Shown here: positions 1 to 64,000 of the stretch, in pieces | Position numbering within the stretch: the first letter of the stretch is position 1 | Layout of the letters: the number at the start of each line of letters is the position of its first letter | Origin: Sphaerodactylus townsendi | Taxonomy: Eukaryota | Reading direction: 5' to 3' | NCBI RefSeq assembly: GCF_021028975.2 | Contig: NC_059428.1 | Coordinates: forward strand, 111,538,001-111,602,000 | DNA: 64,000 nucleotides | Program-made: the position numbers and the translations under genes | The notes under the pieces: model-generated | Databases searched by the model: none | Told to the model about the DNA's origin: nothing | What the model saw: the letters and a program-made list of their open reading frames with translations, nothing else

Positions 1-2425
1 GCTTGTAGAAAAAAATCCCCCTTTCTGATCCTTACAAACATTTTGTGGATCTGTTGATCACATCCTTTATAGTAGTAGTTCCCCAACTTTTTTTCACTTG
101 CATACCCCTTGGCACTTCATTTTCCTACAATTGTACCCCATATTAGCAAACCCATTACAAATTTATTTTGCATATCCCTGGTGGTACATGTACCCCAGGT
201 GGGGAACCAGTTGCCAGGGGGATGCTATTTGGTTGATTGAGAGGCACTCCTGGAACCATGTATCTGCTTAAAATTACACAGTGCTACTGAAATATATGTA
301 ACCATTGCCACCTGCGCATTCTTTCCTTGATCTTTGCTTTATGGCTTCACATGCTCCGTAGGCAACTAGGCTTCACCTGGCCCTCTTGTCCCATGGGAGC
401 AATGCTGCTTTCATTATCTCATGGAGCAGGAAGCCAGGTGACTTTCTCTTACCATCTGCTTGCGACCTTGAGGTGCCTTAGCTCCCCAAGGTTGTTTTTC
501 ACAAATTCTTGGGAAAACGGAAGTGGACTTGCTTGGGGGATAAAGGGGACTGTGAAGGCCAGATTTGCCAGAACTGGCTTTAACCAGGTGGTACTTCAAT
601 GCCTGCTCAATAAACGCTACTGATCAATACTTCAGAGTCCGTTTGTTGGCTTAAGGGTCTGAGACCTAATGCCAGTGCTCTATGGCATGGTTCAGAATTC
701 AGTATGTGATGTGAAAGCTGAACCTCATTGCTGGTAAGGCTGGTTTAAAACCCTTTTAGTATCAGGAGCGATGGATGCACAGTTGCATAACTTGGACTTT
801 GGGACTAGCAAAGTGAATCATGCTAATCTATCACTGTAGTCATACACCCCGTTTCCCCCCTTCCTCCCAATAGCACAGTTGGGCCATATATCAAAGCTAA
901 GGCTTTGGATGCTCCCCAATTATGTCTTTCTACAAAGTTACACCCTAGAAATAGTGAATGAGTTTCTATGCCCACTAGATTCAGAGTCATGTCACATTCA
1001 TTTATCATTCTGCAAAAAATATACGAACTCAATCAATATAAAATATTATTTGGTAAAAATAAGCTGTGTAGTATGGCTGATGTATCCCTTGTTAGTAGGG
1101 TCCCATTCTGATATTGCTAACTCTCAAAAGAATGAAGCTACATAAGATAGATAGAAGATACAGTCCCTGGTAAGTGTGGTATTGGCATGTGAAATAACTG
1201 TGCTCCGTTTCAAATGTTCCTGGCACAACATGAAATCCTCATCACAGAAAATTCATAGCACAAGTGACATTACAAATCAGCTGTGCACTGTTGGGTAACT
1301 CTTCTTGAGAGCAAATGCAAGATCCCAATGCCCCAATTGCTATCACTTCATACAAACATGGCTCACAGAACAGAAAATCCATGTTTATATTCTATATTAG
1401 AAGTTTGTACCAAAAGGCACTTTTGTTCCGAAATGAACAAAGACAACAAGAACTTGACGATCGCTTTGCAATGCTCAACAAGAGACTCACAAAAATTAAT
1501 CTGCAATTCTTGTTGCTGATTTTGTGAAATTATACCATCTCTGTCTTTCCAGCTCCAACCTGCCATTCTTTGACTAGAATTACCAAGAGTAAGCAGTAAG
1601 ATTATGCAATGAACAAATCTTTCATGTAGTGCTATTTGCCCTTGTTGAAAGCAAGTCTCTGTAGCACCTATGAAATGAAATCTAGGGGCTGATTCTCAAA
1701 GTGATCCATAAGTAACTAGAAGCTCAGCAGATTTTAGCGGGGCATAGCTTTGAAGACAACTGTAAAGACTGCATTCCTAAAATTATGTTCAAGTTTGTAC
1801 AGTTTCAGGATTGCAGCCTCTGGCTCTCTTTCCAGGTTTCTTCTAGAAGAAGTAATGTGAGTATATGTTTATAGTAGCTGATGCTAGTCTTGGTGTGAAA
1901 ATGGGAAGTGGAAACTTAGGTTAAGTAGGTCGCACTACCTCTGGTATGGCTCCTTTCTTCTGGCAATTGGATCAACATGGCATGAGCGAGCACAGCCTTG
2001 GAGCAAGAACAGCATATAAGCATGAATCAGTCAGCTTTCACGCCTGTTTCCTGGGATAGTACACAAAAATAGCATAGCCACAGGCTTGAGCCTGCAACTA
2101 CAGATCAACTGTGAATGAAGTGTATTCAAAATTTTAAAACTAGCTTCATATTTCTCCTAATGTGCCAATTTTGTCTTTTCAACATTGCAAAAAAGCACTG
2201 AAATGCAAGAATCAGTTAATTAAGAGGAATGCTCATTTTATATACCACAAAAAAAGTCCGCACAATTTTCACCTTTGTCAATAAATAGGCACTTCAATAA
2301 ACTATACATTTACAACAGCAATCTGAATGTTAGGCATCATTTGAAAGCACGGTTCTATTACGACGAGTGGTAGATGGCAACTACTTAGAACCCTATGCCA
2401 ACATGGATTATAACAAATCCACTGA

Positions 2426-2565
2426 NNNNNNNNNNNNNNNNNNNNNNNNNNNNNNNNNNNNNNNNNNNNNNNNNNNNNNNNNNNNNNNNNNNNNNNNNNN
2501 NNNNNNNNNNNNNNNNNNNNNNNNNNNNNNNNNNNNNNNNNNNNNNNNNNNNNNNNNNNNNNNNN
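2426..2565. other. Assembly gap (140 N)
   Basis: Run of N. Confidence 1.
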
Positions 2566-3313
2566 ATGACTGAATCCTCAATGTAAGAGTAATGAATTAT
2601 ATTGGGATTAAAATTCGAGTACCGCTTCACACATTCTATTTTCTCTCCGCACTTTGGGAGAGGCAAGCTTGCTACTTTCCTAACCTTAGTGTTGCTATCT
2701 AAAAAAGAAAATTTCTGCAATGCTGGTCCATTGCTCATATGTTCTTATAACATTTTTCAAATATGTGGAATGCAAAAAGCAGGAGATCAAGCTGAAATTT
2801 GAATAACTTCCAGATCTCAAAGCCAGAAAGTACTTTTTAAAAGTACACATGCAGGCACAAATAACAAGAGCTACAGTTTGCTGTAAACATTTTACATTGG
2901 TTTCCTGGGTGATACTAGGTTTTCAAGTTTTTGTAACCTATGCATAAATTGCACTTTATTTCAAACGTAAGTGAAAAAAAAGTCAACTTTAAACCAACAT
3001 TCATGACAAAACTGTTCTACATTTATGCTTTGTGATTACTAAAATTTGGCGCTCTCAATTAAAAAAAAATAAGCCCATTTTGGAGTGAAAAATAATTGTG
3101 GCTAAGAACTTGTTTTGTTTCTCTGTGATCCTCATCCAAGATAGACAACATATTTGCTAGTTGCTTGTTTTCATAAAATTCATCTCTTATCTCTACTTGT
3201 TCCAATTCAGCCACAAAACGAACATCTGGTTTCCCCAGGATTTACTGCTGAAAAGAGCTTCACTATTTCCAAGTCTTTATTGCACCTTTGCCATTAAACC
3301 TTCCCAACGCATC

Positions 3314-21995
<18,682 letters not shown>

Positions 21996-23779
21996 CCTTA
22001 CCACGTCCACAGCATCGTAGACAGAGGGGAAGGAGAGGGCAACCAATGGGAATTGGCGCTGAGTAGACGTCTAGCCAATGGGGGCATCCCGAAAGGCGGT
22101 GGGCGGGGCTTACTGAGGCGAGACTAGCAGAAGAAGCGACAACGCACGTTAAACTGGCTCGCTTCGCAGAGGTCGTTAAGCCAATCGGTGGGATGTACCT
22201 GTTGCTAGGGGAGGAGCCAACGTCAGAACTGGGGCGTGGAAAGTGGGAGGTGCGAGTCGTGATGTTGCGGTTCCCTGCCATTTAGGAGAAGGGGAGGTGA
22301 CGGTATGAGCAAAGAGATATAAAAGAAACCGCTGCTTTACACGTCAAACTTTCGGTTCCGAGTAGACTTCTGACTGAGCGGGGAGAGTGCGCTGACGGCA
22401 ATATGAACATTGGAACACCTGAAGTTGCGGGGCTTTGAAGTAGCCTTAATGCTTCCAGTAGTTATTGTAAACCGCCTTGAACCAAGAGGAAAAATGGGAC
22501 ATCTATGCATTAATACCTAAAGAAGATAGGTATGGCTTTTAGGATGAGACGACTACTTTATTGAGCTGATGGAATGACAAAAACCTTGGGAGGTGGGAAC
22601 AGGTATTTCGTTGGCGAGAATTAAATGCCCTTTTAAGTGACGATTAAATGCGTCACAAAGCTCACTTCTTCTGCCTCCGCCAATCAGCAGGATTGACTGG
22701 TGCAATTCTAGAATGACTGTGCATGGAATCATTACAGACCACGGTGCTGCTGTGGCAGTCTATCTTGTCCATATCAGAAATAAGCATCACTACAGTCAAT
22801 GGGACTTCCGTCCAGGTAGGTGTGGGCTGAAGCCCTCATTAGCTATAGCACTTGCACCAGAAGACTTCCGTTGGTTTGTTTGCTGGGACGGACTGACTGA
22901 GCAATCAGGGCCATGTTAATCCTTGGCTGTATTAACCCAGGTCCTTTGCCCCCCCCCCCCCCCGCACTACAATTTTTCACCCCACTACAGATGACAGCCT
23001 GACCCTGGTACAGTAGGTACTAGAGCACAGTACATAGCACTATATCCATTTTGAAGGTGTCCTAAAGAATTTTACTCACAATGTTACTCACATGTGATCA
23101 AGGACACGACTAGACTATATAGCTGTATTGCTCATGGAGGTGTAATAAGGGAGTAGGCAGCATGATGTCACAACCCTGTGTTAGGTCTTGGACCTTGAAT
23201 CAATAAATGGACTCTGTCTTGTTGGTCAGTAGTGTTTATTGGAAGGCAATGAAGCACCCAACTTGGAAAAGCCAGTTCTGCCGAACCTGGCTTTTGCTAT
23301 CTCCTCTATTCAGAAACAATCCCTCCTCCCAATTTCCCAAAGAATGTGAGAAAGAGTTACAGGGAGGCTGAGGTGCCCCAAGATTGGCGACAAATTGAGA
23401 TAGAGCCACCTGGCCTGCTAGCCCCACAACGCAGCGGAAACATCCCATTTCCCATGGGACAAGGAGGTGTCAGGGTAAGCCAAGTTATCTATGAAGTGTG
23501 TGAAGTCTTAAACGAGACCAAGGAAAGAATGTCCCATTACAGCAATGGTAACATGTAGAAGGCTGGTTACTTATATCTTGCAGCAATTATATTGAGATAG
23601 GAATGCATCTCAGTCAACCAGATCCAATCACTGCCACTGCCAGCATATCTTGCAACAACTCCATGGGTTTAAGAACGCATTTAAATTACCTAGGTGCAGT
23701 CCCTCACACACTGATGCTACCATGCTATTGGCCCATTGTCTCTATCTCCCCCTTGCCCATTGATTTGAAATAAACCTCA

Positions 23780-23920
23780 GATGACTTCCGCACATGCAAA
23801 ATAATGCGTTTTCAAACCACTTTCACAACTGTTTGCAAGTGGATTTTGCCATTCCGCACAGTTTCAAAGAGCACTGAAAGCAGTTTGAAAGTGCATTATT
23901 CTGCATGTGCGGAATGAGCC
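23780..23920. mobile_element. Short palindromic MITE
   Basis: TTCCGCACATGCAAAATAATGC...GCATTATTCTGCATGTGCGGAA inverted ends. Confidence 0.65.
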
Positions 23921-24169
23921 AATGAGTGTTTTTTCAACGCTCTCAGCTGCCTCACATGCTTGCTCAGTCAACACCTGTCAGAAAGGCTGAAAACTGACAA
24001 GCCCCTGGTCCCTGCAGGGCCCCCAGGCTTCAGCCTAGTCAGTTTTATGGATAATCCTCATGCAGAGGGACTGCAGCCCAATTGTTTAGACAAGAGTGGC
24101 TCTGCCTAGAGGCCACACCGGGCCATTTCCTCTCTGGAATGAAGGCCTGAGAAAGATGACACTGAATCA

Positions 24170-24600
24170 TTTTTGCGACGGGAACCGCACGTGGCGCGCG
24201 AGCACCATGAAGGCCGCAGCCCTAGACGCGCTCCCCGGCCTCGCGCCGGAGGAGGAGGAGGAGGAGGCGGGCGGAGAGGGGGAGGGAGGCGATGGGCAGC
24301 CGCGGCCTCGGAAGTGAAGCGCCGCAGGGGGACGAGCCGTCCTCTCTCGGACGATGTCCGGCGGCCTCTTCGGAGCTGAGGCGGCCTCGGGCTTCTGCAA
24401 GCGGGTGCTGGTGACCGGCGGCGCCGGGTTCATGTAAGCGAGGGCGGGCGAGGCGAGGCGCTTGGGCGATGTCCGGAGGAGGAGGAAATGTCCTGCTTTC
24501 TGGTGGGCTGTCCTTTGCCTCCGTGCTGCGGAGGGCTCCGTCAGAGGGCCGGGGCGTCTCCTCCTTGTTCTCTCCGGCAACTCGTCTAATGTCCTTGCTG
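24170..24600 (+). promoter_or_regulatory. CpG-island promoter of TGDS
   Basis: CpG-rich; E-box CACGTG ~24188; ETS/GABP site CGGAAGTG at 24309; GC boxes. Confidence 0.75.
24354..24433 (+). CDS. TGDS: TGDS exon 1 ([26 protein letters not shown])
   Basis: ATG at 24354; AT|GTAAG donor. Confidence 0.92.
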
Positions 24601-25730
24601 GAAATCGAGGCAAAAGGAGGGGGGGGGGGGAGAGAGAGAGAGAAGTGTGTGTGGAGGAGGGTTGCCAACCTCCAGGTGGGACGTGCCAGTGTCTCGGAAT
24701 GTTACAGGGTGACAGATCAGTTCCCCTGGAGGAAGTGACTGCTTTGGAGGGTGGGTTTTTGTTTTTATTTCTGTTGCCCTGCTGAGGTCCTGCCCTCCAC
24801 GTCGAGAATTTCCAGGAATTTCGCAACCTAGAGTTGGCAACCCGTGTGTGTGTGTGTGGGTGTGTGGGGGGGGGGGGGAAGAGAATCATGTTCTTTGATT
24901 TTAAAAAAATGCTTGCACGGAATATTTCCCTTCAGTCCACACCTTTCTCTGGTTCTTGGCTATTCAGGAGACTGGTGGTGGATTCCTGCTTTAAAGGACC
25001 CATTTGGTTTTGGTTTTTAAAAACATTTTTCATAAGTTTTGAAATGCAGTTCAACAAGGAGAAAGGGTCTGACATGAATGTGGGGTATTCTTTTCATCAG
25101 GAGTCGTTCCAAAACATGATCCTACTGAAGGGAAGGAAAAAGGGTGTCCACCCCCATATTCCATAAGAAAAATTTACCCTCCCTTGCCTCAGTCTGACTC
25201 AGTAAGGATGGCACCAATGATTTCCACATCTGTGGCAGCTGAGACAGATGAAGGAGTAATAACACCAACATATGTCTTTAATTTTTGCATTTGCATTAAA
25301 AGCCCATCAAAACCCAAGTTTGACAAAAACATGCCTTTTGCTTGCTCAGCTAGTTTTTTACTTGCAGGGCAACCTTTGTAGAGAAGGGAGTTCCAGAACA
25401 CAATTCTCCACTTGTTGCGATGCAGGCCATCCAGCCATCTCTGTTGCTGCCCCTGCATGCATGAACCAGGGAGCCGACATTCAGTTTTCTACTGTCTCAG
25501 TCGCACAGAAGTCACTTTGACCTCTTGTGGGGATGCTGTGCTAGTTTGTCAGCTGAGGTCTTTCACCAGTGCTTTTATGCAGGAAGTGCGGAAAGAAAAA
25601 AACAGACAGCAAATTCAAGTGGCCATGAAGTTCCCTTATGGGAAGCCTGATGACCCCAAAGGGCAATTGTCCTGTCCAGATTAAAACTGAAAAAATAAGA
25701 GCAGCTGGAGAGCTCTATGTGTGTGTGTGC

Positions 25731-25769
<39 letters not shown>

Positions 25770-28700
25770 TGTACAGTCACACCTGGTTCTGGCCATACTG
25801 GAATTCATGCATATCCCAACACTGTAAGCGGGTATTTAGTATCTCTGTCTTATCATAAAATGTAGGAGCCTCGTGGCATAGTGGTTAAGTGCTTGCACTG
25901 CCACTCACAAGGTCAGGAGTTTGAACCCCCTGTGGGTCAGATATCCTGGCAGCTGGCTCTGGTCAAGTCAGCCATTCATCCATTCCTTGTTCTGTAAATG
26001 AGTACCTAGCTAGGGAGTAAAGAATAGCCGAGGAAAGCAATGGCAAACTACCCCACAAAAACGGCTTGCCTATGAAATCACTGCTTGCAGTGGTACCCCA
26101 GGGTTGGACACAACTAAAGGGGAAACTTTACCTTTTCATAAAAATGCTTTTGTAATGTTGAATTGGTGGACCTCAGTTAAACCTCCTAAAATTAGTTGAT
26201 GGAAATGCTGCTGAAATTGCTAATATTACCTGTGTTCAAATGTTCAAATGTGTTCAAATGTGTTCATTTTGTTTTCTCAAAACCTGCAGTGCATCTCATG
26301 TGGTAGTTTCTCTTGTGGAAGAATATCCAGACTATATGATTATTAATCTGGATAAGGTAAGACCTTTTCTTTGAGCAAATACCTATCAAATATTAATCAT
26401 AATTTTTGCTAGACTTTAGATCTTGGCTTGTCATACATTTTCTTATGCATGCTTCTTATAAATGTATTATGCTATTAAAATGATCCCCCCTGAACACTAA
26501 CAACATCTAACCAAATATGTTATTTACTTACAAACAAAGAGATATGGTTATAAATCAGTATGCATAATTACTGTGCCACTGGAATGCTAACAGTCATACT
26601 GTAATTTACAATATTACTCTAAACATAGTCACACCATTCTAATCCCATTTATTTCAATGGAGAGCTGCTTATATTTGCACTTTTAATTGCTTGACTTTCA
26701 CTTTTAGTCAACTATAGCTTATAACAATGAAGAAAGATGAGAGGAAGCAAGGGTTTACACCCTCAAAGAACTCTAGTAAGTTTGTAAGACAGGACTTGCC
26801 TCTGCAAAAGCCATGTGTTCCTGAGGTATTTGCTGAATGTGAATGTATACATGAATGTATACATGACTCCATGGGAATTTCAGAGCTACCGGAAGTCCAT
26901 AAACTACTCTCCTGCCAGAATATTGTACTTTCTTTGTTTTAGACCTGGATCAGAGGGCTTGGGATCCTTACGACATTCAATAAACAGTTGATTAGCCAAG
27001 ATAAAAATATACAAAATCTTAAAATACAATCCATAAGATTATCATGTGTGAGGAATGTGTTGTTGCATTTCCTTGTGGTAAAAAAATACAGATAATTGCA
27101 TTCTTGTTTTTACCCTCACCTGACACACTGTGTGAGTTTCTTACATTCAGTGTATACATCAGAATAACTTCATTTAAATAGTCTGGAAAGATCTTAATCC
27201 AAGATACAAATCATCACAACTGGTGACTTTGACAGTGGGCTGTTGTATTATTCTGCTTCTAAATTCTGCGATGTGCTGTAAAATAAGACCGTATGTTGCA
27301 GCTTGAACTGTATGGCCCTGATGTAGCTGTAGTTACAGACTGGTAGTCCTGGTTGACATGAATGTGTATGCAGGTGTGTATCTCCACCCAAAGTTATGTC
27401 CACGGAGCTATCCAGCCTGTTCATTGGTGCTGGAACAAGCAAGTTGCATGAGAACAATATACATGTAAATACAGCTTTGCCTTTGCATTGGCTGGGTATG
27501 TGGAAAGCCAGTTCTGCATGTGAATCTGTTGGTAGGTTGGGGCATTTGTTCTGTGGACAAGCAGACTGTTGTATTTATGTGCATTCTTTGCTTGTTTATT
27601 AAGCTGGACTACTGCGCAAGTTTGAAGAATCTTGAGACAGTTTCTGGGAAACCAAACTACAAATTCATCCAGGTAAGCTGGATTTTTTTTGTAACATAGG
27701 CCCTTTCTGCACGGGCCATGCGGACGCCCCTGCACCAGCAGGAATTCTGCCGGTGCAGGGGTGGGGGCCGTTCGCACAGAAGCGTGCAAGTGGCCCCCGC
27801 AAGAGAGCCAGCGCCAGGAGAAGGCTGACCCCACATGGAAGGCTGCGCCTCTTCCCGTCCCTCTCCCACTCACCTGGAAATGCCTTCGTTAGCCCAGCTT
27901 GTCTCGCTGCTCCGTAGACCCGCCCACACTGCCCTCTGCAGCCTCCCAGGGGTTGGAGGACAAAGGGAGGGAGGGTCTTCGGAAGGCTCCAGCAGGGCAA
28001 CGACGGCTGACGCAGGTGAGTGGAAGGCGAAGGAGAAAACAACGCAGATTCCCAGCCCGGTGCCGTTAAGCACGGCATGCCGCTGGGAATCGCGGGTGTC
28101 CAGCTTTAAAAACCTCCCTCCGGGAGGGGCGAGGTTTTGGAGGCGGCCTGACCTCCCGGCCTGGGGAGGGGAAGGAGCCAGGTCAGCCACGCTGCACTCG
28201 CGTTTTACCATGAGCTTACCGCCTGTGTTGAAAGCGAGGCTCCCATGGGAGACTGGGCGTTTTTTGCCCGATCCCTTAGAGCGCCGTTTATGGCCCGTGT
28301 GGAAAGGGCCATAGTGTAGTTTTTAGAAGTTGGTATTTTGAGAACTTGATTTTATTACATAGCGCCACAGTTTTATTCAAAATTAACAGCCATTTCCCTC
28401 AAGATTAAACATGTATATATCAAATTGCTGCAACTTAAAAACATAGAGTATAATTTTTGGCACGATTGAAAAGTAAGTATTTATCTGAAAGCTGTAATTG
28501 GCTGCTAATGTGCTTTTCCTTTGCCTATTTTTAGGGAGATGTCTGTGACCACAACTTTGTAAAAATGTTGTTTGAGACTGAAAACATTGATATAGTATTA
28601 CATTTTGCAGCACAGACCCATGTAGGTGAGTGTTGCAACTATACCTGTTCTTGGCATATGGTATAAGCAAGAAAATATTCTTGAAAAATATTATTGCCCT

Positions 28701-31700
28701 GTAATTTGATATACAATTTATAATGTTGAAGTATTCCTGTCTGATTGTTGACCATTACTCCAGAAGTACTTGGTTCATAAGGCTCTGTCCTCAAGAATGA
28801 ACACATGTTCATGTGTAGGTGAGATCCCAGTTGAGCATTCAGCCCAGGTAGCATGGATCCTATTGGTAAGTTCCAGGCCTGTGAGGAAATTTCTGCCTTT
28901 TTCCTTTTTGGCGCAAAAGTTCCCCTGTGCAAGAGCCCACTGAAAACCATTAATCTTGTGTGAGTAGAAATGGAAGTGGAAAAGGAAGCACGTTCAGAAG
29001 CAGATACTAGAGCGCATGGAACCTGTTCACGGGATATATATCTGAGTCTTTTCACTGCAGCTATGAGTTTGCTTGTACAGTTGCAGAGAAGAATGCTGAA
29101 TATACAGTACACGCTGACCGTGCTAAATGCAGACTGAAGTGTACTTTATTTAAGCTTATTAACTGTAAGCATACTTGATGTAGCACTCGACTGTGGCCCT
29201 TAAATGTATTTTTACTTATTTTAAAAATGAGTAGGCTGCTTTTTTTTTCAAATGCTCAAGGTATTTTCCCCACAGCTATCTGTGACTGCATCTGAGCATA
29301 TAAAACCACAGACTATTAATCACAGTTAAACAATAACTTTGGTATAAAAAAAGCCACCGGGACAGAAAAGTTTGGCATTCTCTCTGGATGGGAGCTAGAC
29401 TTCTTCACCCCTTCTGAAAGCTGCATCCAGAGGGTTCAACTCACTGCAGAATGTGTTATTCTAGTCACCATGGACTGTCCAAGGGTTCGGATATCCTCAG
29501 CAGAGCTTGTTAATTTGATCTTAGCAAAAAGTGGAGGTCCTTTATGCAAGTGGGTCTTTAACAACCAACCATAAGGCTATCCTCATCCTCCAAGGACTGA
29601 GCATGTAGCCCCCCTCCCAACACAAACAAGCAGGTTATATCCTTTCAACTGTGACTCTTAGCTACCTGAGAACTCAGCCTGGAGACAAGCAGCGAATGCT
29701 GGGGAGGGGGTGTACTTTACACCTGGCAGAGGCTGCTATTCCTCCAAGATAGATTCACTCTTGACAGTGGATTGTTTTGTTTTCTAAGAACTCCCAATGA
29801 GCATCGCCAAGCTCAGAAGGGACCTCTACTGAACTCCGGTCATGATTCTTAATTGCTTTCATTTTCTTAGCTGAAACCTTGTTTTCTTCTAAAAAATTTA
29901 TTCCTAAAATTTAGATCTTTCATTCTGGCACAAACTTGAATTTGGCTACGTTAACGTTTATGGAACTTGCATTCTGGTTGGGGCTGCTCACGAGGCCAAT
30001 GTGGAGAAGTTTGTATATGTTAGCACCGATGAAGTTTATGGCGGAAGTTGCGATAAGGTAAGCTTGACTTATTATATAGGGGGTGTTATGACTTCTGTGT
30101 ACTTTCAGGATTAACAGTGTTATGATGGCTAACAGTTTTATGATAACGATACACAAATTGAAGTTGGCTGCATTTTGATTTTTCCATGGCATTGCTTATA
30201 AAAAGGGATATCTTGCCTTCAGTGGGTGGGGTGTTGGGCAATTAGAAAACGCTGGAAGAACTAAGGTAATATGCAATGAAGGAATGTCCTGTTACAAATT
30301 TGGCCAGAAGCAAACTTTGTTCCCGCTAGCTTTAAAGGGAACAGAATACTCCCAGTCCTTGGGTATCATCCCAAGACTCTCCCAATTAAATAGGCCTTTT
30401 GTCTTGCTGAGTAAATAGAACAAATATTTGTCTAGCTCCTGATTGAAGGAAAAGAACTTGTTGTACTTAGAGGATATAGAAAGAAATAATTACTCAAGTA
30501 CGGAGGGCGGGGCAGAGAGAACTCTTGTATGTGCTATATAATTTAGCACTACCAGGAGATAATGAATTGGCTAGTATGGTTGTTGGTGGAAAGTGGTGTC
30601 AAGTTGCAGCCAACTTATGTGACCCTGCATGTTTTCTAGCTGAGAGAGAGAGAGGTCTGGGGGTAGTTTGCCATTGCTTGCTTCTGTGCAGCAACCCTGA
30701 ACTTCCTTGGTGGGTATTACAATGATCAGTCAGTTTACAACCAGATCCAATCAAAAGAGCAATTTCCAGTTGTTTAGTACATAGGCAAAGTAGAGTTTGC
30801 ATAAACTCAGGTCTAGGAAAGTATCACTGAAATATGATAAAAATATAGAGGCATGGCACAGCTAATCAACATTTGAAAGGCATGGGATATACTCAGTTAA
30901 TAGCACTTATACTGCCAAACCCTGAACTTCCTTAGTGGTCTACCATCCAAAGTACTAATCAGAACCAACCCTACTTAGCTGTGAAGTTCTGATGAGGCTG
31001 AGCTAGCTTGAGCCATCCAGGTCAGGGCAGTATAGTTGTCAGTATGTTAATGTCAACAGTCGTCATCAAATATGGTGCTCTTTCAATAGTTATATGACTG
31101 TGTCTCTCATCTCGAGTGTACCCTTATCATTTGCAGCCAAATTTTATGAAAGTTTCAAAAGTCCAGTGAAAAAGCAAAGTAAAACAGACTTCTTGTTCTA
31201 GGAATTTGATGAATCATCACCTAAATTGCCCACAAACCCTTACGCAACATCTAAGGCAGCAGCTGAATGCTTTGTTCAGTCTTATTGGGAAAGGTATCAG
31301 GTAAGAGGAAACAGGCCTTGACTTTCTGGCTACTGCTGTTATTCTGAAATGTCTGAACATATTTACCAGTATGCCTTGGTTCATTGCTAATTACAGTTAA
31401 AAGCCACTGAAAATGGTGATTCATCCATCTTATTTTGCAGTTTTTGTGCTTTCATTTTGAAATTTAAATAAAATGTTTTAATACCTTAACTTTTGAATGG
31501 GCTTGAATAAAATTGATATGACCAGATTACATGTAAGTGACACTTTTTCCTGGGTGTAAAATCCGACTGTATAGTTTCTCTTTTGTCTTGCACATTTATG
31601 AGTCCCCCCACCCCACCAGTTGAAGATTTCTAGGAGGACCTGCATGACTTGTTGATTTGCTGGGGATTTTGGAGCAGACATACTTTAGTGGGGAAATGAC

Positions 31701-34700
31701 ATATTTGGTTTTATTTCCAATTTTAGTTGGTTTTACTTACATGTAGGCCACCTTGAACCATGAGAAAAGGCAGGGTATAAATATTTTAGTAATATTAATA
31801 TTTTTGATTAAAAATAGAGCTTCAACTTGGAATACAGTTTCTCAGTGGGGCTAATGGTGATAAGCCTGCATCTTACAGATTTTTCTGAGCTGCTACATTA
31901 CAGTGAAGAGTTCAGGCTTTGCTTTCCTAGCATCCATGGCTTCATGGGGCACAGTAGCATGGTCTTCAGGGGAGTAAATGGTGGCTTCACTTTCCTGCTG
32001 CTCTGTGTTGGAAGCAGGCAATTCTTGCCAGAGAAACACGGGTGACTATTGCTGGGCCTGATGGGGAAATTACACTTTTTCAGTTGCCCAGACCAGATAA
32101 GTGTGCCTAAAAACTGTAGGGAGAGAACCAGCTGCTGTACAGATTCACATCAGAGAGTAAGGATTATCTATTTTGTATACTGTTTGAGAAAACCAGGATT
32201 GCTATTGTCAAGAGGCACGGACAAACTGGACAATAAGGGCATGGCGTCTGGATTACTAATTGTACACCTTGTTCAAAGATTATTCCAGCTTTCAATTTGA
32301 GCTTTCATTAGGGTTTTAAATAACCGGCTTTTAGAAATCTTGTTACTTCAATTTTATTTTGTATTTGAACCTGGAAATGTATAATGTGGACTTTATATTC
32401 TATACCTGATAACTTCTGGTCTATGACCGTAATAAACAAAATTGATGATGATACATTATGGAATTGAAATCCGAAGGTTAGAATAGATCCTTCTGTCCGA
32501 TGTATTTGAATGTTTACTCTCTAGCTGTGTTAAGAGCATTGATTACTCCGCAGGAAAGTATTGTGTAAGCTTTTTATGGCTATTTGTGTTGGGTATTTTG
32601 AAATTTTGACATTTTCACTGTCTGTTTTAAAGTTCCCAGTGGTTATAACACGAAGCAGCAATGTCTATGGACCCCACCAGTTTCCAGAAAAGGTCAGTTT
32701 GATTAAAGAACTTCCTGATAGCTTTGATAAGACTTCATACAATTGTGTACTTCATTTATATCCCACCTTTCACCACAGTGGGGACCCAAAGCAGCTTTCC
32801 TTCTCGTATCCTCCATTTTATCCACACAACAACCTTATGAGGAAGGTCAGACTGAGAATATGTGACTGGCTCAAGGTCACCTAGCAAACTTCCGTGGCGC
32901 AAATGGGGATTTGAACCTGGCTGTTCCAGATCTTAGTCTGACATATCTACATACCAAACCACTGCACCACACTTGTTATCTAATCCTGTTGGTGTAACAA
33001 TTTGTCCAGTCCACATCTTTGCATGAGTATTCTTGCTAAATTTTATCAGTGATTTCACTATACCTGGATTCTCCATGTTCTTTTCAAGTTTGCAGAGACA
33101 CTTTGTCAAAAGTCCATCTTTACTGTTTGCGTGCCTAACTTCCTCAGTTGGGGAGTGGTGGGGGGGAGGAATTCTTCCTTGATTTCCAATTGCTCTAGAG
33201 TGGATTTGGGCAGAACTGGAAGGCCGGTCTCATTCATTCCTTAAATCTGTTGTCAGGGAGACACATGGCAGTATCCGATCCCTGTTTCTCTTTGCTTGGC
33301 CAACAGACGATCAGAAGGTTTTAAACTTTTTAAATAGCACTGTCTGTGTTCAGCCATACATAGCTCACCAGAATAAGCTGGATCCGAGCTGCCGTGCATT
33401 TTTTTGCATTACCGTTTTCCATGAGAAAATTGTGGCTGTGTTTTCCTCAACTAGTCTGAATGAACAAATATGTTTTTATTCCTTTTCAGGTTATTCCAAA
33501 GTTTATTTCTCTTCTGCAACAGAACAGAAAATGGTACGTATAGTCATCATGTTTGTTTAAGAAAAAAATTATCTGGCAACACGACTCAGTCAATTGTGGC
33601 ATATTTGAAATGCAATCTTACGCCTCAAAATCTATTTGCTCAAATGACAACAGCTGAAATCCTGACAACTTCTACATACTAAAAGGTCATGTAACTGAAT
33701 ATTCTGATAACTGCAAAAGTTATACTCCCCCACAAGGCTTTTTAACTTGCTTTGTTTGCCAACAGAAGCCCATTAATAGGAGTGACATTGAGTAGAGAGG
33801 GAGTTGGCACAGGCACAGTGACCCCATCTGCACATGATTTCCAGCTGGTGACCAGTGAGTCTATGTGCTTGGGCGATGTGTATGTGTCCCTGTACTCAGG
33901 AATGTTTGAAAAAGCAGAGTTTCCAATCACAAGAACCAAGATGGGCATCTAGACTCTGTGCTTACAAGCCAATGATCATGCATGGGTATTACAGCAAGGC
34001 CAGGTTGCTTTTACATGTTCTTCCTCTGCACATGTTGGGTAATGCCTGGATTTGTTGGCCCTCACAAATACTAAGAATGAAGGTTGCATTTGTTAGCTAT
34101 TTCCTCTGGTGGTGGAAAGTGCCATCAAGTCACAGCCGACATTATGGTAGCCCCAGAGGGTTTTCAAGGCAAGAGACATTCAGAGGTGGTTTGCCATTGG
34201 CTGTCTCTATCTTGGCTTTCTTTGGTGGTCTCCCATCCAAGTACTAACCAGAGCTGACCCTGCTTAGCTTCTGATGAGGTTGTGCTATCCTGTGCCATTG
34301 ATGTTAAGATACTTCATTCTCTTTCCCTCTAGGTAATCTTAATTCTCCTTTTGCTTGTCACCAAATCTCTCCTCTGGTGACAAAGTTAAAAACATCTAAT
34401 TTGGACCAAGATAGTATTCCGCTCTTACGTAGCAATTTTAGGGTTCCCAGTGCTGGTTGCCTTTAGCCATCCTCTCAAGCTTAAATAATTTCATAATAGC
34501 TACGTGTGTGGTTTTCTTGTGTATTCCTACCTCCTCTTGCTCATGGAGTACAATTAAAAGCTTCCAAGTTTAGGAAATGTTCAGTCACACTCCAGTTTAC
34601 GTTGTCATTTAAATTGCAGACACAGCGACAATGAAATACTTTTTGGGAGGTGGGGGAGAGAAAACTTCCCTCAGTACCTGCATCTGGGACTGGACAGATT

Positions 34701-37700
34701 GGTGTTTTGATTGACACCTTCCCAAACTAGGAAACTTTCAGTCATGGGGAACTGCTCACATGCAGGTTCTTAACAAACAAAGAGGATTGTGTGCATTCTG
34801 GATTCAGCCTTTGTCGTGCTGCAATCCTTTCATCAGTTCTGTAAAGTAGGGCAGTATTTTCTCCATATTGCAAATGTGAGTGGTGGTGGTGGTGAATTGA
34901 AATGGAGAGAGATCTGCTTGTCCAGGATCTTCTAACAAATCCATGCCAGTGGTGAGATTTGCTCTGCACACCTCCTGGATCACAGCACTTTCTCTGACAT
35001 ATTATCAGCTCCGCTGTAGTTCTGCTGTTTGTCATCTTGCAAGTCAAACTTGAACATCAAACAGTTCCCCTAATTTTTTTCCCTGCAAATTAGATTAAAA
35101 TATTCTTGCTTTCTTGTTTCTTTCGTTAGTTGCATTCATGGTTCAGGACTGCAGAGGAGACATTTTCTTTATGCCAGTGACGTAGCAGAAGCTTTTCTTA
35201 CTGTGATGAAGAAAGGACAGCCTGGTGAAATCTATAACATTGGGACCAGTTTTGAGCTGTCAGTTACACAGCTTGCCAAGGAACTAATCCATCTAGTGAG
35301 TAATAAATAGAATTGGCAATTGAATGTGAATAAATAATATATTATGAATGATGACTTGGGGTGGGAAAAAAGTGTTTTTTTTAAACTAAGGGGTGTCACA
35401 AAGGCATGGGGGCTAAAAACTTACATAAGAGTAAGACGCTGCTTCCCACAAAATGGCTGCCTCTCAGAGAATTCTGGGATCCATCTTGTTTGTCCTGCCT
35501 GGGCAGGAAGGTGGTTGGTATCTGAACTTTCCCCGTGGCTTTAAGATGTGCCTGGCTGGACATTGGAGATAGCTAATCCCCATTGTGTCACCCTAAGTTG
35601 ATTTAATCAACACTCTGAGCAGACCATTAACTATCCTATCTGCACCCATTCTAGCAATCAGTCAGTATTCAAAAGAGCAGTCCAGGAATTCTCTTGGGTA
35701 CAGACGACTCATCAAGCCTCTCCTATTTTTGTTGGATTCCTGGAAAATCAATTGAGCCTTTGTCTCTGGCTTTCCTGCCAATTTAGCTCATACTGCTTCA
35801 GGATCCAATTTGGGGTACAGATATTGGTCCTTTGGCCATTCATGTTGTGTGTTCATGTTCTGAATCCTTGCCCACAGGCCCACTTGCTTGTGGGCTTTTT
35901 CTTTTGTTCCTGGAGACGCTGGTCGTTTTCCTCTTCAGCCCTGCTTTCCCTGGACATCCCTTAAAGACTGGTAACCATCACCCATCCCTGAAACCCTAGC
36001 CAACTTCTTTCCTTTTCTCTTAGTCAGATGTTGTATGTTTTGTGTGCATAGGTTCATTTCTTGTTTTACTATGTATATTCTTTAATAAAACCATATTGTA
36101 ATTACACAACTGTCTGCTCAGTTGAGAGTATTTACACAGAACTAGCAGCATAAATTCCTGCTGTTAACATTTTTGGAACATAGTGAGGAGATGCTCTTCC
36201 TCTCCTTTGCAGCTCAAGGCAGATTATAATTCCAAACCCAGATTGCATACGGGCGAATAACACTCCCTCTCCTTAAGTAAATGCCTGCAGCTGACACCCT
36301 ACTAAGATCTCAGCAAATAAAATAGCCTTGCACTGCCTCCTGGCAATATCAAGAGGCAGAACACCCCCACCCCTCAGGGAGCCCTTTCTACAAAGTGGGA
36401 GCTGCAATGGAAAAGGCAAGGGCTCTGGATGATGCCAGGTGGGCTGCTTTCAGTGGGAATATGGCCCTGCAGAAGGACTATAGATGGCAAATGGTAACAT
36501 AAGGGAAGACACAGTCCTTCAGATTTGTGGGTTGCATACTATTAAGAGCTTGAAAGGTCTTAACCAGCCCTTGGACTGGGCTCAGAAACAAATTGGGAGC
36601 CTGTGTCACGATTAGTACAAGTACAAATACCGTTGTTGTCATAAAATTAAAATGTACATATCACTAGAAAGATTTATAGGTTAAGATGGTAAAAGTTATG
36701 GTTAAAATTGATGTTATAAAAAGATAACATTGGAGATTATGTTATATCTTTATTTATAATTCATACAAGTCTTCACTTTAAAATTTTTAAGATTTAACCA
36801 TTACAATTTTAAAATCTGTGAGAAGTATTGAGCAACCAAACTTGTAAGTCGTGGATCTCTATCAGACAGGAGGAGAGCAGTTGTTTCTTTGTGCTTTGTG
36901 TTGACCTGCGTTGTGTTGACCTGGGCGGACAATTCAGAGCAGGCTAGATGAATTCCCGTCCTCTCGCCCCTGCCATTTTTGCTGTGTTCTCAAAATTTTC
37001 CCATTTTTTTCTGTTGGAAAAACAGTCCTAGGGTGGAGTGGAGTGGGGGAGTTTATCCTAGCCTTCACATCCCCAAACCTACCTCACAGGGTGGTTGTAA
37101 TAAGAATAAAGAGCTCCCTGAAAGGAGGGTGAGATAAACATTTGCTAAATGAGTAAATAAATAATTACTTCTGTGCATTTAGCAGCATTCATCTGCAGTG
37201 GTGTGTTTCTTTGGATAAACATTCTTGGTAATCTGGACTGTGTGTATTTCTTTGTCAGCACTGCAAATTTAAGAGACCTTATGCTGAATTGTTATGAAAT
37301 TGACATTGAAGAATGTATTGATAGCTCCGTTAACCTGTATAAACCCATTAAATAGCTGTTTACAATTGTACACCAGAAATGTGGGGATACAGAATATGAT
37401 AGATATGCCTTGGGTTAAATTTTTTCCCTGGTAACATAGTTGTTTTTTAATTCACAGATAAAGAATACAAGTTCAGAATCTGAGACAGAATACTGGATGG
37501 ATTACGTTAAAGACAGGTAGGATTGTAACGAGTACGAAGAATTTTTGCTATGCAAATATCTGTGCTTCAGGTGTGGATTGGGGTTTCACAGCAATCTTTA
37601 GAGAACTACAAATGCTTTTAAAATGATGTCAGCAGCTATGGGATGGACCCACAGCCACTGCCTCTTGTAGCTGGACCTGTATTTATTTCTGACCAAATGC

Positions 37701-40700
37701 TACAGTGTACATATGTGATAGGGGTGCTCAGTTAGGCATATAGACTGACTTCTGTTATTCTTTTTTAAGAAGTAATAATTTTTAATATTATATCAACTAC
37801 AAGATGGTGTAAGAGCCATCCTACATAGAGAGGTAAAAGAAAAAACAGATATGAAATACAAAACTTTAGCCTCCATTCCTCAGAAAATAACCCATACAGT
37901 GACATTTAATTTAAAAAAGATCAGAATAGAAGAATAAAAAGAGAAAAAGAATTATAGCTGATTTCTCTCCTGCCTTCATCTTATATATAATATTTCTGAC
38001 TAAGCCCATTTACTTTTATACCAGCTTATGTTATTAAAGTTCCCACTTTAAAAAAAAATTATTTCCACTAATATTATTGTATTTGTACATAAATGATATA
38101 TAACAAGCGACAAAAATATATAACATTTCATTTTTACTAACTTTCTCTGTCTATCTCATTCTATCTGTTGCATGCCCCTGTGTTATGTACAACCATTTTC
38201 AAATTATTTAAGGATTTATAATTACTCTAACCCCTTTAGTTAAATCTTAAATCTATAACTTTTGTCTTATTCTGTCTCTCCTACCCCCCTGATTCTCAGT
38301 TTAACCCATTGGTGTTATGTTGCTCTCCATAAAAAGAATTCAAAAGAAAAGGTAACAACTTTCAGGTTGTCTGAAGATTTGTTCTTATTGAAGAACTGTC
38401 TCACATCTTGAATATCTGTGATCTTCTGGTAGGCTCAATTGAAGGTGAAATTAGTCTAAGGAGAATTTTCTTCTTTTTCAAAGCATCTGTGAGAAATTGA
38501 TACTCCTTACATTTCAGCAGTATCTCACATGGTTGTTCTTTCATGAAGATTAGGTCGCAACCTTGAAACTGTATTTTTTTACTGGTAATAATATCTCTTC
38601 TTTAAATGACCTGCAGGAGATTCTTGTTCTTGGCTGCTAAGGATCTTACATGATACATTCTATCCACCATAGACACTATTTCTGCAACAGAAAGAGACAT
38701 GAAGTTCACTAACTCATTCCACCTCTGAAATCCTTTTAAAGTTAGTAGCTAGCCCTTTAATCTTCTTGTATGTCTGATATTTCCCGCATCATCTTGTTCT
38801 CCATATCTGACATATAATTTCCTATGGAAATTAACAACAGTTCTATTTTTTTTATAGGGTCCGATCCAGCTCATGTTCTTTTTTTATCTGCCATCTTCAC
38901 TTTCACCACTAGATGTCCTTCTTGGCTCACAAATGTCCTTAATTCACTCAGTTTTATTCAGTCCAATCTCCATGCAATCTCCTACCCTCTCCTCCTTCCA
39001 AAAAATCAGTCACCAGGATAAACTTTCTTTTTTCAAGATGAGTTACAGTTGTAGTTCATTTGCTTCTCCTCCAGATAGTAACTATTTTCCTATTATCTCT
39101 TTTAGGAAAACAATTTTAAGAGAGTGTTTCTGTTTCACAGTGAAGTTTTCCATTCAAATAAAATGGCGATCTGTGATCTAAGACTCAGTTCATTAAATGA
39201 GGGTACAAACAGATAGTATTCATCTTTTAGCAGATCTAGAGCTCTCACTGGTCACAACATAAGGAGGATGGCAAAATTATCCTTTTGTTTTTCTTTCTTT
39301 CCATCATGTTTCACAGGTAGTACTGCATCTCTAAGGCTTTGACAGTCAGTGCTGCCTCCTCAGCCTTCCTCTGTCTAGAAGACAGTGGGAGAAGTAGACA
39401 GGGCAGCTGGCATACTTGTAGTACCTTCACTCATCCTCCTACCCACCTTAGCCGAGCAAAGTGCTTCCTCTTCCAGCTTCATATCTCCTACAAAGTTGGT
39501 CTTTCCCCAGGATCACATTCCAGGCAAAATGAACAGAGGGGGAGCTTCTCCTCTTGGGAGAGATGTCACCATTAGCAATGACTGGAACTGGAACTTCTGA
39601 TTTCTGTTGTTCTTATGTGGTTTAACAGTTGTAGCCATCTAGTCAGAGACTAGAAATCTTTTAGTGGCTTGTATGCACGACGTAAATGGTGACGTAAATG
39701 GTGGTTTAGTACATTTGCTAAAGAGGTTAGAGGATCAACAGAAGGACCATTGTAGAAGAAGAGGGTACTGAAAGGACTAAACTTGTATTTGCATGGGGGG
39801 GGGGGTCCAAATCACACATGAATTGCTTGAGGTGGTGTGCAATTTAATTCTGGTTGTATTTTTCTCGTCATTTTTTTTGAAGACCTACAAATGACTTGGG
39901 ATATCCAATGAACTCTGGAAAAATGCACAGCTTGGGTTGGAGACCTAAAGTACCCTGGAAAGAAGGAATAAAGAAAACAAGTAGGTGATGCTGCCAACAC
40001 ATTGGTTTGGAACTACCTTGGCCAATGCCATTCATAGGAATGGGTAGCTGCAGATTTGAAAGCAAGTTACATAAAAGCTACCCCTCTCCCATTACATGCA
40101 AATATAAATGTGATGCTTAATGAGATGGAAGTAAAGTGGTGAGTGCGGGGGTGGGGGTGGGGGGGGAAGCTAGTCAAACATGAACTGGATTGCCTGTATT
40201 ATGGAACAGCTTTTTGTAACAGAATAACCTCGCTTAATTTTGTATTTCATTGGGTCAGGTCAGCAGAGGATACTTGGCTAACTTTTTTAAATCTAGAGAC
40301 AGTGGTTACTAGTTGCAACTGGCAAATCTCTAACTCCATTTGGGCAGCTTCCAGTGTTAACTCTGAATGCTCCATGAAGTTATGTGGTTCATTTGGAAAC
40401 AGTCAATATAGAATTTAGATGTCAGGTTTATGTTTTGTGGAACACAATTGCCACAAGTGTGTCCAGTGTCATAAGAAGTTAGCATCATTGAATGGTCTCT
40501 TATGTGCTGGGAGGCACTCTGGGCCTAAATTCCAGCTCTGGTTTATTCTAATTACACAAATCCTAAATGTTCAGTGTTGTCACCCTTCCAATAATAATTA
40601 AATTCTATTCATAATATTCTGATTTTTTAAACTCCATGCCTTTCTGTTCCAAATCCCTAAGCTGACTGATATCCTAGGCTGAGGTTTTTCTCCATTGTCA

Positions 40701-40995
40701 CAAGCTGGAAACTTGCTTCCAAAATTTATTCTCATAATTTTGAGCCTCAGAAATAACTTTAGGGCCAAATCCTGCATGCTCATAAGTTATCAGCCAGTCT
40801 CACTGAATTTTCTGGGTTATGACTGTATAAAACTGTGTAAAGCTGTGCTGTAAGATTGTATAGGCTGTAATTATTAATATTTTTAAAACTTGTCCTTTTC
40901 TCATGCTAGTTGAATGGTATCAAGAGAACTTCCACAACTGGAAGAATGCAGGGAGCGCTCTGGAGCCTTATCCTGTTTTGCAAGAATCGGGATGA
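24354..40995 (+). CDS. TGDS: TGDS (dTDP-D-glucose 4,6-dehydratase-like extended SDR), complete 12-exon CDS, 1062 nt = 353 aa
   Basis: Exons 24354-24433, 26290-26356, 27604-27672, 28535-28625, 29915-30057, 31202-31300, 32633-32692, 33490-33533, 35130-35295, 37458-37516, 39883-39980, 40910-40995. All GT-AG. Motifs: TGGAGFI (NAD binding), [16 protein letters not shown], YxxxK (YATSK), NVYGPHQ. Confidence 0.97.
24659..24843. mobile_element. hAT-like short element with GGGTTGCCA...TGGCAACCC ends (related copies ~45150-45331 and ~54890-55087)
   Basis: Terminal inverted repeat, and a CAGATCAGTT..CCTGGAG core shared between copies. Confidence 0.55.
25718..25771. repeat. (GT)n(GA)n microsatellite
   Basis: Direct reading. 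Confidence 0.9.
25865..26136 (+). mobile_element. Sauria-SINE-like element
   Basis: tRNA-like head (TGGCATAGTGG...GAGTTTGAACCC); BovB-like tail GGACACAACTAAAGGGGAAACTTTACCTTT. Confidence 0.7.
26290..26356 (+). CDS. TGDS: TGDS exon 2
   Basis: [22 protein letters not shown]. Confidence 0.95.
27604..27672 (+). CDS. TGDS: TGDS exon 3
   Basis: [23 protein letters not shown]. Confidence 0.95.
27699..28310. mobile_element. PIF/Harbinger-like MITE in TGDS intron 3
   Basis: TIR GGCCCTTTC(TG/CA)CACGGGCCAT; 3-bp direct repeat ATA on both sides. Confidence 0.75.
28535..28625 (+). CDS. TGDS: TGDS exon 4
   Basis: [30 protein letters not shown]. Confidence 0.95.
29915..30057 (+). CDS. TGDS: TGDS exon 5
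   Basis: [17 protein letters not shown]...[16 protein letters not shown]. Confidence 0.95.
31202..31300 (+). CDS. TGDS: TGDS exon 6
   Basis: [33 protein letters not shown]. Confidence 0.95.
32633..32692 (+). CDS. TGDS: TGDS exon 7
   Basis: [20 protein letters not shown]. Confidence 0.95.
33490..33533 (+). CDS. TGDS: TGDS exon 8
   Basis: [14 protein letters not shown]. Confidence 0.94.
35130..35295 (+). CDS. TGDS: TGDS exon 9
   Basis: [39 protein letters not shown]...LAKELIHL. Confidence 0.95.
37458..37516 (+). CDS. TGDS: TGDS exon 10
   Basis: [19 protein letters not shown]. Confidence 0.93.
37760..39250 (-). mobile_element. Decayed L1-like 5' fragment (ORF1 region) in TGDS intron 10
   Basis: A-rich, Lys/Glu-rich degenerate coding on the minus strand. 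Confidence 0.3.
39883..39980 (+). CDS. TGDS: TGDS exon 11
   Basis: [32 protein letters not shown]. Confidence 0.94.
40910..40995 (+). CDS. TGDS: TGDS exon 12 (terminal)
   Basis: [27 protein letters not shown]. Confidence 0.93.
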
Positions 40996-43445
40996 CTTGT
41001 ATGGCGCAGCTACAAGGACAAAAAAGAAGGAAATTATTCTACCTCAAAGCCACAGTTCTATCGAGAGAGAGAGAGGGGAACTTCATGGAGCGGCCAGAAT
41101 TGAAGCTGCCATGTCTTCAGTAAATATAAAATGTGAATCATCAACACTATCAAGAAAGACACTAGAAAGAAATTTTAGAAATCTTAATGCCAATAGGACC
41201 ATCTTAATTTCATCAGCATTCTAATGCAATATTGAAGCTTTAAAGTATTTTTTATTAAAAATTGGAATTAAAGTCATTTTTGTTATTTGTACATTTTGGT
41301 ACAACTATTTTGTATTATATGTGTTGTTTCTTTTAAAAAAGGCAGTCCTACACCAACCCTTTCTAGTTCTTTCTGTTTCCAGATTTGTATTGTCACAAAA
41401 AGAGCAGTATTCTCTGTGCTGGTTTTCCAGGGACAATTGCTTTGTCATCTGTTTCAGAATAAGTGTTGTACAGTGCTATGGAATCCTTTGTTAACACCTG
41501 AAATGTGTGAAATTACAGAAACAAGAGATTCTCTTATAGAACCTGTATCTACTGGCACTTTTTTCTCCTTGATTTTCAAGTAGATATGACGCGGAATATC
41601 CAGGAGACAGTAGTATTGTAACTGACTTGATTGTTTTATGAATCATTGTTGGTGCTAAGCAGTGCATTTGTGGGTTTCTCTGCCATGCTACTTCTCTTGA
41701 GGTTACTGTGTGTTCTATTTTCCACGGTGCCGGCCAGAGGTGTAACTGGGGAAAATGGAGCCTGGGGAAGACTTCAAGTTTTCTGCCCCCTGCCGAAGGT
41801 ACTGTCATGCGCCTGGGAGCCCCCTCCCCACGCTGCCCCCAACCGGCATTTGGCCTCCTGTGTTCCCTTCCCGTCCTACTTATCTGGCATTTTGCTTGGA
41901 GGGCGGGGAGGAGAGGGGAAGAGAAGAGATTTGCTCCTTTTTTTGCACAGGTCCCCACCCTGCCCCCTTATAGCTATGCTGAGGCAGGATTGGGCACGGA
42001 TGCCCAGCAACAGCCTCTGTGGGGCCTGGCCGGGTGAGAGGGAAAGGGGTCTGAGGGCAATTTTCCACCCCTCATGTGACCCCACCATCACCCGCCGGGT
42101 GTGCCGGTCCCCACCCCGTCCCGTTATAGCTAGGCGTCAGCTGGCACTGAGTATTCAGACAAATTCTGCATTATTTTGATGAGATGCCATCTTGGTTTAT
42201 CATCAATCTCTGCTTTTATAGACATACTCTGGATTGCGGGAGTCCAAAGCAGAGTGACTAGCTTTGCCAAAAGACTTATATATCATTTTTGTGGTTCTCC
42301 TGTAAAGGATGTGCATTTCTGCTTTTCTTGAGGATGACATATCACCAGCCTATTGATTTCATTGTAAATGTTGCCCTGACCATATGTGCAGTGCCGTGGC
42401 TTATACAGAAGCATAAACCATTCCGGAATGCAACATTCATGACATCATAGCAAGGAACCAGTGATGTCACAGGGAGAGGCCTCCATTGCCACTATATATG
42501 GAAATGGAGCCCTGGGGGATTTAGGGAGGTGCAATAAATAAATAAATAAATAAAATGTGTAAAGAGTAGTAGTTATCTTCTCACTTCAAACTCTTATTCT
42601 GTAAGTAAGGACAACCACATTTTGAGCCAATTCCTCTGTTTAAAAAATTATATGGCAGCACTATGCACTGTGGTCACTTGTACAATATTCTGTTCTAAGG
42701 GCCAGCTCTTCTCCAGAAGCTTTTTTAAAATTCCCAATTCCTAATTTTCCACGAGCCAAGAATATGCCTATGTTCAGCAGGTTGCTGAATTCAGGAGATC
42801 TCCAGCTACCACCAGGAGGTCGTAGATGTAATGATCCTTTACAGTTAAATATAATGATCCTTGAAAGCAAATTCTGGATAATTTCTACTGAAAGACACCA
42901 TGACAAAGCCCATTACGGCTAGGTGACATTTTAATAATTTGAACATGGAAAATGATGGGAAATTACCTGTCATGTTTCTTTTTGCAACATAGAAATGATT
43001 ATTTTATACTGCTTAGCCAGTCAATAAATGACACACACCACTCCCTCCCTTTCTGTTGCACAAAAACATTCTGATTCTCATTATTTACCTCTTGTAAAAG
43101 ACGTATTAAACCAAGTTAATAATGCCAACAGAAGCAGGAATCACTATGCCTTGATACAGAGGGAAATAACTTTCTATGAAGGAAGCATCAACATTTCAAA
43201 CTGTTTTTAACAAAGTCCCTTTAGATTGCTTAAATGCTTTTTTCCATAGCAGAGCTACATTGTTCATTGGAGAATCAATTCATGCAACACTAGCATAACA
43301 GGTAGACAAACTGGCTGAGCAGCTGGTCAAAGTACAGCAATTTTCACAACCGTAACTTTTCAAAGGCAAAAGTTGCAAATTTCAGCACCTCTAAGCCAGT
43401 CCTAAAGCTATTTTCTGCGCTGAGATGGCAAGTGTGGGCCCAGCA

Positions 43446-43518
43446 GCCGAAATAGCTCAGTTGGGAGAGCGTTAGACTGAAGATCTAAAGGTCCCTGGTT
43501 CAATCCCGGGTTTCGGCA
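43446..43518 (+). tRNA. tRNA-Phe (anticodon GAA), intact 73 nt
   Basis: GCCGAAATAGCTCAGTTGGGAGAGCGTTAGACTGAAGATCTAAAGGTCCCTGGTTCAATCCCGGGTTTCGGCA. Canonical vertebrate tRNA-Phe with full cloverleaf and A/B boxes. Confidence 0.98.
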
Positions 43519-43530
43519 AGATAGGTTGAA

Positions 43531-43536
43531 TTTTTT
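43531..43536 (+). terminator. Pol III terminator (T6) of tRNA-Phe
   Basis: TTTTTT 12 nt after the tRNA 3' end. Confidence 0.8.
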
Positions 43537-43743
43537 CTCTCTCAGGCTATCCCATGCAAATTCTGCCTGAAGAGTGTAGCAACTGAGTGTCATGCCTCTT
43601 GTCTTTATGGGAGCCTCAGAAAGGTGCCAGAATCTCATTCAAAAGGCTACACTCCTTCACCCCTCCTTTACCACATTCACAAAGTCTTGCAAGATCAGCT
43701 TGGCAGGGAAGGTTTTAAAATGATGCATACCCCACCCTCAAAG

Positions 43744-43744
43744 T

Positions 43745-43775
<31 letters not shown>
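43744..43775. repeat. (AGC)n(AGT)n microsatellite
   Basis: Direct reading. Confidence 0.85.
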
Positions 43776-43776
<1 letters not shown>

Positions 43777-45402
43777 ATTTATTCACCATTCTTCCCTAAA
43801 GGCTCAGGGTGGTTTCCATCATTTTATAAAACTATACAAAAAACATTATAAATACTTAACATTACAATTGCACAACATTCAGTTTCAAAATATATTAACT
43901 GCAATTTCAGTTGCTGACAACTGGAAGTAATCAGCACCCACACCAGTTTCAGATTTAGCTGGATCCCACTGGGAAGAGAGCTTCCTTTACAGAGTTAACT
44001 TTTTTAAAATGGCTTTAATCCCAAAGGCATTCTCCTGAGAGTAAGTGCCATTGAATAAAATGGAACTTCTGAATTTACCTGCTTAGTACTGCTCCCTTTA
44101 AGCATTGAAGAACAACTTTCCATTTGTATGGACTTGTTGGTGGAAAACTGGATCCTGTTTAACGGATTTTTTTGAAATAACAAAGTGCCCAATTTCCATC
44201 AATGAAAAAAAGAGTGGTTGAGGAATTGGATAATTTCTCCTCCCTCTGAATCACGGCTGCACATACAATTTACCATTTGCCAGTAGACAGAGATCCATGG
44301 TCTTTATACCATCTATTTGGGCCAGATTATTCAGCAAAGGCACATTTGCTTGAAGGTGTGAGTTATTCTAGGACTAGGTACTGGCACAATCCATTTGCAA
44401 GAATAAGTTTATTTGTTTAGGGAATTCATGTCTAAACACTCACTGGATAACAAGATGAGACACTATGTGACTGAGAAGCAACAAAGAAATGCCCCCTCTC
44501 CTTTGAGGAATATCAAAGCCACATTAAATGCAAAATACCTTTGAGGGACTCGATTCTGATAAAGAAGAAAGGGGTATAATTGTGCAGGGTTATAACTGTG
44601 TGCTCCACTAATGTCCCGTTGGGGTCCAGGAAGTTTTCCTTTCCCACATGGGTTTTGCACTCCCCATCATCAGAGAACAAAAGATATCTCTGGGAAAATC
44701 TGTACTTACACCCAGAGAGAAAATTTCCCATAGATCCAGTTTGTTGGTGATCTTTGTCTTCTGCCAATTTTTCTCACAGAGTTGCAGTTACTACCTCTGA
44801 CCTTTACGCATTCACAGTGACACTGTTTCCTACTGAATTCTGAGATCTGCGTATGTATGTCCTTGTCCTTTCTATGCAGATTCTCTTGATGTGGTACATT
44901 TTGCTTTCTTTTTCAACATGTACACACAGCAAACTCTGTTTGGATGAGTATCTTCATCTCTATTTTTTCAGAGCATGGGATAGTTCTGACGAACTTCATG
45001 TTGCTTCCAGGCTTAATGTTTTACGATGCAATAAATATGTGGTTCCTTCTTTCAGGGAAATCTTATGACTTGCGGAAAGAAGTTTGAATTTGCAAAGCTG
45101 CCATTAGGTATGTTTGTTTCAGGCAGTCAATGTTGTTGTTGTATGGGTCAAAGAATTCCAATATGATAAGGAGGGTGGGGTTTGGGGAGGGGAGTAACAT
45201 CAATGGAGTATAATGCCATGAAGCCCACCTTCTGAAGCAGCCATTTTCTCCAGGCAAACTGATCTTTGTCGCCTGGAGATCAGCTGTAATCCCAGGAAAG
45301 TCTCAACCAAAGCCTAGAGGGCAGCAACCCTCATGACGGCAAAGTGATTGAAAGGTAAAAGGAATTATAATATGAGGCTGTACATAGATAGTGCTGGTAT
45401 CA

Positions 45403-45916
45403 TAGCTTGATGGCCCAGGCTAGCAAGTACTGCTCACCAATTTCCCTAGGTATTCCATACGACTCCTGGGAAATGGCCAAATATTTGTTCTTACTTCCTG
45501 ACCCCAAGCTGCATTGTGCACTAACTTTAGCTAGGTGCAATGTCTTACCCTTTGCTGTAAGACAAGGAAGAGGTACCAGTATCCCGCATCATGGAAGATT
45601 TTGTGTATGCAGGCTAAATAATGAGGAATCTATACACCACGTTTTGTTCCACGGCCCTCTGTATGAGACAGCTAGGTTAAAGCTTCTGCTATCTCTCTTG
45701 GCTGGTTCTGAAGGCTGGACCAATCAAGAAAAGGTATCGTTTCTTCTGCATAATACTTTGGGCGCAGTTTTAGAGCAAATAGCTAAGTTTCTTAGTATAG
45801 TTATTAGTAAGTGCTCCTAATCAATCTTTTGCCTGGTCATCATAAGTTCATGTTTGGTTACTTTAGCATGTGTGTTCTCTTTTATTTGAATGTATGCCAT
45901 TAAAGATTCTTGACTT
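45403..45916 (+). mobile_element. 5'-truncated LINE (3' end of ORF2 with CCHC-type knuckle; RTE-X-like)
   Basis: 16-bp TSD GATAGTGCTGGTATCA (45387-45402 and 45917-45932); RFCVCRLNNEESIHHVLFHGPLY; CTTGA-repeat tail. Confidence 0.75.
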
Positions 45917-46449
45917 GATAGTGCTGGTATCAGACTGAATGAATTGGCCTTTTGCTGCTATGTGGTCTCATTCATATTTCTCTGGGCCAGCTGTCACTGT
46001 TTGTGGCTTAGGCATATCAATGCATGACACTGTTTACAAGCCCACCTTGCATCTGTCCCCGATCCTGTCAACCTGACCAGGTGGGAGTTACTATTTGCCC
46101 TGCAGGAGAACCTTAATGTGCTCACCGTCAGTTCACATAAATTTTCATAATGTGGCAAATAGAGGTTACATTCTCAGTTCAGCTCCAAAGACTTAATGGG
46201 CCATTGTTGCAGGGCTATGGCTCTCCTGCTAATTCTTCTTTTTTGCTTCAGACCCCTGCTTGGGTCATTCTTCTGGTCTTGAGATCCACTGAACCACAGG
46301 AGCAGCCACACACCCTTCCAAACCCAGCCCAACCAAGTCACACTTATGTCATATCTGGTCCTTGCAACAAACCCCTATGTTAAGCCATCTACATAAATTG
46401 AATTAGATCAGAGTGAACTATAGAAGATTTTAGTTGCTTAAATTAAACT

Positions 46450-46695
46450 TGTCTTGCCGAAGGCTTACACGGCCGGATTCAACTGGTTGTGGTGGGTTTT
46501 CCGGGCTGTGTGGCCGTGGTCTGGTGGATCTTGTTCCTAACGTTTCGCCTGCATCTGTGGCTGACATCTTCAGAGGTGTATCACAGAGGGAAGTCTGTTA
46601 CACACAAGATGCCAGCCACAGATGCAGGCGAAACGTTAGGAACAAGATCCACCAGACCATGGCCACACAGCCCGGAAAACCCACCACAACCAGTT
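46450..46695. mobile_element. Palindromic non-autonomous Penelope-like element
   Basis: 90-bp inverted arms 46481-46570 and 46606-46695 (2 mismatches); direct repeat TTAAATTAAACT at 46438-46449 and 46694-46705; contains a hammerhead core. Confidence 0.8.
46536..46576 (-). ncRNA. Minimal type I hammerhead ribozyme (Penelope-type)
   Basis: CCU-CUGAAGA-UGUCAGCCACAGAUGCAGGC-GAAACGUU-AGG: conserved core, stem I CCU/AGG, palindromic ACGU stem III. Confidence 0.7.
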
Positions 46696-48363
46696 AAATT
46701 AAACTGTCAAAGGATATAGTACCCTAAAGAATTTCATTTATTTTTTGTGTAGGGGGTGTACCTTCCCTAACATCTTAATGACGGCAAAGCCAAAAAAGGG
46801 GGTTTAGGTCATTTGTTCATAAATGTTGTCAATTATTCACAGTCTATATAGATGGGAATTGTTGGCATCAAAGATTGCTGTGATCTCCCAGAGTATCTGT
46901 ACCAGCTTTCTGGACTTGTTTTAATTTTTAAATAAACATTAATTTAATGTTTGTTAAATTAATTTAATGTTTATTTAATAAACATTAATAAAGAATGTTG
47001 CTCAGTAGAGTGGCAGGATAAAAATAAAGTGTGCCATCAAGCGACAGTCGACTGATGACAACCCCCTGAAGTTCCACCTTATGGGGTTTTCAAGGCAAGA
47101 GAAGAGCAGTGGTGATGAGCCATCGCCTCCCTCAGAATGGCAGCCCAGTTCTTCTTGGTGGTTTTCCATCCAACTATTGACCCGGCTTAGCTTCCAAGGT
47201 CTTACGAGATCAGACTCGTCCTGTTTCTATGATATTCCAGTGGAAAGATAACTTGTATTAAAACTGGTGCTGTTAGCACCGGTTGAAACAATAACTTAGT
47301 CATGAAACATATTGAGAAAGTCGTTATCATCTCACAGCCTAAATTATCTCAAGATTATTGCGGAGATAAACAAAAGATAAGGTTGTATCATAATTTGCTT
47401 TGAAGCCTTGGGGGTAAAGTGGGTGGGTGGGTAGAAATAACAACTCAGTCATTACATGTTTGATATCGTTCTTAAAGTCTGGCGTAGGTACGTGGGAGTG
47501 GACTTTTCACTCAACTACTTTGAGTCAGGATTGCTCCAGGCACACTTCTGGCGGATGAACTAAAATGGTAATGTTCTTAAATTATTTTAGGAAATGAATG
47601 TTTAACATGGACAGATTTTCAGGAGCAGACAATACAAGAAAACAAACCCAAACAGGCTGTGTGAGTGTGAACTGGCATATAATCTTCTAATGGGGTGGGA
47701 GAGGGATAAGTGAGGACATACTGTTCCATACCTGGAGCTGGCAACCCTAAGGCCTAAGAAGCTGTCTGCCCAGATAGGATTTTTTAAAAAGTACATTGGC
47801 CTGTTAGTTAAAGTTGCTGTAGATGGTGAGACTCCCTCGCTCAATAAGTACACCACAACGACAGGCTGGAAAGGAATGGGCCGCAGCCCGTTTATTAAAC
47901 AACAAACATATAAACAAGAACTATTTACATCAGAGCTGGGCGGCAAACGGGTCGCACATCACATCCCAATGAATGGGAAACTGGCGGGAAGGGAAGCCCA
48001 GAGATCATACTCCTAAATGCTTCCACACTTCCCGCCCCTGCTGAGGAGACGGGCACCGGCTGAGCCCCAAGGCCGCCCCCAGCCCGTCTTCCTCCCGTGC
48101 TTGCTGGGGTGTCGGGCACCGGCTAAGCCCATGGCCGCCTAACGGCCCAACCCAACCCCACTCCCTGGGGTGTCGGGCAGCGGCCCGGCCTGCCGGCCTG
48201 CCAGCCTGCCCGCCCCACCCCCCCGGCCCTCATAGGGCGCAAGCCTGGGAGCCCCAGCCGGAAGGCTCGTTCTCTCCCCAGATGTGCGACACCGTTGCAA
48301 ACCCGCCACGAGCTGCCCACCCTTGCAGCTCACCGCCCAAGCTCCTCAAGCCTGAGCCTGTCT

Positions 48364-48946
48364 CTATCTTAACCACCGACAAAGGGTAAACTGAACTGAC
48401 TGAAGCCACAAGTCCATGCCCCATTGGGACAGGCGGACGCCATCCGGCTGAAAAAGGTCCATGACGTCCCGGGTGATTTCGGAGTGTTCCGCCACCGCTC
48501 CCCCGAGGGAAAGCACCACCTTGGCGGCCGCCTTATTGACTTTTCTGCAGGCCCTGTCCACTGCAGAGGGATCCAACGCTCCGCTCCAATGGGCCCACTG
48601 CACCATCTCGGACCAAACCAAGGTCATGTTAGGCCGGTGCCTGGCAAAGCTCCTGAGCGTGGCGGCCACTGCAAAACGCAGGTCAAGGCCCGACCTGGCA
48701 GGGAGATCTTCCTCCCCAAGGTGGATGACCAGGAGGTCCGGTGTAGCCAGCTGAAAAATGTATTCAATGACCTTGGGCTCTAGCTCATGCCAAAGCATGT
48801 GCCCCTGCCCCATCCAGGAAATTCTTACGTGCGCGAGTCCGAGATGCCGGCCCCATTCGAATTGCAGTAGTCCCCGACTCTGTTGACAAGGCTGTGCCCC
48901 ACGACCCACACCTGCCGATAGACAGTCTGCGGCGTCCCTGGAGGCA
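48364..48946 (-). pseudogene. SGNH/GDSL hydrolase-like ORF of the element (one frameshift ~48860; no ATG)
   Basis: VWVVGHSLV (block I, shifted frame), PDLLVIHLGEED (block III), DGVRLS (block V). Confidence 0.8.
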
Positions 48947-48959
48947 CTGAGGAGGGAAA

Positions 48960-49870
48960 TCAACAAGTCAGGTGTGGGCGAATGTACGCCCGAAAGGCCC
49001 CCGACCGCCACCTGCCCAAATTGCGGATATCCTCCGGGGCCCTGCCTTCTGCTGCCGCGGCCGTGGCGGCCCCAATTCTGAACGAGTGCAGGCCGAATTC
49101 CGCAGCCGGTAGCCCGGCTTGAGCCAAGCATGCCCTGAACACCGCCAGCATTTGGAACCTGGTGAGGGGGGACCCATCCTCGTGCACCAAGAGCATGCCA
49201 CCCACCAGAGGCCTGTGCCGTAGCCACTCAATAAGGGGGGGGAGGGGCAGGTGGCGTCGCCCGGTAGGGCCGGCATGGTGACCCAAGCCCCACGGCCCTC
49301 TTGGTCGGTCTTCGAATGGGCCAGCCAAGCGTAGACCATGTCTCCCGACAGGACGAGGTGGTCCCTTTGCAGCACGGTGCTGGAAGGTCGATCCCTGGTA
49401 GGGGCAACCAGTTCCCCAGGCCTGAAAGCCCCGTGGTGTGCCAGGTGGAAGGCGGCGGCGAAAAGCAAGCGCTCATAGCGCGAAGCGCACACCTGCCTTA
49501 GCACCCCAGTGACCGCCCTCAACACTTCCTTGGTGACTGGGCGCCTGAGGTCCCTCTGTCTGGTGCCCACCCGCCGCCACCCAGCCACTAGGCGGCGGAC
49601 TACAAACGCCTTGGTGATGTCAGGAAAACCGGAAACCTTGCAGTAGAAAGCGATGCCCGCCAGGTGCACCCCCATGGTGCGCGGGTGCATCCCCTGCCCA
49701 TGGAGCCGGACCAAATACTCGAGGAGGAGGCCAGTGTCCACCCCACCGCAGACCCGGCGCCCGGAGGACGCAGCTGAAGCTCAGGAAATCGCGCACGGCT
49801 CCGGCTGTATTGCCTGCAGTGGCCGGTGCCAACGAAGTTCAAAACACCTGTGATGACGTCTCGTTGCCAA
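48960..49870 (-). pseudogene. Ngaro-like tyrosine recombinase, frameshifted
   Basis: Catalytic motifs GAFRPGE, SKTDQ, HSFRIGAAT, GRWRS, AYIR, split over at least three frames (breaks near ~49810, ~49740, ~49240). Confidence 0.9.
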
Positions 49871-49889
49871 GGCTCCAGAGGGACGCCCG

Positions 49890-51508
49890 GCACTGTCGCG
49901 GAACGGCTCCGCCCCGGGGGCCAGGCGCCGGAAACGATCCACCTGCTGGCGAGATAAGGCGTCAGCAATCTCATTCTGCAAACCTGGAACAAAAGCAGCT
50001 TTGAAAGAGATGTTATGAGTGAGGCAGGTGAGAACCAAATTGCGAACCAGGCGCATGACCCGTGCCGATTTGCTCGACTGTCTGTTTACCACGCGTACCA
50101 CTGCCTGGTTGTCGCACCAGAAAAGCACCCGTTTGTTAAGCCAGAGGTTGTGCCAAATGTGCACCGCCACCAGGATGGGAAACAGCTCCAGAAAGGTGAG
50201 ATCCCTGGTGATGCCCTGCGCGTGCCACTCTGGGGGCCAAAGGCCCTGCGCCCACTGACCCCGGAAGAACACACCGAAACCAAAAGCCCCAGAGGCATCA
50301 GAGTGCACCTGCAACTCCAGGCCAGGTTCCAAAGCTGATTGCCACAAAGAGATGCTGTTGAAGTTTCGGATGAAGGACAACCAGACCTGTAGGTCTTCTT
50401 TCATGGGAGACCCTGATGTGATGGTCAGGGGACTTGCAGCCCGACAAGGACCTCGCCAGCCGGGAGCAGAAAGCCCTACCCGGGGCCACCACCCTGCAAG
50501 CGAAATTGAGGTGGCCGAGTAAGGACTGGACCAGGCGCACCTGCATTTTCGGAGGAGGAGAACGGACTGGAGCAGGGCTGAAAGGGCTGTAAGCTTGTCA
50601 GCCGGGAGTGACGACGTGCCTAGGACCGTGTCCAGGTGAATGCCCAGGTAGCTGAGGGCAGTGGCGGGCCCCTCCACCTTGTTGGGAGCCAAGGGGACCC
50701 CCAGCTCGGCGGCCAGGACCTGGAAAGCCTGAAGGGCCAGCTCACACTCCCGGGTGCCCTGCCTGCCGATAAACAAGAAATCATCAAGGTAATGGATCAC
50801 CAAACCGGAGGGCACCCGCTGCCTGAAAGCCCATTCAAGGAAAGTGCTGAAAGTCTCAAAGGCGGCACAGGCAAAGGAGCAGCCCATGGGCATGGCCTTG
50901 TCCACATACCAATTGCCTTGGAAGTGGATGCCCAGCAGCTCGAAGTCCACGGGGGAAATGGGCAGGAGCCGGAAGGCGGACTGAATGTCACACTTTGCTA
51001 GGGATGCCCCCGGACCCGCCTGCCTGATGCAGGGGATGGCTTCGTCCAGGGTGGCGTAACGGACCGAACAAACCTCTGGGTCAATGAAATGATTCACGGA
51101 ATCGCCCCGGGGGTGGGAGAGGTGTTGAATTAAGCGAAACTCCCCCGGGGCTTTCTTAGGCACGACGCCAATTGGGGAGACCCTGAGGTTGGGGAGAGGA
51201 GGGTGACTGAAAGGGCCAGCAATGCGGCCGGCCTGGATTTCCTTGTTGAGCTTATCAGCCACCACTCCAGGGAGATCGCGGACAGATTTTAGATTGCTGG
51301 CTTGGTAAGCCCTCCTTGGGCCTTGGTATGGGATGCGGAAGCCAGAAGAGAAACCATCCCCCAGCAGGCGCGCAGCCCCCCTGTCTGGATAACGCTGCAG
51401 CCACTCCAAAAGCACCCCCACTTGAACGGGTGTAGGAGCCAGAGACTGCAGCTGAGCGAGCATCTCAGTGTTTTGCGGGGGCGGGGGCACTGCCCTGGCC
51501 ACCGGCAT
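49890..51508 (-). pseudogene. Ngaro-like reverse transcriptase / RNase H, with two compensating frameshifts (~50547 and ~50405)
   Basis: SPIGVVPKK, FRLIQHLS, KCDIQSAFR, MPMG, HYLDDFLF, HSDASG, LELFP, WCDNQAVV, NEIADALSR. The segment VQSLLGHLNFACRVV lies in another frame. Confidence 0.9.
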
Positions 51509-52916
51509 CTTTGTGGGAGGGCCCGGCGCCGGGCGACCGGGCCTGCCGAAAGGGAGGGCGTCCCGCCGGCTTGGGACAGCTGATCCTGCTGTGGCTGCCG
51601 GAACAAAAGGAGCAAGAGTGCTCAAATCTACATTTTGGCCGCTGGCAAGCACCTTTGTTGAATTCCCAACACAACCCCTTAGCCCCCACCCGCCCCGGGT
51701 AGGCTCTGCCGGGTTTTGTAAGAACAGGAGGATCCGCCGCCCCTCCCATGGCGGGCTGGACCACGACCATCCAGGTTTGGTCGTGGATGAGGTCCCAACG
51801 GAAAAGGCACTTGTGCGAGGCGTTCTTGCGGATGGCCTCGTCGTAAGCGATGGCCGCAGTTTCCCCAGCCAGCGCCCAAGCCCGCAGCACATGAGCCATG
51901 TGAGCTGCCAGGTGCCAGGCCCGCAGGGGATACGCTGCCCCGATGAGGGCCAGGAATTCGGTGAAGCCCTGCAGCCAGTTGTTAAAATTCCGCTCGGCTG
52001 CTGCTGGGTCCTTCCGTTTTTTGTCAGCCTTCCCGCCCGACAAACCCAACTCCCCCTCCCGCCGCGGGAACTTAAAGATGTCCACGTAATACCCATCCAG
52101 CGCCCGCTCCCGGAGCTTCCTGGGGAGGTGGGACCCGGGCGGGTTGCCGCGGTCGTCTTGAGCCGGGCCAGGGGATGGCGCTTCGCCGCCCCGAAACGCC
52201 TCGCGCTTTGCAAGCCACGGTGGGAGAGCAGGCACTCTCTCCCCCCCGCACCCAAAATTCCCCAGTGGCCTGCGCGGCATCATCCTCAGTAGACTCGCCC
52301 GCCAACGAAGAGCTGGGGGATCGCCGGGGCACACGGGAACGCCCTGACAACCGCTCCCTCCTCCTGCCCTCGCGCCCGAGGGCCGACGGACGCATCCACC
52401 GATGTGGACGCTACGCTTAACCGGTGGCGAAAGGTGCAGCTCCTCCGTTGCTCCGCTCGCGGCCCCCGCCGGCGCCGCACCGGCCGCCGCCGGCGCGGTA
52501 GGCTCAGGGCCCCCGACCCCCGAGGTGGGGCCCGACTCGCCAGCCGCTCCGCCGAGGACTTGTGAAAGATGCAACAGGGTGTCCGCCAGGTTGCGGACCA
52601 AGGCAGGATCGGTGCCAATATGGCCAACATGTTCGGGCCGGGAAGATGCCGGGCCGGCACCCCCCGGGACCGCGGGGAGGGCCCCTCCTAAGGGGGACTG
52701 TCCCGCCATGCCGACCGGCTGTCCCCTGCCGATGGGAGACAAGCCCGAGCCCGCGGCCGCCCTCGCCGCCGCTCCGATTCGCCCAACAACCGGGCCGTCG
52801 TCCGACGTCCCCGGGCCAGTCTGGGCCCGGACCCTGTTCAGCAGAGCACACGCTCTGCCCGATGGCACCGCCGCCTCAGCAGCAGGCTCCCTGCTCTTGG
52901 CCCTTTTCGGCCCCAT
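51465..52916 (-). CDS. Ngaro-like ORF1 (gag-like) with C-terminal CCCH/CCHC zinc fingers
   Basis: GCCGCCATGG start context; CWEFNKGACQRPKCRFEHSCSFCSGSHSRISC; FNNWLQGF...YDEAIRK motif typical of DIRS/Ngaro gag. Confidence 0.85.
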   Translation of the reverse strand: MGPKRAKSREPAAEAAVPSGRACALLNRVRAQTGPGTSDDGPVVGRIGAAARAAAGSGLSPIGRGQPVGMAGQSPLGGALPAVPGGAGPASSRPEHVGHIGTDPALVRNLADTLLHLSQVLGGAAGESGPTSGVGGPEPTAPAAAGAAPAGAASGATEELHLSPPVKRSVHIGGCVRRPSGARAGGGSGCQGVPVCPGDPPALRWRASLLRMMPRRPLGNFGCGGERVPALPPWLAKREAFRGGEAPSPGPAQDDRGNPPGSHLPRKLRERALDGYYVDIFKFPRREGELGLSGGKADKKRKDPAAAERNFNNWLQGFTEFLALIGAAYPLRAWHLAAHMAHVLRAWALAGETAAIAYDEAIRKNASHKCLFRWDLIHDQTWMVVVQPAMGGAADPPVLTKPGRAYPGRVGAKGLCWEFNKGACQRPKCRFEHSCSFCSGSHSRISCPKPAGRPPFRQARSPGAGPSHKDAGGQGSAPAPAKH

Positions 52917-53689
52917 GGCGGCTGCGAGACCGGCCCAGAAGAGGTGAAAGGAAAGAAAAGGTTGAAACGAGAGAAGCGAGGAGGGCCAGAGGAAGAAGGA
53001 AATTCAGCTAAGAAAGGAAAGGAAAGAAAAGGCCAGTCTCCTTCCAGGCCTTACGCGAGACTCCAAAAACACGACCACGCCTTGCTGGTTCTCGCCGCCG
53101 GGAAGGGCGCGGACCGGGGAAGGCGTCTAGATATACCCAGGCTCCTCCCGCCTTTTTCGGTGGGAGCCAATCATTGCACCCGGTTCTGCAGCTAGCCGCC
53201 AGGCCATGCATGCCCCTTATCTTGCTGCGTTGCTCACCACGGCAGCAATGGCTGCCCCTGGTTATTCAGGTGCATCTTATTTTGCAGAAGCTAAACTAGG
53301 TTTCTCCAGCCTTGGTGAGCTTTTGGGTACTTGTTGGAATTTGGAAAAGGGCAATGGATATTGCCCAAAATGGATGCCATAGAGGGCTGGTTTATATTCG
53401 ATTCAACATAAAGATAATAGATTGTATATTCCTCCACCACAGAACAAAGCATGCCGGACCTTCTTTGCTGAAGAATGCCCCGCCTGGGTCCTAGTGCCTT
53501 CCTCGCCCTTTTGCCATCAATGCTGTTGTATCAAAGTACCATGTTCAATAATGCACAAAATAATGGTTTTGACAAAGGGAGCCCATAAAAATGAATAATT
53601 CTCATGTTTGTTCAGGACTATATTCTAATGCAGAAGCATGCAACTTTCTCAATCGCTGCACCTCAACTGACCACTTGTGTGTTCCAGCA

Positions 53690-53745
53690 TTGCAGGGGTT
53701 AGACTTGATGACCCTTGGGGTCTCTTCCAGTTCTATGATTCTGTG
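53690..53745 (+). mobile_element. CR1 LINE 3' end fragment
   Basis: GGGGTTAGACTTGATGACCCTTGGGGTCTCTTCCAGTTCTATGATTCTGTGA (ATTCTRTG tail). Confidence 0.7.
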
Positions 53746-53832
53746 ACCAAACTATCATCTTTACATGGAACATAGTGTTACCATGCTGCCCTGGCATAGT
53801 GATGGGGGGAGAGGTGCTTATTCACAGGTATC

Positions 53833-54025
53833 CAGAGGTGGGATCCAACCAGTTCTCACCACTTCTCTAGAAGTGGTTACTAATTTTTTTCTGAGTGCCG
53901 AGAAGGGGTTACTAAAGCAACCTCCCTGCCCAATAGGGACTAGAGATGCGTGTGTGCGGCGGCGCCACTGTTTGAATCCCATCACCATCGGAACCTGTTA
54001 TTAAAATTTTTGGATCCCACCACTG
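53833..54025. mobile_element. hAT MITE
   Basis: TIR CAG(A/T)GGTGGGATCCAA; 8-bp TSD CAGGTATC. Confidence 0.9.
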
Positions 54026-54055
54026 CAGGTATCCCAGCCTGTAGGGTGATGCTGA

Positions 54056-54813
54056 TGTTGCAGAGATGGGGAGTTCATTTTCTGAGAATAGCCAGATCTA
54101 CCTACAAGAAACTTCCAGGAATTGTTTTCCTGTTCTCATGCTCCCAGCTTGCTTCCCATATCAGCACATTTTCAGCTCCACAGCCAAGGAAGAATACGTT
54201 CTCAACACGATACAGTAGCCCTGCTGAATGGATATTCATTTCCAGCCCCAAGAAGACCCTTGATGTCATTGCCTCCTCTGATTATCTTAACCCAAATACT
54301 CCCTTCTGTACCTAACTTCTTCTGACCACTTTACAATGCACTGTTGTTTCTCAAAACAATCCATCTGTTCACCTCCCAGAGGTTATCCTAGCAACCCCCA
54401 AGGTTGTCCTGATACCCCCAGAGGTAGTTCTTCACCCTATAAATATCCTACCCTCCAAAAGGCCAATCGCTCAGTGCCATTGACACCTTTCCGTTTTTGT
54501 TGCTGTGTCCAACACGTTGCCCCCCGCCCTGGAACCAAACGTTGGCCATTTGGCTCTGAACCCTAGATCTTCTTCATGTTGTATTACGCATATATCCCAT
54601 ACCCCTTTCTATTCCAAATCTATTTTCCAACCTATCTATATCTTAGGAACTCTGTGTGTTCATGTTTGCTGCATTGAATCAAGTGATTGTAAACCCCTTA
54701 TCCCTACAATAAAGATTGTCAAATTGGCATCATATCTCTCTGTGGATTTTCTTCTGAGAGCTGATCTACGTATACACTGGTATTAAAGATTCCTTACCCA
54801 GCCTCTCGCAACA
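54056..54813 (+). mobile_element. Solo-LTR-like element
   Basis: TGTTGC...GCAACA termini; internal TATAAAT (~54438) and AATAAA (~54708); no TSD recognised. Confidence 0.55.
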
Positions 54814-55754
54814 TTAATAAGCAGTCTGCTCTAAGCTAACATTCTCCACTACATTGAGAGACTGCGTCTCCATCCTGGGTAACAATAGTATAGGAAATTC
54901 CTAGAAATTTGGGGGCACTGGCTGGGAAGGGTGTAGTTTGGGAAGGGGCAGGAGCCCAGCAAAGATGTTATTTCATAGAGTTCACCTTCCAAAGCTGCAG
55001 TTTCCTCCAGGGAAACGGATCTCTGTTGTTTGGAGATCAGTTGTCATTCTAAAATCTCCAGGCCCCACCTGGAGGCTGGCAACCTTACAGGTTCCCTCCC
55101 TCACTTTTCAAGCTTTCCCTATCCTGAGCATGTTTCCTTTCAATCCTGGTTTGGTATGATCCCTCTGAAAAGAACACAGTCCAAATGCATTAGCAAATCA
55201 TATGAACAGGAAGGTGCACATTTTCTGAACTTTCACATCCGTTCCATTTTTCTTCTTTCAGCCCCTCACCGCTGCCCTACTCCCCACAATTCCATTTTTT
55301 ACCAAAACGATCAATAATTAACATCACATTATAGTACAGCAATTGAATAACAGATCTATTGCCACAATCTACTGGCATCTCTGAATTCCCAGCTTTCATT
55401 TACAAAGTCATCTAGCCCTTTTCATTGTGGTGATATAAGGGAACTATCTAGATTTCCTTAAAAAGTCAAACTGGGAATTCAGAGGAAGTAGTACAGCACA
55501 GCAACAGATTGTTCTGACATCATTGCATGACAGCTTAATTGCAATGGGCAGTTTTTTAAAAAAGGAATAAAAAGCCTTCCAGTATCCTGGTGAGGGAAAA
55601 ATGTAGGGGACATGGCAATTAAATTCCTATGTAGATGCTTCTTTGCCAGCGCAGATGCCTCTGATGACAGGGAACTGGAGACTCCTTGCGATATAGCCTC
55701 AAACAGCTTTCAGCTCTTTTATGAACTTCTGTGACTCTCCTGCCAGTGACGATT

Positions 55755-56125
55755 ATTCATTGAAGGCTTTCTAAACAATGGTTCCTTTAAACAATATATT
55801 TTCTACCTCACAATAAAATGTTATGTATCTCTTGGAGCATGGCATGAACTCTAACATTAGTAGTTTCACAAAGCCCTCGAGAGGAAGGACGTGACAAGCG
55901 GGTGCAAATCAAAGACATTTTCTTCCCTCGCCACAGGGTTAAACCCCTTCACAACTCACTTCCTCTTCCCCTCCCCACAGATTTCTCTTGGCCCTTGAAG
56001 TCATGTGCTAAGCATGAGGGCTTGTAAAAGTCTAATCCTTCTAATGAGGGCTTTTTCTTTTTTTCTTTTACCCCCATAGAAAGCCCCTGAGCTCTGGCAG
56101 CTTGGCAGGCAACAAAGAGATAAAT
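55755..56125 (+). promoter_or_regulatory. DCT proximal promoter: SOX-type sites, TCF/LEF site, M-box, GATAAA element
   Basis: CATTGA ~55758, AACAAT 55774 and 55790, CACAAT ~55809, ATCAAAG 55908-55914, AACAAAG 56111, GATAAA 56119. Confidence 0.6.
55999..56009 (+). promoter_or_regulatory. M-box (MITF site) of the DCT promoter
   Basis: Perfect AGTCATGTGCT, 340 nt upstream of the DCT ATG; hallmark of tyrosinase-family promoters. Confidence 0.9.
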
Positions 56126-56348
56126 TGTCTGCTTTTCCAACCCCATTCAAGGGAATAAGGATTCTTGATTAAGCAACCCCTGAACGTCTATTTTAGTAGG
56201 CAGCGAGGATGAAAACATAGGTTATCGGGTCAGGTAGACTCTGGTTTGCTTATCGGGACCAGAGGCTGCCAATGAAATTGCCTTTGCTCTTCTTAGTGAG
56301 GGTCACTGATAGGCAGCTGGCTAGAAGCAGGTCTGGAGTGGCATACCC

Positions 56349-56661
56349 ATGGCGGTCCCGTCCCAGTGGGGGAGGCTGCTTTGTTGGGCCGCTTTAGGAT
56401 GCTCAAGCCTGTGGTGGCCCCCGGTGGCCAAGGCACAATTCCCACGAGTATGTATGACCGTGGAGATGCTGAAAGCCAAGGTGTGCTGCCCACCTTGGGG
56501 CCCCGATCCAAACAACACGTGTGGTTGGCAGCAAGGTCGGGGGGTCTGCAGAGAGGTTCAAGTGGACACGAGACCCTGGAGCGGTCCCTACAACCTCCGC
56601 AATGTGGATGACCGGGAACGATGGCCCCTGAAGTTCTTCAATAGAAGTTGCCAGTGCACAG
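56349..56661 (+). CDS. DCT: DCT (dopachrome tautomerase, TYRP2) exon 1
   Basis: Signal peptide, then AQFPRVCMT...CCP...GRGVC...[32 protein letters not shown]; G|GTGAG donor. Confidence 0.96.
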
Positions 56662-59600
56662 GTGAGGAGAACGGGGGGAGGGGGGGGAGGGGGAGGGGGA
56701 GGGAGGAGAAGCTCTTGAAACCTTTTGCTATTTTAGCCTTGGGAAAGATTGAGAATGTTCTGGAAGATTCTGGAATATTTGGAAACAAGCCAAATTCTAG
56801 GTGAGACTCCATCCTCTTTGCATACCTAGGCAAACTTAGACGTTTCCTTAAGTAAAACTAGGCTGTATGTAACTTTTTTCTCTCTCCTTTGAGCAACTAG
56901 AATGCCTCTGATTCATGACTTTCTAAGTTTTTCCATTCATGTTCTGAAAATGCTGAAGGGAAGTTGCAAGCAAGTGGCTGCAGGTGCACATCTCTTCTGT
57001 GAATATTCAGACCTAAATGGAATGCATTAGTGGCAGAAAAGCTTTCCAGAGCTGTGCCAGATGCCCCTTTCAGCCCATTCCCTCACACATATGTCATTTG
57101 TGAGTGCTTTGTTTGTTAAATTTCTTACTTGCCTGTTAAGAGAAAAAAGTTAAAGGCAATGCATGGTCATGAGTTTCCTTACTTCCTTAAGTGGGACAGC
57201 ATTACAGGATTTCGTTTTTCGAGGATGAGAAAGTATTGGAGACTTATGGAGCTCTTGCTGTGTTTTTTTTTGTATTCAGAAAAAGATAGATAGTATTGGA
57301 AGCAAACAGCAGAACACCAGTGAGATTTCACATAGTTTCATTGCTGACCGATTCACAATTTCAGAATACTCTTTCTGTCTCAAATACAAACTACAAGCTG
57401 GTTGCAACTGTTCTACTGCCAGCATTGCAACCCTCCACTGGAAGGATATTGCCTTATCTGGGTTTAAATTGGTGGTTTATCAGAGACCCAGAGTGGTTAA
57501 AGTGTCAGGATAGGACTAAGGAATCCGGCTCAGGTCCTTACTCCCTGGGTGACCTTGGGCCAGTCACATTGTTTCAGCCAATCCAGCGTCATAGGGTTGT
57601 TGTGAGAGTAAAATTACAGAGGGCAGGACCATGTATTCTGCCCTGAAGAACAGGAGGGAAATGTCATGGTAAGATATTTCCAATGGTTGGAGTGAGTTTC
57701 TCCATTATCAGGAGACCATATCATTAACTCCCATGAGTAGAATGATGTTCAGTAATTCTAAATCCAAGCCATTAGCCACCAAGTTAATTATCAAATGGTC
57801 CGCCAGCATCTGAAACCCTGCTATGAAAACAACCACCAGCAGACAAAATAAGAAACTAGCTTTAACATGGGAGAGAAAATGTTCAGGGTTGTTACCTTTT
57901 CCTTTTACACCATACAGGTGTGGTTTTATGGCTGCAATCTTATCTGCTGTTGAAGAGGGCCAGACTTACTTCCAAATAAACATGCTCATGTTTCCATGTA
58001 GGGGATGTGGTTTTTCCTGCCGTTTCCTACTTTGTCTTGTCACATGCCCTTTCCATCCCTTGTTAGTTGCCGCATCTGGAGTCCTGTTTGTGAACTGTGC
58101 ACCAGGGAGAAAGGAACAGGTGGAGGAGTCTATGTCTGCTTTGTCTCATGCTGCATTGTAGGCATATGCATTGCGAGGTGCCTCCCCTCCTCAAAGTGCA
58201 AATATTAATGCATGTTTTACAGCAATTCACACTTATAGTTTCTAAGGCTGTAATCCACTGCACACTACTTGGAAATAGAATCCCGCTGAAAATTGTACTT
58301 TTAAAATAATCAAGCACATGGATGGCCCAGGCTAGCTTGATCTCACTAGATCTCAGAAGCCAAGCAGGGTCAGCCCTGATTAGTACTTGAATGAGAGACC
58401 ACCAAGGAAGTCCAGCCAGGACTGCTATGTAGACAGCCCTTTCCAAACAGGTGGGGAAAAGCTTTAGGGAGTGGTGTGGCCTTGCGCCTTGTGCATTTGC
58501 CTTGCCTGGGGAACTTACTGTGGTGGAGGGGAAGATGCATTGGTAGATGTCCGTCATACAGCCTCACTGTTGAAGAACCCAAAAGTCTGGGCTGTTGTGG
58601 GGCTGTGCTGGCAACCCACAGGTGCCAGTGCTGGTGTGGGGGGTGGGCTGGGGCATTCCCAGGGGCAGAGCCAACTTTAGCCAGCTCCCTCCCATGATTG
58701 AAGGTCAGGAGTGTGGTGCTTAAGTGGCTTTGGTGGTTTAAGTCCTGTTCACCCCATGGGGTTTCCCAGTGGCTGGGAGGCTTTTATCTGTTGTAAGTCT
58801 TCCCATGTCACCAGGAAGCCTCCACAAGAGTGGCTGGCCAACTGGCTGGCCTATTGGATGGGGCTGCCCATCAGTAATGGTAATGACAAACCATCTCTGA
58901 ATGTCTCTTGCCTTGAAACGCCTGTAGAGTTGCCATAGGTGGGTTGTGACTTGAAAGCCATTTCCACCACCACCACCCAGTAACAGGCTCTACATATCGA
59001 TAAATATATCCACATCATTCTTTAGAATAATTTCACAGGTAATGTGCAATTTGTGATGCATCATTGAGAATTCATCTTTGCATTCCTACCCTCCTGCACT
59101 AAAATGCTCTCTGATAGTTACTTTTTTGGGGTCTTTTTATTAACAGTCTGGTTCTGCTTTGTTAATAACATTCATCTGTGTGTGGAAGAAGCCTTCACTA
59201 TTATACTAAAGACAACCATCCCTTGCAAGAACTATTAACCAGAGAAAACAAGAATAGATCAGACTCTGGTATTTGATTACTTCTGATTTCTCTACAATCA
59301 GAACACAAAGCATCTTTTAAAAGATCTCATCTCATGGAAGGACAGCTGATGACATGGCCTTTGTGTTTAATCTGAAAGATCGCTTGAGTCCCAAATAAGA
59401 TGCTTTTAGGGCAGTCGCTGTGACTGAGTGGGGGCATGTAGGTAAGAGAAAGGAAATGCCAGTAAAGGACTTAGTGCAGTTACCAGAATAGAAGCTGGAG
59501 ATCCAGAATATATCTTCAATTTCCTGAATCGTTCCCCCAATTAGGCCTCAGATAGGAGATGGGGGAGGCTTAATTGCCCAGAAGAGATGACTAGTTCTGC

Positions 59601-62600
59601 AGTATGGAAAAATTGCTCAAATTTTTTTCACACTATATATTTTCAGTTTAATAACATTGTCTTAAAAGTTTAGCACAGTTCAAAAGGTGAAGTAGGTCAC
59701 AGGAGGTGTCCCCCTCCCTCCAGTGTTCCCTTTAATTTTGCAATTTTTCTATTGGGAAAAACTGGGCAAAAAAGAGTCCTTGGTGGTGGTGGCGGCGGCA
59801 GGGACCACTCGAATGTTTCTACTCCTCCATGGAGGCCTTCCCACTTCATGATGGGCTAATAGTCTTGTTCCATATAAGGCCGCTTCACATGTCAGTGGAG
59901 CTTGTCTTACAGTGGCATGCCTCTCACTGTGCATTTCCAAAAAGCTTAATGACCTTTAAGTTTTCAGAAGAGGATAAAGTGATTTCTTATGATTCTCTCC
60001 TCCCAATGCAATCCACCCACAACTTTGTCCCTTATTCAGTTCTTTAGGGTCCACTGACCTCCAGGAACAAAATCCCAGGAGATTCAGTTGTCTTCAGTGG
60101 GAGAGGAAAGTGGAGAAGCCATACTCCACAAAGTCCTCAGACATTTGGAGTCCAACCATTGGCCATTATCTTCTAGTGGTTCTCCAATGTCTCGGGGGGG
60201 ATAAGGATCTTTTCCAGTTCCGCCTTCTGGATGATCTTTAAATTAGAATTGGCAGGAACTAAACCTGCCAAAGACCTTCTGTATATAAAATCGTGAGCCA
60301 CACCCTAGCCCCCAGTGTGTAACCCACTGAGTCAAACAGAGCCCACCAGCCATGTACAGTTGTTTAGCAAGATCCTGAAGATCTGATTTTGCTCCCTAAA
60401 AAGAAGGTAAGCACCAGCTGATTGGTGCTGGTAATGGACTATGCTCTGATAGGTAGATCAAAAGTTTTGTAGGGTTAATTTGGACAGAACTCTCCGCTAG
60501 CTAAATTGGCAAGTGAACAAATGCATGACTGTGATGCGTACCCTGTGCAGTTGTAGTTGTAATTAATTAGACACTTAAAGGTGCTGGATGGGACAAAATA
60601 CTGGGCTGCTTTAAGAGCAGAACTATATCGTTATGAACACTGCTGTGCTGGTGTGTTAATGATAAGTCAGGAGTAATTAAATAGCAGTGTGTGACCTATT
60701 CTTGCCTTCTCCAGTTAATACTTCTTGTAAGGGTTTATTGTTAAGAGTACGTTGTAGTGAGTCTTATGATTTGGCGTATAGGTCATGAATGTAATTACTA
60801 GCAATTATAGCTGAGATCAGCTAATGAAAGCTTGCTCCAAGTACCATTTGTTTTTGTTTCTGAAGTTAGATCTTTTGACTGGCAGTATGTGGGAGTTCTC
60901 ACTTATAGTGCCAGAGATTAAGAGATGAAAGCCTAAAGTTAGGACTGTAGCATTATATTATTTTTTTAAACATATCTCTTTGTATTAATTTGGGTGCAAA
61001 GTTGCTCTGGTTTAGCTTGTTACTATGAGCCCAACTGTATGAAACATAGTCTATGGGTCCCACCGGCACTGGCAACTGCTATTTGCTCCATTAGGCAGTG
61101 GCGTATCTGAGGTAGGGAAGGTGGGGCATGTGCCCTGGGCACTACTTGAAGGGGGGCACCATCTCTGCCTGCCCACCCTCCACAGCTGTGCCCTCTGTGC
61201 CTCACCTCGCTCTACCCAGCTGCTGCCCTTCATCCTTCAGCTCTGTGCCTGCTTCTGGCCACTACTGAAGTCACCAACCTGTGGGTGCATCACAGCTCCC
61301 CACCTCCATTCTGCCTTGGCTTTGCACAATACACAGCCAAAGCAGGCCCATCAATAGTCATTGCCTGAGCTCTCCCCCTCAGCTGCTTAGGTGAGAATAG
61401 TGGGACTCCTATTGCCTGGCTCAGGGAGAGGTTGGGAAGGGCAGGAAGGAAAGGTGGGGGGGAGAGCCTTCCCTCACCTTGGCTAGCAGCACATGGAAGA
61501 AAACAGCTGCACTGGGTGGGGTGGGGGAAGAGCTCTGAGTAACCCTTCTTGCTGGGGCTTTAGCTAGTCTGGCTGCTGCAGCCCTCCTTGAGATGGGAAA
61601 GGGAAGGGAGAGAGAAGTAGACAAAAGGGGAAGGGCTCGATCTTGTCTCCATTTGCTCCCCTGCTGCAAAGGTTACAAAGTGGTACATTTGCTGCTTTGT
61701 GCCAGAGGATGGTGGGTGGAAGCAACTGGGGGGGGGGAGGGAAAGGGGGAGTGTAGCCCTCCTGCCATGTGTGGGCCACACTTGCTTAGGAGTAGAGGGA
61801 GAAAGGTTGCATCACAGTTAGGTGAGAGATACTACAGCTCTACTGCAAGCCAGCAGGAGGCGCACACCCTCATGGGCTGGTGACTGGGCAAGTGTCAGTC
61901 TGGAACTCCGCAGGAGGGATGACACTGAAGCAAGGAACCCACGGTGAAGCAGCAAGATCCACATCTTCCTCTGCTTGGGATTTATATAATGCTGAAAATG
62001 TGCGCAATATCTTGGTGCCAAACAAACCTGTAAGGTAGGCCTGTACTGATTCCTTGACTGCAGAGGGAGAGGGCTCAGGGTATAAGCCTACTATCAATAC
62101 TTAATATTTATATAGTGCTTTCTGCATTCAAAATGTTTTGTGTCCCTTTCCTTCTTGCAAAAGAGCCCACTAGGGTAGTCCAAATTCCAATATTATTATC
62201 CCTGTGTTGTAGGTGGGATGTTGTGGCTGAGTGACTTTTTTGCCACCTGGTGAGTTCCTTGTAAAAGCAAGATTTGAACTAGGGCACTTCTCAGATCATT
62301 CTCTTAGCGATTCCTCCACCCCATTTTGTGCTGCTGCCAAATCATGTGCATAAGATTGTGCTGAACAGGGATTACCCAGGTAGCGCTCTCAAATTATTGC
62401 ATCTTACTAGGATCCAGAGCCTACTTGAATGTGGCACTGTTTAGTTGTTTTCCATTTAATCTACATTGCCAAATATTATGTATATAATTGTATATGTTAT
62501 TATTATACACAAAGACACTACATAACATGGCTCAGCCCTCTACTACACCCTGTCTCTAATTGATCTGCTGCAAAAGGATGTGTATGTGCATATGTTCAGG

Positions 62601-62809
62601 GTTCGGTATATGACAGGGTCACCTATCAAGTATCTATATTGTCCTTATGTTCTTATGTCTTGTGTTTCTGCCAAAAAGCTCAGAGCAGCATGTCTGCTTC
62701 TGTCCCACTGTAGCTTAGTCTGCCTACAGGACAGTCTGAGAGAGACTCCCTGGCACCTAAGAGTCTTCACAGCAGAGTGGAGATTTGATCCCAGGTCTTA
62801 ATAGATCAA

Positions 62810-63600
62810 TTCTTATTTTTTAAATGATTTTTTAAATCTTTAATAAAGAATTACAAAAGGAGAGAAGAATATTTGGGAGTTACAAAAAAGGTGATTAAGG
62901 AAAACTATAAAATATAAGCAATGACAACATTTTGGAGATTTGCTTTACAAATAATATGCTGAAGGAAAATAATCAATTATTAATAGATGAATTCTGATGC
63001 TCTGTAATGGCAGGCTTGCTCTTGGGTAACCATGGCTTTTCCCACATAGAACAGTTAAAACATCTTGCAAATGTTTTGAAAAGAACCATTTTGGCTTTCC
63101 CCCCCCTCCTGTACTGTGCGGGAATATACAGAGTTTCAGTCAAAATGGTTCTTTTTCCCCACCTGCCACCCAACTGTAAAGAGGTCTCATCTTCGTTTTT
63201 ACCACTCATGCCAGCCGTTTTGTGCTGCTGCAGTTTGATTCTCTGTGCCACCCGCCATTTGCAGAGTTTTTCCTAGGGATGTTTCCTCTGCTGGCATCAT
63301 GTCTGGGCAACAATGAATCCACTCAGCTTTGCCTTCTAATTTCGGCAACATGTCATTTCCCCCCTTTTTGAATTTTTGGTGAGGTATCTTGGAAGTTTCA
63401 AAGACTCAATATGAGAATCCTTATATTGAGTTTTCGAAGATGCCTCACTGAAAATAAAAAAGGGGACAACCCCTTTGTGGGTTAGAAATTGGATGTCAGA
63501 TTGAATGGCACACAGCTGGCTCACTAATAGATACGGGTGCTTGACCCCGAAGCAGACATTTTCCTCTTTAACTGGCATCTGATCCTAAAAGCATGATGTG
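62810..63600 (-). mobile_element. Decayed L1/Tx1-like ORF2 3' fragment in DCT intron 1
   Basis: Trp/Lys-rich degenerate minus-strand coding remnants ending in an A-rich tail. Confidence 0.35.
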
Positions 63601-63731
63601 AGTAAAATCATAAACATAGCACTATAATATATGCCATCCCAGCAGTCCCATCATCTGTTCACAGAAGTTTTGTTTATTTGCCTGATTATATTTGTGCACA
63701 GTGGTACAAAGGATGTTCTCTTTTCATGAAG

Positions 63732-64000
63732 GAAACTTTGCTGGATACAACTGTGGGGACTGCAAATTTGGCTGGACTGGCCTCAACTGTGATGTGAAGA
63801 AGCCTGTGGTTGTTCGGAGAAACATCCATGCACTGAGTGAAGAAGAGCTGGAACAATTCTTGGACGCTCTAAACCGCTCAAAGACAACCATCCACCCGGA
63901 CTACGTCATTGCTACCCAGCACTGGCTGAGCCTGCTTGGCCCCAGTGGAAATGACCCACAAATTGTAAACTGCAGCATCTATGACTTCTTTGTGTGGCTT
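63732..64000 (+). CDS. DCT: DCT exon 2 (runs off the window end)
   Basis: AG acceptor; [19 protein letters not shown]...VRRNIHALS...[19 protein letters not shown]...IYDFFVWL. Confidence 0.96.

Follow-up and report, generated by a model that had tools for sequence, protein, structure and literature searches.

The Ngaro superfamily shares a common A1-gag-RT/RH-YR-SGNH-B1-A2-B2 layout, set out for Xenopus DIRS-53_XT in the portions available of PMC9210276 and also given in those of PMC8547959. In the same account of DIRS-53_XT, a short AA is shared at the insertion junction, the B repeat is 152 nt long, and the portions available describe neither an RNA structure nor a boundary motif. Solo units are represented by SIRE of the Trypanosoma element VIPER (PMC6681497) and by the solo AB repeats of Cafeteria Ngaros (PMC8547959), and a structure is not described in the available parts of either source. 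For DIRS-1, the primer is stated as unknown and the intermediates as mostly single-stranded linear cDNA, according to the available part of PMC7192593. Among the matches listed by full-text literature searches there is no description of a Ngaro RNA structure and no tested priming mechanism for Ngaro; the founding Ngaro papers lie outside the reach of these searches and may mention such a structure.

The window analyzed here is a 64,000-nt stretch of the Sphaerodactylus townsendi genome, and its minus strand carries, at 53282-47814, an element that is assigned by its sequence features to the Ngaro-type tyrosine-recombinase retrotransposons (order DIRS). The family of this copy is young and present in high copy number: a first look at the genome gave 1296 candidates, and the 40 that were scored all show 97-100% identity. 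The reverse transcriptase (RT) has 379 homologs with a top identity of 64%; squamate records rank first, and the best named relatives are squamate and amphibian records. Ngaro elements have a tyrosine recombinase (YR) where other retroelements have a DDE integrase; that of the window copy, with a visible H-x-x-R motif, is 85% identical to an unbroken ORF of the sister family. An SGNH hydrolase ORF follows the YR in some Ngaro members. The SGNH-like ORF has no Pfam match in its frameshifted window copy, and a protein search with part of it returned no homologs; same-position ORFs of metagenome loci match Lipase_GDSL_2 in 4/4 tested. The superfamily is marked by the lack of a methyltransferase domain, and none was matched among six ORFs at E<=0.1 with profiles that are not DIRS-specific. 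Coordinates are collected in Table 1.

Table 1. Features of the Ngaro-type element and of the predicted fold of its B repeat (window coordinates)
Feature	Position	Strand	Remarks
A repeat (A1), 208 nt	53075..53282	-	TATA-like box 53135-53126; repeated as A2 in full copies
gag-like ORF	51465..52916	-	weak CCCH zinc finger, Pfam zf-CCCH_4 E=0.082; matches sister-family ORFs
Reverse transcriptase / RNase H	49901..51745	-	Pfam RVT_1 E=8.8e-10, RVT_3 E=0.0097
Tyrosine recombinase, broken across three frames in the window copy	48963..49920	-	Pfam Phage_integrase E=0.0063, below curated cut-off; tblastn pieces
SGNH-hydrolase-like ORF, frameshifted in the window copy	48364..48911	-	GHS block visible in the sequence
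B repeat, ~495 nt	47814..48308	-	only one B in the window copy
Helix P0, 5' strand, predicted, B1 context	48398..48407	-	pairs with the post-AATAAA hairpin
P1, 5' strand, B1-specific, ends in first GGCG / G-run	48334..48344	-	
P2 hairpin, B1-specific	48309..48332	-	length and sequence vary among families
Junction motif UGGCGG, start of B1/B2 identity	48303..48308	-	deepest-conserved part
P3, 5' strand	48281..48298	-	
Two inner hairpins, 48279-48247 and 48238-48226	48226..48279	-	counterparts in other families
Three ~60-nt repeat hairpins, 48221-48167, 48160-48105 and 48094-48043	48043..48221	-	lineage-specific triplication
Hairpins 48036-47983 and 47978-47964	47964..48036	-	
P3, 3' strand 47960-47943, and P1, 3' strand 47942-47933	47933..47960	-	
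AATAAA 47896-47891 and tetraloop hairpin 47889-47878	47878..47896	-	linker-x end antisense to hairpin, B2 context

The window's family possesses the split direct repeats A1-ORFs-B1-A2-B2, and the window copy itself retains a single B without A2-x-B2. Among the top 30 B matches, 7 run on into A, a 57-nt linker x and a second B, while 22 stop at B and one reaches a contig end; 30 matches to linker x comprise 17 full elements, 11 solo A-x-B units, one internally deleted copy and one tandem. The layout and the short AA at the insertion junction follow the superfamily pattern, and the B repeat is much longer than in DIRS-53_XT (~495 nt). The solo units with their short unique linker resemble SIRE and the Cafeteria solo repeats, with the difference that here the linker end is antisense to a 3' hairpin. 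A double-stranded circle with two equal junctions would lead one to expect the order A-x-B-A-ORFs as well. This order was not found, since none of 15 5' ends (L031-L045) is preceded by B and none of 30 linker loci (L046-L075) runs on into A and ORFs. Given the A1-ORFs-B1-A2-x-B2 layout, the structured domain corresponds to the B repeat plus 36 nt of B1-specific flank. An earlier note on this DNA had rightly singled out the domain and had placed it in the 3' UTR, missing its identity as the B split direct repeat, which occurs twice in full elements and also in solo A-x-B units.

The predicted RNA fold of 47933-48344 has a minimum free energy (MFE) of -240.2 kcal/mol against -207.5 +/- 6.6 for 100 dinucleotide shuffles (z -4.98, 0/100 as good), and two coding windows of the same length from the same element gave z -0.2 and +0.7. 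The comparison with shuffles thus bears out the earlier note, and all the arms it had named, among them those of an outer helix, a GAGCUGC/GCAGCUC hairpin and a long-range helix (P1, P2 and P3), lie on the minus strand where it had put them. Pair probabilities are 0.99-1.0 for inner P1 and for P2, and 0.95-1.0 for the upper 10 bp of P3. Base 47943 is assigned to P1 and P3 alike, and a local helix of 3 bp competes with the two pairs at the foot of P3. P3 also encloses three more hairpins (48279-48247, 48238-48226 and 47978-47964). The fourth hairpin proposed by the note, at 48036-47983, forms at 0.98-1.0. Its three separate repeat hairpins survive in part: repeat 3 forms (0.98), whereas repeats 1 and 2 cross-pair in the global ensemble, leaving their separate stems at ~0.02 and 0.00, and forcing all three to fold separately costs 3.6 kcal/mol. 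Covariation among the arms of the three repeats, as claimed by the note, is visible in two pairs changed on both sides but does not rise above shuffles (205/500) in a test with n=3 and poorly registered apex columns. The structured unit reaches beyond the 47933-48344 limits, in that 48407-48398 is predicted to pair with the hairpin that follows AATAAA (47889-47878). The domain is 68% GC and contains internal repeats.

Related families were collected by searching the genome with an Anolis RT; 40 of 71 matches were taken and fell into 16 nucleotide clusters, and shortened or interrupted loci were left out of later tables. RT identity among the representatives is 62-94%, the window's family standing at 62-68% to all of them except its sister L114, and the RT tree covered the families of this genome. 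Set against 20 shuffles each, 10 of 11 representatives have a domain that folds better (z<=-2.7), and comparable values occur in 1 of 22 coding control windows (z -4.6). The exception, L087, folds no better than its shuffles (z -0.4) and is counted against a signal function. P2 is found in the MFE folds of 15 of the 16 representatives and P1 in 13, and P3 has a mean pair probability of at least 0.84 in 15 of 16. In the predicted folds, a common P1/P2/P3 junction enclosing 6-8 hairpin loops is therefore a recurrent feature of most representatives.

Several lines of evidence bear on the helices themselves. P3 strands bind their own partner at -27.2 kcal/mol (n=14) and partners within the clade at -24.2, compared with -11.8 across the three main clades (n=102, best -19.3), and in 13 of 14 cases none of the element's 644 coding windows does as well as the own pair. 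P1 is weaker as a covariation test; in 7 of 14 cases, the window's family not among them, its own pair outdoes every coding window. P2 gives a covariation score of 0.31 against 0.136 +/- 0.026, with 0/500 shuffles as high and slid controls at or below 0.137, a comparison in which kinship among the sequences raises the counts. Alignment by plain MAFFT put P2 and P3 of the window's family, as well as the P3 3' strand, out of register, and alifold double-change counts for P3 were for this reason left unused. In alignments judged by eye, other families have just one hairpin like the three repeats, which makes the triplication a local one. The conserved core, as the alignments indicate, is the G-run, the P2 hairpin and UGGCGG, and the emphasis that the earlier note had placed on three tandem hairpins was misdirected, the deep conservation lying in the basal junction.

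Copies of the window's family also carry a record of selection. Variants were classified in 102 copies after CpG transitions and variants present in 2-3 copies had been dropped, with those in at least 4 copies taken as inherited. Inherited variants are 27 unpaired, 4 pair-keeping and 5 pair-breaking, against 53, 31 and 93 among singletons (Fisher p=1.5e-5). The MFE fold gives a similar result (26/4/6 against 46/35/96, p=3.6e-5), and for this reason the test cannot choose between the two folds. Inherited variants avoid paired positions, and the fold looks selected.

The junction motif marks the boundary between the parts of B1 and B2 that differ and those that are identical. UGGCG after P2 is invariant in 15/15 aligned B1 sequences, and unbroken B1/B2 identity begins at position 0 to +2 of UGGCGG in 12/12 elements with both repeats. 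A prediction of this boundary, set beforehand, held in 5/5 further families, to which two of the 12 elements belong. In the L089 family, most B2-type copies differ at +2, and the identity limit falls at +3. At the motif, B1 always reads UGG, and B2 varies (UUG, CUG, GGG, CGG, UGU); in most elements, the fold predicted for the B2 context has the motif in P1 where the first GGCG would stand. The end of linker x forms a predicted duplex of -15 to -18 kcal/mol with the 3' hairpin in 10 of 13 representatives. The three without this duplex are L077, where the hairpin too is missing, L078 and L096. The pairing switches together with the loop (UAUG/CAUA versus UGCG/CGCA), once in the tree. The corresponding prediction, of an x end antisense to the post-AAUAAA hairpin, was borne out in only 3 of 5 new families and is counted against the signal.

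Three other readings of the junction region were considered and rejected. A two-tier G-quadruplex from two GG-N-GG runs is contradicted by loss of the second GG in an L109 subfamily, L146 and L184. For a tRNA primer-binding site, only UGG(C) is fixed and the next bases vary. Self-priming from the polyadenylated 3' end on linker x would, by reasoning, leave the unique end of x uninherited, and this end also departs from an exact complement of the hairpin by G-U wobbles.

The core extends to distant relatives. A metagenome scan gave 80 loci with 44-53% RT identity in 59 clusters; in 27 of these clusters the coding end could be recognized and was followed by 120 nt or more. Of these 27 distinct Ngaro-like loci, 12 have a G-run, a hairpin and UGGCG after the last ORF, where 0.35 are expected, and 0/27 on the reverse strand, with a pattern that was derived from the families of this genome and with thresholds set after some of those loci had been viewed. 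The 15 loci without the motif as defined are counted against it. Many metagenome versions are minimal, possessing an internal loop and lacking a large P3 domain, and P3 and P1 differ widely among the versions. A covariance model of P2 and its flanks (R1, 14 sequences, window excluded) found no match in the window and the 80 metagenome loci under default filters; with filters off, its top match within the window is the window's motif at E=0.2. Rfam 15, self-cleaving ribozymes included, has no match over the window domain at E<=1, in agreement with the earlier note, whose author had not recognized the structure as one already described. In L047, L138, L081 and L098, Rfam gave only weak matches far below gathering scores, among them gut-2 (E=0.81) inside both B copies of L098. 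No relative was found in viral contigs. We conclude that a known class of element carries an apparently undescribed conserved RNA signal.

The B fold is probably, on our reading, a cis-acting replication signal that fixes where DNA synthesis starts or switches between B1 and B2. The earlier note had offered packaging, RT recognition or priming, and circularization as roles for a cis-acting RNA. A selected structure is supported, and among these functions the evidence favors reverse transcription, because the conserved junction motif coincides with the B1/B2 identity boundary. A motif that is B1-specific, deeply conserved and positioned on the boundary has the appearance expected of a priming or stop-and-transfer site. 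Within the replication-signal reading, we judge second-strand priming to be the likeliest form, though a tentative one, ahead of a stop followed by strand transfer, which is doubtful, and first-strand priming, which is improbable.

The steps of such a signal can be sketched. The read-through RNA would be a'-ORFs-B1-A2-x-b'. Such an RNA has neither the promoter portion of A nor the final part of B, and the layout obliges it to restore the missing ends of both repeats by copying the internal ones. A primer, equivalent to a polypurine tract, or a stop at UG/GCGG may arise in B1 through the G-run, P2 and UGG, and copying from B1 would then renew B2 starting at that base. For its part, B2 would engage its own, second UGGCGG in the P1 pairing. 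There the end of linker x would pair with the hairpin at the RNA 3' end and hold this end beside the UGGCGG site, and the inner hairpins, triplicated here, may be docking sites for Gag or RT. In the 5' third of B, B1 and B2 are barely more alike within an element (0.031) than between elements (0.034), so re-copying right up to the boundary is not demonstrated by these values, and a fixed boundary could also come from selection on two different contexts.

Two known replication signals invite comparison. The polypurine tract of LTR retroelements is a purine-only tract adjoining the repeat start that primes second-strand DNA after RNase H cleavage. Similarly, a G-rich sequence lies just upstream of the repeat start here, and an A-run and a G-run are present in metagenome loci L131, L142 and L162. 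Unlike the polypurine tract, the G-run is separated from the repeat start by a hairpin of ~15-40 nt, and the tract of the window is not purine-only, so that a purine-only tract at the repeat start was not found. In hepadnaviruses, epsilon functions in protein priming through a terminal-protein domain, together with phi pairing. Epsilon is likewise a structured, context-dependent signal present twice in a terminal redundancy, with long-range pairing that brings the 3' end near; the Ngaro structure is much larger and belongs to a different RT lineage.

A bolder form of the replication-signal reading, which we consider quite unlikely, is that G-run, hairpin and UGGCGG constitute a new class of RNA element, extending from this vertebrate to distant metagenome Ngaros, that makes the primer or RNA end itself, through cleavage within UGGCGG or through templated priming while the linker clamps the 3' end alongside. 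If true, tyrosine-recombinase retrotransposons would have their first priming mechanism, one that needs neither tRNA nor target DNA. Apart from this bolder form, the finding itself pins a particular six-base site, within a defined predicted fold, to the repeat boundary of all full elements examined and places it in distant relatives as well; it further yields a candidate for a new RNA family and a means of recognizing where Ngaro elements end.

Among the alternatives, the one that survives best, though unlikely, is a poly(A) read-through switch in which B1-specific P1 hides AAUAAA and transcription runs on to B2, where the signal is exposed. Full-length RNA must indeed read through B1, as follows from the A1-ORFs-B1-A2-B2 layout, and in L081, L083, L084, L086 and L115 the first three bases of AAUAAA are predicted to be paired in B1 (P unpaired <=0.11) and largely free in B2 (0.73-0.94), similar to the HIV-1 poly(A) hairpin, which occludes AAUAAA in one repeat copy. 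However, this occlusion is confined to 5 of 10 elements, all of one clade, and is not seen in L114, L077, L087 and L098. In the window's own family AAUAAA lies in a local hairpin in both contexts and no switch is predicted, which separates it from the HIV-1 case, and a switch of this kind leaves the metagenome motif without a long P1 unexplained.

Less probable still is a packaging signal alone, in which Gag binds the hairpins through its CCCH zinc finger and the boundary does no more than delimit what both copies need. The inner hairpins keep their number and order across families, with one triplicated here, several metagenome loci have hairpin repeats in tandem in their 3' regions, and solo A-x-B units, 11 of the 30 linker matches, retain the domain, all as a packaging signal would have it. 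However, packaging alone would give no reason to expect the deepest-conserved part (G-run, P2 and UGG) to be B1-specific and to adjoin the boundary.

A self-cleaving ribozyme or nuclease substrate, with a cut within UGGCGG that gives an RNA end where RT runs off, is very unlikely. It would fit a short invariant unpaired motif at a helical junction and a boundary sharp to ~3 nt, but the invariant bases are few, the Rfam search gave no ribozyme match at E<=1, and P3 and P1 vary widely among the metagenome versions. The probability is remoter again that the fold acts on single-stranded minus cDNA, as a snap-back primer or recombinase substrate, rather than on RNA. Antisense folds score as well or better in 6/6 families, with equally low z-scores, so folding scores do not tell the strands apart and the structure could act on single-stranded cDNA; the DIRS-1 intermediates cited above and the folding of the B|A junction as DNA point the same way. 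On the other side, sense folds are richer in G-U pairs (9-20 versus 1-8), and the G-U pairs between x and the 3' hairpin would be A-C mismatches on the other strand. A GC-rich tandem duplication without selected structure, suggested by the base composition, the internal repeats and the one coding window at z -4.6, is scarcely credible, being largely refuted by clade-specific P3 pairing and the variant bias and further opposed by the shuffle z-scores, P2 covariation and metagenome motif counts.

Further features accompany these elements. Tandem arrays of repeated, hairpin-like units are present in the 3' regions of metagenome Ngaro-like loci (L127:4289-4515, L146:5194-5418, L169:6486-6894 and L180:6687-7197). 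At the 3' ends of L146, L166, L169, L184 and L185, A(A/T)TAAA precedes a small hairpin that ends in GTGGC and often resembles the P2 hairpin of the same locus. At L004:984-1038, contigs from two sequencing runs jump back by 51-55 nt, which points to copies that have one more repeat hairpin. A C-rich, CCCACCC-like motif is found at the A2/x border in L004, L077, L081, L084, L087, L098, L114 and L115, followed in most of these eight linkers by a U-rich tract. Integron-type recombinases act on folded single-strand substrates, which the B|A junction of these Ngaros resembles. This junction (window 47825-47814 joined to 53282-53240 in full copies) has a predicted DNA stem in 6/6 loci folded as DNA (L004, L077, L081, L087, L098 and L115; top-strand z -2.5 to -5.5), with GCAA/TTGC arms around an inner hairpin of varying sequence and the crossover AA at an internal loop.

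Elsewhere in the window, an inverted repeat at 46477-46699 has 94-nt arms that are 97% complementary, is related to 17501-17704 and has weak miRNA-like Rfam matches below threshold. A dispersed repeat at 58319-58428, 20209-20313 and 34213-34274, with a weak 5S rRNA match (28 bits, E=0.033), is probably a 5S-derived SINE. Short MITE-like elements with terminal inverted repeats are located at 13086-13400, 9655-9889 and 23786-23914, and a GC-rich island (0.60) outside the Ngaro element spans 24001-25000.

Follow-up and report, generated by a model that had tools for sequence, protein, structure and literature searches.

The Ngaro-like retrotransposons DIRS-53_XT and DIRS-54_XT of Xenopus carry a fourth open reading frame (ORF) with an SGNH domain (PMC9210276). 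In the accessible parts of the literature, the function of this hydrolase is described as unproven (PMC9210276; PMC6681497) and the SGNH frame of the two Xenopus elements is treated as a separate, overlapping ORF (PMC9210276). The main text of PMC9210276 contains neither 'splic' nor 'intron'. No spliced Gag-SGNH product of a Ngaro element was found in the literature, which included those parts of PMC7192593, PMC9341512, PMC6681497, PMC3212892, PMC8547959 and PMC4495291 that were accessible; the founding descriptions, the Repbase entries and the supplements of PMC9210276 may mention splicing. For the recombinase ORF of DIRS-order elements, frameshifting has been assumed (Poulter and Butler 2015, in the extract quoted in PMC13003380).

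SGNH esterases are also present in the ORF1 proteins of CR1/L2/RTEX elements. According to the accessible portion of PMC3905857, ZfL2-1 ORF1p combines a self-association part, an arginine-rich motif and an SGNH esterase in one chain, and active-site mutations do not abolish the binding of the esterase to acidic phospholipids and liposomes. Here we report that the SGNH frame of a Ngaro element in the genome of Sphaerodactylus townsendi lies behind a conserved splice acceptor, and that it very probably forms the second exon of a fusion with the N-terminal part of Gag.

Sequences and comparisons

The DNA analysed is a stretch of 64,000 nt from the RefSeq assembly GCF_021028975.2 (NC_059428.1:111,538,001-111,602,000), called the window in the following. 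All coordinates refer to the window; the element and all of its features lie on the minus strand. Its family is young and large, with 616 candidate loci, 40 of which were scored; the 30 young copies used are 90-98% identical. Sister subfamilies provided 20 copies with 72-86% identity in SGNH. A further 60 loci of the same genome were hand-picked from the 119 and 125 matches of two foreign SGNH queries; together with three copies of the window clade they make up 63 loci from 16 lineages, with a between-lineage identity of 27-71% (median 48%).

Results

The element is an ordinary SGNH-bearing Ngaro tyrosine-recombinase retrotransposon (order DIRS). It extends from 53282 to about 47814 and comprises an A repeat, gag, RT/RNase H, recombinase, SGNH and one B repeat. 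Gag, RT/RNase H and tyrosine recombinase follow each other in this order with overlaps (ORF layout and Pfam), split direct repeats of the form A1...B1-A2-B2 are present in the siblings L110, L116, L121 and L124 and in 10 of 29 other young loci, and the SGNH ORF lies downstream of the recombinase, a trait of amphibian-type Ngaro elements. The same repeats and genes have been described for DIRS-53_XT and DIRS-54_XT in the accessible part of PMC9210276. With Pfam, the window copy yielded RVT_1 (4e-10), with RVT_3 and Phage_integrase under the cut-off, and no methyltransferase domain in the subset of 7 frames of this broken copy that was searched.

The 5' end of the element is the A1 split direct repeat of 208 bp (53075-53282), with CCAAT-like, GC-box-like and TATA-like motifs. 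It is followed by the 5' leader (52917-53109) and the gag ORF (51465-52916), which ends in a CCCH-type zinc finger (a weak Pfam match) and has local frameshifts near the donor described below when compared with unbroken copies. The RT/RNase H region (49790-51545) is in the +1 frame relative to gag, has no conserved ATG and is broken by frameshifts in the window copy. The recombinase ORF (48960-49942) is likewise frameshifted in the window copy, and its first Met stands about 90 residues into the open frame. The SGNH region (48364-48946) has a length of 196 codons where it is unbroken; in the window copy, the absence of 7 bases found in other copies shifts the frame near 48866-48833. The B repeat (47814-48316) contains AATAAA at 47896-47891, and the window copy stops here, without the A2-B2 present in other copies. 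Many siblings likewise stop after one B repeat, as at 47814, which would fit B-repeat recombination. Two observations concern other sequences: a second recombinase-bearing family of the same genome (e.g. C11:6838076-6838621) has open frames of 971 codons and is probably DIRS-like, and an inverted repeat at 46477-46699 of the window, whose 94-nt arms are 97% complementary and separated by 35 nt, resembles a small non-autonomous DNA transposon.

The SGNH frame of unbroken copies comprises 200 codons counted from the recombinase TGA, and its first Met lies 51-56 residues in, past the block-I Ser; an earlier, point-mutant ATG occurs in 2 of the 30 young copies. A conserved SGNH ATG is absent from the 63 loci: the open frame contains no Met within the 30 codons upstream of the Ser in 39, a Met just 3-4 codons upstream of it in 13, and Mets at scattered positions in the other 11. 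Language-model features assigned the protein to SGNH clusters (Atlas score 0.98), and its predicted fold, a model of low confidence (pLDDT 53.5), matches SGNH hydrolases in Foldseek, with the ZfL2-1 esterase 4c1b among the top matches (E 4.7e-4). Pfam and PDB sequences, word-seeded protein searches, and scans of metagenome and viral contigs gave no match to the SGNH ORF; a degenerate block-I pattern gave three matches, one of which was inspected and proved not to be SGNH.

The block-I Ser (GHS) is present in all aligned loci. In the window clade, block III reads ED instead of ND in 21 of 22 loci, and block V has Arg instead of the catalytic His in 15 of 22, the window copy included (around 48435). 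The other loci are mostly intact (ND in 44/60, His in 54/60). With the catalytic His so often replaced by Arg, hydrolysis is probably dispensable in the window clade, and the loss there of residues that most other loci keep fits a role without need for hydrolysis. This recently amplified clade (L106-L125 and the window copy) may have lost hydrolysis. A frame of 2114 codons at L106, considered as a possible fusion, was rejected, as it is a proline-type repeat run behind the SGNH domain.

The original prediction had placed a splice acceptor in front of SGNH block I, and its parts were found as described. A branch-like CTGAC at 48971-48967 lies within the last recombinase codons, the recombinase TGA (48962-48960) is followed by a pyrimidine tract, and two AGs stand 9 nt apart at 48948-48947 and 48939-48938, so that the acceptor with its first AG occupies 48947-48971 and the second AG site 48937-48939. 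The resulting exon starts, 48946 and 48937, are both in phase 1, the phase of the block-I peptide RQVWVVGHSLV, and no ATG precedes this peptide.

Conservation across copies, which had been proposed as a check, was uninformative within the young family: each AG is invariant in the 30 young copies (0/60 variant cells each), but the region as a whole varies by merely about 1% (49/4500), and we gave this no weight. Divergent copies carry the evidence. In the sister subfamilies the first AG is kept in 22/22 loci and the second in 19/22; the spacer differs in length and sequence while its pyrimidine richness stays, and protein similarity starts at the first AG. When the best AG is taken from the 90 nt upstream of the block-I Ser in each of the 63 loci, 55 are in phase 1, 7 in phase 0 and 1 in phase 2, compared with phase 1 in 94 of 314 control windows; as the lineages share ancestry, the loci are not independent, and a p value from these counts is not a true probability. 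The pyrimidine fraction upstream of the AG is 0.80, against 0.53 in controls. A YTRAY branch-like motif is found in 38 of 61 divergent loci (47/366 in controls). It counts against the site that acceptor 48946 ranks 18th among the conserved acceptor-like sites of the clade when scored with our splice-site matrices, which are crude. On the strength of these comparisons, the SGNH acceptor is real and conserved. Tandem phase-1 acceptors, as at 48948-48938, recur elsewhere (L130-L189), with 9-nt spacing in 27 of the 63 loci and 12-nt spacing in 6.

The best conserved donor in a position ranking over 19 aligned elements lies inside gag (52293-52301, first intron base 52298). It reads GT in 17 of 18 aligned copies and GC in the window copy (CGG|GCGAGT), which is why the original prediction, made from the window copy, missed it. 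The donor is in phase 1 in unbroken gag frames and directly follows an arginine-rich motif and a serine run. Gag could be located in 49 of the 63 loci, and the best donor was in phase 1 in 44 of these; 41 of the 44 are GT(G/A)AGT at the homologous site, and three more loci have the hexamer in frameshifted copies. It is present in 13 of the 16 lineages, the other three having no gag in the stretch compared. The residues encoded by the hexamer vary (GES, GKS, SES, SEY, SEF, SEL, SKL, SEW), and AGT and GGT account for 6.7% and 16.5%, respectively, of the Ser and Gly codons nearby. Bases that stay fixed while the residues change, by way of codons rare in the vicinity, point to selection on the bases themselves; the set showing residue variation was chosen by the motif itself, and the donor ranking over 49 loci was not. 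The internally deleted copy L166 keeps both splice signals, with the gag donor merely 985 nt from the SGNH Ser.

If joined, the gag donor and the first SGNH acceptor would connect a first coding exon (52299-52916), extending from the Gag N-terminus to the arginine-rich motif and serine run, to the SGNH region as exon 2. In copy L062 the first exon comprises 198 codons plus one base, and the phase 1 to phase 1 junction gives an in-frame protein of 394 aa (198 + 196) across an intron of 3356 nt. We infer that a spliced fusion of Gag-N and SGNH of about 394 aa is very likely to be the product of the SGNH ORF. The original prediction of a spliced RNA is thereby upheld for a gag-SGNH fusion, for which the comparative support is strong, and not for a form joined to the leader. 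The window copy cannot itself make the fusion, given its GC donor and frameshifted SGNH.

Protein records, all of which are predicted gene models unless stated otherwise, point in the same direction. A profile search with SGNH found 1498 proteins, and among the 150 matches listed many have a basic, low-complexity N-terminus before SGNH; the 30 matched records that were looked up are mostly RefSeq models of squamates and amphibians and include one mussel protein. The same arrangement is found in a single ORF in P0044, which was called from a Logan contig of 1677 nt. With the N-terminal 225 residues of the Podarcis model P0019, 27 proteins were found, of which 15 run on as Gag (34-41% identical to the window gag) and one is short. 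The remaining 11 turn to SGNH, and in all of them the switch comes immediately behind the Gly at the end of the serine run; this Gly is the position of the gag donor found here. Annotation pipelines make other joins too, since five of the 150 matches listed have recombinase sequence before SGNH and two have RT sequence. Searches of the same genome for spliced retrocopies, with exact patterns, gave no match for a leader-to-second-AG junction and one chance match for a gag-to-first-AG junction. Contigs from four sequencing runs of undeclared type, compared with the window (15 of 22 joints listed), and contigs from one run compared with copy L062 (5 joints) had no joint at the predicted splice sites, which speaks neither for nor against splicing. 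A sequencing contig that begins at the acceptor CAG was rejected as splice evidence because subfamily variation accounts for its start.

The gag donor may also serve the recombinase. Candidate phase-1 acceptors into the recombinase frame (49942-49947, exon starts 49945 and 49942) overlap RNase H codons. Of 52 loci, 37 have a phase-1 AG at -107 nt relative to the conserved recombinase start and 23 have a further one at -47, which in one lineage comes with a textbook branch site and tract. In record P0010, a gag-like N-terminus runs into recombinase sequence, with the join exactly at -107. These AGs may feed the recombinase from the same donor, though coding constraint is another possible reason for their conservation. 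One could argue from the -107 AG and from P0010 that the conserved gag donor serves this or some other acceptor, and that the SGNH acceptor, although real, is mainly used by donors elsewhere, in the recombinase or in host genes; host-like genes with related SGNH domains would agree with this. We consider it very improbable: all 11 Podarcis proteins of the SGNH class join at the gag Gly, and use of the donor for the recombinase is compatible with its use for SGNH. The long gecko records P0001, P0002, P0003 and P0007 have host-like N-termini and one to six related SGNH domains. P0007 is named zinc finger protein 318-like, a similar gene exists in two gecko genera, and exon capture or domestication is possible.

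A donor had been proposed in the leader, with GC|GTAAGG at 53054 and an acceptor CGCAG| at 52922, 5 nt ahead of the gag ATG at 52916. The positions are correct, and 15 of 19 clade copies have the GTAAGG. If joined to the SGNH acceptor, this donor would create an in-frame C+TG start at the junction and a stand-alone esterase, comparable to env. There is little chance that this is the route taken. The GT is AT in 4 of the 19 copies, among them all three of one subfamily, a YAG precedes the gag ATG in just 11 of 19, and the junction reads CUG in just 6 of 19 copies and UUG in 9. The donor scores 4.5 with the crude matrices, compared with 9.8 for the gag donor, and the five other lineages compared have no equivalent leader donor and no common set of donor, tract and AG. 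In the folds of 8 of the 19 copies, the tract forms a loop whose stem sequesters the region of the supposed acceptor. The leader intron is therefore rejected as the main route. Overall, the leader folds no better than shuffled sequences (z 0.35), and an alignment fold kept the first stem, which has the GTAAG inside, as its single stem and with little covariation. The second stem, around the pyrimidine tract, keeps its pairing in the 8 folded copies while both arms change between subfamilies (leader 53109-52917); the stems could be a packaging or translation signal.

Synthesis of SGNH from unspliced RNA, by readthrough, frameshifting or reinitiation at the recombinase stop, would agree with the young family, in which SGNH continues in the frame of the recombinase beyond its TGA, with the published assumption of frameshifting for the recombinase ORF (quoted in the accessible extract of PMC13003380) and with the five models among the 150 matches listed that join recombinase to SGNH. 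However, the SGNH frame relative to the recombinase is 0, +1 and +2 in 36, 18 and 22 of 76 loci (by a loose motif criterion, with 6 loci unplaced), and even within the window clade it is 0 in 5, +1 in 2 and +2 in 14. That the offset takes all three values argues against readthrough or frameshifting, and the spacer resembles a 3' splice site in every lineage. This route is very improbable. That the signals arise by chance or as by-products of coding and SGNH is an untranslated passenger is extremely improbable, since the many acceptor-like sites that crude matrices give in the element and the altered catalytic residues of the window clade are outweighed by the phase bias, the tract and branch enrichment, the donor bases kept against codon usage, and the His (54/60) and ND (44/60) retained in the other loci.

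For the RT, no common acceptor was found; the best candidates are in phase 2, 0 and 1 in 21, 14 and 10 of 45 loci and lie at scattered places. The gag frame has CCC TTT CGG at 51546-51554, and 36 of 45 loci, from 11 of 13 lineages, have CCC-TTT-CGN in this frame at 106-127 nt upstream of the conserved RT start; the background, counting any frame, is 0.09 per 70 nt. Of the 15 Podarcis Gags, 14 contain P-F-R. This conserved CCC-UUU-CGN may be a +1 ribosomal frameshift site into RT. It resembles the influenza A PA-X cassette UCC_UUU_CGU in that UUU-CGN belongs to the upstream frame and the following ORF lies in +1 (PMC5009743), and differs in that the site is known here from its conservation alone. 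The accessible part of the same review states that a UCC-to-CCC change lowers the efficiency of +1 frameshifting, and does not mention DIRS or Ngaro; no UUU-CGN site was found for Ngaro in the literature. The recombinase acceptor and the RT frameshift site are both less secure than the SGNH splice.

Discussion

In the expression model that we favour, the spliceosome would cut out about 3.35 kb, that is, the remainder of gag, RT/RNase H and recombinase, and the last G of exon 1 would combine with TG of exon 2 to give a Val codon at the junction. Unspliced RNA would yield full Gag and would also be the template for reverse transcription. Retroviruses and LTR retrotransposons are known to use spliced subgenomic mRNAs, as for env, the short gag of copia and Bet of foamy viruses. 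As in these elements, an unspliced genomic RNA would exist beside a spliced RNA that skips pol, and the acceptor is located at the end of the enzyme genes. The analogy with env that had been drawn for this locus holds for the acceptor and fails for the conserved leader donor and the own AUG: env has both, whereas here the donor lies within gag, gag provides the N-terminus, the product is an SGNH protein and the element belongs to the order DIRS.

Compared with DIRS-53_XT and DIRS-54_XT, in which the available part of PMC9210276 treats SGNH as an ORF of its own, the frame would here be the second exon of a Gag fusion. The predicted layout of the fusion (short helix, arginine-rich motif, SGNH) parallels that of ZfL2-1 ORF1p. 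Elements of the ZfL2-1 type are non-LTR elements that encode the layout in one continuous ORF; in the present element, which has a recombinase, it would arise by splicing, as an alternative to full Gag. If the fusion works like ZfL2-1 ORF1p, RNA binding or co-assembly with Gag might fall to its basic Gag part, and attachment of the particle to membranes or lipids to its SGNH domain. Provided that splicing holds, we favour a role as a particle subunit connecting Gag and RNA with membranes, while giving this role somewhat less than an even chance.

A wider scheme is more doubtful still, and we offer it tentatively. Vertebrate Ngaro elements might run a whole retrovirus-like programme from one gag start, with a +1 frameshift to Gag-RT/RNase H and one gag donor used for two phase-1 acceptors (Gag-N-recombinase and Gag-N-SGNH). 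The SGNH form would then bind membranes as a subunit of the particle, having converged on the ORF1 layout of L2/CR1, and act in the role of env, and its portable acceptor would explain capture by host genes.

These results bear on the question of how DIRS-order elements express overlapping downstream ORFs that have no ATG. Because the exact donor and acceptor are named, one junction search can test the splicing. The protein to study would be redefined as a basic, Gag-derived arm with an SGNH domain, a layout like that of ZfL2-1 ORF1p reached in another way. The fusion would explain many 'uncharacterized' protein records of lizards and amphibians, and suggests how host genes may have gained the domain.
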